From: Chloroflexota bacterium
GTDB lineage: Bacteria > Chloroflexota > Dehalococcoidia > Dehalococcoidales > UBA2162
DNA: 64,000 nt
Reading direction: 5' to 3'
NCBI GenBank assembly: GCA_043804635.1
Contig: JAZDIU010000085.1
Coordinates: forward strand, 3,120 to 67,119
Shown: piece by piece, positions 1 to 64,000 of the stretch
Layout: every line of letters begins with the position of its first letter
Numbering within the stretch: the first letter of the stretch is position 1
Position numbers and translations under genes: made by a program
The notes under the pieces: model-generated
Told to the model about the DNA's origin: nothing
The model's database searches: none
Seen by the model: only the letters and a program-made list of their open reading frames with translations

Positions 1-939
1 AGCATCCAGCAGATGACCCAACCTGTAGACGAGCAGGCGAGCGGTTTCGACCGACACCGCCATATCAGCAACTAGCTGCTTGACCATCTGGAATTCACTC
101 TCTTTTTGACCGAACATCATTCTTTGAGAGGCGTATTTAACCGCTGCATCAAGGCAGGACTGGGCCTGTCCCACACACCTCGATGCTACCGAAAACCTGC
201 CCATCGCTAGGTCAGCGCCAACGATGGTCATACCCTGCCCTTCGGCACCAAGCAAATTCTCCTTGGGGACGCGGACATCATCGAGGAATATCTGCGCCAC
301 ATTGCCCCGCTTCATCGTGCTCATATTTAATGGGGTTACCGTCATACCCGGGGACGGATTTTCCACGAGGAAAGCACAGATTCCTTTGCGTCCCAGCTTT
401 TTATCGATAGTTGCCAGGGTAAAGTAGACATTAGTGTGGCTGGCGTGGGAACAGAAGGTTTTCTGCCCGTTCAATATATAGTAATTGCCGTCCCGTCGGG
501 CGGTTGTTTGAAGGGAAGCGAGGTCGGTCCCTCCACCCGGTTCGGATAGAGCCGACGACCCCTGCATCTCGCCTTTAGCCAGAGGGACCAGATATTTTTG
601 CTTTTGTGCCTCCGTTCCAAAATGAAGAATTCCGGTCTCTACCAGGGAGTTTTGCACCGAGATTATAGAGGCACATACCCAGTCGGCGTAAGCGACCTCT
701 TCACAGATAATGCCGTAGCTCAGGTAATCGAGCCCGGCGCCGCCATATTTCTCGGGGATAAAGGCACCGAGCATTCCCAGCTTGCCCATCTTTCGGACAA
801 TATCCTGAGGGTAGCGCCCTTCTTTTTCCCACTGCTGAACGAAGGGGAAGACCTCTTTTTGGGCAAAATCCCTTGCCATTACCCTGATCATCTTCTGGCT
901 TTCGGTCAATTCGAAATTCCTAAGTTCCTCGGGTCTCAT
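1..939 (-). CDS. Acyl-CoA dehydrogenase (3' end runs off the window)
   Basis: Not in the ORF track; translated by hand. RBS AAAGGAG, ATG at 939, MRPEELRNFELTESQKMIRVMARDFA...IPEKYGGAG...ALSEPGGGTD...LNGQKTF...QRMMFGQ. Frame is open to position 1. Confidence 0.92.
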   Translation of the reverse strand, partial: MRPEELRNFELTESQKMIRVMARDFAQKEVFPFVQQWEKEGRYPQDIVRKMGKLGMLGAFIPEKYGGAGLDYLSYGIICEEVAYADWVCASIISVQNSLVETGILHFGTEAQKQKYLVPLAKGEMQGSSALSEPGGGTDLASLQTTARRDGNYYILNGQKTFCSHASHTNVYFTLATIDKKLGRKGICAFLVENPSPGMTVTPLNMSTMKRGNVAQIFLDDVRVPKENLLGAEGQGMTIVGADLAMGRFSVASRCVGQAQSCLDAAVKYASQRMMFGQKESEFQMVKQLVADMAVSVETARLLVYRLGHLLDA

Positions 940-1023
940 GATGCTCCTTTACACACGGTTAGTTTTGTAATTATTTCCATGCTAAGTTCCATATGATTTT
1001 GGCTGGCTTGCCCCTAATACACA

Positions 1024-1116
1024 GGGGGAGTTTGAGGGGGCGTCAGCCCCCTCATTTTAAAACTATTCCCCTTCCCCTTTCCGAGGGGAAGGGGATATAC
1101 AGGGGATAGGGTTACC
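1024..1116. repeat. REP-like double palindrome (GAGGGG-N-CCCCTC / TCCCCTTCCCC-N-GGGGAAGGGGA family)
   Basis: Two GC-rich hairpins. Related elements occur at about 8591, 20872, 50733 and 51984. Confidence 0.65.
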
Positions 1117-1148
1117 AACCAACTCAAAAGTCATATTAAAGACCCCAC

Positions 1149-1514
1149 CTAGTCTTCTAATTGTTTCGTCTCACTGCCGGCAGATATTACATAGAGATGG
1201 GAGAAATCAGAATCCTTGGTGGCGCCGTGCCAGTGCTTTTCTCCGGCGGGAAAGAGGACGATGTCTCCCGGACCAACGATATTCTCTCCTTTTTCATCGG
1301 CGACAATACCTTTTCCGGCAGTAATAAAAAGAAACTGGTCTCGCGTGTGGGTATGCCACTTATTTCTTGAACCCCTACTAAAATGCACTATAGACGCCGT
1401 CAGGTACTGGCTCATATCTCCGGTGATTATATTCTGGCGGGTTACCTTGCCGCCCGTAAAAAGAGTACCTGTGGCTGGCACGATTGGAATAGAATCCTTT
1501 TTTATTATCTTCAC
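1149..1514 (-). CDS. Cupin domain protein
   Basis: WHTHTRDQ...G-G...PGD...PAGEKHWHGA cupin motifs. Confidence 0.88.
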   Translation of the reverse strand: MKIIKKDSIPIVPATGTLFTGGKVTRQNIITGDMSQYLTASIVHFSRGSRNKWHTHTRDQFLFITAGKGIVADEKGENIVGPGDIVLFPAGEKHWHGATKDSDFSHLYVISAGSETKQLED

Positions 1515-1592
1515 TATGACCTCCGCAAATTTATTTCACTAATCAAGAAACAAACTAAAAATTGGACTCTGTTTATAAAATTTTGGCTTGGA

Positions 1593-2570
1593 TTACTTTG
1601 GCAGTAGTTGTAGCCTTTTCAGCAGGTTTATTATTCCCTCACGTTCTTCTTTAGTCGCATCCAGGTCCGGAGGTCTCACCCGTGCACTTGAGAATACGCC
1701 CGTCGCTACGAGAGCTTCTTTGATGAGAGCCGTCGTCGAGCCAACCCGACCGCCGCTCGAAAATGCAGCGTGCGGAGTGAGTGACGCTGCCCCATAAATA
1801 TGATTTGCGACCGGGGCACACTTTTCCATATAAATGTTCCTAGCTTCAGTATATTTCCCATTTAGGGAAAAGGATATGAAATTGGTCCAGTTTTGCCGTC
1901 CGAGAGCCATAATTCCAGCCTGTGCGCCGTCGGCACCAATCATCATCTGCCCCAGCATATCCACCGTATCTCCAGCGGTGACAAATACCGAGAGTTTGCC
2001 TTTTACTCCGTTCCACATCTGGTAGTAGTCAGCGCAGGTGTAGTTTACTGCCTTCATCGCGACAACTTCCTCGATTTCGTCGGCCATCTTAGCTATGGTT
2101 TCAGTCGGGTATGATAACCCGTACTCTGCCGGGTATTTGAAAAGAGACATCGGCATCTTGACTTTCTCGGCAAATTCTTTGAAAAACTGATATACCACGT
2201 CGGGCCGGTTTCCCAGCCGCTTCATAGAGCGGACATCGAACGGGGGCAGAACTTCAATCATATCGGCACCGGCTGCCTTCGCCTCAAGCGACCTTTTAAC
2301 CAATTCGGACATTCGATTCCCTTCTACGCCAGAAATTATGGGGATTGACCGCGGGACTGTTTTTCTAGCAAGGGTGATGAGCCTCTGACGCTCTTCCGTC
2401 TCAAGTGAATAGATTTGCCCGACTAGAGCGTTTACGTAAACGGCACACAACCCATCCGCTTTACTGATTTCTTTAACATGATTCACATATTCCGGCTCGT
2501 TTATACCTAAGTTCTTGTCATGTGGGACAAGCGCACTGGCGATATATCCTCTTAGCTTCGGGTCCTTCAT
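1593..2570 (-). CDS. Dihydrodipicolinate synthase / N-acetylneuraminate lyase family aldolase (divergent)
   Basis: N-terminal ALVP, L-x-x-EER, AKAAGAD, Schiff-base Lys in VVAMK and C-terminal VRPP. RBS GGAGG. Confidence 0.8.
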   Translation of the reverse strand: MKDPKLRGYIASALVPHDKNLGINEPEYVNHVKEISKADGLCAVYVNALVGQIYSLETEERQRLITLARKTVPRSIPIISGVEGNRMSELVKRSLEAKAAGADMIEVLPPFDVRSMKRLGNRPDVVYQFFKEFAEKVKMPMSLFKYPAEYGLSYPTETIAKMADEIEEVVAMKAVNYTCADYYQMWNGVKGKLSVFVTAGDTVDMLGQMMIGADGAQAGIMALGRQNWTNFISFSLNGKYTEARNIYMEKCAPVANHIYGAASLTPHAAFSSGGRVGSTTALIKEALVATGVFSSARVRPPDLDATKEEREGIINLLKRLQLLPK

Positions 2571-2681
2571 AAATTACCTCCTCACGAATTTAGCCAAAAA
2601 TCTATCAAGAATATAGCATACCGTTATCTTTAAAACAACGGTAGAATTTCGGTGATAGTTTTTGATTGCGACAAAATAATG

Positions 2682-2720
2682 AAACCCTTAACAATGTCTC
2701 TTGACAAGAGTGGTATAATT
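2682..2720 (+). promoter_or_regulatory. Extended -10 promoter with palindrome CTCTTG-A-CAAGAG, duplicated at 7208
   Basis: AAACCCTTAACAATGTCTCTTGACAAGAGTGGTATAAT contains TGnTATAAT. A near-identical copy lies before the second dctP. Confidence 0.6.
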
Positions 2721-2752
2721 CATTCTTGGATTAGAGTACAAGGAGGGTATTA

Positions 2753-4042
2753 ATGAAGAAACTGGGTCTAATCGTGTCATTACTCGTTCTCTTCTCCTTC
2801 CTACCCGGTGTGATCGGATGCGGAGCTCCTACTCCGCCAACGCCAACCTCAACAACACCGACTGTTCAGCCTACGCAAACAGCACCAACACCTACGACTG
2901 AAGTCAAACCCATCAAGCTGAAATATGCCGACTCGCGTGCCCATAAGCCGGGCTATTTTGGGACGATGCCCGAAATGTGGCCCTGGATGAAGGCTGTCGA
3001 GGGAGCAACAAACGGACGGATTGTAATCGATGCCTATCCCAGCGGTTCGCTCGTAACATCACTAGCAGTCGCTGAGACTTCCATTTCTCAGGGTGTTGCC
3101 GACATCGGTTACGGTAACCGGGCGACGGCTGGAACTCTGCCGATGGTTGATGTAATGACTGGACCCGCCCTGTATGGCGATACCAGTGCGACTGAAAACA
3201 CAATGATATATGAGTTTTTCCTCTGGGAGCAGCTCAAAGATGACTGGGCAGCAATGAACCTTATCGACCTCGGTCCGGGGTGTCTTCACGCTTCCCTTCT
3301 CATCACCGCCAAAAAGCCAGTCCGGACTTTCGCTGATGTGAAAGGGCTAACATTGAACTCGATTAACAAATACGATGTGATGATGTTTTCTGATATTGGA
3401 GCGGTAGTCCTCCCAATCAGCAACATCGATGCCTACGATGCAATGGCGAAGGGTATGATAGATGGCGGCATCTGGAACTGGGAAGGACCGTTTATCTTCG
3501 GGTGGATAGATAACTTCAAGCCTGGTTATTATATAGACTGCGGTGGTCTCCGGCGCTCCCTCTGGCCGAACGCAATGATGAACCTGCAGAAGTATAATAC
3601 CATACCTGCCGACCTGCGCCCAACGCTTGATTATATGATATGGCGCTGGGCTAGCGTGTACTTTGGTCAGCGAATCGATGCTCAGGTTCCGATGTTCCAG
3701 AAAGGTGCTGCTGACCGGGGCATTCAATATATCGTCTGGGCTGACGCAGACAAGCAAAAGTTCGTAGACGCCAAGAAAAAGGTAATGGATGCCTGGATTG
3801 CGGAAATGGAAAAGTTGTATAAGCGCGGTGCTGAAGCGAGCGAGCTATTCAAAATGTACAGCGATGCGGCCGCTAAGTATAAACCGCCCGCAGCAGTACC
3901 GATGGAGCCTAAGGTTACTGGTGGGACAGAGGCTGAGTGGAATAAGGTCTTTGGTCCGGGCAGCACCTGGGGTGCGGGCTATAAAGCTTACTCCAACCAG
4001 ACCTCGATTCATAAGCTGGAAGGCAACGAGTTCAAACCCTAA
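2753..4042 (+). CDS. dctP: TRAP transporter substrate-binding lipoprotein
   Basis: Lipobox-like VIGC, Pro/Thr tether, IKLKYA, VEGATNGRI, KKPVRTFADVKGL, YDAMAKGMIDG. Confidence 0.88.
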   Translation: MKKLGLIVSLLVLFSFLPGVIGCGAPTPPTPTSTTPTVQPTQTAPTPTTEVKPIKLKYADSRAHKPGYFGTMPEMWPWMKAVEGATNGRIVIDAYPSGSLVTSLAVAETSISQGVADIGYGNRATAGTLPMVDVMTGPALYGDTSATENTMIYEFFLWEQLKDDWAAMNLIDLGPGCLHASLLITAKKPVRTFADVKGLTLNSINKYDVMMFSDIGAVVLPISNIDAYDAMAKGMIDGGIWNWEGPFIFGWIDNFKPGYYIDCGGLRRSLWPNAMMNLQKYNTIPADLRPTLDYMIWRWASVYFGQRIDAQVPMFQKGAADRGIQYIVWADADKQKFVDAKKKVMDAWIAEMEKLYKRGAEASELFKMYSDAAAKYKPPAAVPMEPKVTGGTEAEWNKVFGPGSTWGAGYKAYSNQTSIHKLEGNEFKP

Positions 4043-4069
4043 AGAGACCCGAAAAGAATTAAACTGAAT

Positions 4070-4105
4070 AATGGGGCAGTGCTAGTCACTGCCCCATTTG
4101 TTTTT
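4070..4105 (+). terminator. Intrinsic terminator
   Basis: 12-bp stem AATGGGGCAGTG/CACTGCCCCATT followed by TGTTTTT. Confidence 0.8.
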
Positions 4106-4236
4106 ATCCAAAAGATGCAACAACCTATTGATTTCGGCCTGGTTCGGAGATATACTCCTATTTTATAAGCGGGTAATGGTAGGTTATCGGGAATAAACCC
4201 GTTTCACCTATGTTTTAGCAGTGGTGTAGAGGAAAT

Positions 4237-7152
4237 ATGAAAAAGACCTCCTTATTACTCGTGTTGGCAATCCTGCTGTCACTGTTTAGCGCCTGCGAAA
4301 CCGTCAGCAATATCAATCAACCCCGCTTTGAAAACTTAACCGACCTCGTGCCATCCTCGGCGAATTTGATGGTCAGCGGCAAGCTCAGCGAATTCGTCAC
4401 CGACCCGGACTTCAAGGCGTTGGCCAAGAGCTTAGCTCGAATATTAGACCCCGCGATAGACTTGGATGTTATGGTAGCGGAGGTCAAGGAACACACTGGA
4501 ATCGATATGACCGCCGTTAATGATGCCCTTCTATTCGTGGATATTACCACTGTTACTCAACAATCACAGCCGCCATATCTGGGGTTGCTATTAAAAGGGA
4601 CTTTTAAGCAAGATGCGATTCTATCTGTTATGAAAGGTTCTTCAGGGCAACGTTTTAGCTCTAAGGACTACAACGGTCATACCATATATTACGATACCGA
4701 TAGTGACTGGCGGTTCGTTTTCCTGGGTAGTAATGTAATGGTTATGGGAACGTTAGAAGAAGTAATCAAGAATATAATAGATACGAGCGAAGGGTCGAAG
4801 CCTAGTATTAGCGGCAGTATCCTGGAAAATTACGGGGCAATAGGTGATACCCTTGTACGTGGTGTTATCAAGCCACCGGCTTACCTTATGCAATTAGCCA
4901 TACTGGGAAGCAGCGATGCCCCATTTGCCGCCAGCCGTATCCTGAACTTAGACCTTGCCACTCTTAGTATTCAAAAGACTGGGAATATCCTTACGACCAG
5001 AGTAAGCGCTCAATACCCGACTGCTGAAGCAGCGACTCAGGCTGAACCCGCCATCAGGGACGGATTAAGCCAGCTCAAGGGAAATATGCCGTTTCCCCGT
5101 GATGCCTCCCTCGCCGCTTTGACGGACAAGCTGCTTGGGAAGGTGCAGGTAAATAGGGGGGACTTAAAAGTAAATCTGGTCTTCGAGATTACAACGTCGG
5201 AGATTATGAGCATTTTAAGTGCCTATCCACCACCGACAAGACCGGTATACCAAACAACTGCACCACCGCCGATAACTGCGCCACCAACTATGGTTCCAAC
5301 AGTGCGCCCGCCCACAGCGACACCTTTCCCACTACCTAAGGAACTAGTCCTTATTTCACCAGACGAAGGTGCCCTGCTGGATAACGGGCGCTTCGATGGC
5401 TATGACCGGATAATCTGGAACTTCGATTGGTCGGATGTTCCGGGCGCAACTCAATACCAGATATATGTTATTGGTGATACATCGCCTGCTCCGACGATAA
5501 ACACCCAAATTAGTTATTCAAATTATCACTGGGAAAATTATGGCTCTATCGGTGGAGGTAATGTAGACCAGAATCGCTTTGGTTGGACCTGGAAGGTCAG
5601 GGCTCTAGTTAACGGAGTCTGGAGCGGGTGGTCGCAGAGGACATTCAATGTCGAACCCGTAGATACCGACCCACGTAGTCCGATTCCGATTACTGTACCC
5701 CCACCGACGACTTCACCACCGACAAGTCCGGTTCCAACAGCTACTCCAACGCCAGTGCCTCCAACGCTACCTCCCCCGACAATAACATTACCTCCGGCAC
5801 CAATTCTTATTTCACCGGCAAGCGGGGCTGTTCTTGACAATGGACGTTATGATGGGCGGGATAACATAGTCTGGGAATTCGATTGGTCCGATACTGCTGG
5901 CGTAAATCAATACCAAATATATGTCGTTGGACCTGACGGGCAATATCCTGTAATAAATTACGCGACCACAAGCTCATATTATGGTATCGCAAGGGCTGGT
6001 TACATAGCTGATTCTAATAGAGTCGGCTGGGTTTGGAAGGTCAGAGGACTGGTTAATGGCGTCTGGAGCGGATGGTCGCAAAGGACATTTAACGTGGAAC
6101 CGGTAGATACCGACCCCCAGGTTCCAGTACCCGTTCCCTCACCCACAACCACACCTCCACCACCTACGATAACCCCAACACCCACGACACCGCCACCGAC
6201 AACCTCGCCGTTCCTAACCCTGAGATTCGCTACCAGTCTTATGCCCACTTCGTCAGAATATCTGGCGGTATATAAACCGATGCTGGATGAAATTGAACAA
6301 AGAAGCAGCGGCAGGATTAAATTCAACGTAATTGCCGGAGCCAGTGCCGCCGACCAGTATAACATTATCACTGCGGGTGTTGTGGACATGGGCGTTACAT
6401 ATTTCAGTTATATAGTGGACAGGTTTCCGCTCAGTGATGCTTTTGCGTTTCCCGCAGCGTACAGTATGACCAACATCTGTGAGGATTTGGTACAGTCACT
6501 AGGTAACCGAATCTTTGCGCTTGCCCCGAGCGAGACTAAAGTACTAGGTTTTTTTCAACAGCAACCCTATTTTCTTTACACTGCAAGTAAACCGGTAAGA
6601 ACTTTAGATGATGTGAAAGGTCTAAAGCTAAGGGCGGCCGGTTCAATGCAGGGAGCGGCGCTTACCTCTCTGGGGGCTGTGCCTATTTCATTGACTTCGG
6701 CAGACCTATACGAGGCCATACAGAGAGGCCTAATTGACGGTGCACTGGCAACTCCGTCAATGGCAGATAGTTTTAGGCTAACTGAAGTGACCAAACACGC
6801 ATTTAGACTTCCATTGGGCTACACAGTGGGGATGATTCATATGAATGCTAATTCATGGTCGAGGATTCCTGACGACCTTAAGCCAATTTTTGAAGAAGTC
6901 TGTGGGAGAGCCCGCTATAATTTTGTGCAGCAGTTTAACACGGACGATGCAAAAGTAAATAGTATTTTAACCGGACTGGGTGGTGCGGTATATACTCCGG
7001 CTGCTGCCGACCTCTTCCAGTGGGCAAACGCTATAAAACCAGTAATCGATAATTGGATTTCCACTACACAAGGTAGGGGTTTGCCGGCTAACGATATGGT
7101 AAACGCCATCAGAGTAGAGTGCCAAAAACAGGGAATACTTTTTCCATATTAA
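4237..7152 (+). CDS. Large multidomain lipoprotein: unknown N-terminal domain, two Fn3-like repeats and a C-terminal TRAP DctP domain
   Basis: Lipobox FSAC. Two ~110-aa repeats (LISP..G..LDNGR.DG.D.I.W.FDWSD...W.WKVR.LVNGVWSGWSQRTFNVEPVDTDP) joined by Pro/Thr linkers. C-terminal DctP motifs KPVRTLDDVKGLKLR and LYEAIQRGLIDG. Confidence 0.8.
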   Translation: MKKTSLLLVLAILLSLFSACETVSNINQPRFENLTDLVPSSANLMVSGKLSEFVTDPDFKALAKSLARILDPAIDLDVMVAEVKEHTGIDMTAVNDALLFVDITTVTQQSQPPYLGLLLKGTFKQDAILSVMKGSSGQRFSSKDYNGHTIYYDTDSDWRFVFLGSNVMVMGTLEEVIKNIIDTSEGSKPSISGSILENYGAIGDTLVRGVIKPPAYLMQLAILGSSDAPFAASRILNLDLATLSIQKTGNILTTRVSAQYPTAEAATQAEPAIRDGLSQLKGNMPFPRDASLAALTDKLLGKVQVNRGDLKVNLVFEITTSEIMSILSAYPPPTRPVYQTTAPPPITAPPTMVPTVRPPTATPFPLPKELVLISPDEGALLDNGRFDGYDRIIWNFDWSDVPGATQYQIYVIGDTSPAPTINTQISYSNYHWENYGSIGGGNVDQNRFGWTWKVRALVNGVWSGWSQRTFNVEPVDTDPRSPIPITVPPPTTSPPTSPVPTATPTPVPPTLPPPTITLPPAPILISPASGAVLDNGRYDGRDNIVWEFDWSDTAGVNQYQIYVVGPDGQYPVINYATTSSYYGIARAGYIADSNRVGWVWKVRGLVNGVWSGWSQRTFNVEPVDTDPQVPVPVPSPTTTPPPPTITPTPTTPPPTTSPFLTLRFATSLMPTSSEYLAVYKPMLDEIEQRSSGRIKFNVIAGASAADQYNIITAGVVDMGVTYFSYIVDRFPLSDAFAFPAAYSMTNICEDLVQSLGNRIFALAPSETKVLGFFQQQPYFLYTASKPVRTLDDVKGLKLRAAGSMQGAALTSLGAVPISLTSADLYEAIQRGLIDGALATPSMADSFRLTEVTKHAFRLPLGYTVGMIHMNANSWSRIPDDLKPIFEEVCGRARYNFVQQFNTDDAKVNSILTGLGGAVYTPAAADLFQWANAIKPVIDNWISTTQGRGLPANDMVNAIRVECQKQGILFPY

Positions 7153-7207
7153 CGTTCGCTGTTTCTTCATACCTGCTTTCCACCTCGGCTGAAGAATCCA
7201 CGACTGA

Positions 7208-7246
7208 AAACCCTTAACAATGCCTCTTGACAATGGTGATATAATT
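7208..7246 (+). promoter_or_regulatory. Second copy of the dctP promoter region
   Basis: AAACCCTTAACAATGCCTCTTGACAATGGTGATATAAT. Confidence 0.6.
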
Positions 7247-7280
7247 CTATAAACAGATTTAGAAGTTGAGGAGGTGTCTG

Positions 7281-8567
7281 ATGAAGAAACTGGGTCTAAT
7301 CGTGTCATTACTCGTTCTCTTCTCTTTCCTCCCCGGTGTGATTGGATGCGGACCAGCCACACCGACAACGCCAACCACACCCACAATCACTCCAACTACT
7401 CCCACGACTTCAACAACCCCAACAACGTCCTTCCAACCCATCAAACTGAAATATGCCGACCAGCGCGCCCACAAACCAGGCTATTTCGGGACGTTCCCGG
7501 AACCCTATACCTGGCAAAAATCAGTCGAGGCAATGACTAACGGCCGGATTACTTTTGAAAACTATCCCAATCAATCGCTGTTCCCACAGTCCGTGGCCTG
7601 GGAGTCCATATCTAAGGGTATTGCTGATGTTGGTTACGGCGGTCTGAAGCCGGCGGGAATCATGCCGCTGGATGATGTGACGAGTCTGCCCGCATTACAC
7701 GGTGAATCAACTGCAGTCGAAAACGGCATTATTTGGAATTTCATCTTATGGGATACTCTCGAAAAAGACTACGTCAAGATGAATCTCACCAATCTGGCGC
7801 GAGATGTCCATCACCCCCAACTTATCGTAACTGCCAAGAAACCGGTCCGGTCTGTAGCTGACCTGAAGGGAATGACATTTATGTCAACCACCCGAACTGT
7901 TATCCAGTTATTTACCTCCATCGGAACGATAATGGTCCCGGTCACCAATGTAGATGGTTTTGAAGCCTTACAGAAGGGCATAGCTGATGGTGGTGTGTGG
8001 AACTGGGAGGGCCCTGCCATTTTTGGATGGTGGGATGCCTTCAAGCCTGGCTATTACATTGATGCTGGTGGCGTCCTCCGCACAGGTGCCGGGTCGAATG
8101 CCATTATGAATAAGCAAATTCATGATAATCTCCCCAAAGACCTGATAGAGACATTTGACTACCTAACATACCGCTGGTTTGGCATCTACTTCTGGTTCCA
8201 GGATGACGCGATTGCCCCGATGTTTAAAAAGGAAGCCGAAAAACGAGGTATCCAGTATATCGTCTGGTCTGATGAAGAAAAGGCGAAGCTAAACACATAC
8301 AAGGTTAAACTCGTTGACGATTGGATTGCAGAAATAGAGAAATTCTATAAGCGCGGCGCCGAAGCGGCCGAAATAGTGAAAATGTATGACGCGGCCGCTG
8401 AGAAATACGTCCCTCCGAATCCTGTGCCATTACAGGTTCAGGTTGGTGGTGCTCAGGCTGAGTGGGATAAGGTCTTCGGACCGGGCAGTACTTGGGGCAT
8501 CGGCTACAAAGCCTACTCCACCCAGACATCGATTCACAAACTTACGAATAACGAGTTTAAACCCTGA
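7281..8567 (+). CDS. dctP: TRAP substrate-binding lipoprotein, paralog of 2753-4042
   Basis: Identical signal peptide MKKLGLIVSLLVLFSFLPGVIGCG and shared C-terminus IHKL..NEFKP. Start moved to the ATG at 7281 after GGAGGTG. Confidence 0.88.
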   Translation: MKKLGLIVSLLVLFSFLPGVIGCGPATPTTPTTPTITPTTPTTSTTPTTSFQPIKLKYADQRAHKPGYFGTFPEPYTWQKSVEAMTNGRITFENYPNQSLFPQSVAWESISKGIADVGYGGLKPAGIMPLDDVTSLPALHGESTAVENGIIWNFILWDTLEKDYVKMNLTNLARDVHHPQLIVTAKKPVRSVADLKGMTFMSTTRTVIQLFTSIGTIMVPVTNVDGFEALQKGIADGGVWNWEGPAIFGWWDAFKPGYYIDAGGVLRTGAGSNAIMNKQIHDNLPKDLIETFDYLTYRWFGIYFWFQDDAIAPMFKKEAEKRGIQYIVWSDEEKAKLNTYKVKLVDDWIAEIEKFYKRGAEAAEIVKMYDAAAEKYVPPNPVPLQVQVGGAQAEWDKVFGPGSTWGIGYKAYSTQTSIHKLTNNEFKP

Positions 8568-8590
8568 TAGTCATGTGTGCCAGGGTGTAT

Positions 8591-8660
8591 AAGAGGGGCT
8601 AACGCCCCTCTTAAAATAAAACTCTCTATCCGTAAACGGAGAAGGGTCAGGGGTTAGGCT
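8591..8660. repeat. REP-like palindrome (AAGAGGGGC-N-GCCCCTCTT)
   Basis: Same family as 1024 and 20872. Confidence 0.6.
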
Positions 8661-8726
8661 AATAAGACCTGCCCGGGGGCAACGTGGAAATTAAAAAGCA
8701 TTGCCCCAAATCGTATCGAGGGACAA

Positions 8727-9287
8727 ATGCTGGGTAAGATAGGCAATTGGTTCTCCGAGATATTTTTATATAAGGCTTCTGTATGGCTGGGCAGATTAGT
8801 CACGCTGTGCATGCTTATTGCCATGGCAATCACCCTGGTGATGGTTACTGTCCGCAAGTTGTTTGTCGCCATCGGCTTGAATCTAGGTGGTCTGGTCGGT
8901 GCTTATGAAATTACACAAATCCTGATGGTTTTCATTTTTTCCTGTGCCTTTGCCTACACCTGGTATGAAGCGGGGCACATGCGTATCGGGCTGTTCCGAG
9001 ATAAAATGCGGGAAAGGCCCAAGGCTGTTCTGGATGCGGTCAGTGCCTTCCTGGGAATGCTCTTAGTCCTGATTTATGCCGTGGGAACTTTCCTTCATGC
9101 CAGGAATTTCTTTAACACACCCAGTTACTCGTTCATTAGCCACATACCGCTGCTTCCTTTTATGATGGTAATCCCGGTGATAATGGCTCATAGTTTCCTC
9201 GTCCTGCTGAGGTCCCTTATCGGTCTCACCAGTAAAGCTATGGGCAAACAATTTGCCCGTGAGCCCTACCTCCGAGAGGAATATTAA
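8727..9287 (+). CDS. dctQ: TRAP small permease
   Basis: Four hydrophobic segments, GAYEITQILMV, GHMRI. Lies between dctP and dctM. Confidence 0.88.
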   Translation: MLGKIGNWFSEIFLYKASVWLGRLVTLCMLIAMAITLVMVTVRKLFVAIGLNLGGLVGAYEITQILMVFIFSCAFAYTWYEAGHMRIGLFRDKMRERPKAVLDAVSAFLGMLLVLIYAVGTFLHARNFFNTPSYSFISHIPLLPFMMVIPVIMAHSFLVLLRSLIGLTSKAMGKQFAREPYLREEY

Positions 9288-9302
9288 GAGTAAGAGTCAA
9301 AG

Positions 9303-10631
9303 ATGATACAGCCAAACTGGGTTTGGGCAATGGTTGAGATTGTAGTCTTAACCGTGGTGAGCATGATAGGGGTGCATGTTTTTACTGCGATTGGCATTAC
9401 CGCGGCTGTATTCCTCTTACTTTACAAGGGATTCTCTCTGGGCTTGCCCCATATCGGCAGTACTGTTTGGGGCTGGATGTACGACTACTCACTATCGATG
9501 TTACCGCTATTTCTTTTAATGGGAGCCTGGGTTGAGATAGCCGGTCTGGGGAAGGATGCCTACGACGCGGCTATGAGATGGTTAGTTAGATTGAAAGGCG
9601 GCCTGGCTATGGTTTCCATTGCCGCTGTCGGTCTTTTTGGCGCGGTCAGCGGTTCCGGTTTTGCTGCCGTGGCTACCATCGGCGGTATCGGTCTGCCGGA
9701 AATGAGACGCTACGGCTATAGCGCTGCCCTGAGAACTGGAGCAATAGTCTCCGGTGCTATGATTGATAATTTGATTCCGCCCAGTATGTTTATGGTCCTG
9801 TATGGCATATTAACTAACGAGTCTGTAGGTAAAATGTTTATCGCCGGTATTGTTCCCGGTGTCGTTCTGGTAATCCTGATGATGGTAGAAATTTATGTCT
9901 GGGTGAGCTTAAGACCGGCCGACGCTCCGATGCTGCCCCGCGAAGTGCATTTTACTTTTATGGAGAAGCTCAAGGGTAGCGTTACGGTTATTCCCATTGC
10001 CATAATCTTTCTCTTTCTAATCGGTGGCATTTACCTGGAATGGTTCAGTCCCACTGAAGCCGCTGGAATGGGTGCTGTGTCGGTGTTGATTGTTGCCTTG
10101 GTACTAAGGCGGATGTCCTGGCAAAATTTCAATAACGGTTTGGTCAACTCGGCGAAAACAACCTCGATGTTACTTATTCAGGTTGCCGGAGCGTTTATCT
10201 TCTCCGAGACAATAGCTGAGACCAGGCTCGCTGACATTATAGCCAACTGGATGATTGCTGCGAACTTAAGCTACATCCCTTTAAGCTACTTTTTCATCAT
10301 CTTCATGATCATTATCGGCATTCCTCTCGAAGGGGTAGTTATGCTGATTTTATTCATCGTCCCCATCTTTTACCCGATATTACAGAAGATTGGGCCGCCT
10401 ATGCCCGGTATCTGGCTGGGCATAATGAGCGTTATCGTAACATCACTGGCTGCGGTGTCACCGCCGATAGCGGCTACTCTCTATCTTGCCCAGATGATTG
10501 ACGGAAAGTGCTCAACGGCTGAGGTTATCAAAGGGTCTCTACCTTTTTACCTGGTAACCCTTTCCTTGCTAGTACTATTGATTCATTTCCCCTGGTTGGC
10601 TACCTGGCTGCCCGACAAAATGCTTGGGTGA
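9303..10631 (+). CDS. dctM: TRAP large permease
   Basis: PLFLLMG, FGAVSGS, PEMRRYGY, LIPPS, FSPTEAA, SPP motifs. Confidence 0.93.
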   Translation: MIQPNWVWAMVEIVVLTVVSMIGVHVFTAIGITAAVFLLLYKGFSLGLPHIGSTVWGWMYDYSLSMLPLFLLMGAWVEIAGLGKDAYDAAMRWLVRLKGGLAMVSIAAVGLFGAVSGSGFAAVATIGGIGLPEMRRYGYSAALRTGAIVSGAMIDNLIPPSMFMVLYGILTNESVGKMFIAGIVPGVVLVILMMVEIYVWVSLRPADAPMLPREVHFTFMEKLKGSVTVIPIAIIFLFLIGGIYLEWFSPTEAAGMGAVSVLIVALVLRRMSWQNFNNGLVNSAKTTSMLLIQVAGAFIFSETIAETRLADIIANWMIAANLSYIPLSYFFIIFMIIIGIPLEGVVMLILFIVPIFYPILQKIGPPMPGIWLGIMSVIVTSLAAVSPPIAATLYLAQMIDGKCSTAEVIKGSLPFYLVTLSLLVLLIHFPWLATWLPDKMLG

Positions 10632-10632
10632 G

Positions 10633-10959
10633 TCAGTGGGGTGCCCAGAGTACCATCTTTCGGTTTTTCTTCATAGATTCGGTAAGCTCCTGAATAGTCC
10701 CGAACTTCATCGTACTCGTCCAGCAGCTTTGCACACAGGCCGGCTGGCGGCCCTTGCTAACGCGCTTACCGCATAGATTGCAGTTATCGGTAGGAAAGGG
10801 GATAAAGTATATTTTGCCGCCTGATTTTTCCGGCTCTATTTCATTAACCGTCATCCCCCACTCCTCTTCGGGACGGTTGTGTTCCCGTTTACAAGCTATC
10901 TCACAGGCATGGCAGCCGGTGCAGAACCCATAATCTATCAACAATCCGTATTTAGCCAT
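10633..10959 (-). CDS. 4Fe-4S small subunit of molybdopterin oxidoreductase
   Basis: GLLIDYGFCTGCHACEIACK, CNLC, PACVQSC. Confidence 0.88.
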   Translation of the reverse strand: MAKYGLLIDYGFCTGCHACEIACKREHNRPEEEWGMTVNEIEPEKSGGKIYFIPFPTDNCNLCGKRVSKGRQPACVQSCWTSTMKFGTIQELTESMKKNRKMVLWAPH

Positions 10960-13176
10960 TTAATTTCCCTCCACCTTGTATATCCGGCACATCTGGGTTT
11001 TAAAGGGATATCCCATACCGATTTTGCCCGTCCATCCCGAGGCAAGCAAAATATTTATATTCGATTCCCAGACTCCGAACAGACTGGGTTCCGGCCCAGG
11101 TTTCTCCGGGAACCACCACCCGTGCTGAGCATTGACTACTTTAGGGTGAATTCCTTCGCTCAACTTCGCTCGCTGCTTACATCTTCCGTACTTGTTTTCG
11201 ATATACACCCAGTCGCCGTCTTTTATGCCCAATTTTCCCGCTGTTTCCGGATGGACTTCAATCAATGGGTCGGGGTTGACTTTACGCAGGCTGGGGATTT
11301 GCCGGTGTTCAGAATGGAAAAATACGGCAGTTCTGGCTCCCGTAGTAAGAATCAGCGGATATTCTTTCGCTAGCTCCGGTGTGCTCACAGGACTTTCCGG
11401 AGGCTCTTCGAAGCCCGGGAGCGGGTCGGCGCCGCATTTCTCGAGTACTTTGGAATATAGCTCTATCTTGCCGGTGGCGGTGTTGAAACCCGGCTGCTTA
11501 TCCGGGCGGAGCAATCCTTTTTCATACTTTTTATATTCGAAGAACCCGAATTGATGACCTTTGTCCCTGAGCTCTTCGAAGGTTACTCCGGCCGGTTTAA
11601 GCATTGAACTGAACATCTCCCGGACATCCTTCCAGGGCCAGGCTTCCGGATTAAGCTTTTTACCCATTTCGAGATTGATTTGCATATCGGATTTGCACTC
11701 GCCGACCGGCTCTATGGCTTTGTTGATGGCTCCGAGCAGAGTTACCTGCCCCACCGGAATGTAGACTCCATCTCTTTCTGCATAAGTAGCCGCCGGCAGG
11801 ATGATGTCGCCGAACGCCATCGCCGAAGGCGTCATAAACAGGTCTACTACTACATTGAACTCCAGCTTTTTAAAAGCCTGGTAGACTTTTCTGACATCGG
11901 CCGTCCCGCAGGCGAAGGTATTGGTGCCCTGCATCCAAGACGCCTTTAGGGGATAAGGCGAGTCCGATAAAATCTGGTTTATCAGTTCTTCGCCGGAGAT
12001 TCTTTCCGCCCAGTCCATAAAGGGGTATTTACCCTGACCAATTCTCGGTGCTTTAATTGCCGGCGGGGGTGGAGGTGATGCATTCTTGCCAAAAAGTTTT
12101 CCCCTGATGATATTTCCCCCCGGAACGTCCATATTGCCGGTAATCGACCACAGCGCGATTATGGCGTGAAGGCTATTCATACATTCTTTACTTTGGTCGA
12201 GGGCGACTCCCCACTGTATTGCCGCCGGTTTGCTGGCAGCATACATCCGGGCAGCGGCGATTATTTGCTCTTCGGGTATCCATGTTATTTGTGCCGCCTT
12301 CTCCGGCGGGTATTCTTGGGCTCGCTTCTTTAGCTCATCGAACCCATACGTCCATTTCCGGACAAACTCTTCGTCATAGAGGTTTTCATTGATAATCACA
12401 TTCAGCATCGCCAGAGCTAAGGCGGAATCAGTTCCCGGACGAATTTGCAGCCACATCTCGGCACGCGATGCCGACCACGTCCTCCGGGGGTCGATGACGA
12501 TAAGTTTCGAACCACGCCTCATACAATCTAAAATCCAGTGTCCGAGAAATCCGTCCGGGCTGGTGGGCATCGGTTCATTGCCCCAGAGTACGATACATTT
12601 CGGCACTTTCCATTGCGGGTGCTCGTAGCGTTCCGGGTATGATTGAGCACAGTCGGCAACCGCAAAATCCCCGAATATAGCCTTTTGTGAGGCTACTTTG
12701 GGGAAATAGCAGGCATTTCCGTGAAGAGGCCCGAAGCCGGGGTGGTTGGGACTACCGAAGCTGGCAGCCAGCATACCGGAATAGGCGACGGTATCTCTCC
12801 CTGTGCCGTGACAAAAAACGACCGATTCGGGGCCGAAATTTTTCTTGAGCTCATTGAATTTACCGGCAATCGTGTCGTAAGCTTGCTCCCAGGTAATGCG
12901 TTCCCATTTGCCCTCGCCCCGCTCCCCAGCCCTTTTTAAGGGATACTTAAGACGGTCGGGATGATAAATATATTCTGGAAGTGCTTGGCATCGTGGGCAC
13001 AGCCGCCCCCGGCTCAACGGAAAATCCGGGTCGCCTTCGACTTTGACCAGCTTTCCATCTTTAACATACAGCAGCACCCCACACCCCTCGTGGCAACCCG
13101 GAGCGGTCCGGGCAATACTCCGGACTACGGTCATACCATCCTCTTTCCACTGCCATTGTCTTTTTTCCGTACTCAT
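10960..13176 (-). CDS. Mo/W-bisPGD (DMSO reductase family) oxidoreductase catalytic subunit, acetylene hydratase/catechol dehydroxylase-like; no Tat signal
   Basis: PGCHEGCG, GRLCPR, HPDRLKYPLKRAGERGEGKWERITW, VIDPR, FHSEHRQ, HGWWFPE. Start taken at the ATG at 13176 after GGAGGTG. Confidence 0.9.
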   Translation of the reverse strand: MSTEKRQWQWKEDGMTVVRSIARTAPGCHEGCGVLLYVKDGKLVKVEGDPDFPLSRGRLCPRCQALPEYIYHPDRLKYPLKRAGERGEGKWERITWEQAYDTIAGKFNELKKNFGPESVVFCHGTGRDTVAYSGMLAASFGSPNHPGFGPLHGNACYFPKVASQKAIFGDFAVADCAQSYPERYEHPQWKVPKCIVLWGNEPMPTSPDGFLGHWILDCMRRGSKLIVIDPRRTWSASRAEMWLQIRPGTDSALALAMLNVIINENLYDEEFVRKWTYGFDELKKRAQEYPPEKAAQITWIPEEQIIAAARMYAASKPAAIQWGVALDQSKECMNSLHAIIALWSITGNMDVPGGNIIRGKLFGKNASPPPPPAIKAPRIGQGKYPFMDWAERISGEELINQILSDSPYPLKASWMQGTNTFACGTADVRKVYQAFKKLEFNVVVDLFMTPSAMAFGDIILPAATYAERDGVYIPVGQVTLLGAINKAIEPVGECKSDMQINLEMGKKLNPEAWPWKDVREMFSSMLKPAGVTFEELRDKGHQFGFFEYKKYEKGLLRPDKQPGFNTATGKIELYSKVLEKCGADPLPGFEEPPESPVSTPELAKEYPLILTTGARTAVFFHSEHRQIPSLRKVNPDPLIEVHPETAGKLGIKDGDWVYIENKYGRCKQRAKLSEGIHPKVVNAQHGWWFPEKPGPEPSLFGVWESNINILLASGWTGKIGMGYPFKTQMCRIYKVEGN

Positions 13177-13356
13177 TTTGCACCTCCCTTGGTAACTACG
13201 AGCAGCTATACCGAGCCAGGTTACGACCAACCAAATAATACGACTTTCAAATCGCTACTGCAAGGGTTTGTGTCTCGCTTGTAACAAAAAACCATCAGCC
13301 CCGTTTTAATTTATAAATGCCACCTGCTTGGCAGGGAAAATTTCAAAGGAGGATAA

Positions 13357-14421
13357 ATGAAAATTAAAAAATTCTCGGTGGTCTTAGCACTGGCTGGCAT
13401 GCTGGCACTGGGTGGAATCGGGGTTCTTGCCCAGAACGCGCTTGCTGCTAAAGTAGAAGGCGTTGTCGATGAAGTCACGGATACTCAGATTAAAATCGAG
13501 GGTATTACCATACTCACCGACAATAACACCAAAATCGAAGGATCGATAACTCCCGGGATGACGGTTAGGGTAAAAACCACCACTCAGAATGGTTCCCCGC
13601 TGGCAGTCAGCATTCAAACCCAAAACCGGCAGATGGTAAAGATTGTGGGTATTGTCGATAACATCACCGGTAACCAGATTAGTGTTAAGGGTCGGACGGT
13701 ATATACCGATAATAAGACCATAGTTCACGGGACGCTGGTTGTGGGTGCCTATGTTGAGATTAAGGCGATGAAACAAGCTGATGGTTCGCTGCTGGCTTTT
13801 CAGATTAAAGTTGTGGAAAAGAATATTCGGAAGCACGTTACTATAACCGGGACAACAACTAACCTGACCGAAACCAGCATCACAGTCAATCGTAAGACGA
13901 TTCAGATTAACGACCAGACTAAAATCCATGGGACCCTGGCTATCGGGGCTAAAGTAAGAGTCCTGGCGGTAGTTATCCCAAATTCCACTCAATCGAACGA
14001 ATACCGATTATTAGCTCTAAAAATACAAGTGGTCAATTCTTTAGGGAAAGAAGTCGATGAGGATGATGACGACGAAGATGAAGACAACGCCAATGAGGTG
14101 CGTTTACAAAATAAAGAATCCACCGCTGCCCGTTTACGCTCGCTTGTTCAAGCGAAAAAGGTAATTCCAGCCGTACGAGCAACTCCGGCAAAGCCAGCTA
14201 TTCAGGGAAAACCGGCAACACCAGCGACTCCCGCCACTTCCGCTACCCCTGCAGTAACCGGTAAGCAGGTCTTCAGTGCTAGTTGCATCAGTTGCCACAC
14301 GGGTGCTCCGAATACCACCCGCACCCAGGCACAGTTAGTCGATTTTATTTCGGGTCACAATACAGGTCGGAACTTGACTCCGGAGCAGGTAGCGGCATTA
14401 GCTGCCTGGATTAAACCATAG
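13357..14421 (+). CDS. Secreted protein with three DUF5666-like repeats and a C-terminal monoheme cytochrome c domain
   Basis: Signal peptide, three (G.V..I...I.V.G..I.T...T.I.G.L..G..V.V) repeats, acidic run, Pro/Ala/Thr linker, GKQVFSASCISCH. Confidence 0.75.
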   Translation: MKIKKFSVVLALAGMLALGGIGVLAQNALAAKVEGVVDEVTDTQIKIEGITILTDNNTKIEGSITPGMTVRVKTTTQNGSPLAVSIQTQNRQMVKIVGIVDNITGNQISVKGRTVYTDNKTIVHGTLVVGAYVEIKAMKQADGSLLAFQIKVVEKNIRKHVTITGTTTNLTETSITVNRKTIQINDQTKIHGTLAIGAKVRVLAVVIPNSTQSNEYRLLALKIQVVNSLGKEVDEDDDDEDEDNANEVRLQNKESTAARLRSLVQAKKVIPAVRATPAKPAIQGKPATPATPATSATPAVTGKQVFSASCISCHTGAPNTTRTQAQLVDFISGHNTGRNLTPEQVAALAAWIKP

Positions 14422-14434
14422 CTAACTTTAGTAC

Positions 14435-14479
14435 AGAGGAAAGAGGGTCCTGCTCTCTTCTCCCTCTTTCCTCTTTTTA
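14435..14479 (+). terminator. Intrinsic terminator
   Basis: AGAGGAAAGAGGG...CCCTCTTTCCTCT followed by a T run. Confidence 0.7.
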
Positions 14480-14501
14480 TTAACACGCGAGGAGGAACGC
14501 A

Positions 14502-14657
14502 ATGCAGAACATAAGACATCTTTTAGAACCGGGACGAAATCTTCTGGACTGGTGGTTCGATTTATTAGAAGACGCTATTTCAATACTGGCGGCACTTGTC
14601 GAACACGATAACCGCTTCGACTTAGAGCCTGAGCGAATCGATCCTGATTTAGGCTGA
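14502..14657 (+). CDS. Small hypothetical protein (51 aa)
   Basis: Below the ORF-track cutoff. RBS GAGGAGG, MQNIRHLLEPGRNLLDWWFDLLEDAISILAALVEHDNRFDLEPERIDPDLG. Followed by a hairpin at about 14683-14717. Confidence 0.45.
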   Translation: MQNIRHLLEPGRNLLDWWFDLLEDAISILAALVEHDNRFDLEPERIDPDLG

Positions 14658-14744
14658 ACTGAGCTAAATGACACAAACTTCCTAGCTTGCCCCCGATTTT
14701 TCCGGGGGCAAGCTATTGGGGTTATCGGATTCAAGTCCTAACTT

Positions 14745-15401
14745 CTATGGGCTCAGGCTGAACGGCGGATAGCGGTCGGTAATCAGTAATAAAGCGTAGG
14801 CTTCCACCCGTAATCCCCACCGCATCCATCCGACGATAAAGTCGAACATCGCACGCGGGTAGCGCCCGGTAAATAGAATGGCAAACCAGGCAATTACCCA
14901 GACTACGAGAACAGCTATCGCCAGGACAGCTAGGACGATGATGTGGGGGATGGCCAGCAACCATTTGATAAGCGGCAGCCAGCGATTGAGGGACTTAACA
15001 TCCGGATAAGGAAAATCGATATGAACTGTTTGCTCTTCGTCTGTAGAAGGATATTCATCCCGCAAAAGCAGAAGGTAAGCTCCAACCCGGTTACTGAATT
15101 TTGTTAGAGCTAAGTTCCAGTCATACCACCAGCGGGGATATTTCTGGCGGAAGAGAATCATCAATACGAGCGGTAGAAACGTGATGCCTATACCACCGAG
15201 GTCGACTGACCGCCGCATGCTCTCACGGGCGCCTTCGTTCCAACCTGAACCGCTATTGCTACCTATAAGGAGCGCCAGGATAATCATAATCGGGATTATC
15301 GTGAAGATGCGGAAGAAGCTGGTCAGCCGGTTCAGGTTACGGTCGGGAAATTCAACAGAAAGACTCGCGGGATAAGGTGTTGCCACGGATGGTTGTGCCA
15401 T
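14745..15401 (-). CDS. DUF4389 membrane protein (two repeats)
   Basis: ILFRQKYPRWWYDW...LLRDEYP and ILFTGRYPRAMFDF...TDRYPPFSL. Confidence 0.85.
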   Translation of the reverse strand: MAQPSVATPYPASLSVEFPDRNLNRLTSFFRIFTIIPIMIILALLIGSNSGSGWNEGARESMRRSVDLGGIGITFLPLVLMILFRQKYPRWWYDWNLALTKFSNRVGAYLLLLRDEYPSTDEEQTVHIDFPYPDVKSLNRWLPLIKWLLAIPHIIVLAVLAIAVLVVWVIAWFAILFTGRYPRAMFDFIVGWMRWGLRVEAYALLLITDRYPPFSLSP

Positions 15402-15523
15402 TCGCCACCTCCTTCAGCCAGATTATCTAGCTTATTAAATTGATAATAACATATAGGAAGGCTTTGTCAATACGTAGCCATTCCTAAGCTCACTCTATGT
15501 GCTACTTATATGTCCGGTGAAAT

Positions 15524-16060
15524 TTACCCCATTCCGAATCCCTTGGAGGCTGCGGCAGAAATGTTATATAAGCTATGAAGAATCATAGCAGTAAAGAAGA
15601 AGCGCTTCCCATAAGAGAGGAATCTGGTTTCACCCATTACCGAGGATAAAAGTTTCTGATTAATGCCCAGCCCAAAGATGAAACTGCAAACAGCGTGGAC
15701 CCCGACATTGACGGTATAGCGCCACAAAATGATTTGAGGGCTTGGGTCGCTGATATAAATGTTCAGATAAACGAGATTTTCGATAAGTGCAAAGGCGATG
15801 CCGCCGAGTGCGGCTAGAAATGCAGCATAGAATCGGTTTCGAAGGGCTTGAGGCCACTTTGCCAGAAGGAGATACACTCCGGCGGGTTTCAGGATTTCCT
15901 CGATTATGGGTGCTCCGACAAATGCTACCAAAACGGAGCCGTGGAGTATTTCATTATAGAAAGCGCCGAGTATGCCGAAAACGCCACCCGTTAACGCCAA
16001 CGCGGGCGCCAAGATGTGCCATTTAGCCGGGGCTCTTATAGGTCCGACATTCTGTTCCAT
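15524..16060 (-). CDS. PrsW-family intramembrane glutamic protease
   Basis: APIIEEILK, FALIEN, H, HSLYN motifs. Confidence 0.82.
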   Translation of the reverse strand: MEQNVGPIRAPAKWHILAPALALTGGVFGILGAFYNEILHGSVLVAFVGAPIIEEILKPAGVYLLLAKWPQALRNRFYAAFLAALGGIAFALIENLVYLNIYISDPSPQIILWRYTVNVGVHAVCSFIFGLGINQKLLSSVMGETRFLSYGKRFFFTAMILHSLYNISAAASKGFGMG

Positions 16061-16071
16061 TTTATTGAGTA

Positions 16072-16374
16072 TTATGATTCTGTAGTGAAAGGAGGATACT
16101 CATCTCTCATAAAACTCAAGTACACTGTGACGCGGTTCTGCCATCGCATATAACCTTGAACGAAATCGAATAAGCCGCGCGGGTATTTACCGGTGAAGAG
16201 AATGATAAAGAAGCTGACAAAAACGACCACAGCCACAGCGATGCCATATAGCCAAAGAATGATGCCGTGGGGAATACCGACGTATGCCCATCCCAGAAGT
16301 AATTTGAGAATTGCCAAACCTCGGGAGAGCTTTTCCGGATACTCGATAATGATGTCTGCCGGATATTTTGCCAT
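16072..16374 (-). CDS. DUF4389 membrane protein (single repeat)
   Basis: LSRGL...IPH...ILFTGKYPRGLFDF...RDEYPPF. Confidence 0.85.
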   Translation of the reverse strand: MAKYPADIIIEYPEKLSRGLAILKLLLGWAYVGIPHGIILWLYGIAVAVVVFVSFFIILFTGKYPRGLFDFVQGYMRWQNRVTVYLSFMRDEYPPFTTES

Positions 16375-16405
16375 ATTTCACCTCCTCAAATTTTAGACTG
16401 CTATG

Positions 16406-16624
16406 CTAATTTCTTCGTTTTTTAGATGCCCGTTCCCAGACCAGAAGCAATAAGAGAAAAATCCCGGCAACAAGATTTAGCCAGGATAGTGGATAAAAGA
16501 CGGTGCCGCGGACAATAAATAGGTGGGTGCTTTGTAAGGTATCGCCGTAAATTCTGAGCACGGCGAAGTTGCCGATTAAGATTAAGCCGCAAATCCAGAG
16601 TAGCCAGCGAAATTTACTCAACAT
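16406..16624 (-). CDS. Small two-TM hypothetical protein
   Basis: Two hydrophobic segments and a basic tail. GGAG RBS; collinear with neighbours. Confidence 0.6.
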   Translation of the reverse strand: MLSKFRWLLWICGLILIGNFAVLRIYGDTLQSTHLFIVRGTVFYPLSWLNLVAGIFLLLLLVWERASKKRRN

Positions 16625-16740
16625 TTTGGACTCCGAACTCAGCTTATTTTAGAGTAATTACTGAGAGAAAACAAGGCTTTGCAAAGGGTGGAGGTTGTGT
16701 TAATATTAATCGGTAAAAATAATCCTTGGGAGGTATAAAA

Positions 16741-17937
16741 ATGCCTTATTTTTTAAGTCCAAAAATATTGTTCGGAAAGGGTATATTGAGAAGGCTTGGT
16801 CCGGAACTTCAGGGAAAAGGGACCAAAGCGATGATTATCACCGATAAGGTGATGGCAAAGTTCACCGATAAATTAGTCGAAGTTGTAAAAGCCGCTGGGT
16901 ATGAGGTAAAGGTCTGGGATGGGGCTGAGCCGGAACCATCGGTCGAAGTAACGCGTGCTGGGGGTAAAGCTCTGCTTGAATTCGGACCGCAGTGGGTCAT
17001 TGGATTTGGCGGTGGTTCGGCGATAGATACCGCTAAGGCAGCCTGGCTTCTCTATGAAAGGCCGGACTTAGCTAATACCGAGCTGGATAAAACTGCTGGC
17101 CCCAGAAATGTGCTGAACTTGCGCAAAAAAGCTAAATTCGTAGCAGTCCCGACGACTAGTGGTACTGGTTCTGACGTAACGTGGGCAATAGTGCTTACGG
17201 ATACGGCGGCACACCGGAAGATAGGGTTTGCTAATAATGAGATAGTCCCTGATATTGCTTTGCTTGACCCGGAGTTTACTCTAGGTATGCCCAGGGGATT
17301 GACGGCGAGTACGGGTATGGATGTGCTGGGACATGCTCTTGATGGATACACTGCTATGCAGGCAAAAGATTTCAGTGATGGACTTTGCTTGCAAGCCGCC
17401 AAGATGACTTTCGAATGGTTACCAAAAGCCTGTAAGGATGGAGCAAACCTCGATGCTAGGGAGAAAATGCAGAATGCAGCGACTATTGCCGGATTGGGAT
17501 TCGGTAACAGCAATACCGCTCTTTCTCATGCCCTGGGACACTCCGCCGGAGCCACTTTCAAGATTCCTCACGGTCGGGCGATAGGAATCGCTCTATCTTA
17601 TTCATTGGAATATATTTCTTCTAATCCGCCTCTTCCCAACGCGCCTAACCCGGTTGAGAGACTCAGTGCTGTTGCCAGATTCGTTGGAATCGATGCTAAA
17701 TCTGCCCCGGAGGCGATAAAAGCGCTTATCCGTAAAGTCAGAGAGCTTGAGAAGGAAGTGGGTGAGCCGCTAAGCTTAAAGGAAGCCGGTGTCAGCGAGC
17801 AACAGATAAACGAGTCTATAGATACCTTGGTCCGCGTGGCAATGGCCGATGTTAATATGTATTCTTCACCGTGCGAATGCAAAGATGAAAAACTAAAACA
17901 GCTTTTTAAGGATATTTGGGCTGGCAAGGGACTTTAA
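16741..17937 (+). CDS. Iron-containing alcohol dehydrogenase
   Basis: GFGGGSAIDTAK, VPTTSGTGSD, D..GH, SHALGH, PHG. Start at the ATG at 16741 after GGAGG. Confidence 0.93.
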   Translation: MPYFLSPKILFGKGILRRLGPELQGKGTKAMIITDKVMAKFTDKLVEVVKAAGYEVKVWDGAEPEPSVEVTRAGGKALLEFGPQWVIGFGGGSAIDTAKAAWLLYERPDLANTELDKTAGPRNVLNLRKKAKFVAVPTTSGTGSDVTWAIVLTDTAAHRKIGFANNEIVPDIALLDPEFTLGMPRGLTASTGMDVLGHALDGYTAMQAKDFSDGLCLQAAKMTFEWLPKACKDGANLDAREKMQNAATIAGLGFGNSNTALSHALGHSAGATFKIPHGRAIGIALSYSLEYISSNPPLPNAPNPVERLSAVARFVGIDAKSAPEAIKALIRKVRELEKEVGEPLSLKEAGVSEQQINESIDTLVRVAMADVNMYSSPCECKDEKLKQLFKDIWAGKGL

Positions 17938-17951
17938 GAAAGGAGAGAACA

Positions 17952-19115
17952 ATGAAAGCGGGAGTATATTACGGGGCAAGGGATATAAGATTCGAGGAAA
18001 TCGAAGACCTAAAGGCGGGACCCGACGATATTTTAGTCAAAGTCAAATCATCGGGAATCTGCGGCTCCGACCTGCATGCTTACAGGGAAGGCGTGTTCAG
18101 CCGGCCGGGCTGGGTAATGGGTCACGAGTTCGCTGGAGAAGTGGTCACGGTGGGGGCGAACGTCAAGAATATAAAGAAGGGCGACCGTGTTATTCCTTAT
18201 GACGTACACCGGAGAACCGGTGTTAAAGGATGTGGGAAATGCTTTTGGTGCCTGAGAGGAGAACCTAGATACTGCGAAGAGACTAAGTCCAGGCAGCCTT
18301 GCGGTAAGTGCGAATACTGCGTTGCCGGCCAGTTCTATCTTTGCCGGGAGATTCGTCGCTTCCAGGGCATCGGGTATAGCCGGAACGGCGGTTATGCTGA
18401 ATATGTGGCGGTTTATAATGCGTCTCTCAATAACAACGTTTTTAAGGTACCGGATAATATGAGCTATGACGAAGGGGCGATCGTCGAGCCGTTGATAGGT
18501 TCCATTCGATGGGTAGCTCAAACCGAGCCTCAGTCTCGGGATACGGCTGTAGTCTTGGGGTTGGGCACGATTGGGTTGCTGGTGATGCAAGTGCTCAAGC
18601 AACTGGTATCGAAAGTAATTGTATCTGAGGTCTCACAGAAACGCTTGCAGGTAGCCCGGGAACTCGGAGCGGACCTCATCATCGACGCCAGTAAGGAAGA
18701 CCCGGTGCAGAAGGTGGTGGAGGTGACCGGTGTAGGGCGGAGTGGGACGGGGAGGGGCGGAGCGCGGGCTGATATCATTATGGAGTGTTCTGGGGCAGGG
18801 ATTGCCTTCCAGCAATCTCTGGAGATGGCGCGGGCGGGCGGCAAAATAAATCTGGTAGGGCTCTTCGAAAAGCCGGTGAGCATCGACCCCAACCGGATAA
18901 TTTTTAAGGACCTTAAACTGATAAGCTCACAGGGCAGCTTTGCCGGTAATCTAAAAGGAAACCCGGTCCTCCAGGCAATCGATATGATTGCGAGCGGAAA
19001 AGTCAAAGCCAAGCCATTAATCAGTCATGAGTTTCCTCTAGAAAAAATAAAAGAGGCTTTTGAGGTCCAGTCGAGGGCAGCAGAATCGGTCAAGGTACTA
19101 GTCAAGCCGAAGTAA
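17952..19115 (+). CDS. Zinc-binding (MDR) dehydrogenase with a duplicated structural-Zn motif
   Basis: GICGSDLH, GHEFAG, GLGTIG, and two CGKCxxC-x7-C motifs. Confidence 0.9.
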   Translation: MKAGVYYGARDIRFEEIEDLKAGPDDILVKVKSSGICGSDLHAYREGVFSRPGWVMGHEFAGEVVTVGANVKNIKKGDRVIPYDVHRRTGVKGCGKCFWCLRGEPRYCEETKSRQPCGKCEYCVAGQFYLCREIRRFQGIGYSRNGGYAEYVAVYNASLNNNVFKVPDNMSYDEGAIVEPLIGSIRWVAQTEPQSRDTAVVLGLGTIGLLVMQVLKQLVSKVIVSEVSQKRLQVARELGADLIIDASKEDPVQKVVEVTGVGRSGTGRGGARADIIMECSGAGIAFQQSLEMARAGGKINLVGLFEKPVSIDPNRIIFKDLKLISSQGSFAGNLKGNPVLQAIDMIASGKVKAKPLISHEFPLEKIKEAFEVQSRAAESVKVLVKPK

Positions 19116-19188
19116 ATTTGGTAAACTAATCAATGGCTTTTAAATAGAAATCTCAGTGGAACTGGGAAATAAATAATCTGGAGGTGAA

Positions 19189-20835
19189 ATGGGTAAAATA
19201 AACGGCGGTCGATTAGCGGTAAAAGCCCTCAAGAATGAGGGTGCGGGATGCGTTTTTGCCATATCCGGCGGACACGTCGAACCTCTTTTTCAGGGTTGTC
19301 TCGATGAAAAGTTAAAGTTGATTGACGTCCGGCACGAGCAGGCAGCGGCGCTGGCAGCCGAAGGCTGGGCAAGGGTTACCGGGCAACCAGGGATTTGCGT
19401 AGGTACGGCGGGCCCCGGTGTTACTAATCTCGTAACTGGCGTTTGGAACGCTTTTGAATGCCAGGTACCGATGATAGCTTTTGGCGGCAAGGCACCGCTC
19501 AGAGAATTCGACCTGGGTGCTCATCAGGAACTGGACTCGATAACGCTGATGAAGTCGATGACGAAGTGGCAGAAGACGTGCTACGAAACAAAGAGAATTC
19601 CGGAGTATGTGAGCATCGCCTACCGTCAGGCTCTTAGCGGCAGACCGGGTCCGGTATATCTTGAGATTCCCCAGGATATATTTATGTCTGAGGTAGAAGA
19701 GGGAGAAGTTGTATTTCCTAAGAACTATAGAACAACAGCACGGCCGCAGGGCGACCCGGCTATGGTGAAGAAAGCCGTCGATATGCTGTTGAATGCCAAG
19801 AAACCGGTGGTGGTTGCCGGCAGCGGTATCTGGTGGTCACGTGCGGAAAAAGAACTAAAAGAACTTATCGAACTTCTAAAGCTCCCGTTGATATTGATAC
19901 AGATGGCAAGAGGAGCCGTTCCGGAAGACCATCCGCTATGCTTCGGTCCTACTCGGGTTGGAACTAAAGATGCCGATGTTATTTTACTGATCGGGACCCG
20001 CCTTAATTACGGGCTTAATTTTGGCCGCCCCGGACTGTTTGGGACTGAGGGAAAATGGATACAGGTTGACATCGAACCTGAAGAGATTGGCCGGAATAGA
20101 CCTATCGATGTTGGTATCACTGGAGACGCCAAAGCCGTCCTCAGCCAGATGATAGCCGAAGCTCAAAGCAAAGCTAAGGGACGCAAAGAGCTGCCCTGGA
20201 TAGAAGAATGTAAGGCGTATGTAAAGGGTCGGCAACAGGCGCTCGAAGTCGAAATGAATTCTGATAGTGTGCCCATTCATCCGGCAAGGGTGTGCAAGGA
20301 AATACGTGACTTTATCGATAGAGATGCCATTATCGTTATGGATGGTGGGGACACTACGGTTTGGGGGGCGGCTGTCCTGAAGGCTTATGAGCCGGGACAA
20401 TGGCTCGATAATGGTCCTACAGGAAGTCTGGGTGTGGGTATACCCTACGCAATGGCGGCCAAGGTAGCTAAGCCGAACAAACAGCTTATCCTGCTTCACG
20501 GCGACGGTTCTTTCGGGCTGAACGCAATGGAATTCGATACTATGGTCAGGTACAACATCCCGGTGGTTTGCGTAATTGCTAACGATGAAGCCTGGGGGAT
20601 GACGATGCACGTTCAGCAAGGATGGGGTGAGGACAGAGTCATCGGAACACGCCTTGGATTCAGACCGTATGAAAAAATGATTGAAGGCCTCGGTGGTTAC
20701 GGGGAAGCGGTTGAGAAGCCGGAGGGAATTCGGCCGGCGTTGCAGAGAGCGTTTGCGTCAGGTAAACCAGCGGTTATCAACGTTAAGTGCGCCAGTCTTG
20801 CTCGAGCGGCACGGAGACGGCCGACTACTAAATAA
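19189..20835 (+). CDS. Thiamine diphosphate-dependent enzyme (acetolactate synthase / 2-hydroxyacyl-CoA lyase-like)
   Basis: VRHEQAA, TAGPGVTN, GRPGPVYLEIP, GDGSFG...ND ThDP motif. Confidence 0.9.
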   Translation: MGKINGGRLAVKALKNEGAGCVFAISGGHVEPLFQGCLDEKLKLIDVRHEQAAALAAEGWARVTGQPGICVGTAGPGVTNLVTGVWNAFECQVPMIAFGGKAPLREFDLGAHQELDSITLMKSMTKWQKTCYETKRIPEYVSIAYRQALSGRPGPVYLEIPQDIFMSEVEEGEVVFPKNYRTTARPQGDPAMVKKAVDMLLNAKKPVVVAGSGIWWSRAEKELKELIELLKLPLILIQMARGAVPEDHPLCFGPTRVGTKDADVILLIGTRLNYGLNFGRPGLFGTEGKWIQVDIEPEEIGRNRPIDVGITGDAKAVLSQMIAEAQSKAKGRKELPWIEECKAYVKGRQQALEVEMNSDSVPIHPARVCKEIRDFIDRDAIIVMDGGDTTVWGAAVLKAYEPGQWLDNGPTGSLGVGIPYAMAAKVAKPNKQLILLHGDGSFGLNAMEFDTMVRYNIPVVCVIANDEAWGMTMHVQQGWGEDRVIGTRLGFRPYEKMIEGLGGYGEAVEKPEGIRPALQRAFASGKPAVINVKCASLARAARRRPTTK

Positions 20836-20871
20836 TAGGGAGATACTCCAAATAGTAAGCGAGAAGTGTTC

Positions 20872-20900
20872 AAAGAGAGGGGCTTTAGCCCCTCTCTTAT
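20872..20900. repeat. REP-like palindrome, possible terminator
   Basis: AAGAGAGGGGCT-TT-AGCCCCTCTCTT. Confidence 0.6.
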
Positions 20901-20961
20901 TCTAATTCTAACGCAAGGAATCGGATTGAGGGCAGGGTTGTATTAAAAGGAGGTGTTCTTT

Positions 20962-21378
20962 ATGTCAATGGTTCCTATTAGAGAAGGGTTATTTACCGAA
21001 CCGTTAACTCCACCGGAACAGGTGAAACTAATCGGCAGCAAGTGCCAGCATTGCGGGGAGGTCTCTTTCGGTAAACGAATTGACTGTCCCAATTGTGCCA
21101 GCGGTGATTTGAAAATTATAGACCTCAGCCGGAAAGGAAAACTGTGGAGCTACACGGTCATCAGAAATAAGCCGCCAGGAGATTATAAAGGTCCGGAGCC
21201 ATTTTCTCCTTTCGGTCTTGGTTTAGTGGAACTACCGGAAGGAATACGGGTAGTAGCACCCATAGCAGTTGGCATAGATAAGTTGAAAGTTGGAATGGAT
21301 TTAGAGTTAGAAATATATAAGCTCTATAGTAATGAGACCGGTAATGACGTGATGGCGTTTAAGTTTAAACCGGTATAG
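20962..21378 (+). CDS. DUF35 Zn-ribbon/OB-fold acyl-CoA-binding protein (thiolase partner)
   Basis: CQHC...CPNC, GKLWSYT, GLVELPEG. Adjacent to the thiolase. Confidence 0.88.
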   Translation: MSMVPIREGLFTEPLTPPEQVKLIGSKCQHCGEVSFGKRIDCPNCASGDLKIIDLSRKGKLWSYTVIRNKPPGDYKGPEPFSPFGLGLVELPEGIRVVAPIAVGIDKLKVGMDLELEIYKLYSNETGNDVMAFKFKPV

Positions 21379-21387
21379 GGAGGGGCA

Positions 21388-22533
21388 ATGAAAGAAGTAG
21401 CGATAATCGGTGTCGGTATTCATAAATTTGGCCGGTTTGGCGATAAGTCTTACATTGATATAGGACAAGAAGCCGCCAAGATTGCACTTAAAGATGCTAA
21501 TTTGAACTGGCAGGATATACAGGCAGCGTATTTGTCTAAAATGTACCTACCGGCGACTTCCGGCGCAAGGATATTACGGCCGCTGGGAGCTACCGGTATC
21601 CCAATCTGTGATATCGAGGCAGCCTGTGCCAGCGGCGGGGCGGCTTTAAGACAGGCAATGCTTGGACTGCAATCCGGTGCTTTCGATATTTGTATGGTAC
21701 TAGGTGTAGAAAAAATGCCCAGAGGATTTATGGACCCTTCTATGATATTCGATAAATGGCAGATAGAAATGGGAATGGATACTAACCCTAGCTACTGGGC
21801 AATGAGAGCGCGGCGGCATATGTTTGAATATGGCACAACCGATTTGCATATCGCCAAAGTAGCTTTCAAAAACCATAAGAACAGTATCAACAATCCTTAT
21901 GCAATGTACCAGAAAGAGTTTACTATCGAGCAGATAATGGGTTCTCCGATGGTGTGCGACCCGATTCACTTGCTTGAGATATGTTCTCCGGACGAAGGTG
22001 CAGCGGCAGTAATACTTTGTGCGGCGAGCAAGGCACGCAAGTATACGAGTAAGCCGCTTAAGATAGCATCCTGCGTACATACCATTGCTTTATATTCGGC
22101 TGATTTCAGATGCCCGGTAGATTCATTGAGTGCAAAGATTGTGAATCCGGGACCGACCGAGGTTACATCAAAGAAAGCTTATGAAGCTGCCGGCATCGGG
22201 CCCGAGGAGATAGATTGCTTCGAAGTCCAGGATACTGATGCTTTTTGTGAAGTCGAAATTTATGAGGAGATAGGTCTTTGTAAATTCGGTGAGGCCGGGC
22301 GTCTCATAGATGAAGGGGCGACTAATATCGGCGGCAAGTACCCGGTGAATATGAGCGGCGGCTTAATCAGTAAAGGCGAGCCGGTCGGTGCTTCTCACGT
22401 GGGTCAGCTGGTCGAGATTGTGTGGCAGTTAAGGGGCGAAGCGGGAGCACGGCAGGTCGAAGGGGCTAAAGTAGGTATGGCTCACGTCCTGGGTGCCGGT
22501 GGTAACTGCGCGGTGACCATTTTAAAGAGATAA
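21388..22533 (+). CDS. SCP2-type thiolase family protein
   Basis: EAACASG, KNHKN...NPYA, CSPDEGAAA, EVQD, SGGLISKGEPVGAS. Confidence 0.9.
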   Translation: MKEVAIIGVGIHKFGRFGDKSYIDIGQEAAKIALKDANLNWQDIQAAYLSKMYLPATSGARILRPLGATGIPICDIEAACASGGAALRQAMLGLQSGAFDICMVLGVEKMPRGFMDPSMIFDKWQIEMGMDTNPSYWAMRARRHMFEYGTTDLHIAKVAFKNHKNSINNPYAMYQKEFTIEQIMGSPMVCDPIHLLEICSPDEGAAAVILCAASKARKYTSKPLKIASCVHTIALYSADFRCPVDSLSAKIVNPGPTEVTSKKAYEAAGIGPEEIDCFEVQDTDAFCEVEIYEEIGLCKFGEAGRLIDEGATNIGGKYPVNMSGGLISKGEPVGASHVGQLVEIVWQLRGEAGARQVEGAKVGMAHVLGAGGNCAVTILKR

Positions 22534-22558
22534 AACCGGAATATCCAACTTAACTGTT

Positions 22559-22587
22559 ATGTCATTCCAGCGAAGGCTGGAATCCAA
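22559..22587. repeat. GTCATTCC...GGAATCCA palindromic repeat
   Basis: GTCATTCCAGCGAAGGCTGGAATCCA. Relatives at about 47010-47140, 55630 and 60163. Confidence 0.65.
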
Positions 22588-22636
22588 TAGGTAAGGCGGT
22601 GTTTAATTATTGGTTATTTTGTAATTGGGGGTCAAA

Positions 22637-23818
22637 ATGGATTTCACTTTTACTCCTGAAGAAGAAGCTTTTCGAGAGGAAATACGAGCATTCTTGAGAC
22701 AGAATCCGCCTCAGAACTTCCCGGTGGATGGAGTGGACGCCGGGTTCGGATTCGGGAACTGGTCAAGTAAGTTCGCTCGTGCAGTGGCAGACAAAGGTTT
22801 GATATCCAAGTTTTGGCCTAAGGAGAATGGTGGCGAAGGGGCTTCTTTTATGGAACTCCTCATCAGAATGGAGGAGTTTGCTTATGCCGAAGCTCCGCTC
22901 TACTCGATAATGACCGGTGAAAGTGTTGCCCGACTTCTTATCAAGCATGGCAATGATTTTCTCAAGCGGGAATTCCTGCCTAAAATCGCTAAAGCTGAGA
23001 TTTTCCTGTGGCTGGCTTTTAGCGAGCCGAATGCTGGCTCCGACCTGCTGGCAGTAGAGACCAAAGCCGAAAAGGACGGGGATTATTACGTCATCAACGG
23101 GCAAAAGACCTGGAGCGCTAATGCTCATCTGGCTGATTTTGGTTATTTACTGGTAAGGACAGATTCTAACGTCCCACGTCACAAAGGACTGAGTATGTTT
23201 ATCCTGGATAAAAACGCTCCGGGTGTTACCGTACGGCCGCTTCTGAATTTAGAGGGTTACCGTTATCATAATGAAGTGTTTATGGATAACGTTAGGATTC
23301 ATAAAGATTATCTGGTCGGGGGAGAAAACCAGGGATTCTACCAGATGCTCGGGGGCCTGGACCACGATAGGTTCTGGGCGAGGTTCGTTAAAGCCCCGTT
23401 TTGTAAGAAAATTCTTGAGCAGATTGTAGATTACGTAAAGGAAACTAAGGATGGGGGCAAGCCATTAGGTCTTAATCCCCATTTCCGTCGTAGATTAGCC
23501 GAGATGGCAACAGAAACCGAATCGTGCCGTCTGCTTTTTTACCGGACTGCTTGGATGCTCCAAAAAGGACAGTCTCCCACGTATGAGGGGGTCCTGGCTA
23601 AGGCTTTTGCCGACGAGATGGGACAGCGTTTCTTCGGGTTGGGTGTGCAGGTATTGGGACTGTATCCCCGTCCAGGTGAAGACCCGAAGTGGGAAGCGTT
23701 AAGAAAGAAGCTCATCCACCTGTACCAGTTCAGTCTTGGTGTCAACCTGGCTGGTGGCACACCGGAGATTATGCGTAACACTGCTGCCATCAGAGGGCTG
23801 CGGATGCCGGTGGACTAG
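22637..23818 (+). CDS. Acyl-CoA dehydrogenase (alpha-type subunit of a tandem pair)
   Basis: MDFTFTPEEEAFREEIRAFL, FSEPNAGSDL, INGQKTWS, HKGLSMF, AGGTPEIMRN. Confidence 0.92.
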   Translation: MDFTFTPEEEAFREEIRAFLRQNPPQNFPVDGVDAGFGFGNWSSKFARAVADKGLISKFWPKENGGEGASFMELLIRMEEFAYAEAPLYSIMTGESVARLLIKHGNDFLKREFLPKIAKAEIFLWLAFSEPNAGSDLLAVETKAEKDGDYYVINGQKTWSANAHLADFGYLLVRTDSNVPRHKGLSMFILDKNAPGVTVRPLLNLEGYRYHNEVFMDNVRIHKDYLVGGENQGFYQMLGGLDHDRFWARFVKAPFCKKILEQIVDYVKETKDGGKPLGLNPHFRRRLAEMATETESCRLLFYRTAWMLQKGQSPTYEGVLAKAFADEMGQRFFGLGVQVLGLYPRPGEDPKWEALRKKLIHLYQFSLGVNLAGGTPEIMRNTAAIRGLRMPVD

Positions 23819-23832
23819 AGAAGGAGACTTGA

Positions 23833-24960
23833 ATGATAGATTTTGAGCTGACTGAAGAGCAGAAATTATTAAAAACAGCTGCCCGCGATTTTCTAACTGC
23901 AAAATGTCCGGATAGTCTGGTGAGAGCGATGAGAAAGGATGAATTCGGCTATCCCAAGCCGTTATGGCAGGAAATAGCCGGTATGGGTTGGGCGGGTCTT
24001 CTCGTCCCCAAAGAATACGGGGGTGAAGGCGGTGATTTTCTGGATTTCGGAATACTTATTGAAGAGATGGGTCGGGTTTGCCTGCCGGGTCCTTTTTTTG
24101 CTTCGGCGGTCTGTAGCGCCCTAATAATTTCCAAGGGTGGCAGCGAACAGCAAAAGCAGGAGCTTTTACCCAAAATAGCAGGTGGAGAGTCAATTACGGT
24201 CCTGGCTTTAACCGAGGGTAATGCAGAGGTAGTTCCCTCTTCTATTAAGACAAAGGCTGCGAGAAGCGGTTCTGCGTATGCTATTAAAGGGGTTAAATTT
24301 CCGGTGTCTTTTGCCAATACGGCTGACTATATTTTATGTGCCGCCCGGACTGGACGTAGTGCCAATGATATCTCCCTATTTCTTGTAAACTCGAATGAGC
24401 CTGGAGTTAAATGCAGTCCGACGGATGTTGTCAGCGGAGATAAGCAGTTTAAAATCGAGTTTAATGGGGTGAAAGTAAGCGGGGATAATTTGGTGGGTGA
24501 GCTTAACCAGGGGTGGGAGATTGTACAAAAAGTTTATCCCCAAATAGTTATTGCCAAATGTCTGGAGATGGTGGGCGGCGCCCAGAAAGTCTTGGAAATG
24601 ACTTTAGCCTATTGCTCAGCCCGCAAACAATTCGGGCATCTTATCGGTTCTTACCAGTCGATTCAGCATCACTGCGCCAATATGGTGCTCGCTATCGACG
24701 GTGCGAAATTCCTTACTTATCAAGCAGCCTGGATGCTGAGTAAGGGGTTACCCTGCGCTACCGAGGTAGCTATGGCTAAGTCCCGAATTAGCAAAGTGTA
24801 CCGGGAGGTCACTTTCTTATCGCATCAAATTCACGGGGCAGTGGCTTTCTGCGACGACCATGCTTTGCCTCTATATATCAGGCGGTCGATAGAAGCTGAA
24901 GAGATGTTCGGTAGCGTCGACAGCCAGCTTGAAACGGTTGCCCGGGGAATAGGTCTCTAG
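23833..24960 (+). CDS. Acyl-CoA dehydrogenase (beta-type subunit of a tandem pair)
   Basis: DFELTEEQ, PKEYGG, RKQFGHLIGSYQSIQH, HQIHGA. Confidence 0.9.
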   Translation: MIDFELTEEQKLLKTAARDFLTAKCPDSLVRAMRKDEFGYPKPLWQEIAGMGWAGLLVPKEYGGEGGDFLDFGILIEEMGRVCLPGPFFASAVCSALIISKGGSEQQKQELLPKIAGGESITVLALTEGNAEVVPSSIKTKAARSGSAYAIKGVKFPVSFANTADYILCAARTGRSANDISLFLVNSNEPGVKCSPTDVVSGDKQFKIEFNGVKVSGDNLVGELNQGWEIVQKVYPQIVIAKCLEMVGGAQKVLEMTLAYCSARKQFGHLIGSYQSIQHHCANMVLAIDGAKFLTYQAAWMLSKGLPCATEVAMAKSRISKVYREVTFLSHQIHGAVAFCDDHALPLYIRRSIEAEEMFGSVDSQLETVARGIGL

Positions 24961-24969
24961 GTTTATACG

Positions 24970-25665
24970 ATGAGTGTCGCCAGTCAGCTTTATGAGTTGC
25001 AGGAAATCGACCTAGAGCTTGAGACCAGCGAGCAAGCCAATAGTCAGCTTACCAGCCAGCTCGGGGAAAGTGAAGTACTAACCAACGCCCGGCAAAAACT
25101 TGCCCGGGAGCGTCAGCATCTTGAGGAACTGAAAAAAGAGCAGCGTTCTATAGAATGGGAAATAGATGATATTTCCGGCAAGCTGAAGGCAGGCGAAAAA
25201 GACCTGTATGGCGGGCGTATTACCAATTCCAAGGAGTTGGCTAGCTTACAGCACGAGATGAGCGGATTCAAAATCAGGCGGAGTCAACTGGAGGACAAGG
25301 AGCTGGCTCTGATGGAGCAGGTCGACATCGCCACAAAAGAGATTACTAAGCAGAATAAAGAAGTCGAGGCTCTGGAGGCCGAGGATGGCGAACAACATCA
25401 AAAGCTGAGGGCGGCACTTGAGCAAGTGAATATTGCCAAAGCCAGCCTCGAAAAGAGCCGCGAAGAACTGGTGGCTGATATCGACCCCCAGGCGCTGGCG
25501 GTCTATAACCAGCTTAAAAAGCAAAAGGGGACGGCGGTAGCAAAGGTGGAGCAGGGAATATGCCGAGGCTGCCGGATTTCTTTACCTCGTGGTGAGTTGC
25601 AGGCGGCAAGGGGCGAAGGACTGGTACGGTGCAACAGCTGCGGACGGATTCTATACCTGGCTTAA
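24970..25665 (+). CDS. Coiled-coil protein with C-terminal C4 zinc ribbon (DUF164-like)
   Basis: LYELQEID, long coiled coil, CRGC...CNSCGRILY. Confidence 0.88.
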   Translation: MSVASQLYELQEIDLELETSEQANSQLTSQLGESEVLTNARQKLARERQHLEELKKEQRSIEWEIDDISGKLKAGEKDLYGGRITNSKELASLQHEMSGFKIRRSQLEDKELALMEQVDIATKEITKQNKEVEALEAEDGEQHQKLRAALEQVNIAKASLEKSREELVADIDPQALAVYNQLKKQKGTAVAKVEQGICRGCRISLPRGELQAARGEGLVRCNSCGRILYLA

Positions 25666-25752
25666 ATCCGAAATCCGAAACAACTTTAGAGAACCATTCC
25701 GTTGAAAAACGGAATCCAGAACAATATTATGAACAATTACGTTACTAATGAT

Positions 25753-25789
25753 TCGTAAATCGTAAATCGTAAATCGTAAATCATAAATC
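25753..25789 (+). repeat. Tandem heptamer (TCGTAAA)x4 plus TCATAAA
   Basis: Direct reading. It abuts the rnhA start codon. Confidence 0.9.
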
Positions 25790-26203
25790 ATGAGATTAAG
25801 CAAGGTAATCATCAATACCGATGGCGCCTGTTGGGGTAATCCGGGACCGGGCGCCGTAGGTGCTATCTTGAAAGATGCCCGGGGCAAGGTTGTTGCCTCC
25901 GTATCCCGGGCAATCGGGCAGACGACCAATAACCAGGCAGAATATCGGGCGGTGATTGCCGCTCTGGAAACCGCCTTAGGACTTGGCGCTAGCATCATCG
26001 AGCTACGTTCTGATTCGGAACTGCTGGTCAGGCAAATCGATGGGGAATATCGGGTGAAAAATGTGTCTCTCAAACCGCTGCATCAGCGGGTAAAAGACCT
26101 GCAGAAACAGTTCAGCAGCTTTACCATCAAGCATGTACCGGATGAAGAAAATAGCGAGGCTCATAATCTGGCGAGTAAAGCTCTAAAAAAGCACTCTCTA
26201 TAA
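25790..26203 (+). CDS. rnhA: Ribonuclease HI family protein
   Basis: TDGACWGNPGP, TNNQAEY, SDSELLVRQ, HVP..N..A..LA. Confidence 0.9.
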   Translation: MRLSKVIINTDGACWGNPGPGAVGAILKDARGKVVASVSRAIGQTTNNQAEYRAVIAALETALGLGASIIELRSDSELLVRQIDGEYRVKNVSLKPLHQRVKDLQKQFSSFTIKHVPDEENSEAHNLASKALKKHSL

Positions 26204-26433
26204 ATCTATCCCGCAAAAGCCGAAATTCAGAAAGCTAAACGCTGACCGCCGATTGCTGACAGCTATGTTGTAAAAAGCGACAAGGTAAAGTTCACTCTTC
26301 ATTGTGAAGAGTGCCTAAGTGGGTTATACTACTGCCGACCTGAATAAGTTAGCAGGGGGAAAACCAGTTTTGGATGCTACCTTTAACACCCGTTATATCA
26401 TCTGTTGATGTTAATAAATAGAGGGAGTGGAAA

Positions 26434-26649
26434 ATGGCTGAAAGCGAGCTAGTCAAAAAAATACACGAATTATATGAAACTAAATATCAAGGAATATCTA
26501 GCGATGAGATAGAGATATATTTATTTGAGCAAAATCTGAAAGTGCTAGAGCAATTAGACAAAGAGACGAGAGCTCTAAACAGATATACAAAAGTTTTGAT
26601 TGGTTTAACTTTTGTTTTGGCAGTATCGGAATTAGTCAGAATATTCTGA
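26434..26649 (+). CDS. Small hypothetical protein with C-terminal TM helix
   Basis: RBS GGGAG; AT-rich ORF; hydrophobic C-terminus. Confidence 0.55.
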   Translation: MAESELVKKIHELYETKYQGISSDEIEIYLFEQNLKVLEQLDKETRALNRYTKVLIGLTFVLAVSELVRIF

Positions 26650-26723
26650 CCCTGAGGAAATGAATAATCGGAGAATGCCTAATGGCTAGGCAACGATTGA
26701 ACTTTACCAGCGACAAAATTTCC

Positions 26724-26753
26724 TTGACAAATATAGAACATAAGTACTATGAT
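26724..26753 (+). promoter_or_regulatory. Sigma70 promoter overlapping a putative LexA (SOS) box
   Basis: TTGACA-18-TATGAT. The spacer contains AGAAC-ATAA-GTACT, one mismatch from the GAAC-N4-GTTC box known for Firmicutes and Dehalococcoides LexA. Confidence 0.55.
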
Positions 26754-26796
26754 TTTTACTGCACAAATCTAGCACATTAAAAAGCTGTTTCCCCCG

Positions 26797-26943
26797 TGTG
26801 TTTTACATAACGCACAAAACAACTAGAAGCTAAATCCCTTACAATTAGCCTCTAGTTGTTTCTTGGAAAAAGATTTTAGCTGTGAAAACGAATACAAATA
26901 CGCTCGAATCAACCGGCTTCTACGTTGCTTTGTTTCAATTTTC
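26797..26943 (+). repeat. Dispersed structured non-coding element, copy 1 of 3
   Basis: TGTGTTTTACATAACGCAC, then hairpin AAACAACTAGAAGCTAA...TTAGCCTCTAGTTGTTT, then tail AATACGCTCG...TGCTTTGTTTCAATTTTC. Homologous to 48540-48620 and, inverted, to 55149-55275. Confidence 0.8.
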
Positions 26944-26999
26944 GGGTCATTGTTTTATCGGACATTAGTAGTTGTAGTATTTGTAGTATTTCCTATTCG

Positions 27000-28208
27000 C
27001 TATTCTTTGACCAGCGTTACAATCCCAAGCATTGCCACGAAGGCAAGAGCGGCGCCCAGATAAAACGGTGCTGAAGGATTGACAGCGTCCCAGAGCCACC
27101 CGGCGATGAGGCTCGCCGGAAGAAGAGTCAGGCTAACCAGCCCGTGATAAATGCCGTATGCCGTGCCGCGTTTTTCTTCTCTAACCAGGTCGGCAACAAA
27201 AGCTCGGGCGACCCCTTCCACTACTCCATAGTAGATTCCATAGCCGGCAAAAAGCAGCCATATTTGCCAGAGGTTCGATGCCAGGGCGAACCCAAGATAG
27301 ACCGCTGCGTAGATGAACCAGCCTACAGCAATGACCCGTCTTCTGCCCAGCCGGTCTGAAAGTACACCCATCGGGAAAGAAGTGAGAGCGTAGGTAGCAT
27401 TAAACAGGACCAGCATCAATGTAACCTGAATCAGAGGTGCTTCCAGGTTCTGTGCCCTGAGTATGATAAAGAAATCGCTGGAGTTTCCTAGAGTAAAAAT
27501 TCCCACGACTAACAGAAAGAGTTTAAACTTTCCATCCAAGCCAATGGCTCTGGTGGATTGAGGTGTTTTAGTGCCTTCGGCTGGCGAGTCTGCTTTTGCT
27601 TTCTCCCGGATAAAAATCAGTAGGACAGCTACGGCGAGTACTGCCGGAATTATCCCTATGATAATAAGCCATCGGTAGGTCTCCAGACCGAGCTTGAGCC
27701 CACCACCCTGGACTGTATATATGATTATGGCGGCGATGATTAAGCCGATAAGAGCACCGGTGGTGTCCATTGCCCGGTGCAAACCGAAGCCTCTCCCTCT
27801 TTTATTTTTGGGGATGGAGTCGGCAATCAAGGCATCCCGCGGTGCCGAGCGGATACCTTTGCCAATACGGTCGCTTACCCTGATGGAAAGGACGATGCCC
27901 CAGTTAGTCGCCAGGTACATAAATGGTTTAGCCAGTGTGGAGAGACTGTAACCTAACACTGTCGGCAGCTTGCGCCTGTTAAGTTTGTCACTCAACCAAC
28001 CGCTAACAATTCTAAAGCCGGCATCGATGCTATCGGAAAGACCACCGACTAGCCCAACGATAGTAGCTCCGGCTCCCAGCACGTTGGCTAGAAAGAGTGG
28101 GAGGAGGGTAAAAATCATCTCACTACTAATGTCGGTGAGCAGGCTGGTTACGCCCAGGAGAAAGACATTAGGATGAAGCCCGAAGAATGTTTTCGGTGGT
28201 TCTTTCAT
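27000..28208 (-). CDS. MFS transporter
   Basis: GWLSDKLNRRK, DRIGKGIRSAPRDALIADS, GVLSDRLGRR; about 12 TMs. Confidence 0.92.
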   Translation of the reverse strand: MKEPPKTFFGLHPNVFLLGVTSLLTDISSEMIFTLLPLFLANVLGAGATIVGLVGGLSDSIDAGFRIVSGWLSDKLNRRKLPTVLGYSLSTLAKPFMYLATNWGIVLSIRVSDRIGKGIRSAPRDALIADSIPKNKRGRGFGLHRAMDTTGALIGLIIAAIIIYTVQGGGLKLGLETYRWLIIIGIIPAVLAVAVLLIFIREKAKADSPAEGTKTPQSTRAIGLDGKFKLFLLVVGIFTLGNSSDFFIILRAQNLEAPLIQVTLMLVLFNATYALTSFPMGVLSDRLGRRRVIAVGWFIYAAVYLGFALASNLWQIWLLFAGYGIYYGVVEGVARAFVADLVREEKRGTAYGIYHGLVSLTLLPASLIAGWLWDAVNPSAPFYLGAALAFVAMLGIVTLVKE

Positions 28209-29584
28209 CTGACTTTGCCTCTTCTAAGTGAGGCGAAGATTCCCACGAAGCAGAGGATGGCGAAGACAATAAATGCTACCTTCATACTTTTCAGAAAAAG
28301 GGGGTAATATTCAGGAGTAATCTGCACCCGTCCGACGAACAACGAAAAGAGGAACATAACGATTCCCAGGCTGAGCATTTGTCCGATAAGGCGCATCGTT
28401 CCCAGTGTAGCTGAAGCAACTCCGTATAGCTCTTTTCCGATTGAGCTCATTACGGCGTTGGTATTTGGCGATGAAAAGAACCCAAAACCGGTGCCAAGAA
28501 CAACGAGGTCTGCGGCGATTACCGGTAAAGCTGTATCAGCTCCGAGAAAAGCAAGAAGAACCAAGCCGGCGGTGCTTAGTGCCATTCCAATCGAGGCGAG
28601 TACACTCGGCTCGACCCTGTCCGAAAGCCGACCGGCCACAGGTGAAAGGATAGCCATCATCACAGGCTGAGACACTAAAATCAATCCGGCGGTCCTGGGT
28701 TCGAGGCCTCTTGCCTGCTGGAGGTAGAGACTTAGTAAAAAACCGGCAGCAAAGGTTGCACTATAATTAAGAAGCGCCGATAGGTTAGAAAAAGTAAATG
28801 CGGTATTGTTTTTGAAGAGAGCCACTCTGAAAACAGGATGGCTTACTCGCGTCTCCCACCACAAAAAGATAATTAGTCCCAAAACACCGGCTGCTATCAG
28901 CCATAATGCTCTCAATGCGGGCAGTTCCGATAGGCCGTACATAAATACCGTTAGAGATAGCCCGTAAATAATAGAACCGGCAAGGTCGAATTTCTCTCCC
29001 TTCGCCTCAGCCCACTCCCCTTTAAGTTTCCAGCGGATAATCAGAATGATTGCCAGCCCTAATGGGACCGTCGCCCAGAATATGCTCCTCCACCCAAATT
29101 GCTGCACCAAGAGTCCACCTAGAGGAGGTCCCAGGGAAAGTCCCAGGTACACGGTAGAGGCGCTTATTCCCAGTGCCTTGCCCCTTTCTTTCGGGGGATA
29201 AACCGAGATTAGGATGGCGACGCCGGTGCTGAATATCATAGAAATCCCGATTCCTTGTACGACCCGCAGTGAAATCAAAATCATAGCTGAAGGGGCAAAT
29301 GAGATGAGCAGCGATGAGATAGTGTAAATTATTGTGCCCCAGGTGAATATTTTCTTCCGGCCGTAGATATCAGCCAGCCGGCCGAAGGGCAGAAGAAAAA
29401 CCGCCGCTGTCAGAATAAAGACGGTCGCTACCCAGCCTAGCAAAATGGCATCCATGGAAAACTCTCTGCCGATAGCGGGTAGTGCGATGTTGGTGGAGGC
29501 ACTAATAAACGGGGTAATAAAAGAAGATAAGGCGGCTACAAAAAGTGCCGCAGTTTTACTGACGGGGTTGCTGGTTTGGCTCAA
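28205..29584 (-). CDS. MFS transporter (DHA2/EmrB-like)
   Basis: NIALPAI, GRLADIYGRKK, FGWRSIFW, FFSSPNTNAVM. TTG start. Confidence 0.92.
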   Translation of the reverse strand: MSQTSNPVSKTAALFVAALSSFITPFISASTNIALPAIGREFSMDAILLGWVATVFILTAAVFLLPFGRLADIYGRKKIFTWGTIIYTISSLLISFAPSAMILISLRVVQGIGISMIFSTGVAILISVYPPKERGKALGISASTVYLGLSLGPPLGGLLVQQFGWRSIFWATVPLGLAIILIIRWKLKGEWAEAKGEKFDLAGSIIYGLSLTVFMYGLSELPALRALWLIAAGVLGLIIFLWWETRVSHPVFRVALFKNNTAFTFSNLSALLNYSATFAAGFLLSLYLQQARGLEPRTAGLILVSQPVMMAILSPVAGRLSDRVEPSVLASIGMALSTAGLVLLAFLGADTALPVIAADLVVLGTGFGFFSSPNTNAVMSSIGKELYGVASATLGTMRLIGQMLSLGIVMFLFSLFVGRVQITPEYYPLFLKSMKVAFIVFAILCFVGIFASLRRGKVR

Positions 29585-29732
29585 TTATGACCTCAGATGA
29601 AGGTAAGACAATGAAGTATTATATCACTTTTAGAGTCGAATCTTAAGTCTGAAAAATGCAGAATCACAGCTTAGTCAAAAGATAGATTCTAACCTGCTCC
29701 GGCAATAACAGTAGAAAGAGGTTGCTTTAGTG

Positions 29733-30380
29733 CTACCGTTTCTTGGGCAGGATAACCACCCGGCGTGATTCGCCCTCTCCGGTGCTTTCCGTATAGACGT
29801 CGGGATTGTTCGCCAGAGCGAGGTGAATGACGCGCCTTTCATTAGACGGCATTGCCTCGAGAGTAAACGACGTTCCTCTGGATTTCACCTGGTCGGCGAG
29901 ACGAAGGGCAAGGTTTTCTAACGCCTGATACCGGCGCTGCTTATAACCTTCGATGTCAATTACTACAGGCACTTGCATCTTAGTCTGGTGACTCAAAATG
30001 AGCCGGGCGATGTACTGAAGAGAAGCGAGTCCCTGTCCTCGTCGTCCTATTAGGATACCCAGATCGTCGCCTTTGATGTTAACAGTAACCGGAACATCAC
30101 CAGTCGATGGCCCGGCTTCAACCGTCCCGCTGACATCCATCAGCTTCAGTAGAGTTTCCAAAATTTCTTTCGCCTTTCCAGCGATATCGCCCTGTTCTTT
30201 CGGCAGGGTCTTTCGTTCCACTCTGACCACAGCTTCTTCACCGCCTAGGCCCAAAAAACCGCCGGACTTGCCCTCTTTGATAACCGTGATGTTTACTTCT
30301 TCCTTGCTGACACCCAGTTCGTCCAGGGCACGCTTGGTGGCTTCTTCAACGGTTTTTCCGCTCGCTTCCAGATTTTCCAT
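29733..30380 (-). CDS. jag: Jag/EloR (KhpB) RNA-binding protein
   Basis: GKTVEEA N-terminal domain, KH motif LIGRRG, R3H motif ERRVIH. Follows yidC. Confidence 0.95.
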   Translation of the reverse strand: MENLEASGKTVEEATKRALDELGVSKEEVNITVIKEGKSGGFLGLGGEEAVVRVERKTLPKEQGDIAGKAKEILETLLKLMDVSGTVEAGPSTGDVPVTVNIKGDDLGILIGRRGQGLASLQYIARLILSHQTKMQVPVVIDIEGYKQRRYQALENLALRLADQVKSRGTSFTLEAMPSNERRVIHLALANNPDVYTESTGEGESRRVVILPKKR

Positions 30381-30425
30381 AGATTCCCCCTATTTAGGAC
30401 GGCACCTGATTGTGAAGGAAGGTAG

Positions 30426-31208
30426 TTAGCGAGATGCCGGTCCCTTAATTTTCTTCTGACCGCCGGTCTTTTGTCCAAATGACGGCAGTTTCAATCCACC
30501 CCATCCCGTAACGAAATATTGCATAACGATACTGATAATATTAGAAATTACCCAGTAAAGAGCTAAACCGCTCGGAAATTGTAAGGTAAGATATGCAAAC
30601 ATTAATGGCATTATCCAGAGCATCATCTGTGCCTGCTGTTGCTGCCTGGGGTCGGCGTTGGGTAGCATTGTCATTTTCTGCTGTATCCACATAGTGACCC
30701 CAACCAGAATAGGCAGAATTAGCCAGGCGTCGGGCATAGCTAAATCTAACCATAGGAATTTTCCATCCAGAGGAACTGTGGAAAAGACCAGCGACCACGA
30801 GGAGTAAAGGTGGCGGGAAAGGTTCAGAAAATCCTCTGGTGCTATGGCTGAAACGCGAATAATTGCCTGGTACAGGGCTATCCAGATTGGCATCTGAATT
30901 ATCATCGGCCCCAGACAGCCGGTCGGGCTCATTCCGGCTTCCTTATATAGCCGCATCTGCTCACGGGCTAGCTGTTGTTTATCCCGGCCGTACTTCTTCT
31001 GAAGTTCAGCCATCTTAGGCTGGATTGATTGCATAGCCTTGGATGATTGAAGTTGCTTAAACGTAAGGGGATACATTAAAGCCCGGATGACAATGGTGAG
31101 AACAATGATGGCTAAGCCGAAGTTGCTCCACAAATAATGGGAAACAACGATAAGGACGTTTATCAGCGGAGAGAGAATAATTAAGTCCCAGATTTCTCCG
31201 ATTCCCAA
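30426..31208 (-). CDS. yidC: Membrane protein insertase YidC
   Basis: FGLAIIVLTIVIR, IQPKMAELQKKY, GCLGPMIIQMPI, PSGLALYW. Confidence 0.96.
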   Translation of the reverse strand: MGIGEIWDLIILSPLINVLIVVSHYLWSNFGLAIIVLTIVIRALMYPLTFKQLQSSKAMQSIQPKMAELQKKYGRDKQQLAREQMRLYKEAGMSPTGCLGPMIIQMPIWIALYQAIIRVSAIAPEDFLNLSRHLYSSWSLVFSTVPLDGKFLWLDLAMPDAWLILPILVGVTMWIQQKMTMLPNADPRQQQQAQMMLWIMPLMFAYLTLQFPSGLALYWVISNIISIVMQYFVTGWGGLKLPSFGQKTGGQKKIKGPASR

Positions 31209-31253
31209 GCTCTTACCTCACTTACTACTTAATATGGTTAAATCACAGGAAAA

Positions 31254-32387
31254 TTACTTGAGGGCAAATTCTTTTATCGCCCCCGACACAGCATCCACCG
31301 CATAGAGCGTATCTTTAGCCGTATGAACGTAGACAGTATTACCACCTACTCCAAGCGCAGCGAAAATTTGTCCCCCCGGATTAGCTAGCTGCTTCTTCTC
31401 ATTACCAATAATGTTCAAACCGTAAACGAATCCGGCTTCGGTAGCCACCACGACCCGATTGCCGGCGACAACGGGTGAAGAGCTGATGGGGCTGCTCAAG
31501 TCAAACTCACCGAGCTTAGTCCCGTTTTCAGCGTTCAGGACATAGACTCTGCCATCGAGATTTGCAGCATAAATGGCGCCATCGAAAACCACCGGTTTAG
31601 CCCAGAACCAGTTTTCCGCTTTGAATTTCCATTTAAGACTGCCGTCAGCGGCATTAACCGCATAGAAATTACGGTCGAAAGAGCCGATGTAGACCGTGCC
31701 GTTATAGACGAGAGGCGTTGCCACATTGGCGCCTTCGGTCTTGAATTCCCATTTTTTACTGCCGTCAGCAGTATTTAGCGCGTAAAGTTTATCGTTAAAA
31801 GAGCCGATATACAGGGTGTTGCTATCGATAGCCGGCGTAGACCAAATCTTATCTCTGGCATCGAAGACCCATTCCTCGTAGCCGTCCGCTACGGTCAGGG
31901 CGTACACTTTTCCGCCGGTAGTCCCGAAATATAATTTGTCCTGAGCGATAACCGGACTGCCGATTATGGCTCCCAGCAGGCTGTTTTGGCGGGGGTAGAC
32001 CCACTTCGGTTCGTCCCGGCCCACATGGAAAGCGTGAATCATACCGCGCTCGCCGCCTCCGATGCGGAAGTAGCTGCCGATGTAGACCAGATTATCGCTC
32101 ACCGCCGGAGAGCCATAAATAGCTAAATTGGGCGATGATGATGCACAACCGAAGCCCCCAGACGTCTTTTCGGAGGTTGTTACCCCCACTACCCACGAAC
32201 GGCTTCCCTGCATATCGAAAGCAACGAGACGGCTGTCCATAGAACCGATAAACAGCTTATCGCCGGATACTGTTCCGCCAGACCATCCCCTGGGTACAGC
32301 GCCGGTATTTGCACAACCCACCACACTTATCCCAACCAGCATCACGGCAACCAGTAGAAGCAATATCCAGTTAAACTTCTTCTTCAA
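31254..32387 (-). CDS. PQQ-like beta-propeller lipoprotein (BamB-like repeats)
   Basis: Lipobox VVGC; repeated S.P.....VYIGS.D..YA.NA.DG..KW.F. Confidence 0.88.
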   Translation of the reverse strand: MKKKFNWILLLLVAVMLVGISVVGCANTGAVPRGWSGGTVSGDKLFIGSMDSRLVAFDMQGSRSWVVGVTTSEKTSGGFGCASSSPNLAIYGSPAVSDNLVYIGSYFRIGGGERGMIHAFHVGRDEPKWVYPRQNSLLGAIIGSPVIAQDKLYFGTTGGKVYALTVADGYEEWVFDARDKIWSTPAIDSNTLYIGSFNDKLYALNTADGSKKWEFKTEGANVATPLVYNGTVYIGSFDRNFYAVNAADGSLKWKFKAENWFWAKPVVFDGAIYAANLDGRVYVLNAENGTKLGEFDLSSPISSSPVVAGNRVVVATEAGFVYGLNIIGNEKKQLANPGGQIFAALGVGGNTVYVHTAKDTLYAVDAVSGAIKEFALK

Positions 32388-32415
32388 TTATCGATTTACT
32401 CCAGCAAGAATATAT

Positions 32416-32625
32416 TCAAGGAACTGGGTCGTAACCTCCCGGATGCAATGGGTGACACCGAGCGAGTCTTTTCACTCCCAGCCAGATACCTTTCAAAAGA
32501 CCATAACGGGCAACGCTTTCATAGGTATATTGAGAACAAGTCGGCACAAAACGGCAGGACGGCGGTTTGACCTGGGAAAGGGTCGATTGATAAATCTTGA
32601 TTAATTCCAGTGCAACCTTTTTCAT
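32416..32625 (-). CDS. yidD: Membrane protein insertion efficiency factor YidD
   Basis: CRFVPTCSQY, RCHPLHPGGYDPVP. Confidence 0.96.
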   Translation of the reverse strand: MKKVALELIKIYQSTLSQVKPPSCRFVPTCSQYTYESVARYGLLKGIWLGVKRLARCHPLHPGGYDPVP

Positions 32626-32630
32626 TTATC

Positions 32631-32972
32631 TTAGTTAAGCGGGGTTTCGAGGAATCCCGCTTTTTTTAACAAATTCTCAATAATACTCTTAAGCTCGGCA
32701 TATTTGGCCGTAGCCGCCGCCTGACGAGCGATAAATACGATGTCCCAGCCAGCTTTTATCGGCAACTGCCGTGTGATTTCACGGAGGCGGCGTTTTACTT
32801 TGTTCCTGACTACCGCTGTCCCGATTCGCCGGCTAACTGAGAAGCCATACCGTGAAAAACCTATGGAATTCGGTAAAGTTCTTACCACTACCAGACCGGA
32901 TGCCCAGGAACTACCTCCGGTATAAACTGATGTATACTGTCCCGGTTTGGTAAGGTATTCTTTACCTCTCAC
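32631..32972 (-). CDS. rnpA: Ribonuclease P protein component
   Basis: RYGFSVSRRIGTAVVRNKVKRRLRE. Confidence 0.96.
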   Translation of the reverse strand: MRGKEYLTKPGQYTSVYTGGSSWASGLVVVRTLPNSIGFSRYGFSVSRRIGTAVVRNKVKRRLREITRQLPIKAGWDIVFIARQAAATAKYAELKSIIENLLKKAGFLETPLN

Positions 32973-32973
32973 A

Positions 32974-33114
32974 TTAGACGACGGTCGCCTTCCAGCGGCC
33001 CTTGAGCCGTCTCGCTTTCAGGACGTCTCGTCCCCCTCGAGTGCTCATCCTCTTTAAAAAACCATGCTCACGCTTCCGTGGAATTTTTTTCGGTTGATAA
33101 GTCCTCTTTGGCAC
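32974..33114 (-). CDS. rpmH: 50S ribosomal protein L34
   Basis: [26 protein letters not shown] start at 33114. Confidence 0.96.
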
Positions 33115-33165
33115 TTTAACTCCCCCCTGAGAAATAAAAAGGAGAATAGCCTGCAATTAGGCGGG

Positions 33166-33504
33166 TTATTCGCTCCTGCTTAAAGCCTGTACCCTGAATG
33201 TATGAATCGTCGTATAGGGTAATAGAGCTATCTGTCGAGCCCTTTTGATAGCAATTGCCAGGGTGCGCTGGTGTCTGGCGCATGTCCCACTTTTCCGGCG
33301 TGGCTCTATTTTACCTGAATCAGATATAAACGCTCTTAGCTTATCGGGGTCCTTATAATCGATTACGGCAGTCTTGACTGCACAAAACGGGCAGACGCGC
33401 CGTTTTGGAGCAAATCTTGCCCCGCCTCTTCCCGCACCAACTTTCGAATCAGCCGATCTGGCCGGTCTTTTATTTTCGGTTCTATTTTCCATTCTTCTTT
33501 CCAT
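33166..33504 (-). CDS. rpsR: 30S ribosomal protein S18 (Zn-binding form)
   Basis: CPFC, IDYKD, GKIEPRR, CARHQR, AIKRAR, LLPY. Confidence 0.96.
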
Positions 33505-33513
33505 TCCTCACCG

Positions 33514-33915
33514 TTAAAACGGGATATCTCCCGGTTCTAATTCGCCGCCGCCTTCCTCTGGCTCTTCGGTCATAGCGGCCGCAGCTTGTTTATCGAGAAA
33601 CCTAACGCTATTGGCAACTACTTCGTTTCGGGAATGTTTTTGCCCGTCCTGGCTTTCCCAGGTGTGTGTCCTGAGTCTACCCTCGACATAAACGAGTCTG
33701 CCTTTGTTCAAGAATTGATTACATTGTTCAGCCAGTTTTCCCCATGCGACTACAGTAAACCATTCCGTTTCTTCTCGGCGCTCACCGGCGGCGGTAGTGT
33801 ACCGCCAGTTGGTGGCGACAGGAAAGGAAGTTACCGGTTTGCCGCCCGGAGTAAAACGCATCTCTGGTTCGGCACCAAGATTGCCGATTAATATCATTTT
33901 ATTCAGACTGACCAT
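33514..33915 (-). CDS. ssb: Single-stranded DNA-binding protein
   Basis: NKMILIGNLG, ETEWF, VYVEGRL, C-terminal DIPF. Confidence 0.97.
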   Translation of the reverse strand: MVSLNKMILIGNLGAEPEMRFTPGGKPVTSFPVATNWRYTTAAGERREETEWFTVVAWGKLAEQCNQFLNKGRLVYVEGRLRTHTWESQDGQKHSRNEVVANSVRFLDKQAAAAMTEEPEEGGGELEPGDIPF

Positions 33916-33940
33916 AGGCTTTTAAAGGCTCCTCTTACTT

Positions 33941-34249
33941 TCACGCTTCCACTTTTATGAGTAAATGGCGAAGAATGTTTTCAGAAATCGCCAGCTCTTT
34001 TTCCAGTTCTTTGCCTGAAGCCGGCTTCATCTTGAACTTAGCCAGAACATAATTACCTTCTGCATAATGCTTGATGGGATAGGCTAATCTTTTCTTGCCG
34101 CGTCGTTCTATCTCGGAAACAGTACCCGCCCGGTTTGTTATTATCCGGTTAATATTCTCTACAGCAGCATCCAGTTTCTCCGCATCAAACTCCGGTTTGA
34201 TAACTACCATCATCTCATAATCGATTAACTCGCTAGCTTCGTTGGGCAC
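33941..34249 (-). CDS. rpsF: 30S ribosomal protein S6
   Basis: YEMMVVIKP, GKKRLAYPI, ILRHL. Confidence 0.96.
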   Translation of the reverse strand: MPNEASELIDYEMMVVIKPEFDAEKLDAAVENINRIITNRAGTVSEIERRGKKRLAYPIKHYAEGNYVLAKFKMKPASGKELEKELAISENILRHLLIKVEA

Positions 34250-34325
34250 TTCTAACTCTCCAAAACGGTTTTACTGGATTATAACACACAAAAGGAATGA
34301 TTGCCAACACCAGCTATGCTGAACT

Positions 34326-34361
34326 AAATCCGAAGCACGAAATTCGAAACCCGAAACAAAT
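34326..34361. repeat. Degenerate heptamer repeat (AAATCCG/AAATTCG type)
   Basis: TAAATCCGAAGCACGAAATTCGAAACCCGAAACAAAT. Similar tracts at 25664 and 49303-49398. Confidence 0.6.
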
Positions 34362-34376
34362 GGTTATGATTTCAGA

Positions 34377-34940
34377 TTACGAATTTAATTCGAGCCTCAT
34401 CAGGGAGTAAGTACCATTTCCCCATTTCTTTGGTTTGACTAGCTTGAAGCCGTTTTCAAGGTAAAGTATGGTAGGCCCCGAAGCATTACTGGTTGAATCG
34501 TCTCGCGAGTAGGTTTCCAGAGCCTGATAGCCCTTTTCTCTCAAATCTTCGATTACGGCTTTGAGCAGTTTCGTGCCCAATCCTTTACCCTGATAAGCCT
34601 GGTTGATATAAAGGCACGAAATTAAAATTCCCTCTGGGTCCGGGGGAAATAGCTCCCGGGAGTATTCGGTAATCTTGTTGAAAAATTTAGGGGGAGCATA
34701 TTGAACGAATCCAGCCGCCTTGCCATCGACGTAAAGGATTTTGCCGCAGGTGCCGAACTTCCGACCTGTCTTTTCGAACCAGCCCTGCTTGATTTCAATG
34801 GCTTCGGATTCTGAGACCATCGGTTTATCTCCCTCGTCTTTGCCGGATTTTTCCGGTGCTTCCCAGTAGAGACAGCTCTGGCAGGGAGCAAGTAATTCTT
34901 TAAAAGTATGCTCGTTAATATCTTTGATTGCTATTTTCAA
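34377..34940 (-). CDS. GNAT family N-acetyltransferase
   Basis: CQSCLYWE, ISCLYI, YQGKGLGTKLL acetyl-CoA motif, YLENGF. Confidence 0.85.
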   Translation of the reverse strand: MKIAIKDINEHTFKELLAPCQSCLYWEAPEKSGKDEGDKPMVSESEAIEIKQGWFEKTGRKFGTCGKILYVDGKAAGFVQYAPPKFFNKITEYSRELFPPDPEGILISCLYINQAYQGKGLGTKLLKAVIEDLREKGYQALETYSRDDSTSNASGPTILYLENGFKLVKPKKWGNGTYSLMRLELNS

Positions 34941-36555
34941 ATATACGACTCCGCTAGCTCAAAATATTTTCGGGCAACATTAGAACCCTTGTTTTTTCAT
35001 CTGACAGAATATGGGGGTCGTCGAGCTTAAAGCCTTCAACCTTGCCTCTAACATAAGCTCTGTAGCACTTGTAGAAATTGAGTAATTTAGAAATGGTTTT
35101 GTCTTTGCTGAAATCGATGTAAGCTTCAAAGAAGTTGCGGGAGAGGTTGGAATGTCCATAGTGGTCTAAGTCCATCGCCAGAAAGGCAATCTCCGAAGCC
35201 ACATCGCAATAGCGGAAGCGGTCGTTGAACTCGATGCAATCGTAAATGCAGATACCATCGGCTTGCCCTGAGTTTATTGAAGGGGTAAAACAGATGTGAG
35301 GAGCATGAAGGTCGCCGTGGCAGTCTCTTATCTTGCCACCGTCTACGCGCCGTCGAAACAGGGGAGCGTTGTCTTTGATAAAATTCCGGGTATAATTCGC
35401 AATGCTCTGATAGCTTTCCCGGGAGACAGTCCTGCCGACATATTTATCGGTCTGGCTGAAGTTTTCCTCTGTATTCTGAGTGATGGTAGCCAGTTCGCCG
35501 AAGGCGCTGATAGCGGCGTTAGTTTCCGCCTTTTTATGGAAATCCGCTAGCTTCTGAGCAACTTTCGTTAACATTTCCGGCGATACATTATTTCGAGCCA
35601 GCAGGACGTCCATCATCCCCTCTTTAGGAAGGCGGCGCATCTTCACCGCATATTCCATAATTTCCCCCTTGCCGGCTAATAAAATGTCCTGCTTGTCTTT
35701 AGTGATTGGGACTACTCCTAAATAGGCATCGGGGGCTTTGCCCTAGAAGTCGTAATTTTCGAGGACTTTCGGGGCAACTGCCATTTTTGCCTCAGAAGTC
35801 CAGAAAGTCGGCTCAAGCCCTAGTTCGTAAATAGATTGTATCAGGACACAGATATTATGGCAAAGAACCTTACATAGAACCTCATTAACCTGAGCGATAG
35901 GCATCTTTGCTTTAACCGAAGCTCCGAATTTTGCCTTTATCATACTGAAAGCAGTCTCGATGTTAGACCGCTTATGATAATGAGCCAAGAAGGCATCCCG
36001 ATTGAAGTTGTAGTAATGCACATTCGATTCCAGAGACCATCGAACTTATGATGATGGTCGCCCATTCCAGTCGAATTAACTTTGAACGGGATATAAGCCA
36101 CACCGCCTACTGCTTGCACAGTATGGAGATTACGCCTGTCAGTGTAAGCTTTGTCAGCCGATACCTCATTGATATTAAAAGTTTCGGCTGTTTTGTTTAC
36201 CAGTGGAATGAATTGGAGATTATCAGAGGACTCAAACGGAGTAGCTTCTACACTGATAACAACGTGAGTCTTAACACCGCACATAAGGTGAGTCTTTACC
36301 CAAGTCTGCTTACTGCGTTCCTTGCCGTATTTGTGGTCGAACCAGCGAGCGTATGTGCTGGCAGAAATAGCGGCGCTGGTCTAGGGTAGAATAATCCAGA
36401 TAGCCCAAGTTTACCGGCTTCTTTACCTTGTAAACGTAATTGCCTGCCAGAAAAATAAAGGACATCTGGGTTTGCATCAGCTCTACCTGTTCGGGAGCTT
36501 CGGGGTATAGCTTGGGATTCAACAATGCTTGAACAAGCTCCGGTAGCTCTGGCAT
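34937..36555 (-). pseudogene. Aminoglycoside-phosphotransferase/kinase-like gene, split by a transposase fragment and frameshifted near its 3' end
   Basis: The 5' part (QTQMSFIFLAGNYVYKVKKPVNLGYLDYSTLDQRRYFCQ) stops at about 36357. It resumes at about 35733 with PDAYLGVVPI...YAVKMRRLP...RDCHGDLH...DCIEFNDRFR. The apparent native end NVARKYFELAESYI* lies in another frame. Confidence 0.82.
35734..36357 (-). mobile_element. Truncated, frameshifted DDE transposase (IS4/IS5-like) remnant
   Basis: RWFDHKYG...WVKTHLMCGVKTHVV...SADKAY, then a frameshift at about 36020, then YHKRSNIETAFSMIKAKFG...CHN. The N-terminal half is missing. Confidence 0.82.
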
Positions 36556-36561
36556 TATTTC

Positions 36562-37086
36562 TTACCTCTCTGCGGCTTCCAGCCATTTTAGTAACTCTTG
36601 AAGCACTTCTGGCTGATTGTTTCTGGTTACAGTAATCAGGTTTACCTGCGGTTTTTGTTTGATGGCATCGGCGAAGGGATTAGGGTTGAGCATTATGGTA
36701 CCCAGAGTTTTTTTACCGCTCTCAAGCAGCTCAAGAACGGTCTTTTTGAAACTGGCGGAAAACAGTTCCATCTTACCGATTTCATCGATGACGATTAAAT
36801 CACTTTGCCCGGCGGCACGTTCCAGTGCTGAAACACCGACCCTGTCCAGAGCATCAAGGTCGACTCCATATTTGCTCACCCGGTAGGGACTCCGGATATT
36901 TATGTGAGCCAGTATTACTTCCTCACCTTCGAGAGTAATCAGCTTGAAGCCCTCTCTTACACCGCGGCTTCTAATTTCTTCGGTGTAGAAACCGCCGGCT
37001 TTACCCTTCATCCGGGCGATTGCTTGTTTGATGAGGCTGGTCTTGCCGGTGCCGGGACGTCCGGTAAGCAGATGGACCTGCTTCAT
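36562..37086 (-). CDS. THEP1-like NTPase
   Basis: LTGRPGTGKT, GGFYTEEIR, IDEIGKMEL. Confidence 0.92.
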   Translation of the reverse strand: MKQVHLLTGRPGTGKTSLIKQAIARMKGKAGGFYTEEIRSRGVREGFKLITLEGEEVILAHINIRSPYRVSKYGVDLDALDRVGVSALERAAGQSDLIVIDEIGKMELFSASFKKTVLELLESGKKTLGTIMLNPNPFADAIKQKPQVNLITVTRNNQPEVLQELLKWLEAAER

Positions 37087-37110
37087 ATTTTACCACTCTG
37101 GATTGGGTGA

Positions 37111-37209
37111 CTATTTTTCGGAAGCGGTCGGTTCGGCTTTCCGCTTTAATTCCAGCTTCTTTACCTTGCGGCGGTGTTTGTTGACAGCTACTCTTCTTGC
37201 TTTATTCAT
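37111..37209 (-). CDS. Small Lys/Arg-rich peptide (32 aa)
   Basis: MNKARRVAVNKHRRKVKKLELKRKAEPTASEK. Fills the gap before the NTPase on the same strand; weak RBS. Confidence 0.45.
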   Translation of the reverse strand: MNKARRVAVNKHRRKVKKLELKRKAEPTASEK

Positions 37210-37296
37210 CTTTTCTAATATACCTTATGTCGATAGTCTATGTCCATTAAAAGGGGGCGAATAACTTCTTAGATAACCCTTGGGGCAGCAATGTCT

Positions 37297-38520
37297 TTAT
37301 AGAATCGTTTTTTCATTTCTAAGACGGGCGATGTTATCCTGGCTATAGCCGAGGTCTAGCAGGATTTCCTCAGTGTGCTGACCGACCTCTGGGGCTGGAG
37401 TCTTAACTACAGCCGGATTCTGGCAGAACTTGACCGGTGTGGTAATTATTTTCATAGTGCCCGCTTTCGGATGAACTACTTCTGTGATGAACTCATTGAC
37501 TATAGCTTGCGGGTCGGTAATTACCTCGGCGGGAGTTTGAATTCGACCGTAAATGCACTTGTGTTCTTTAAAGCGCTTTTCCCATTCTGCTAAATTTTTC
37601 TGAGCGAAAACTTCGTCCAGGATACAAATCAACTCCCGGCAATTGTGCTCTCGTGCTTCCATGCTATTAAAACGGGGGTCGTTTTCCAGTTCTGGTTTCT
37701 CTATAGCCCGCAGGAGACTAGGCCAGAGAGCGCTCGATTGAATCATCACCAGTATAAACCACCGGTCATCTCGAGAACGATATATATTAAGTAGAGGATT
37801 CAATGCCTGGCTGCGGTCATCTTTAAGCAAGATTTTGCCCATAAGATTACCCTGAATATCGGCTGCCATAGCCCAGACACCGGAATGATACAGTGAATAC
37901 TCTATTTTCTGCCCTTTGCCTGTTCTTTGCCGGTATAGCAGGGCGGCTAATATACCGCTGGTAATATGACTGCCAACCATTCTATCCATCATCCCGGGAC
38001 GCGGTAAAGGTGGAATACTTCCCACCTCACCGGTCATATGTTGTGCTCCGGTGCGGGCCCAGGCTGCCGAATAATCGAAGCCCCGCTCTTCTTTATCCGG
38101 TCCAGCTGTTCCATAGCCGGTAACAACAGCATAGACAATATCCGGTTTGAGATGACTTACAGTACCATAATCCAGCTTGAATTTTTCAAGCACATTCATC
38201 TCGTAGTTAGACATAAAAACATCAGATTTTTGAATAAGCTTATAAAGTATATCTCTGCCCGATTCGTTTTTAAGGTCAAGCGCCAGGCCCTTCTTATTTC
38301 TGTTTAATAGAAGGACTTCCCAGTTCACGGCATAATTGTTAATTTTTACTGTTCTTTCAGCACCGCGGATTTTACTGACCTGCGTCCGTAGGAATTCCCC
38401 GGGAAGGGGTTCTACTTTGATAACTTCCGCCCCCCAGTCAGCCATCATCGCACCGGCAGAAGGGACAGCCACGACGTGTCCCATATCCACTATCTTTATT
38501 CCTTCAAGCACACCCGGCAT
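37297..38520 (-). CDS. Family III CoA transferase (CaiB/BaiF)
   Basis: LEGIKIVD, ADWGAEVIKVE, NRNKKGLALDLK, GYGTAGP...GFD, PAPEVGQHTEEIL. Confidence 0.94.
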   Translation of the reverse strand: MPGVLEGIKIVDMGHVVAVPSAGAMMADWGAEVIKVEPLPGEFLRTQVSKIRGAERTVKINNYAVNWEVLLLNRNKKGLALDLKNESGRDILYKLIQKSDVFMSNYEMNVLEKFKLDYGTVSHLKPDIVYAVVTGYGTAGPDKEERGFDYSAAWARTGAQHMTGEVGSIPPLPRPGMMDRMVGSHITSGILAALLYRQRTGKGQKIEYSLYHSGVWAMAADIQGNLMGKILLKDDRSQALNPLLNIYRSRDDRWFILVMIQSSALWPSLLRAIEKPELENDPRFNSMEAREHNCRELICILDEVFAQKNLAEWEKRFKEHKCIYGRIQTPAEVITDPQAIVNEFITEVVHPKAGTMKIITTPVKFCQNPAVVKTPAPEVGQHTEEILLDLGYSQDNIARLRNEKTIL

Positions 38521-38539
38521 TTCTTTACTACTCCTAATT

Positions 38540-39025
38540 TCAGCGGTTCTTCCCCCAAGTTCCCATAGCCTGCCTCATTATGGCGAATTCTCCCATATGA
38601 AATGCGTTATGGTTCGAAACTGTGACGATTTCCCTGAGAAAAATTTCGCCCTCTCCCCAAGGTATTTCGTGATACAAATCGGTCTTAGGGTTTTTCACCA
38701 TTTCTTCCAGTTCTTTGAAATCCTTCTCAAACCCGTTAACCGTCTTATTCCAATCGGCCGGTGTGGCTTTCTTACTTTTTCTGGGCCAGTAGTCATCCGG
38801 CCATTTCCGATATACATAATTTGGATTCTTGATGAAATCCAGGATGTCTTCCTGAGCGAGCCTGATATGCTCCAGTAAAGCCCAGGGAGAATAATCAGCG
38901 TTAGGCAATTTTTCATTGATTCTATCAATTGGGAAATCGCGTACTACGTCTTCAAAAGACATATGGGCGTGCTCTCCCGTCAGAAGAGCTAGCAAATTTT
39001 CCAGCAGAATTTTGGCCTGGCTCAT
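38540..39025 (-). CDS. DinB family protein
   Basis: HAH, SPWALLEHIR, HNAFHMGE. Confidence 0.88.
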   Translation of the reverse strand: MSQAKILLENLLALLTGEHAHMSFEDVVRDFPIDRINEKLPNADYSPWALLEHIRLAQEDILDFIKNPNYVYRKWPDDYWPRKSKKATPADWNKTVNGFEKDFKELEEMVKNPKTDLYHEIPWGEGEIFLREIVTVSNHNAFHMGEFAIMRQAMGTWGKNR

Positions 39026-39087
39026 ATCGTTCTCCTTCGTCAGATTGTGGCGTCATTCTAAAAGTAAATTCAGTAAGGTGTCAATTT

Positions 39088-39618
39088 TTACAAGTCGAGC
39101 CGGTAAGCCATCACAACTACACCATGCCTAGGGTGGAAATCAAACTCCGGCACGCGTTTAAATCCCATCCTCTCATACATCCCGCGGGCAATCTCCATTA
39201 GCTTGGTGGTATGCAGACCAATAGTCGAAATACCCTGCTGACGACAACGACGGACGCATTCTTCCATTAGGGCGCGACCGATGCCTTTAGTACGATATGC
39301 AGGGTGAACAGCCAACAGGCGAATCCCCGCCCAACCTTCAGTCCAAACTTGTTCCGAGTTTGATGAGTCTCCTAGGAATAGAGTTACCGTCCCAACTAGC
39401 CGTTTATCTATTTCGGCGACAATCAATTGAGATACGGGCAGTCGGCTGCTCACGTCCATAATATCTTCGAGATACGCTTTCCATATCGATTTTGGAATTG
39501 ACGTTTTGTATTGCTGGTAAGCTGCTTTGAGCAGTTGTGAGACTTCATCCAGCTCTTCTACGAGAGCATCCCGAATGTGTAATTCGTTTTCCGGCAAATG
39601 ACTACCCCCAGATAGCAT
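39088..39618 (-). CDS. GNAT family N-acetyltransferase
   Basis: IRLLAVHPAYRTKGIGRALM, MYERMGF. Start uncertain. Confidence 0.88.
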   Translation of the reverse strand: MLSGGSHLPENELHIRDALVEELDEVSQLLKAAYQQYKTSIPKSIWKAYLEDIMDVSSRLPVSQLIVAEIDKRLVGTVTLFLGDSSNSEQVWTEGWAGIRLLAVHPAYRTKGIGRALMEECVRRCRQQGISTIGLHTTKLMEIARGMYERMGFKRVPEFDFHPRHGVVVMAYRLDL

Positions 39619-40810
39619 CCAGGATTTTGATTCTTGATGCTATCCATACCGGGACCAGAGCAGCTACAACAGCGGCACACAATAAAATAACCGTAGCACG
39701 AGCCATCGAGGAGAATCCTGTGCTGAGATAAACATTACCGAACGGGAAATGGAATGGATATTTAGCTTCTAGCGGTATCACGATGTAGGTGAATAGTAAG
39801 CTAGCCACAATAGAGGCGGCGATGGCATAAACCACGGCCCTCATTAGATAAGCTAAAGTAATCGAGCTTTGAGTTATGCCGATGGCTCGCTGTATGCCAA
39901 TCTGCCGTCTCCGGGTAGTTACGTCGATATACGTAATAATAAAAACCGTGATGCCGGCAACTAGCAGGTTGACAGAATTCAGTATGGCATCGATCACGTT
40001 AAAGCTATCGGTCATACTGCGCACTATTCCGGCGTAATCTTCCCAGGTTAAGATTCTCAGGTTGTTGTCTATCTTCTCCATCTGTTCGATTATGGAAGCG
40101 GCGTTGGCTCTGTTGTCTATCTTTACACGTATTGAGGAAGCCTTGTTAGCTGCTGGCGGGTAAATTGTTTCAAATTCGGTTTCTGATACGAGAGCCTGGA
40201 GGTCAGTCTGAATGAATTCCGTATAGAAAATGCCCTTAACTTTATAAGTCTTCTTTACCCCGTTTGCGTAAGTAACTTGTATTTTATCGCCGGCGTGCAC
40301 CTTTTTTAAAGACCTGGAATAAAGCTCGATGCTGGATTTATCAGCTCCGGCTAGCTGTATACCCAAGAGTATTTCGTCGCGGTCATTTGAATCCAGATAT
40401 GTGCCTTCAAGCATCCACTGGTTAATAGTAAGGACAGATTTTTCCTGCTCCGGCAAAATCCCATATACGGTACAGATGGTCCGCTCGTTATCAAAACTAA
40501 TTTCTGCAGCTAAGTTGTTTCTAGTCGTAACTGCAACAACACCGCTGATAGCTTTAATTTTTGTGATTAAACTATCTACATTGAAGATTAGCGGTGCATC
40601 GCGCGCCGATTCTGCAACGATATCTCCGGAATAGGTGTTTTTCAGTTTTTCGTTAGCGTTAGAAACAAGCCCTTGCAAGAGGCTGGGGACGAAAAGAAGA
40701 TTGAGGACGACTATAGCGAGTATCAAAACAGTGAGAAGAGTAATGCCAAAGTTGCCTCTCTTCAGCGAGGTAAACACCAGAAAGATGGCAACTCTCAATG
40801 ATTTAGACAT
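39602..40810 (-). CDS. ABC transporter permease (FtsX/MacB-like)
   Basis: N-terminal TM, large extracytoplasmic domain, RRRQIGIQRAIG, three C-terminal TMs. Confidence 0.88.
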   Translation of the reverse strand: MSKSLRVAIFLVFTSLKRGNFGITLLTVLILAIVVLNLLFVPSLLQGLVSNANEKLKNTYSGDIVAESARDAPLIFNVDSLITKIKAISGVVAVTTRNNLAAEISFDNERTICTVYGILPEQEKSVLTINQWMLEGTYLDSNDRDEILLGIQLAGADKSSIELYSRSLKKVHAGDKIQVTYANGVKKTYKVKGIFYTEFIQTDLQALVSETEFETIYPPAANKASSIRVKIDNRANAASIIEQMEKIDNNLRILTWEDYAGIVRSMTDSFNVIDAILNSVNLLVAGITVFIITYIDVTTRRRQIGIQRAIGITQSSITLAYLMRAVVYAIAASIVASLLFTYIVIPLEAKYPFHFPFGNVYLSTGFSSMARATVILLCAAVVAALVPVWIASRIKILDAIWG

Positions 40811-40817
40811 TCGATAT

Positions 40818-41519
40818 CTATTTTCTTTCGACTATTCTGCCATCGCTCAGAACAATCAGGCTTTTGGCATATTTTTTATCGTCAGGGTCGTGAGAGACGA
40901 AAATAATGGTTACATTCAATTCGCTATTTAGTCTAACCAACGTTTCCATTACCAGTTTGCTCGATATGGTGTCTAGATTGGCACATGGTTCGTCGGCGAG
41001 TAGCGCCCTAGGGTGATTTATCAGAGCGCGAGCTATGGCTACCCTTTGCTGCTCCCCTCCTGAAAGCTCTTTGGGATAGTGAGACATTCTTTCGCCCAAA
41101 CCGACCAGCCGCAATAACTCTTTTGCCCTCTCTTTATAGTCTTCGCCCTTTTTAGAAAGCATCATACCGGGAAGATATACATTCTGAAGAGCGGTCAGTT
41201 CTCCCAGAAGGGCATACTCTTGAAAAACGTAACCCATATATCTAAGGCGCATTCTCGTCCGCTCGGTTTCCGGCAATCTGGTTACCTCCCTATTCTCGAA
41301 GAAGACGTCCCCGTACGTCGGACGGTCGAGCAGGCTCATCTGGCGTAACAAAGTGGACTTACCCGACCCGCTTCTACCTGTAATGGCTAGTATGTCTCCT
41401 TCCGGTACAACAAAGCCGACATCCTCAAGAGCTTTTAGTTTAACTTTTCCAGTGTCATATATCTTGGTAAGTTTTTGGACTTTATAAATGGAAGAGACTG
41501 TCATAGACGTCACCGCCAA
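40818..41519 (-). CDS. ABC transporter ATP-binding protein (LolD/MacB-like)
   Basis: GRSGSGKST, LSGGEQQRVAIARAL, ADEP, SHD. Confidence 0.94.
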   Translation of the reverse strand: MAVTSMTVSSIYKVQKLTKIYDTGKVKLKALEDVGFVVPEGDILAITGRSGSGKSTLLRQMSLLDRPTYGDVFFENREVTRLPETERTRMRLRYMGYVFQEYALLGELTALQNVYLPGMMLSKKGEDYKERAKELLRLVGLGERMSHYPKELSGGEQQRVAIARALINHPRALLADEPCANLDTISSKLVMETLVRLNSELNVTIIFVSHDPDDKKYAKSLIVLSDGRIVERK

Positions 41520-41570
41520 TACTAGAGATTATGTTTTTTTAATTCTAACACAGTGCTGAAAACAGACACA

Positions 41571-41609
41571 AAAACTAAGGAGGAGGCTTCACCCTCCTCC
41601 TTAGTTTTT
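41571..41609. terminator. Bidirectional intrinsic terminator
   Basis: AAAACTAAGGAGGAGG-CTTCAC-CCTCCTCCTTAGTTTT, a perfect inverted repeat. Confidence 0.75.
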
Positions 41610-41630
41610 CTACCAATCGGACTACGAATA

Positions 41631-42356
41631 GTGACCTGTGTAGTCTTGAGCGTAGCGGCGTTTGCGGTACCACCAAGCTATATTGACTGTGACTTAAGAA
41701 GTGGTATCATTACTGGGGGCAGGTCAGCCGGCCTTAGCGATTGTTTTTCCTGTCACGGTCAGTCAGCAGTCAAACCTTACCCGGCTGACCACGTCGGCAG
41801 AACCAATGAGCTTTGTACAGTCTGTCATAAACCGTCACAAGTTTCTGTCCCATCGCCAACTCCGCCACCGAAGGGACCGCAGATACCGCACAGTATAATC
41901 GGGCTTACCGATTGCTATTCCTGCCATGGCCCCGGCTCGGTGCGTCCCTATCCGGCAAATCATGTCGGCAGAACAAATGCTCTATGTATCGTATGCCACG
42001 ACCCACCTCAGTTGACTACACGCCCACCGGCGTCTCCTCCTCCTCCAGCAATACCCATACCGCATAGCATTACCGGCCTCGAAGATTGCTTCCTGTGCCA
42101 TGGTCCGGGGTCGGTGCGTCCATACCCGGCTAATCATGTGGGTAGAACCAATGCTCTGTGCATTATCTGCCATAAGCCGTCTCCGGTAGTTAGGCCGCCA
42201 TCGTCACCACCTCCAGCCACTCCTATCCCACACACGATAGTCGGACGCAGCGATTGCCTATCGTGCCATAATTTGGGAGGGATAAAGCCCTTCCCTGCCA
42301 ACCACGCTGGCAGGACTAATGCTCAGTGCACAATCTGTCATAAGCCTCCCCCTTAG
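41631..42356 (+). CDS. Octaheme c-type cytochrome made of four tandem diheme modules; 5' end uncertain, possibly truncated
   Basis: Eight CxxCH motifs in four PH.I.G..DCxxCH....P(Y/F)PA.H.GRTN..CxxCH modules with Pro-rich linkers. No clear RBS or start; 41631 is an in-frame GTG. Confidence 0.75.
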   Translation: MTCVVLSVAAFAVPPSYIDCDLRSGIITGGRSAGLSDCFSCHGQSAVKPYPADHVGRTNELCTVCHKPSQVSVPSPTPPPKGPQIPHSIIGLTDCYSCHGPGSVRPYPANHVGRTNALCIVCHDPPQLTTRPPASPPPPAIPIPHSITGLEDCFLCHGPGSVRPYPANHVGRTNALCIICHKPSPVVRPPSSPPPATPIPHTIVGRSDCLSCHNLGGIKPFPANHAGRTNAQCTICHKPPP

Positions 42357-42365
42357 CGTGCTAAT

Positions 42366-42701
42366 TCACAGGCAGACCGCATCCGACTCGAGCATCGATT
42401 GAATCGACTTTGTCATTGTGGTTGGCTTGCCTGCCTTCAGTTTATCGGTGAGTTCGAAATATTCGAGGCAGGTTGTGCAGGCTAAAATCTCTACGCCTTG
42501 TTCCACGAGTTTTTGAACGTGGTTCAGGACGGGAGAACCTTCGCAGACCAGGCGAACCCCGGCGTTTAAGAACACAAGGGTTTTGGGCTTCTCACGGCTT
42601 TCACCGAGCAAGCGTAAAAAATTAGCCATAAGTAACCTGCCCAACTGGTCGTCGCCCCTGCCCATTCCTTCGGACTGTATGAAAAATACTCTAGAAACCA
42701 T
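42366..42701 (-). CDS. yedF: YedF-like selenium-metabolism protein (DsrE-like domain only)
   Basis: GMGRGDDQLGRLLMANFL, FLNAGV, GVEILACTTCLEYFEL. Start at the ATG at 42701 after GGAGG. Confidence 0.8.
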   Translation of the reverse strand: MVSRVFFIQSEGMGRGDDQLGRLLMANFLRLLGESREKPKTLVFLNAGVRLVCEGSPVLNHVQKLVEQGVEILACTTCLEYFELTDKLKAGKPTTMTKSIQSMLESDAVCL

Positions 42702-42731
42702 TAATAACCTCCGTGTGGTTTTTATTCGCAT

Positions 42732-44006
42732 CTAGCCTTTAATCATTTCTAGGAAAGCTCCGATTCTGGTCTTAAGCTGCCCCATATCTTCGTCACTGTA
42801 GTCGGTCTCGACTCGTAGAAGCGGAATACCAGCTTCCTTCAATCGCTTCTCGACTTTAACTGCTTCACTAGCATAGGTATGGCAGAAAAGTAGGTTGTAG
42901 TGGATAATACCGTCAGCTTGGTATTCTTTAGCTAAATTTACGATGTCGTCTAGCCGTTCGTCGTTTGGCGTAAAGCAAGCACAATGTATGTTCATATACC
43001 GCTCAGCGAGATTCTTAATCTGTTCTTCTAAAGACTTTCCATGTTTCACGAGTTCAGCAAAATGGCGGGTGCCGGTGCAGGATTCTTCGCAAACAACGAC
43101 GGCTCCGCTGGTTTCCAAAATGTGGTGTAGCTTCCAGTTAGGAATTGCCATCGGGCTGCCCGAAACGAGGATACGCGGTGCGTTTACTGGAGCAACGCCT
43201 TCGCCTTTCGCTACGCGCTCGGTCAATTCGTCGCAGAGAGCGTTTACCTGTTCTGTGCAGCGTTTGACATCGTCATAAAATGAAACCTGGGTGACCAGAA
43301 GGGCATCCTTACCGCTGATGGGGACGGGCTTGAATTTACGCAGATTATAGAGCCGTTGCAGAGCTCGGCGGCGTTCATTGACGAGTTCGATAGCTTGATT
43401 TAATTTGCCGGTGGTTATCTTGTTTCCGGTCAGCTTTACGATTACGTCTTTAAAAGCCCAGACTTCCTTTAGCCATAGCTCCCGGCTTTGGGGAGTCTTT
43501 TTGTTGGGCACTTCCATCACATATACGGGCTGGTGCTGGGCTAGAAGCTCGAACATTTTCTTTTTGCCGTCGCAGGTCGTCTCTCCGACAATTAGATGAC
43601 TGGACTGAACATAAGGGCAAATTCTCCCCAGCTTAAAGCCGAAAGACGACTTGATAAGAGCGCAGGTATTACGGGGCAGGACTTCTTCAGCTATTGGAAT
43701 AGAGAATTGTGCTCCGGCACAAAGACCGACTGGAATCGCCCCAGCCGCCCAGACCAACTCTTCCGGGACAAACACGCAATAGGTAGCAACCACTTTGCCG
43801 CCGTTTTTAGCATGCTCCCTGAGTTCCCTGACTCTGATTCCGTGGATATCGCCGACTACAAAATCGAAGAAACCCATACCCTTGGGACGGTCTTTCTGTG
43901 AAAGGTAGACCTGCTGGTAAATGGGCCCCAGCCCGCTCAAGAGCGTATCGTGGGATTTTAAATCTATGCCTAATTCTTTCCACATCTGGATATTTTCAGA
44001 AGTCAT
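42732..44006 (-). CDS. Double-cubane cluster-containing anaerobic reductase (DCCP; 2-hydroxyacyl-CoA dehydratase family)
   Basis: MWKELGIDL..HD, YCVFVPEE, GLCAG, LPRNTCALIKS, GETTCDGKKK, EESCTG, CACFTPN, FCHTY, ETDYS. Start at the ATG at 44006 after GAGGAG. Confidence 0.88.
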   Translation of the reverse strand: MTSENIQMWKELGIDLKSHDTLLSGLGPIYQQVYLSQKDRPKGMGFFDFVVGDIHGIRVRELREHAKNGGKVVATYCVFVPEELVWAAGAIPVGLCAGAQFSIPIAEEVLPRNTCALIKSSFGFKLGRICPYVQSSHLIVGETTCDGKKKMFELLAQHQPVYVMEVPNKKTPQSRELWLKEVWAFKDVIVKLTGNKITTGKLNQAIELVNERRRALQRLYNLRKFKPVPISGKDALLVTQVSFYDDVKRCTEQVNALCDELTERVAKGEGVAPVNAPRILVSGSPMAIPNWKLHHILETSGAVVVCEESCTGTRHFAELVKHGKSLEEQIKNLAERYMNIHCACFTPNDERLDDIVNLAKEYQADGIIHYNLLFCHTYASEAVKVEKRLKEAGIPLLRVETDYSDEDMGQLKTRIGAFLEMIKG

Positions 44007-44032
44007 TTTTCTCCTCATTCTTTTTATGAAAT

Positions 44033-44070
44033 AAAAAAAGCGATGGTCGAAGAAGCTCCGTACCATCGCT
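44033..44070 (-). terminator. Intrinsic terminator (attenuator) in the DCCP-yedF leader
   Basis: AGCGATGGT-A-CGGAG-CTT-CTTCG-ACCATCGCT-TTTTTT, ending about 27 nt before the DCCP start codon. Confidence 0.85.
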
Positions 44071-44096
44071 CACTGGGATGCGTTTTCAGGCGAGTG

Positions 44097-44216
44097 TTAA
44101 GTGCGCATACGTCTACTTACCTCATCGAGACGGAGGTTCTTTAAGCCGGTGACCAGTGCAAAACTTGCACCGAGTCGGTTATTTCAGACTCAGCGGAATA
44201 ACGTGTGGTCGGTCAC
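44097..44216 (-). CDS. Putative selenocysteine-containing leader peptide MTDHTLFRUVUNNRLGASFALVTGLKNLRLDEVSRRMRT
   Basis: RBS AGGAGGTG 6 nt before GTG. In-frame TGA at 44192-44190 and 44186-44184. SECIS-like hairpin downstream. Frame then stays open to TAA at 44099-44097. Confidence 0.72.
44151..44176 (-). promoter_or_regulatory. Bacterial SECIS-like hairpin
   Basis: GAC(U)CGGUGCAA-GUU-UUGCACUGGUC. The apical G lies 19 nt after the second UGA and 25 nt after the first. Confidence 0.65.
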
Positions 44217-44259
44217 TGCTCTCACCTCCTTCCTTGATTTGGTTACCTTTACTAAACTA

Positions 44260-44289
44260 AGTATAACACGGGAGTCAGAATCTAAACAA
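44260..44289 (-). promoter_or_regulatory. Putative promoter for the leader-DCCP-yedF transcript
   Basis: TTGTTT-18-TATACT with an extended -10 (TGtTATACT). Confidence 0.5.
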
Positions 44290-44303
44290 AGGATTCGCTT
44301 GGG

Positions 44304-44750
44304 TTACGCTTGCCCGCCCGAAATGTAATCGCTTAGCAGGCGTACCTGCAATCGGCACTCTTCGACTTGCACGCCAAGTAAGTCTCGCATCGAAATCATA
44401 CCGACGACTTTTTGCTTATCCACAATAGGGATGTGCCTGATTCTCTTTTGTTTCATTGCGTTGATGGCGTAGTCCAAATCATCATCGGGAATACCGATAA
44501 TCACATCTTTCGTCATAATGTCCCTTATTTTGGTTTTAGCTGGAGTCTGGTCTCGAGCCAGGCACTTTCTCATTATGTCTCTTTCGGTAATAATCCCGAC
44601 GAGTTTGCCAGCATCATCACAAACTGGAAGTGCGCCTCTATCGTGTTCTGACAGTTTCTGGATAGCTGCGGAGACAGTTTCATTCGGTCCGATTAGGATT
44701 GGTGTCCTGTACTTCAAGTCTTTCGTACTCAAAAGGTCGCTTAACTTCAT
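44304..44750 (-). CDS. CBS domain pair protein
   Basis: GALPV...LVGIITERDI, IRHIPIV...GMISMRDL. Start at the ATG at 44750 after GGAGG. Confidence 0.92.
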   Translation of the reverse strand: MKLSDLLSTKDLKYRTPILIGPNETVSAAIQKLSEHDRGALPVCDDAGKLVGIITERDIMRKCLARDQTPAKTKIRDIMTKDVIIGIPDDDLDYAINAMKQKRIRHIPIVDKQKVVGMISMRDLLGVQVEECRLQVRLLSDYISGGQA

Positions 44751-44907
44751 ATGCCCTCCTTTCCAGTACAGAAGAGATTTTTGCGGATTTGCTGGTATGC
44801 AGTATTGTAAGGACAACGCTTTTAGATGTCAACTAACCCATGTGGCATTTTCTGTGCCTCTTTCGCAGCCGACTACTTTAGTTCCAGTTTTAGTCCTATG
44901 CTTGCTA

Positions 44908-46857
44908 TCACATCAATGATGCGGTGCTGAAGGCACTCCGCATTGCCTTTTGCACATTGCCCGCAACATTGCAGTCGCCAATGATAAAGAATCTATCGGC
45001 GGCGCCGGTAAATTTTAGTGCCAGGTCATTCTTGGGTTTCATACCCGCAGCGATAACCACACTGCCAGCCTCGATAGTTTGTTCTTTTCCATCGGCGTCG
45101 ATATAAGTGACCGCCTTTGCAGTGATACTTTTACAGCGCGCTTTCACAATACACTTAAGGTTTGGCTGTTTCTCCCAGGCAGCCTTGAACATGCTATAGA
45201 AATGGGTCCGTGGAGCAGTTGGAGCGAGTGTATCCTGCATTTCCAGCAAAGTGACTTTGTGTCCCTTCTCTGCCAGGTGCATCCCGGTCTCTACTCCCAC
45301 CTCCCCACCACCGATTACCACTACCTTCTCTGTTAGGGTATCCTCATTTCCGTAAACATCCTGGGCAAACACGACATTTTTACCTTTCACTCCGGGAATT
45401 GGAGGAACAATCGGCTCAGCACCCACAGCAGCAATAAGCGCATCATATTCCTCTTTTTTGAGTATCTCCGGAGTTGCCTCTGTGTTCAGAAGTACCTTAA
45501 CATTTGCTTTCTCAATCTGGCGGATAAGATAGTTCTTAAAATCTCTCTGCGGCCATTTGAAGCTGACATCTTCAGTCGTCTTAAGCAGCCCGCCCAGGGC
45601 ATCGCTTTTTTCATACAGGGTCACTCGGTGTCCTCTACCCGCTGCTATCAGGGCGGCTTCTATACCAGCTGGTCCGCCACCGACAATTGCCACATGCTTC
45701 TTATCAGTAGGCGGCTCAGTCATTCTTTCAAGCTTATGTTCCAATCCCCAGATAGGATTTACGGCGCAGACACCGGTGAAGCAGAGGTTACACCTGAGGC
45801 ATGGTACCACATCCTCACCTCTGCCCTCGTATGCCAGACGGCCGTATTCCGGATTGCATATAAAACCTCTAGCCATGGCAATGAAATCCGCCTTACCGGA
45901 TGAAATAATGTCATCGGAAACATCCAGGTCCAGATATCCGCCGACGGTTACAATCTTGATGCTGGTGCCGCTCTTCTTAATGGCTTCTGCCATAGCTAGA
46001 AACGGCCTGCGTTCGAGATTAAAGCCCGTCGGGTGGGCTGGGTCCATCATACTCGTCCGTATCTGAAGCATGTCCACATGGCCTTCGAACATCTTAGCCA
46101 GTTTTATAGTGTCCTCCAGAGTTAACCCACCTGGTGGTTCGTAGCCGCTGATACTGGCTTCGAGTAGAAAGTCTTTACCGCATTTTTGCTTGATTCGGTC
46201 GGCAACCATCAGCGGAAAACGAGCCTGATTTTCCAGACTTCCACCATACTGGTCGGTCCTCTTGTTGGTGAGAGGTGATAGCATTCTTCCCAATATCGTT
46301 AATCGGTAAGCCATGTGCAAATATAACATGTCGAACCCAACCTGTTTCATAATGACGGCCTGGTGCACGAAATCTTCGGCGACTTCTTCCAGTAAGTCCG
46401 CGGGAATTTCCTCGCCTGTCCTGAGGGTAGCAACTGGAGAAATATATGTTGATGGGATTCCAGTGCTAACATCGTATTTAAGTGGTACGTAACCACCGAT
46501 TTGCATTGACGCCTTAGCACTATAAAAATGAATGGCTTCGGCTAACTGCGTCAGGTAACGCTGGCAATTCAGGTCATCTATATCATAGGCATTCGGGATA
46601 CGCGTGACCATATGCTCCGCGGAATACAGTCCCAATGCTCTATCGGGTATGACGTGCGGCAGGCCTACGCCGCTACAAGTAACTATGGCGGCGCCATTTC
46701 GGGCTTTATTGGCGTAATGAGTTATCAGTGCTTCAGTGGGATATGATTCGGTGCCCTGAACAGAGTTGGGAGAGCTCCGCGACGCAATCAGCCGGTTCTT
46801 AAAAACGATATTACCTACTTTAATCGGTGACAACAAATTTTGATATTTTCTTGACAT
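44908..46857 (-). CDS. NADH:flavin oxidoreductase (OYE TIM barrel plus FAD domain; FadH/BaiCD-like)
   Basis: SPIKVG...KNR, SPLTNKRTDQYGGSLEN, CLRCNLC...C.VNP, VGGGPAG, IGGGEVGVE. Confidence 0.92.
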   Translation of the reverse strand: MSRKYQNLLSPIKVGNIVFKNRLIASRSSPNSVQGTESYPTEALITHYANKARNGAAIVTCSGVGLPHVIPDRALGLYSAEHMVTRIPNAYDIDDLNCQRYLTQLAEAIHFYSAKASMQIGGYVPLKYDVSTGIPSTYISPVATLRTGEEIPADLLEEVAEDFVHQAVIMKQVGFDMLYLHMAYRLTILGRMLSPLTNKRTDQYGGSLENQARFPLMVADRIKQKCGKDFLLEASISGYEPPGGLTLEDTIKLAKMFEGHVDMLQIRTSMMDPAHPTGFNLERRPFLAMAEAIKKSGTSIKIVTVGGYLDLDVSDDIISSGKADFIAMARGFICNPEYGRLAYEGRGEDVVPCLRCNLCFTGVCAVNPIWGLEHKLERMTEPPTDKKHVAIVGGGPAGIEAALIAAGRGHRVTLYEKSDALGGLLKTTEDVSFKWPQRDFKNYLIRQIEKANVKVLLNTEATPEILKKEEYDALIAAVGAEPIVPPIPGVKGKNVVFAQDVYGNEDTLTEKVVVIGGGEVGVETGMHLAEKGHKVTLLEMQDTLAPTAPRTHFYSMFKAAWEKQPNLKCIVKARCKSITAKAVTYIDADGKEQTIEAGSVVIAAGMKPKNDLALKFTGAADRFFIIGDCNVAGNVQKAMRSAFSTASLM

Positions 46858-47008
46858 TAGTGACTCCTCCCCATTTTATTTGCATTCAATCGCCATATAT
46901 TATAATTAGTTTACGGTCGAGTTTAAACTACAGGCTGAAGCAATTTAACTCTGCCGTATAAAAAGTCAGCTTCTCTCCTCACCCCGGGAGCGAAGGAATT
47001 CCTTTCTA

Positions 47009-47140
47009 TGTCCATTCCCGGCGGAAAACCGGAATCCAGTCCCCCCTCTGTCATTCTGGGGAAGGCCAGAATCTATACCTCACTTTTGTCATTCTGGAAG
47101 CGTCTGAATACTCCTGATACACGAAGACGCTGAAGAATCT
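47009..47140. repeat. Cluster of three GTCATTC...GAATC palindromic repeats
   Basis: CATTCCCGG...CCGGAATCCA; GTCATTCTGG...CCAGAATCT; GTCATTCTG...GAAGAATCT. Confidence 0.6.
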
Positions 47141-47191
47141 GGTGGGGTGGGGTTTTGTAATATTTGACATTTGTAGTATTGGTATTTATTT

Positions 47192-48445
47192 TTAGCTTCG
47201 GCGTAGCTCATCTCGAAATTTGGGATGGGCGGTGGATATTAGGGCGTCTCTTCTTTGAGTGAGCGTCTTGCCTCGAAGGTCGACGATGCCATATTCGGTG
47301 ACAATATAGTAGACGTCGAAGCGAGGGGTGCTGATGATGGTACCTTCCTTGAAGCTGCGGACAATTCGGGAGGTCTCTCCGTTTCTGGCTGTCGAGGTAA
47401 GGGCGATGATAGCTTTCCCGCCTTTAGATAATGCCGCACCGCGTGCGAAGTCGGCTTGCCCGCCGATGGCGCTTATCTGGATGTCGCCGATGGATTCGGC
47501 GTTTATTTGTCCGGTCAGGTCGACTTCTACGGCTGAGTTAATACAAACAAAGTTATCGAGTCGGGCTAATGTCATAAGAGCGTGAGTATAAGAATAGGGA
47601 TGTATTTCTATATCGGGATTTTCATTGATGAACTCGAAAAGCTTTTTTGTCCCCATCGCTCCGGCGGTGACGGTTTTGCCTTTGTTGAGGGTTTTTCGTT
47701 CGTTAGTGATTATTCCTTTCTCAATAGGCTCGATGATGGCGTCCGTTATCATCCCTGAATGGACTCCGAGGTCGTGTTTACCGTCGAGTGCCCGGACTAC
47801 GGCTTCGGGAATAGTACCGATTCCGAAAGAAAGTGTTGAACCATCATCGATTAACCGGTTTACATTCCTAGCCACTGCCATCTCTATTTCCCCGATTTGC
47901 GGAAACGGGTACTCCAGCAATGGTCGAGATGTCTTGACCAGATAATGAATCTGGTTTATGTGGAGTTGGTTCCGACCGTAAGTTCTCGGCATCCGGTCGT
48001 TGACCTCGGCAATGATTATTCTGGCACTGAGTGCCGCTTCATAAGAATAGCCGACAGATACGCCTAGACTGGAATAACCTTTTTCATCTGGAGGAGAGAC
48101 CTGTATCAAAGCAACGTCGATTGGCACCAGGCCGCTCTGGAACAGAGTGTGGGCTTCGGAAAGCTTTACCGGCAAGAAATCCGCCTTTCCCAGGCGTACC
48201 AATTCCCGTGTATCTGGGGTTATGTGGATGGAGATGATGCGAAAATAGTCGGAAAGCCAGGCGTATTTCGAGCCGACAATACGCCTGGCTTCGATAAGGC
48301 GTGTCCCTTTAAGGCGTTCTTTGTCTTCAACGAGGGCTTCTATCAGTGTTTGCGGCTCGCCACAGGCTTCACTGATTAGGGCAGTGCTTCCGGGCTTGAT
48401 AGCCTTGATGGCTTCCCGGGCGCTAACATCTTGCGTATTTGGCAT
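47192..48445 (-). CDS. Acetyl-CoA hydrolase/transferase (4-hydroxybutyrate CoA-transferase-like)
   Basis: DVALIQVSPPD, AEVNDRMP, GIGTIP, INSAVEVDLTGQ, GGQADF, VTEYG, AHPKFR. Confidence 0.92.
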   Translation of the reverse strand: MPNTQDVSAREAIKAIKPGSTALISEACGEPQTLIEALVEDKERLKGTRLIEARRIVGSKYAWLSDYFRIISIHITPDTRELVRLGKADFLPVKLSEAHTLFQSGLVPIDVALIQVSPPDEKGYSSLGVSVGYSYEAALSARIIIAEVNDRMPRTYGRNQLHINQIHYLVKTSRPLLEYPFPQIGEIEMAVARNVNRLIDDGSTLSFGIGTIPEAVVRALDGKHDLGVHSGMITDAIIEPIEKGIITNERKTLNKGKTVTAGAMGTKKLFEFINENPDIEIHPYSYTHALMTLARLDNFVCINSAVEVDLTGQINAESIGDIQISAIGGQADFARGAALSKGGKAIIALTSTARNGETSRIVRSFKEGTIISTPRFDVYYIVTEYGIVDLRGKTLTQRRDALISTAHPKFRDELRRS

Positions 48446-48539
48446 ATAGTAATCAATAGGCTATGTTAAATTTATAGTAGTTGAATGTCAAGAAAAATAG
48501 CCAGAAAGTTAAAGCAGTGATTCCCTAAAAATTCAGCTT

Positions 48540-48620
48540 TGTGCTTTACATAACGCACGAAACAACTAGAAGCTATTTGAAAGGGTTTCAGCTTCTAGTT
48601 GTTTCTCAGGAAAAAAATTT
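48540..48620 (+). repeat. Dispersed structured non-coding element, copy 2 of 3
   Basis: TGTGCTTTACATAACGCAC, then a perfect 16-bp stem GAAACAACTAGAAGCT/AGCTTCTAGTTGTTTC. Confidence 0.8.
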
Positions 48621-48686
48621 CCTGCCTGCTCTGTTGTATTTAGGTATGATATAATGACCGCAACTCGAACTAAGGAGAGATTAAAG

Positions 48687-49298
48687 ATGAAAATTAATCC
48701 GGCTAATCTGAGTCCAAGAGATTCGCATCATCTTATGGTTGGTGCTATTGTACCCCGGCCGATTGCCTGGGTATCTACCATAGACGAGCATGGCATCTAT
48801 AACCTGGCTCCTTTCAGTGCTTTCTGTATCGTGAGTCTTAAACCGGCGGTGGTCGGCTTCTGCGTCGCCACGAAGAGAGACGGGCAGAAGAAAGATACTT
48901 TGAGAAATATCGAAGCGACTAAGGATTTTGTGATTAATGTAGTTACTCAGAACTTAGCTGAAGTAATGAATGTAACATCGACGCCTTTTCCCCACGACGT
49001 GAGCGAATTCACCGAAGCGGGATTAGCCCCGGTTAAAGCCGACCTCGTTAAAGCTCCGTTAGTCGCCGAATCTCCGATTAATATGGAATGCCGGATGAAG
49101 CAGATTTTGAGATTCGGGAAGGCATCTACCTCAGATAGCTTCATTATCGGCGATTTGCTTCTGGTTCATGTGAAGGATGAATTTTACGCCGATGGCGAGA
49201 TACAAATGTCCAAGCTGAAAGCAATTGGGCGGATGGGTGGGGATATCTACTGCCGCGCTCAAGATATGTTTGAAATGAAGAGGCCGGTAGCGGAATAG
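48687..49298 (+). CDS. Flavin reductase family protein
   Basis: IVPRPIAWVST, NLAPFS, KDTLRNI, ESPINMEC, GRMGG. Confidence 0.92.
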   Translation: MKINPANLSPRDSHHLMVGAIVPRPIAWVSTIDEHGIYNLAPFSAFCIVSLKPAVVGFCVATKRDGQKKDTLRNIEATKDFVINVVTQNLAEVMNVTSTPFPHDVSEFTEAGLAPVKADLVKAPLVAESPINMECRMKQILRFGKASTSDSFIIGDLLLVHVKDEFYADGEIQMSKLKAIGRMGGDIYCRAQDMFEMKRPVAE

Positions 49299-49302
49299 CC
49301 GA

Positions 49303-49398
49303 TAAATCCGAAGCAAATTCAAATATCAAAAACGTTTTGGTCATTATGGTTTTGAATTTCAGTATTGTTTCGTGCTTCGATATTCGAATTTCGAATTT
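49303..49398. repeat. Inverted degenerate heptamer tracts between convergent genes
   Basis: AAATCCGAAGCAAATTCAAA...TTTCGTGCTTCGATATTCGAATTTCGAATTT. Confidence 0.6.
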
Positions 49399-50680
49399 AC
49401 TTATTAAGCGGGTTTAGCTTCCACAGGTCGGGGACGAAGGCAGTTATTATCACAGCCAGCAGGAAGCAGGAAAGTCCCATTGCGGTGACTGCCCAGGGTC
49501 CTCCCATGAAAGAAGCCGGCGCACCGGCAAGCAGGCTGCCGACGGGCATCAGTCCTCTATTAAGCAGGTAGACACCGAGCACTCTGCCGCGAAGCTGTGG
49601 CGGAACGAGTGTCTGGATGATTGTCTGGCTTTGAGATGTGTAACTGCTATTGAAAAATCCAGCCAGTAACGTAAATCCCACAGCCATCAGTAAGACCGGC
49701 GATTGCGCAAAAAGTGCCAGGCTGATTCCGAAGCCGGCCGCCCCGATTACCAAAAGTTTGCCGTTGCCCTGTCCGCGGCGCAGAGAGGCTATTATCAAAG
49801 CTCCCAACACCGCTCCGATGCCGACCATCGTCAATAGCATACCCTGAGTCCGGGCGTCGCCGTGGAAAACATCGATAGCAAAGACAGGCATAAGGCTGAT
49901 GAAGGGCATACCGAGTGCTATGGGGGCTAATCCCAATACTATCAATGCCAGGATAATCCGGTGAGAGGCGATATAATCGAAGCCCTCCTTTATACTGCCG
50001 AAAAAGGACTGGCTTATACCGGAATAACCGAACGACTCGGTCGCCTTCGGGACTCCCATCTGGAAGGTCCATAATGTCGCTAGGACATATAAGCCGGCCT
50101 GTGTATAATACGAAAAGTCCACGCCGACGGCATGAATCAGTAGACCGCCGATAGCCGGTCCCACGCTGCGGCTCAGATTCAACGCAGCGGAGTTAAGCGC
50201 TACCGCGTTCAGTAGATGCTTTTCTCCAACCAGGTCGCTGATGAGGACCTGACGGGCAGGCTGCTGGAAGGCTTGCACCGTTCCGGAAAGAAAGCCGGTT
50301 ACATAGATATGCCAGAGCTGCACCTTACCGGTCATAATCAGGGCAGCAAGGACTATATTGAGCAAGGCGTTGATTACCTGGGCGATGACCAGTTGGGCTT
50401 TTCGACTGTAACGGTCGGCGAAGACGCCGGCTACTGTCCCGAAAAGTAATAATGGTAAACCCCGGGCGGCACTCACCAGACCCAGTTGCAGGGGAGAATG
50501 GGTAATATCATAAACGAGCCAGGCACGCGCCACCTGGTCCATCCATTGTCCCATTGAGGTGGATAACTGCCCCAGCCAGAGGTAGCGGTAATCCCTGAGC
50601 GCCAGAGATTCGAAGGTGCGGATATTCCGGAGAAGTCCCATATAATTAGGTATTATAGGCTTCAGCCAGGATATGTTCAA
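49397..50680 (-). CDS. MFS transporter (DHA3/macrolide-efflux-like)
   Basis: RDYRYLWLGQ, GVFADRYSRK, QQPARQ, NLSRSVGPAIGG, LRGRV. Confidence 0.9.
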   Translation of the reverse strand: MNISWLKPIIPNYMGLLRNIRTFESLALRDYRYLWLGQLSTSMGQWMDQVARAWLVYDITHSPLQLGLVSAARGLPLLLFGTVAGVFADRYSRKAQLVIAQVINALLNIVLAALIMTGKVQLWHIYVTGFLSGTVQAFQQPARQVLISDLVGEKHLLNAVALNSAALNLSRSVGPAIGGLLIHAVGVDFSYYTQAGLYVLATLWTFQMGVPKATESFGYSGISQSFFGSIKEGFDYIASHRIILALIVLGLAPIALGMPFISLMPVFAIDVFHGDARTQGMLLTMVGIGAVLGALIIASLRRGQGNGKLLVIGAAGFGISLALFAQSPVLLMAVGFTLLAGFFNSSYTSQSQTIIQTLVPPQLRGRVLGVYLLNRGLMPVGSLLAGAPASFMGGPWAVTAMGLSCFLLAVIITAFVPDLWKLNPLNK

Positions 50681-50732
50681 AGCGGGAGGATGCTAATCAT
50701 CCAAAATGTCAGCAGTTGTCCAAGGAACCTAT

Positions 50733-50880
50733 CACCCTGCCCTCTTCCCTCGATAGGGAAGAGGGTGATTTTTTTAAGAGGTTTAGGCTCGCACCGCTAG
50801 CCCAAACCTCTAGATGTAACCCCACCCTAAGAACAGATGAAGCTGCTTTCCTTCCTTCGACTTGCTCAGGATAAACACGC
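50733..50880. repeat. Cluster of REP-like palindromes
   Basis: CCCTCTTCCCT-CGAT-AGGGAAGAGGG; GAGGTTTAGGCT...AGCCCAAACCTC; CCTTCGACTTGCTCAGG. Confidence 0.55.
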
Positions 50881-50981
50881 CAGCATGCCGAGAAGTATCA
50901 AGACGGAGTTTTTAGTACAAATTTAGATGTTAGAAACAAACAGGATGAGAAGGCGAATAAGCTAAGTGAGTTCGTTTAATT

Positions 50982-51956
50982 CTAGCCTGGTGACAATCCA
51001 AGCAATTTACCCAGCTCTTTGGGAGAATATCTACCTGGTTTTTCCCGCTTTGCCGCCATTTCCTGAGAAACTCGGATGAGTCCTTCGTTAACCGGAGCCT
51101 GTTTACCCAACTTCTCGGCTAACCGCACTACTTCACCATTGAGGAACTCGGTTTCAACGGTGCCCTGCTGGCGTGCCAGGCTTTGCCAGGTAGAACTTTT
51201 CTCGGCGGTGTCCATCGAAGCGCGTGCCGGTGCATTTATCTCAGGCCAGTCTTTGGCTATTTGTTCCGACGTTTTCCAGCTAATACCTGCTTGAGTAAGA
51301 AGGTCGGCTAATTCCTGTCTTACCGCATTGGTAATGAACCTGATATCTTCTCCCCTGGAGTCGGTGATGGCATCGACGGCATTGGCGAGGTTGGTCATTA
51401 GTTTGCCCCATTTATAAGGCATAACATCCGGAGTGACCAGCACCGAGAATTCACTCTTGCTCAATGTGTTAGCTACATTTTCAATCAACTCATCGGTTCC
51501 CTTTGGATAGCGTCCCATAACCAGCCAGCCCGGAGGGTCGCGGCGGACCATTACTTCGCCATCGTTGAGATACACCGCCCCCATTCTAATCATCACGCCA
51601 TACACTTTTGAGAAGTATTTAGCTACCATTTCCTCGTTGCGGACTCCGTTCTGGAAGCAAAAGACGGGGACGTCTTTGATTACCGCTTTGAGAGAGGGTA
51701 AGGCTTCTTCCGTATTTTGTCCTTTGACGCAGAGAAAGACAACATCATCAGACTCGAATTTAACCTGGTTACAGTCCGTGACGGCGGGTAATTTTATAAT
51801 ATGAGTCCCGGTGGGCGTGGTGAGTTTCAACCCATTTTTGTTAATGGCGTTTACGTGACCGGGTCGTCCGATTAGAATTACATCATTTCCGGCACGCGCC
51901 AGAAAGCCTCCGACCACACTGCCGATAGCTCCGGCACCGAGAATAACTATCTTCAT
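50982..51956 (-). CDS. Ketopantoate reductase family protein
   Basis: MKIVILGAGAIG, LCVK, FQNG, KWGKL..N, SSTWQSL, ETEFLNGEVV. Confidence 0.88.
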   Translation of the reverse strand: MKIVILGAGAIGSVVGGFLARAGNDVILIGRPGHVNAINKNGLKLTTPTGTHIIKLPAVTDCNQVKFESDDVVFLCVKGQNTEEALPSLKAVIKDVPVFCFQNGVRNEEMVAKYFSKVYGVMIRMGAVYLNDGEVMVRRDPPGWLVMGRYPKGTDELIENVANTLSKSEFSVLVTPDVMPYKWGKLMTNLANAVDAITDSRGEDIRFITNAVRQELADLLTQAGISWKTSEQIAKDWPEINAPARASMDTAEKSSTWQSLARQQGTVETEFLNGEVVRLAEKLGKQAPVNEGLIRVSQEMAAKREKPGRYSPKELGKLLGLSPG

Positions 51957-51983
51957 AGTCGTAACTCCTTGAGGTCTCATCAA

Positions 51984-52052
51984 CCTCACCCCTTAATCCC
52001 CTCTCCATTCTTGGAGAGGGGAAATTTAGAAGAGGGGTTGGTACCACTCTTG
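51984..52052. repeat. REP-like element CCTCACCCC...CCCCTCTCC-N-GGAGAGGGG
   Basis: Direct reading; same family as 1024. Confidence 0.65.
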
Positions 52053-52072
52053 GACACCCGCTTTTACAGTAG

Positions 52073-53260
52073 CTAGTCGCTGGCGAGGGATTCCAGAGCG
52101 GCGGCTTCACCGGCGCCACGTTCCGGTTTGAACCCTTCGTCGACTAAAAGTTTCTCCAGAGTATTAAGGATAAGCAGAATGTTTTCCTTGGTCGAAGAGT
52201 GTCCCATCATACCGATACGCCAGATTTTACCTTTTAGATTTCCTAGACCACCACCGATTTCGATGTTGTATTCTTTTAGTAGTCTCTGGGCAACCCGCGC
52301 GGCATCGACACCAGTCGGGACGCCTACTGTAGTAAGCGAGCAAGCGCGGTGGCCTTCTTGGGCGAATAACTTCAGCCCCATCGCCTCAAGGCCGCTATGA
52401 AATGCGGCGCCGTGGCTGAGGTGGCGTCTGTTCCGTGCCTCAAGACCTTCGTCGGCAATTAACGTCAGAGCTTCGTGAAGTGCGTAGACCATAGGGATGG
52501 GTGCGGTATGATGATATACCCGGCCGATATCCCAATATGCCGAGAGTAAAGACAGGTCTAAATACCAGCTATGGACTTTTTCCTTGCGTGCTTTCAAAGC
52601 AGCCATTGCTTTCTCGTTGGCCGTGAAAGGCGATAACCCCGGGGGACAGCTTATACATTTCTGCGTGCCGCTATAGCTAATATCGATTCCCCAGTCGTCT
52701 ATGGCAACCTCGTGGCCGCCCAGAGAGGTGACGGTATCGACGAGAAAGAGGGCATCATATTTTTTTGCCAGCTTTGAAATTTCTGCCAGGGGCTGGATAA
52801 CGCCGGTAGAGGTCTCGACGTGGACCAGTGCCAGGAGTTTTACTTTATTTTCACTCTTCAGAGCCGCCTCCAGCGCTTCCGGTTCGACGATTTTGCCCCA
52901 TTCGGCGGTTACCGGAATAACTTTAGCTCCGGTCCTCCGGGCATTTTCTACCATCCTATCACCGAATACACCGTTAACTCCGATGATGGCGACATCGCCG
53001 GGTTCCAGGAAATTATCGAAAGCGGCTTCCATACCGGCGGAACCGGTACCCGAGACGGGGAAGGTGAGTTTATTCTTTGTTCTAAAGGTGTAGCGGAGCA
53101 GGGACATCGTATCGTCCATAATCACCTGGAAGTAGGGGTCTAGATGCCCGACTAACGGTGCTGACAACGCCGCCTGAACGCGGGGATGAATATTACTCGG
53201 GCCGGGACCGAGCAGTACCCGGCACGGTGGATTCAGTTTTTGATAGGAAACAGATGGCAT
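52073..53260 (-). CDS. Alanine-glyoxylate / serine-pyruvate aminotransferase (class V PLP)
   Basis: LLGPGPSN, GTGSAGME, HVETSTGV, SGTQKC, YHHTAP, WRIGMMG. Confidence 0.94.
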   Translation of the reverse strand: MPSVSYQKLNPPCRVLLGPGPSNIHPRVQAALSAPLVGHLDPYFQVIMDDTMSLLRYTFRTKNKLTFPVSGTGSAGMEAAFDNFLEPGDVAIIGVNGVFGDRMVENARRTGAKVIPVTAEWGKIVEPEALEAALKSENKVKLLALVHVETSTGVIQPLAEISKLAKKYDALFLVDTVTSLGGHEVAIDDWGIDISYSGTQKCISCPPGLSPFTANEKAMAALKARKEKVHSWYLDLSLLSAYWDIGRVYHHTAPIPMVYALHEALTLIADEGLEARNRRHLSHGAAFHSGLEAMGLKLFAQEGHRACSLTTVGVPTGVDAARVAQRLLKEYNIEIGGGLGNLKGKIWRIGMMGHSSTKENILLILNTLEKLLVDEGFKPERGAGEAAALESLASD

Positions 53261-53288
53261 TTAGTCCTCCTTAAATACTTTTTACTTT

Positions 53289-54992
53289 TTAAGTCCGCGT
53301 AACGCCCGTGGGAAGATAGGCGTTTTGCAGATATTGAGTTACCATTCGCTGGGTATTGAAATAGGAACCGTTAAGAGCAATCGCCGAACGCATAATGCTC
53401 ATAAATTGGGCTTGTTTGTCATAGTACATCGGGACAATTACCTGTTCGAGTTTATCGTATATGGAAGCGGCTTCTTTTTCGGCGTTAGGTTGGGATTGCC
53501 AGCCATCGCCGATAGCCCATCCGGTTACGCCTTCGATGTGACCTTCTATCCACCATCCATCCAGAATGCTGAAGGTAGGTACGCCGTTGAGGGCGGCTTT
53601 CATACCGCTCGTTCCCGAGGCTTCCTGCGGTTTCTGGGGAGTATTCAGCCATAAATCAACCCCGGAGCACACATATTTTGCTAGCGCCACGTCGTATTCT
53701 TCTAGGTAGACTACCGGTACAATATTTTTGAGAGCATTGGCGGCATCGAAGACCCGCCTGATAAGTGCCTTGCCGCTTTCGTCCCTGGGGTGAGCTTTGC
53801 CGGCGTAGATAATCTGAAGCTTCCTGCCTCCCTGCACCATTCGCTTTAACCGCTCTAAATCGTGGAAGATGAGGTCGTGCCGCTTGTAGGCGGCAGCACG
53901 CCGGGCAAATCCGATGGTCATTACCTGCGGGTCGAGGTGGGTGCCGGTCCGGCGCTCCACTTCGGCGAGCAGCTCCAGCTTAGCTTTGGTATGTGCCTGC
54001 CAGATTTCCTCCGTGGGTATGCGGATAGCGTATTTCAGATAAAGATTATCGCGGCGCCACTGCGGGATGAAGCGGTCGTATAGCTCGCGAAAAGCCGGCG
54101 ATGTCCAGGTGACAGCGTGCACGCCGTTAGTGATAGCGTTGATGTGGTGATTGGTATAGATATTGCGGGCGATTTCTTCATGGCGCATCGAAACGCCGTT
54201 GACGTATCGCGAAAAATTCAGTGCCAGGGTGGTCATATTCAAGGCGCCGTTGTAACAGCATTGATATTTATTCAGGAAATCAGCCCGTTCGCTGCCGAGG
54301 ACTTCCCGGACTAAATCGATGGGGAACTCGTCGTGCCCGACGGGTAGGGGAGTGTGTGTGGTGAACACGCAATGACGGATGACGGCCTCTCTATCGATAG
54401 GCTCCATAGCGGGCAGGCCGCGTCCCCACGTCTGCTCTTCCATCAGTGCCAGCGGGACTAGGGCAGAGTGCCCTTCGTTCATATGGTAGGCTTGAATCTT
54501 AAGGTAGCCGAGCGCCCGCAGCATTGCGATTCCGCCGAAACCGAGAACGGTTTCCTGACCCAGACGGTAGCGGGCATCGCCGCCGTAAAGGTGGTCGGTC
54601 AGGCTTTGGTCCCAGGGCGTATTTTCGGGCAGGCAGGTATCCAGGAAGTAGATGGGAACGGTGTGGCCGAATTCACTGCGCACGAGATAGCGCCAGGCTT
54701 GCACCTGCACCGGACGACCGGCTATGGACACACGGACTCTCAGCGGAAGCTTTTCCAGGAATGTCTCTGGTGTCCAGCAAGCATCTGATTCGGATTGGTT
54801 GCCGCAGGCATCGAGGTGCTGGTGGAAGTATCCCTTGCGGTGAAGAAGAGTAACACCCACGGCAGGTAAGCCCAGGTCGGCCGCCGCCCGAATGGCATCT
54901 CCCGCTAATATCCCCAGTCCACCGGTGTAGGTCGGTATGGCCGCATCGATACCGAACTCCATCGAGAAATAAGCGACAGTCAGTTCATCCAT
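53289..54992 (-). CDS. glgP: Alpha-glucan phosphorylase
   Basis: AYFSMEFG, GGLGILAGD, HMNEGH, FARRAAAYKR, EASGTSGMKA. Confidence 0.95.
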   Translation of the reverse strand: MDELTVAYFSMEFGIDAAIPTYTGGLGILAGDAIRAAADLGLPAVGVTLLHRKGYFHQHLDACGNQSESDACWTPETFLEKLPLRVRVSIAGRPVQVQAWRYLVRSEFGHTVPIYFLDTCLPENTPWDQSLTDHLYGGDARYRLGQETVLGFGGIAMLRALGYLKIQAYHMNEGHSALVPLALMEEQTWGRGLPAMEPIDREAVIRHCVFTTHTPLPVGHDEFPIDLVREVLGSERADFLNKYQCCYNGALNMTTLALNFSRYVNGVSMRHEEIARNIYTNHHINAITNGVHAVTWTSPAFRELYDRFIPQWRRDNLYLKYAIRIPTEEIWQAHTKAKLELLAEVERRTGTHLDPQVMTIGFARRAAAYKRHDLIFHDLERLKRMVQGGRKLQIIYAGKAHPRDESGKALIRRVFDAANALKNIVPVVYLEEYDVALAKYVCSGVDLWLNTPQKPQEASGTSGMKAALNGVPTFSILDGWWIEGHIEGVTGWAIGDGWQSQPNAEKEAASIYDKLEQVIVPMYYDKQAQFMSIMRSAIALNGSYFNTQRMVTQYLQNAYLPTGVTRT

Positions 54993-55093
54993 TAAGTAAT
55001 TGCTTAGATATTAACCTATTTAGTTGCGGTAATGCAAACGGCAGCGGATACATTCTGAGGAGTTCCGACTTGCAGTTAGCTACCACCTATCAG

Positions 55094-55830
55094 CCCTTCG
55101 ACAGGCTCAGGGTGAACGGTCATTTGATTTCCTACGTGACGAAACTGTGAAAATTGAAACAAAGCAGCGTAAAACGACATTGAACCGAGCGTATTCGTTT
55201 CCGGCTAGAAAACATTTACACTAAACAAATTGAGGCTAAAAAAGGTCTATTTAGCTTGATTTGTTTTTCTGCAATAAGACGGATTTAGCATTTTTAACGC
55301 GGATTTTCAAATCCTTTCCAATTTTTAAGGTACTCTTGAGGTCTCGCTATCCTTCAGTCTCCACCCCACCAGATTCTTCCCTTCGACAAGCTTCTTCGAC
55401 TATGCTCAGAACAAGTTAGGGCGAACGGAAGGACTCCTTCCAGAATGACATTAGAGTGATAATAGCACTAATGTTCTGAGTTTGTCAAGGAAGTTTTGTC
55501 GCCTGTTTGAAAAAGTTATCGGTTGACAGTTGAGCAGTTTTTAGATAAAAGGGGTAAAACGAGGCGAAAAAGCCTTAAACAAAACTAGAACGAAGGGAAA
55601 CAAAGGTAAAACGGATGGATTTTAATTATTGTCATTCCGTACTTAACACGGAATCCAGGTGGTGTGGGGGCTGGATTCCCGCTTACGCGGAAATGGCAAT
55701 CTCACGTTTCAGAACCCCACACCGCCAGATTCTTTCCTTCCCTTCGATAAACTCAGGGTAAACTAGCTCAGGACAGGCTGTCCCGATAGGAGACGAAGGA
55801 GTTATCGGGACTCCAGAATGACGAGGGGAG
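55094..55830. repeat. REP-rich intergenic region upstream of tRNA-Arg
   Basis: CCTTCGACAGGCTCAGGGTGAACGG (55094); AGATTCTTC...CAGAATGAC (55371-55450); GTCATTCCG...GGAATCCAG (55631); CCTTCGATAAACTCAGG (55741). Confidence 0.6.
55149..55275 (-). repeat. Dispersed structured non-coding element, copy 3 of 3 (inverted, diverged)
   Basis: Reverse complement reads AAAACAAATCAAGCTAAAT...TTAGCCTCAATTTGTTT...AAACGAATACGCTCGG...TACGCTGCTTTGTTTCAATTTTC, matching copy 1. Confidence 0.7.
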
Positions 55831-55905
55831 TTGGCTTGCGTAAGAGGGCGAAGGGCGACACTTACTCAGACTGAGGGCGTTATGGTATTATAAATGCTGT
55901 TGAAT

Positions 55906-55978
55906 GCGCCTGTAGCTCAGTGGATAGAGCATCGGTCTTCGAAACCGGGGGTCGTGGGTTCGAATCCCACCAGGCGCG
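55906..55978 (+). tRNA. tRNA-Arg (anticodon TCG); CCA not encoded (followed by CTA)
   Basis: Acceptor GCGCCTG/CAGGCGC, D arm GCTC/GAGC, anticodon loop CTTCGAA, T loop GGTTCGAATCC. Confidence 0.95.
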
Positions 55979-56105
55979 CTACCCCCCAATGTCATAAATT
56001 TGTTACTTTTCCGCCCGTTATTTTATAACTTTTACACTCTCAGCTTGCTAAGATACCGGCACGGAGTATATTCACCTTTCGTAGTTCTCACTTAAGGAGG
56101 TCGCA

Positions 56106-56450
56106 ATGAATAAGGATATCAGAACAGCCTTAATCATCGGCGGGATAATCGTCGCCGCACTGGTAGTTGTCTCCATCTTCGGGGGATGGGGTGGCTATAG
56201 TGGTTATGGCGGCTACGGCGGGATGATGGGACCCTGGGCGGGCGGTACCGGCTGGGGGTGGTTTATGCCAATATTAATGATTGTTTTCTGGGGACTGGTT
56301 ATCTGGGCTATCGTAGCCCTGGTGCGTGGTTTGTCATCGGGCGGCGGGTCAAGACAAGAGGAATCGGCTCTGGATGTGCTTAAAAAAAGGTATGCCCGGG
56401 GCGAGATTTCCAAAGAGGAATATGAGGCTAAGAAAAAGGACCTGCTATAA
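56106..56450 (+). CDS. SHOCT domain membrane protein (often copper-associated)
   Basis: Gly/Met-rich GGMMGPW, TM segments, ALDVLKKRYARGEISKEEY. Confidence 0.88.
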   Translation: MNKDIRTALIIGGIIVAALVVVSIFGGWGGYSGYGGYGGMMGPWAGGTGWGWFMPILMIVFWGLVIWAIVALVRGLSSGGGSRQEESALDVLKKRYARGEISKEEYEAKKKDLL

Positions 56451-56464
56451 TCAAGGTTACAGTT

Positions 56465-56544
56465 GGATTGCTTCGACTCCGCCCATCCCGGGGCGGGCGG
56501 GTTCGAAACCCGCCCCTACGAACGGGCAATGGTCTCGCAATGAC
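56465..56544. repeat. Nested REP elements
   Basis: GGATTGCTTCG...CTCGCAATGAC encloses GGGCGGGTTCGAAACCCGCCCCTAC. Confidence 0.65.
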
Positions 56545-56604
56545 AGTTGAGTGCAGGAGGGAACAATGAGGAGAGGAATTTATCAATATTAAGGAATTTT
56601 CACA

Positions 56605-59571
56605 GTGATTGACATAATCGTAACTCTGGCCGGTCTGGCGGCGATTGCTTTTCTATCCTGGTTTTTCTTCGGTCCCAAGCAAGCCCAAACGGCACGGGTA
56701 AAGGGCAACGTCCAGGAGATAGAGATTACGGTCAAGGGAGGATATTCGCCGGATGTTATCCGGGTAAAGAAGGGTATCCCGCTCCGCCTCGTCTTCGACC
56801 GCAAGGAAGCCGGCGACTGCAGTTCGAGGGTGGTCTTTCCCGATTTCCAGGTCAGCAAGACGTTAGCTCCATTTGCCCGGACTAACCTCGAATTCACTCC
56901 GGATAAAGCCGGCGAGTTCGGCTTTGCCTGCGGTATGAACATGCTGCACGGCACTATAATTGTGGAAGATAGCAAGGGAGCCGCCGAGAAAACCGAAACA
57001 GAAAAACCACAGGCTGAAGTTCCTGCCAGAGAGCACGCCCAGGCAGTAGGCGTGGGTCCGCGTATGCCGGTGGGCAAGACGGAACAGACGGAGTTTGCGT
57101 TGGTGGGCGGAGGCGTCACTTGCCCCAGTTGTGCCGTAAATATCGAGAGTGCCTTAAATAGGCTCCATGGCGTCGATGATGTTAAAGTCAATTTCGGCAC
57201 CGACCGTATTATCGTCCGGCACGACCCGTCACAGGTAACTCAGGACGAGATGAGGGAAGTTATCGAAAATACCGGCTACAAAGTCCACCTGAGAGGCAAA
57301 GCCGGCACTGAGGAAACCGAAGACCGGGAAGCCGCCGAGCGGAAAGCCGAGCGTAGTGATTTGACGCGGCGCCTCGTCGTGGGAATCATATTATCCGCGC
57401 CGGTAGCTTTTGCCGTGATGGCACACGATATTTTCGGCGCGATGTGGATACCTTCCTTTTTGCTTAATCGCTGGGTCCAACTGGTGCTGATTACGCCGGT
57501 GATGTTCTATTCCGGCTGGCCGATACACCGCACCGGCTGGCTCACTTTACGTCACCGCACCGCCGATATGAACACGCTGATTACTATCGGCACAATTGCC
57601 GCTTACGGCTATAGCCTGATAGTTACCATTGTGCCGGGGATCCTGCCTGAGAATCTACGCCAGGTATATTTCGAAGCGGTCGGCGTTATTATTACGTTGA
57701 TTATGCTGGGTCGTCTCCTGGAGGCGATTGCCAAGGGCGGCACCAGTGAGGCTATCCGCAAGCTGATTGGGCTTCAGGCCAAAACTGCCCGAGTCGTTCG
57801 TGACGGTAAAGAGGCAGACATCCCGATTGAGGATGTCCAGATGGGTGATATCGTTATAGTCCGCCCCGGAGAGAAAGTGCCGGTAGACGGCGAGATTGTG
57901 GAGGGCCGTTCCACGCTCGATGAATCGATGGTAACCGGAGAGAGCCTGCCCGTTACCAAAGGCCCGGGAGACGTTGTTATCGGGGCTACCATTAACCAGA
58001 CGGGAGCTTTCCGTTTCAAAGCGACTAAAGTCGGCAGCGAAACGATGCTGGCACAGATAATACAGCTCGTGGAGCAGGCACAGGGTTCCAAAGCGCCTAT
58101 CCAGCGCCTCGCCGACCTTATTGCCAGCCGATTCGTTCCCGGAGTTATCTTTATTGCAATCGCCACATTTGTCATCTGGTTCATCTTCGGGCCCGGGCCA
58201 GCCCTCATATTCTCACTGGTTAATGCAGTGGCGGTGCTTATTATTGCCTGTCCTTGCGCTTTAGGTCTGGCAACTCCGCTTTCGGTGATGGTCGGCACCG
58301 GTAAAGGTGCCCAGAACGGTATTCTCATCCGCTCTGCGGAAGCACTGGAAACGGCTCATAAGCTAAATACTCTGATACTGGATAAGACCGGCACCATTAC
58401 CAGAGGCAAACCGTCTCTGACCGATGTGGTATCGGTAGACAGTATTAGTACCGATGAATTGCTTCGCCTGGTAGCCTCGGCGGAAAAGTCTTCCGAGCAT
58501 CCGCTGGGGCAGGCTATCATACGGGGCGCTCAAGATAAGAACCTAACACTGGTTGAACCCGGGCAATTCGAGTCGGTTACCGGCAAAGGAATCAAGGTAT
58601 CAATCGATGGACGCCAGGTGCTGGTGGGCACCCGACGCCTTCTTGGTGATGTCGGTATGAAAATCGAAATGCTTGAGAAGCATGCCGAACGCCTGGAAGC
58701 CGATGGCAAGACAGCAATGTTCGTGGCTATTGATGGTAAACCAGCGGGGGTTGTTGCTGTGGCTGATACGGTGAAAGAGGATTCAATTGCGGCTATAGCG
58801 ACACTAAAGCGGCTGGGTGTTGAGGTGGTTATGATTACCGGGGATAACCGCCATACTGCGGAAGCCATCGCCCGGCAAGTAGGCATCGAGCGCGTTCTGG
58901 CTGAAGTCCTGCCTCAGGATAAAGCCCTCGAAGTGAAGAGACTCCAGGGAGAAGACAAACTGGTCGGGATGGTGGGAGACGGTATCAATGATGCCCCGGC
59001 ATTAGCTCAGGCAGACGTGGGTATTGCCATCGGCACCGGCACAGATGTAGCCATAGAGTCGTCAGATATTACTCTTATCTCCGGTGAACTTAGAGGAGTG
59101 GTGACGGCAATAACTCTAAGCCGTGCCACCCTCAGGAATATACGCCAGAATCTTACATTTGCTTTCTTTTACAACACTATCCTAATTCCGGTAGCGGCCG
59201 GCGTGCTGTATCCTGCCTTCGGCATATTATTAAGCCCGATGATTGCGGCGGCGGCAATGGCGATGAGTTCGCTTTCCGTGGTGAGTAACGCCAACCGGCT
59301 ACGAAGCTATAAGCCGATAGCTCTGGTAACAACCGGGGCAGGCAAGCCGGTAACACCCAAGGTTGAAGTCAGCGAAACAAAAGCTCATGAGGAGCCAGAG
59401 GAGGTAACAATGGCAACGGTTAAAGATCTTGTTTGCGGAATGGAAATCGACCCCAAGGATGCTGCCGCTAAAGAAGTATATAAAGGGAAGACATACTACT
59501 TCTGTGCAAAAATGTGTGCGGAAAGGTTTAAAGCCAACCCTGAAAAGTATCTTGGAAAGGCTAAATCATAA
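56605..59571 (+). CDS. copA: Copper-translocating P1B-type ATPase with N-terminal cupredoxin and HMA domains and a C-terminal YHS domain
   Basis: GGYSPD...C...FACGMNM cupredoxin, [33 protein letters not shown] and M..SS, DLVCGM...YYFC YHS. Confidence 0.93.
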
Positions 59572-59593
59572 ATCTTAAATCCTTAAATCGTAA
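59561..59593. repeat. Degenerate heptamer tract (TAAATC(A/T/G))
   Basis: TAAATCATAAATCTTAAATCCTTAAATCGTAA at the copA stop codon. Confidence 0.55.
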
Positions 59594-59652
59594 CTTAAGG
59601 TAAGCTCGCAGCGAACTGAATTTTCCCTATCTATATTTTAGTAAATTGGCAC

Positions 59653-59681
59653 TTGACATTTTTTTAACTTTAAACTATACT
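59653..59681 (+). promoter_or_regulatory. Sigma70 promoter of the rrf2-met cluster
   Basis: TTGACA-17-TATACT. Confidence 0.72.
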
Positions 59682-59717
59682 AAAACAATAACTTTAGTAT
59701 CCTATTAAGAGACAATT

Positions 59718-60161
59718 ATGAAATTATCTACTAAAGGACGTTACGGAACCAGAATTCTGTTGGAAGTGGCTCTTCGGCATAGCCGGGAGCCGGTCTCTCT
59801 TCAAGATATTGCCAAATGCCAGCAGATTCCACTCCCTTACGTTAAACGACTAATTGGTCCTTTGTTAAATGGCGGATTGTTGAGGAGTAGTCGGGGTGTG
59901 GGGGGTGGCATCACTCTGGCTAAACCACCCGAATTAATCAAGCTTAAAGATGCAATTCAGCTTCTGGAAGGCTCGATTTCTCCCGTCCAGTGCATTGACG
60001 ACCCATCCGTGTGTAACCGGTCCGGTTTTTGTGCCACCCGGGATATATGGAACAAAATAGGGGAGGCGATGAACGGAGTATTGGAGACAACAACTTTGAA
60101 AGATGTTGTTGAGCTCCAGCTCCGCAAGATGCAGCCGGACGCCGCTATGTACTACATTTAG
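59718..60161 (+). CDS. Rrf2 family transcriptional regulator (CymR/IscR-like)
   Basis: MKLSTKGRYG, SSRGVGGG, LEG, three Cys residues, C-terminal MYYI. Confidence 0.92.
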   Translation: MKLSTKGRYGTRILLEVALRHSREPVSLQDIAKCQQIPLPYVKRLIGPLLNGGLLRSSRGVGGGITLAKPPELIKLKDAIQLLEGSISPVQCIDDPSVCNRSGFCATRDIWNKIGEAMNGVLETTTLKDVVELQLRKMQPDAAMYYI

Positions 60162-60303
60162 GAGTCATTCCGGACTCCGAACGTAGTGCAGAAGAATCTC
60201 AGGGCTGTTGTAAATCCCACGAAACCAGATTCTTCGTCATTTTTTCATAAAGCTAAGGACAAAAGCTTAATCTGTTATCTTAATCGAATTGGGGAAAACA
60301 TAA

Positions 60304-61626
<1,323 letters not shown>

Positions 61627-61653
61627 GTTCAGTTTGCTGTTTTTGGAGAAGAT

Positions 61654-62814
61654 ATGGAGGCAATATTAAAAAGTAGCAGCGTCGGTGTTGTTGAAACTCA
61701 GTATTATACTTTTGCCAACCCTCCCAATGAGCTGGTGCTTGAGAATGGCGAAAAACTCGGTCCTATCACGCTGGCTTTTGAGACTTACGGTAAACTCAAT
61801 AAGGATAAGTCCAATGCCATTCTCATTCTCCATGCTCTATCGGGAGACGCTCATGCCGCCGGTTTCCACAAGGGCGATGAGGACCCCGGCTGGTGGGACG
61901 ATATGATAGGACCCGGGAAGGCTTTTGATACCGATAAGTATTTTGTTATCTGCTCTAATATTATCGGAGGATGCAAAGGGTCTACCGGACCTTCGTCGAT
62001 AAACCCCAAAACGCATAGACCTTATGGGCTCGATTTTCCGGCAATAACCATAAAGGACATAGTAAACGCACAGAGATACCTTATCGATTACCTGGGTATC
62101 AACCAACTTCTCTCCGTAGCTGGCGGTTCTATGGGTGGAATGCAAGTCTTGGAGTGGATGGTTTCTTACCCGGAGAGAATTAGAAGTGCCATACCCATCG
62201 CCACTACGCTCAGGCATTCACCTCAGCAGATTGCGTTTAATGAGGTGGGCCGGCAGGCGATAATGGCAGATTCCAACTGGAATGGCGGCAATTATTATGA
62301 CGGTCCGTTACCAGCCAGCGGTCTGGCTGTTGCCAGGATGGTGGGACACATTACTTATATGAGTGATAAATCGATGGCAGAGAAATTCGGGCGGCGGCTC
62401 AAAAACGATAAACCGGACTTCAAATTTACCGCTGATTTCGAGGTAGAGAGGTATCTGCAGTATCGCGGCAACAACTTTGTAAAGCGGTTCGATGCTAATT
62501 CTTACCTGTACGTCACCAAGACAATCGATTATTTCGATGCGTCCGGAGGAAAGAAACTCGGGGAGGTTTTTAAAGGCATCGATACCCGGGTCCTGGTAAT
62601 TGCTTTCAAATCGGACTGGTTGTATCCGGCATATCAATCTCAAGAAATCGTCAGAGCTTGTAAACTGGCGGGGCTGGATGTTACGTATTGCGAGATAGAT
62701 TCTAACTACGGCCATGATGCCTTTTTGTTGGAGACAAAAGAAGAGACGCACCTGATTAAGTATTTCCTGGAAAGAGTGTCCCGCACAAGAGGTGATGCTG
62801 AAAATGAGACCTGA
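61654..62814 (+). CDS. metX: Homoserine O-acetyltransferase
   Basis: [35 protein letters not shown]. Confidence 0.95.
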
Positions 62815-63397
62815 CCATCAGATAATACTCGATTTTATAAAACCCGGTTCGTCGGTTCTGGACCTCGGTTGCGGTGACGGAGAACTGCTATCGATTCTGG
62901 CACGGGAGAAGAAGGCTAGCGTTCGTGGGATCGAGATAGACGAGCAAGCCATATATAAATGCGTGTCTCGGGGTTTAAGTGTGCTTCACGGAGATATAGA
63001 CTCCGATTTGCCTGATTACGGAGACAAGTCTTTCGATTACGTAATGCTTAACCAGAGCTTCCAACAGGTAAAAAAGCCTGACGCAGTGCTTAAAGAAGCA
63101 CTGCGAGTAGGTAAGCAGGTTATCGTTGGCTTTCCTAATTTTGCGCATTTTTCGGCGCGGACACAGATATTCTTTAGAGGGAAGACGCCGATTACGCCCT
63201 CTTTACCTTACGAGTGGCACGATACTCCGAACTTACATTTTTTAAGCATTGCGGACTTCATTGAATATTGCCGCAAAAGACATATCAAAATCAAGAGGGC
63301 GGCTTTTGTTGGAGCGAATAAAAGGGTGAAGCTATTCCCGAACATATTCGCCCTGGTAGGGATATTTCTCCTCTCTAATGGGGAGGGCATAAGGTAG
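62804..63397 (+). CDS. metW: Methionine biosynthesis protein MetW
   Basis: [27 protein letters not shown]. Overlaps metX. Confidence 0.94.
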
Positions 63398-63403
63398 GTG
63401 AAA

Positions 63404-64000
63404 ATGGCTGAATATAAATATCTGGAACTCAAGGCGGCTTTGCTGGTAGATGGCGTCCAGGCGACTCACGATGCCCTGAAGGAAGTAGGCAAGAAATATA
63501 AGGAACAGAACCATGGACTGTTCGGCTGGGATTTCGAAGACCATCCCGGAATGATGTTACCCGACGATTTTACTCTCCCCGATGGAACGATCGTTCAGTT
63601 CAGAAAGAATAGCCGTTCGCCGTATCTGGTTTCTTCCAAGGGAGATACCCTGGTTTTATCCAGGGGCGAAGAGGAAATTTGTAATGTCGAGTGGATACCG
63701 AGGCCGGCATATTACGAGAAGAAGACGAAGAACAGCCATTCGATGGTTAAGGTCGGGCAGATTGGGGGTGGGGACTGCTTATTCTTTTGCTATCAGAATT
63801 ACTGCAGCTTTTTCCCAAAACACCAGGAGTGTCTTTTCTGTAATCTTGTCTCGACATCTGAAACCTATAACTCTGTGCTGAAAAAGAAAGACACCGAAGA
63901 CATCGGTGAGGTCGCCAGAGAGGCTTTCTCAGAAGGTATGGTAAACCACGTTCTGCTAACCGGCGGCTGTTTCAATCATCAGAAGGAAATCGAGCTGGTA
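63404..64000 (+). CDS. Radical SAM protein (runs off the window), atypical CX8CX2C motif
   Basis: Not in the ORF track; translated by hand. MAEYKYLELKAALLVDG...QNYCSFFPKHQECLFCNL...VLLTGG. Confidence 0.8.
   Translation, partial: MAEYKYLELKAALLVDGVQATHDALKEVGKKYKEQNHGLFGWDFEDHPGMMLPDDFTLPDGTIVQFRKNSRSPYLVSSKGDTLVLSRGEEEICNVEWIPRPAYYEKKTKNSHSMVKVGQIGGGDCLFFCYQNYCSFFPKHQECLFCNLVSTSETYNSVLKKKDTEDIGEVAREAFSEGMVNHVLLTGGCFNHQKEIELV

Follow-up and report, generated by a model that had tools for sequence, protein, structure and literature searches.

The window, a stretch of 64,000 nucleotides from a Chloroflexota genome, carries on its minus strand a short leader with its own open reading frame, a SECIS-like hairpin and an intrinsic terminator, followed by two genes. 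The SD, the start codon and the -10 element were located by reading the sequence. The features are, in the order of transcription:

44260..44268, minus strand: promoter-like extended -10 (TGTTATACT), a putative promoter element about 28 nt upstream of the SD
44231-44223, minus strand: SD AAGGAGGTG
44212..44231, minus strand: region 1, the translation-initiation region (TIR) of the leader, with SD, spacer and GUG start (AAGGAGGUGAGAGCAGUGAC)
44216-44214, minus strand: leader start GTG
44097..44216, minus strand: leader ORF of 39 codons followed by TAA; codons 9 and 11 are UGA
44184..44192, minus strand: proposed sensing codons UGA-GUC-UGA, the UGAs at 44192-44190 and 44186-44184
44151..44176, minus strand: SECIS-like hairpin GAC(T)CGGTGCAA / GTT / TTGCACTGGTC, upper stem GGUGCAA/UUGCACU, loop GUU at 44164-44162
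44130..44154, minus strand: region 2 GGUCACCGGCUUAAAGAACCUCCGU, anti-TIR strand of helix P1 and 5' strand of the antiterminator
44099-44097, minus strand: leader stop TAA
44050..44061, minus strand: region 3, the terminator top (ACGGAGCUUCUU), 3' strand of the antiterminator
44033..44069, minus strand: intrinsic terminator, a 30-nt hairpin (44069-44040) and U7 (T7, 44039-44033)
42732..44006, minus strand: first regulated gene, a double-cubane-cluster-containing anaerobic reductase (DCCP), ATG at 44006 (NF040772, 513.2 bits, cutoff 350)
42366..42731, minus strand: second regulated gene, the DsrE-like C-terminal half of YedF, 121 aa (TIGR03527, 123.2 bits, cutoff 110)

The leader ORF reads VTDHTLFR-U-V-U-NNRLGASFALVTGLKNLRLDEVSRRMRT. 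The loop G of the hairpin, at 44164, lies 25 and 19 nt past the two UGAs, and both distances fit the bSECISearch criterion of a conserved apical-loop G/U 16-37 nt from the UGA. The terminator has the sequence GCGATGGT-A-CGGAG-CTT-CTTCG-ACCATCGC followed by T7, and AAGAACCTCCGT in the leader ORF (44141-44130) is complementary to ACGGAGCTTCTT in the terminator (44061-44050). The earlier note, which was made from these letters alone, had described the SD, GTG, ORF, UGAs, hairpin, terminator and complementary segments, and all of them lie where it put them, read on the minus strand. It had named the downstream genes a DCCP-yedF operon; the DCCP is borne out, and the second gene is half a YedF and not a full-length one, with a TIGR03527 match that spans only model positions 86-191 of 194.

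A sigma-70 scan made no call for the extended -10 at 44260..44268, and of 43 leaders, 19 have a TGnTAnnnT motif in the 70 nt that precede the SD. Against 200 dinucleotide shuffles, the fold of the 241-nt leader has a z-score of -2.86. A search of window positions 43800-44500 with Rfam 15 returned only two snoRNA chance matches, over the DCCP start (E 0.54 and 2), and at the gathering score no Rfam family matched over the leaders in eight loci. The leader is overlooked by gene callers as well as by Rfam.

Related leaders were counted with a covariance model (R1, cutoff E <= 0.001, genome G000 being counted in every sample). Within the family, 20 of 38 genomes had a match; of the 151 genomes sampled at each higher rank, 17 matched for the order, 7 for the class and 3 for the phylum. 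The leader of about 200 nt is present at 40 places in 38 Chloroflexota genomes and on five further contigs, giving 45 copies, and a covariance model of its 5' block matched 44 of the 45 related loci with E-values of 1e-8 to 1e-26, which puts the leader far beyond chance. The window's own genome has no further copy that nhmmer could find beyond the known one (there was a weak terminator-like match, E 0.0015), and a motif scan of the same genome found no other UGA-linked hairpin copy.

The genome encodes the machinery for selenocysteine (Sec), with selA (573.5 bits), selB (351.6 bits), a tRNA-Sec (74.6 bits) and a selD of the Sec type with one in-frame TGA (378 bits). The earlier note had proposed a check for these genes and another for conservation of the leader; the genome has all of selA, selB, selD and tRNA-Sec, and orthologous leaders keep their SD, start, in-frame UGA(s), hairpin and terminator. 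Every computational check that it proposed favoured its reading. The presence of selB fails to discriminate leader-bearing genomes within the family, since it scores above the cutoff in 16 of 20 genomes with the leader vs 11 of 18 without.

Each of the 45 copies has an SD, a start codon and an ORF with an in-frame UGA. In all 43 leaders analysed UGA is the first regulatory codon, and 40 show the pattern UGA-x-UGA; the other three have a sense codon in place of one UGA (CGC in L044, CGA in G018, GGU in G163) and never another stop, so that one Sec position is Arg in L044 and G018. The start-to-UGA distance is nearly fixed (codon 11 in 29/43), and Phe-Thr precedes the UGA in most copies, with ACC as the Thr codon in 28 and ACU in 4 of the 43. 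The terminal stop varies among the 43 leaders (UAG 23, UAA 11, UGA 9), and it lies between region 2 and the terminator in every case, 13-46 nt from the former and 19-58 nt from the latter. Between the UGAs and region 2 there are stops in 0/43 in the leader frame vs 13 and 12/43 in the other frames; this openness may be a weak sign of translation, as the frame is hardly more open than the others. Entropies at the three codon positions are 0.99, 0.97 and 1.14 before the UGA and flat after the UGAs (0.85, 0.90, 0.83). In six copies a different frame runs through the segment that holds the SECIS and the antiterminator strand (..MQVLRQSFARR vs ..GAGSASVICSK), and the peptide tails differ between copies in length and sequence. 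The use of another frame over conserved RNA argues for selection on the RNA and not on a selenopeptide.

The earlier note had called the hairpin a SECIS element, and conservation bears this out for its upper part: across 44 sequences the 7-bp upper stem (helix 4 of A3) shows 97.7% pairing, and the G and U columns of the G-U-N loop have zero entropy in the same sequences. The closing pair of the upper stem is GC in 32 and AU in 9, and another pair is UA in 34, CG in 5 and UG in 5. The lower stem (GAC..GUC) is not kept in the leader alignments; conservation there is confined to the loop and the upper 7 bp. The accessible part of PMC9312934 describes the bacterial SECIS as a stem-loop immediately 3' of an in-frame UGA, which the leader hairpin fits. 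A comparison with the hairpin after the UGA of the selD of the window's genome found no resemblance. We expect that SelB binds the leader hairpin and that the UGAs are decoded as Sec.

Besides this hairpin there are helix P1, the antiterminator and the terminator, and the antiterminator is an alternative to the other two. Region 1 is kept far beyond the SD itself (A2), and in the RNAalifold consensus it pairs with region 2 to form helix P1. Helices 1-3 are 90-94% paired in 44 leaders, with changes on both sides in 6 of 14 pairs. In covariation tests that count related sequences as independent (independent compensatory events number perhaps 5-8), P1 and the hairpin top have 94.1% of cells paired vs 35-49% in slid controls and 40 both-side-changed cells vs 12.0 +/- 2.7 in shuffles (0/500 reach 40), and the antiterminator that the earlier note had drawn between 44141-44130 and 44061-44050 (leader UCGAAGAACCUCCGU with the terminator top) covaries too, its cognate duplexes averaging -17.8 kcal/mol and non-cognate ones -14.4 (permutation p ~5e-5). 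The outer arms of the terminator behave likewise (cognate -13.8 vs -10.2 kcal/mol, p ~5e-5), and TIR against terminator top, taken as the negative control, shows no such effect (p = 0.76). Compensation can be seen in G059, where GAAGAGCGACC pairs with GGUCGUCUCUUUG, both off the consensus.

An automatic search detected a terminator hairpin with a U-run in 39 of 44 leaders, with one wrong pick among them, and inspection by eye added five more, some with weaker U-tracts; the total is 44 of 45 copies, and neither approach found one in G255. When transcripts of 12 leaders are cut before the 3' arm of the terminator and their 5' part is masked, the antiterminator is in the minimum-energy fold of most of them. 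None of the masks tried on full-length leaders removed the terminator from the minimum-energy fold, so the antiterminator can win only kinetically.

Other pairings were considered. The segment GUCAUC(U)GC, 3' of the hairpin, was rejected as an alternative antiterminator strand for the outer 5' arm of the terminator (GCGAUGGU): cognate duplexes have -6.10 vs -6.29 kcal/mol (p = 0.81), and constrained folds do not choose the pairing either. A candidate anti-antiterminator hairpin, P3, in which CCUCC pairs with a downstream GGGGG or GGAGG in the leader ORF, is predicted in only 23/43 leaders (mean z -1.0). The earlier note had also suggested a weak helix that starts after the UAA and enters the left arm of the terminator, and this one has to be given up, being absent from the leader alignments as a conserved feature.

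The gene directly downstream, checked on representatives, is DCCP in 19 of the 45 copies, an ArsP_1-type permease in 10, YedE in 10, YedF in 4, a Se_S_carrier in one and TIGR04553, a putative selenate ABC binding protein, in one. Orthologous DCCP genes that lack the leader have a divergently oriented selenium-metabolism LysR gene (NF040786; 268.9 and 283.4 bits, cutoff 250) in its place. The leader and LysR_Se replace each other at orthologous DCCP genes. According to the accessible part of Lin et al. 2015 (PMC5322559), the targets of LysR_Se/HrsM include the DCCP (2-hydroxyglutaryl-CoA-dehydratase-like) subunit, YedE, YedF and sel genes, so the same target genes are under both. As characterised there, LysR_Se is a protein that acts on promoters, with selenophosphate as the proposed effector, whereas the leader would be a cis-acting device of RNA and ribosome that reads Sec-decoding capacity.

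A second leader family, surveyed casually and recognised separately from the Chloroflexota leader, occurs in other phyla and has the form M-x-x-x-F-G-F-T-UGA followed by a hairpin with a GGU loop. Its F-G-F-T is kept through synonymous codon changes, and its read-through tails are short and variable. Members of this family stand before tRNA-Sec and selB, before a formate dehydrogenase-N alpha whose Sec position holds Cys, before a PCGC protein from the PCGU UshA-like (seleno)protein family, before an uninterrupted member of the OS_HP2 (seleno)protein family, and also before DCCP. These targets would be wanted when Sec is short, which supports a leader that is on when Sec is scarce. The discussion in PMC5322559, in its accessible part, refers to Cys paralogues of Methanococcus that are repressed by selenium. 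The second family, the sequestration of the leader's ribosome-binding site by P1 and a regulon wider than DCCP and YedF all go beyond the earlier note.

We favour the reading, with a probability of roughly 0.58, that the leader is a ribosome-mediated transcription attenuator whose sensing codons are Sec UGAs read with the help of the SECIS-like hairpin, and that it is on when Sec is scarce. Transcription would begin just upstream of the strong SD, and a ribosome would translate 8-10 codons to reach UGA-x-UGA. The G-U-N-loop hairpin would stand 19-25 nt past the UGAs with region 2 (GUCAU..GCUC..GAAGAACCUCCGU) directly 3' of it, and region 2 would have three possible fates: pairing with the leader's ribosome-binding site in P1, pairing with the terminator top in the antiterminator, or being covered by a translating ribosome. 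In an untranslated leader, P1 and the terminator would form and transcription would end. With SelB and Sec-tRNA(Sec) plentiful, both UGAs would be read through and ribosomes would pass over region 2, giving the terminator and genes that are off. With Sec-tRNA(Sec) scarce, ribosomes would halt at the UGAs, the ribosome-binding region would be occupied by ribosomes and region 2 would be untranslated, so that the antiterminator could form and the selenium-acquisition genes be transcribed. The dependence on selenium and the polarity, with read-through into the genes under scarcity, are what the arrangement suggests.

One step of this scheme calls for an additional assumption. The ribosome-binding site, which is region 1, lies 24-45 nt before the UGAs and outside the footprint of a ribosome at the UGA, and in leader coordinates a ribosome stalled at the UGAs covers neither region 1 nor region 2. 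P1 would presumably be held open under Sec scarcity by re-loading of ribosomes or by steric hindrance. Release by RF2 at the UGA could be fast enough for P1 to re-form, which would count against the attenuator.

The amino-acid attenuators of the trp, his, leu, thr, ilv and pheA operons of enterobacteria are the nearest known systems, and P1, antiterminator and terminator make up a trp-like four-region switch. The Sec leader has in common with them a short ORF with its own SD, tandem sensed codons, a terminator just before the first structural gene, an antiterminator 5' strand inside the leader ORF, a 1:2 partner that pre-empts the antiterminator when there is no translation, and regulated genes that supply the sensed amino acid. 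It differs in sensing the 21st amino acid through a stop codon that needs a cis hairpin and a dedicated elongation factor, so that failure may mean release by RF2 and not a stall. The part of region 1 is played by the leader's own ribosome-binding site instead of the segment with the codons, and the stalled ribosome leaves it uncovered, and the leader stop lies a full ribosome length past region 2. Searches of the main texts of the openly accessible full-text literature found no description of a Sec-codon leader-peptide attenuator.

Two other uses of SECIS-type hairpins can be compared. SECIS elements of selenoprotein genes share with the leader hairpin the position just 3' of an in-frame UGA and the occurrence in genomes with selA, selB, selC and selD (PMC9312934, accessible part), but the leader ORF encodes no conserved protein, and its hairpin would serve sensing and not the synthesis of a selenoenzyme. 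SelB binds a SECIS-like element in the 5'-UTR of E. coli selAB, which represses translation from a position 3 nt away from the selA SD; as described in the accessible part of PMC13449736, the element lacks both a UGA and a leader ORF. In both, a SECIS-type hairpin in a leader would feed the Sec-decoding state back to expression; by comparison with the element as described there, the Sec leader has its hairpin after two in-frame UGAs and about 130 nt upstream of the DCCP SD, and its output is a terminator 80-100 nt away.

The same parts could work with reversed polarity, although we consider this unlikely. Plentiful Sec would then lead to read-through of the UGAs, with P1 open and region 2 free behind a ribosome at the leader stop, so that the antiterminator forms and the genes are on, and early release at the UGA would give P1 and the terminator. 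The stop 13-46 nt past region 2, unlike that of the trp leader, means that a ribosome at the stop leaves region 2 uncovered, and an idle leader terminates by default, because its ribosome-binding site is itself tied up in P1; substrate induction of the trafficking proteins (YedF, Se/S carrier, DCCP) would be sensible too. The transporters (YedE, ABC binding protein, permease) argue the other way, as such genes are normally derepressed by scarcity, and so does the second family, whose targets (selC-selB and Cys forms from selenoprotein families) are called for under Sec shortage and not under plenty.

That the leader is a riboswitch-like operator worked by SelB appears quite unlikely. SelB with or without Sec-tRNA on the hairpin would decide between P1, antiterminator and terminator, and translation of the leader would be incidental or secondary. 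The hairpin top with its G-U loop is the most conserved RNA feature and directly adjoins region 2, and a SECIS-like operator bound by SelB is documented for E. coli selAB (PMC13449736, accessible part). Such an operator leaves unexplained the strict SD and start codon, the UGA in 43/43 and UGA-x-UGA in 40/43 leaders, the spacing from start to UGA (codon 11 in 29/43) and the stop that always comes before the terminator.

It is improbable that the first UGA is a plain RF2-specific stop that ends a TnaC-like arrest peptide of 8-12 residues (..F-T-stop) sensing RF2 activity or a small selenium compound, with the second UGA as a back-up stop. The Phe-Thr before the UGA (ACC 28, ACU 4 of 43) and the short, variable read-through tails of the second family would suit such a peptide, and the synonymous codon changes through which F-G-F-T is kept there do point to a peptide role. 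It would not account for the G-U or GGU-loop hairpin at SECIS distance past the UGA in both families, for regulated genes that all concern selenium, or for the sense codons (L044, G018, G163), never stops, that stand in for the missing UGA in three copies. The alternative of a mini-selenoprotein, which the earlier note had raised, is hardly credible. The ORF would then encode a free-standing U-x-U peptide with a redox or selenium-binding role, transcribed together with DCCP, and the hairpins would be its SECIS and an ordinary leaky terminator. An in-frame UGA-x-UGA, a SECIS-like hairpin and a preserved ORF speak for it. Against it, conservation of the peptide past the UGAs goes no further than that of the RNA, the same nucleotides are read in a different frame in six copies, the tails vary in length and sequence, one Sec is Arg in L044 and G018, and region 2 covaries both with the terminator top and with the ribosome-binding region.

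Taking the attenuator reading beyond the Chloroflexota is tentative, and we think it somewhat doubtful in its full extent. Leaders with ..F-T-UGA and a SECIS-type hairpin may be cross-phylum sensors of selenium status (Chloroflexota, Desulfobacterota, Syntrophales and others) and together may form a master switch of the bacterial selenium economy. Low Sec-decoding capacity would turn on selenium uptake and trafficking (YedE, YedF, DCCP, ABC and ArsP-type transporters), selC-selB and Cys stand-ins (Cys-FDH, PCGC UshA-like, OS_HP2 and possibly [FeFe] hydrogenase). The F-G-F-T nascent peptide would slow RF2 and so make the UGA a waiting site and not a stop. Anaerobic bacteria switch between Sec and Cys isoenzymes depending on selenium, as with the hydrogenases of Desulfovibrio, and this reading, if true, would supply the mechanism of that switching.

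To our knowledge, the E. coli selAB operator and the LysR_Se/HrsM proteins are the only regulators proposed for selenium sensing in bacteria. If the leader gauges how UGA is decoded as Sec, it would be the first attenuator to sense the 21st amino acid, and also the first use of the recoding signal (UGA and SECIS) as a sensor instead of for building an enzyme. The shared leader is direct functional evidence for one selenium regulon of DCCP, YedE, YedF, DUF3343-type carriers, the ArsP-type permease and a PhnD-like ABC system, and it makes the question of selenium uptake and delivery testable. It would also be a compact selenium-responsive genetic part. In many Dehalococcoidia, the leader most likely lets the cell read its Sec supply directly and switch its selenium genes.

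Read on its minus strand, the window contains all the elements that the earlier note had listed for a candidate selenocysteine (Sec)-sensing attenuator ahead of a double-cubane-cluster reductase (DCCP)-yedF operon, each at the position given.

Elements of the leader, read from the window sequence
44231-44223, minus strand: leader ribosome-binding sequence (SD), AAGGAGGTG
44216, minus strand: GTG start of the leader ORF
44192-44190 and 44186-44184, minus strand: in-frame TGA codons of the 39-codon leader ORF (translated with TGA as U), which ends with TAA at 44099-44097
44176-44151, minus strand: hairpin whose loop reads GTT, its G lying 25 and 19 nt past the two UGAs
44141-44130 with 44061-44050, minus strand: 12-nt complementarity
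44069-44040, minus strand: 30-nt terminator hairpin, followed by T7

The leader folds better than shuffled sequences (z -2.86) and is present once in its own genome. Rfam 15 contains no model for it; its only two matches here, to snoRNAs at the beginning of DCCP, are put down to chance. At 44170-44193 (minus strand) an alternative hairpin, CUGAGUC..GACUCGG, carries the first UGA in its 5' arm and is in competition with the lower SECIS stem proposed earlier; most other copies have a small hairpin, GAGCC-N4-GGCUC, that holds the second UGA instead.

The first gene after the leader encodes a DCCP (NF040772, 513 bits) and the second the DsrE-like C-terminal half of YedF (TIGR03527, only model positions 86-191 of 194). 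Convergent with the end of this operon, at 41553-42356 on the plus strand, is a gene for a 267 amino acid protein with four repeats of ..C-x-x-C-H-G..RPYPANHVGRTN..C-x-x-C-H.., which is multihaem cytochrome-like and has weak NCBIfam matches only. The genome (1.85 Mb, 94 contigs, 89.7% complete) does encode the Sec machinery: selA (573.5 bits), selB (351.6 bits, cutoff 242), selD (378 bits, with one in-frame TGA), and tRNA-Sec (74.6 bits), all four on contig C56. The selD gene (C56, 40033-40959, outside the window) has its TGA in the context ..RAAG-U-ASKLG.., followed by a hairpin, CUGGGUCC-GGC-GGACCUGG, that is unlike the leader hairpin.

A BLAST search of 60 relatives, with the 301-nt leader as query, recovered two homologues over its full length along with several partial matches. 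The three-way alignment bears out conservation in orthologues of the SD, start, both in-frame UGAs, hairpin, and terminator: a 6-nt indel preserves the frame of both UGAs, the hairpin has compensatory changes, CTCCGTCT is kept, and the stop is at the same place. An nhmmer profile identified 16 distinct leaders among 80 fetched DCCP loci (one genome per species), every one from Chloroflexota. R1, a covariance model built on the 5' block (118 positions, 21 pairs), matched, at E <= 0.001 with rough E-values, 20 of 38 family genomes and 17, 7, and 3 of 151 genomes sampled from the order, class, and phylum, respectively (the window's own genome counted in each sample); one match belongs to another class. 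Most genomes searched are incomplete metagenome bins. In total there are 45 copies (40 places in 38 genomes, plus five other contigs), and in the 44 that were compared the first 200 nt differ between any two copies.

We propose an attenuator of four regions: the translation-initiation region (region 1), GUCAU..GCUC..GAAGAACCUCCGU (region 2), the terminator top (region 3), and the terminator 3' arm (region 4). The loop that separates regions 1 and 2 holds the UGA codons and the SECIS-type hairpin. Conservation at the RNA level is highest in the upper stem of the hairpin with its loop G-U. From 15 leaders, RNAalifold predicted the top of the hairpin together with P1, a long-range helix that joins GUCAU, GCUC, and ACCUCC, directly 3' of the hairpin, to the ribosome-binding region of the leader itself (strands GGAGGU, GAGC, and AUGA(C)). 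Across 44 leaders, in a model-guided alignment that leans towards the model, 94.1% of R1 cells are paired (35-49% in slid controls) and 10 of 21 pairs change on both sides (for example GC 27 / AU 10 in P1 and GC 32 / AU 9 in the hairpin closing pair); doubly changed cells number 40, against 12.0 +/- 2.7 in shuffles, none of 500 reaching 40.

The antiterminator of the earlier note pairs (UC)GAAGAACCUCCGU with the terminator top, ACGGAGGUUCUUC(GA). The terminator is in the minimum-energy structure of full-length leaders under every mask tried. In transcripts cut ahead of the terminator 3' arm, with everything up to UGA1+14 masked, most of 12 leaders listed have the antiterminator in their minimum-energy fold. 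An alignment-free test compared each leader's own halves with halves from other leaders. The antiterminator does covary (cognate -17.8 vs non-cognate -14.4 kcal/mol, p about 5e-5; mean -9.8 kcal/mol with region 2 shuffled), as do P1 (-23.2 vs -20.4 kcal/mol, p about 5e-5) and the positive control, the terminator outer arms (-13.8 vs -10.2 kcal/mol, p about 5e-5), while the negative control, region 1 against the terminator top, does not (-10.0 vs -10.2 kcal/mol, p 0.76); kinship among leaders makes these statistics overstate independence, and separate events number perhaps 5-8. Compensation is visible as GAAGAACC / GGUUCUUC vs GAAGAGCC / GGCUCUUC, as CAAAGAGCC / GGCUCUUUG in genome G223, and as GAAGAGCGACC / GGUCGUCUCUUUG in G059. 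An alternative pairing of our own showed no covariation (-6.1 vs -6.3 kcal/mol, p 0.81) and was rejected. One copy (G255:C2, locus L159) has no recognisable terminator; between its leader and a YedE-like gene are direct repeats of ~45 nt (..CCUCUCCCAUCRAGGGAGAGG..), which may be an insertion.

An SD, a start, and an ORF containing an in-frame UGA are present in every one of the 45 copies. In codon statistics on 43 copies (L052 and G255 left out) the first regulatory codon is always UGA, at codon 11 in 29 (range 7-13), and 40 have UGA-x-UGA; L044, G018, and G163 carry a sense codon (CGC, CGA, or GGU) at one of the two positions. Directly before the first UGA stands ACC in 28 copies and ACU in four, mostly after UUC or UUU. 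The true stop is UAG in 23, UAA in 11, and UGA in nine, always 13-46 nt past region 2 and 19-58 nt ahead of the terminator. The regulatory codon never departs from UGA, yet all three stop codons are in use at the end of the ORF; this contrast argues that UGA identity itself is under selection. In 19 of 43 copies the 70 nt upstream include a TGnTAnnnT motif, which is only suggestive of a promoter.

A conserved selenopeptide is excluded because six copies (G016, G034, G231, G127, G255, and G002) read the conserved hairpin and region 2 nucleotides in another frame (..MQVLRQSFARR in place of ..GAGSASVICSK), and variability by codon position after the UGAs (0.85, 0.90, 0.83) shows no periodicity; ORF tails also vary in length and sequence. 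The F-T motif before the UGAs may be conserved at the peptide level.

The first gene after each leader, assigned by clustering, encodes DCCP in 19 of 45 copies, an ArsP_1-type CSCC permease in 10, YedE in 10, YedF or its halves in four, and Se_S_carrier (DUF3343) and a PhnD-like binding protein in one each. Representatives match YedE (TIGR04112, 481.8 bits), YedF (TIGR03527, 193-201 bits), a putative selenate ABC binding protein (TIGR04553, 326.3 bits), and PF11823 Se_S_carrier, PF03773 ArsP_1, and PF01206 TusA. These families are the ones that comparative genomics ties to selenium use in the relevant passages of Lin et al. (2015, PMC5322559). In G018:C43, G005:C29, G009:C6, G013:C22, G025:C12, and G027:C5, selB shares its contig with a leader-controlled YedE or permease operon, at a distance of 3-14 kb; the leader is part of a selenium gene neighbourhood.

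The leader is absent from four of the 12 closest DCCP loci; in these, a LysR gene is divergently oriented 113-167 nt upstream (minus strand; L045:1473-2384, L046:1448-2356, L047:1413-2333, L049:1467-2387). The L045 and L046 regulators score as selenium-metabolism-associated LysR proteins (NF040786, 268.9 and 283.4 bits, cutoff 250); those of L047 and L049 resemble them in sequence only. At orthologous DCCP genes, therefore, there is either a selenium regulator or the leader, each taking the place of the other.

Outside Chloroflexota, we scanned 68 DCCP loci for an SD and short ORF with an in-frame stop and at least 15 further codons, and found nine with TGA, none with TAA, and one with TAG. 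Several share a second layout: SD, ATG, three codons, F-G-F-T (with synonymously varying codons), UGA, and, 15-20 nt on, a hairpin with a GGU-containing loop. Hosts are Desulfobacterota, Syntrophales, and unclassified bacteria, with several copies per genome. The pattern has 3, 2, 2, 4, and 0 matches in five of these genomes (reversed-pattern control 0, 2, 1, 0, and 0); three matches without start context were taken as chance. There are 13 distinct copies, about 200-330 nt upstream of their genes (L087 (=L167), L108, L111 (=L168), L116, L090, L098 (=L161), L110, L084 (=L166), L101, L170, L169, L164, and L165).

What follows the second-family leaders
5 of 13 copies: DCCP
2 copies: PCGC member of the NF041198 'UshA-like PCGU (seleno)protein' family (324.7 bits, one scored)
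Uninterrupted NF041425 OS_HP2 (seleno)protein-family member (128.9 bits)
Formate dehydrogenase-N alpha (TIGR01553), with Cys in ..QARLCHSS.., where E. coli has Sec
L101:300-2479, leader about 317-420: tRNA-Sec (452-539; RF01852, 52.6 bits), then selB (557-2479; 277.8 bits)
Unknown ORF and HdrC-like protein
[FeFe] hydrogenase, 770 nt away
One copy: runs to the contig end

In L101 the Sec machinery itself thus appears to lie behind such a leader. In the leaders at the DCCP loci of two unclassified bacteria (L074:845-1190 and L054:2190-2500), the ribosome-binding region (GGGGGUGAGA..) is Dehalococcoidia-like, an anti-TIR helix is present, and there is only one UGA; L074 also has a GUU-loop hairpin, GAUGCAGGUUUUGUAUC. 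With nhmmer they score only E 0.067 and 0.14; they are possible intermediates linking both families.

The device would work like the classical amino-acid attenuators, and we file it there as a variant. The leader hairpin has the sequence features of a bacterial SECIS, and the leader is not of the E. coli selAB operator type. A full-text literature search returned no described Sec-codon leader attenuator. Without translation, 1:2 and 3:4 would form and transcription would stop. Ribosomes passing the UGAs would run over region 2, letting 3:4 form and keeping the genes off. Ribosomes blocked at the UGAs would fill the leader's first 60 nt, re-loading at the strong SD, and leave region 2 naked, so that 2:3 would form and the genes would be on. 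In contrast to trp, where the stalled ribosome covers region 1, the waiting ribosome here would not itself cover it, and the leader stop is a ribosome length past region 2; because of both, the reverse polarity may be compatible with the folding too. From evidence that is comparative and computational throughout, we infer that the genes are on when Sec is scarce, which physiology favours since the targets are transporters and carriers and since the second family precedes the Sec machinery and Cys replacements for selenoproteins, which a cell would need when Sec is short.
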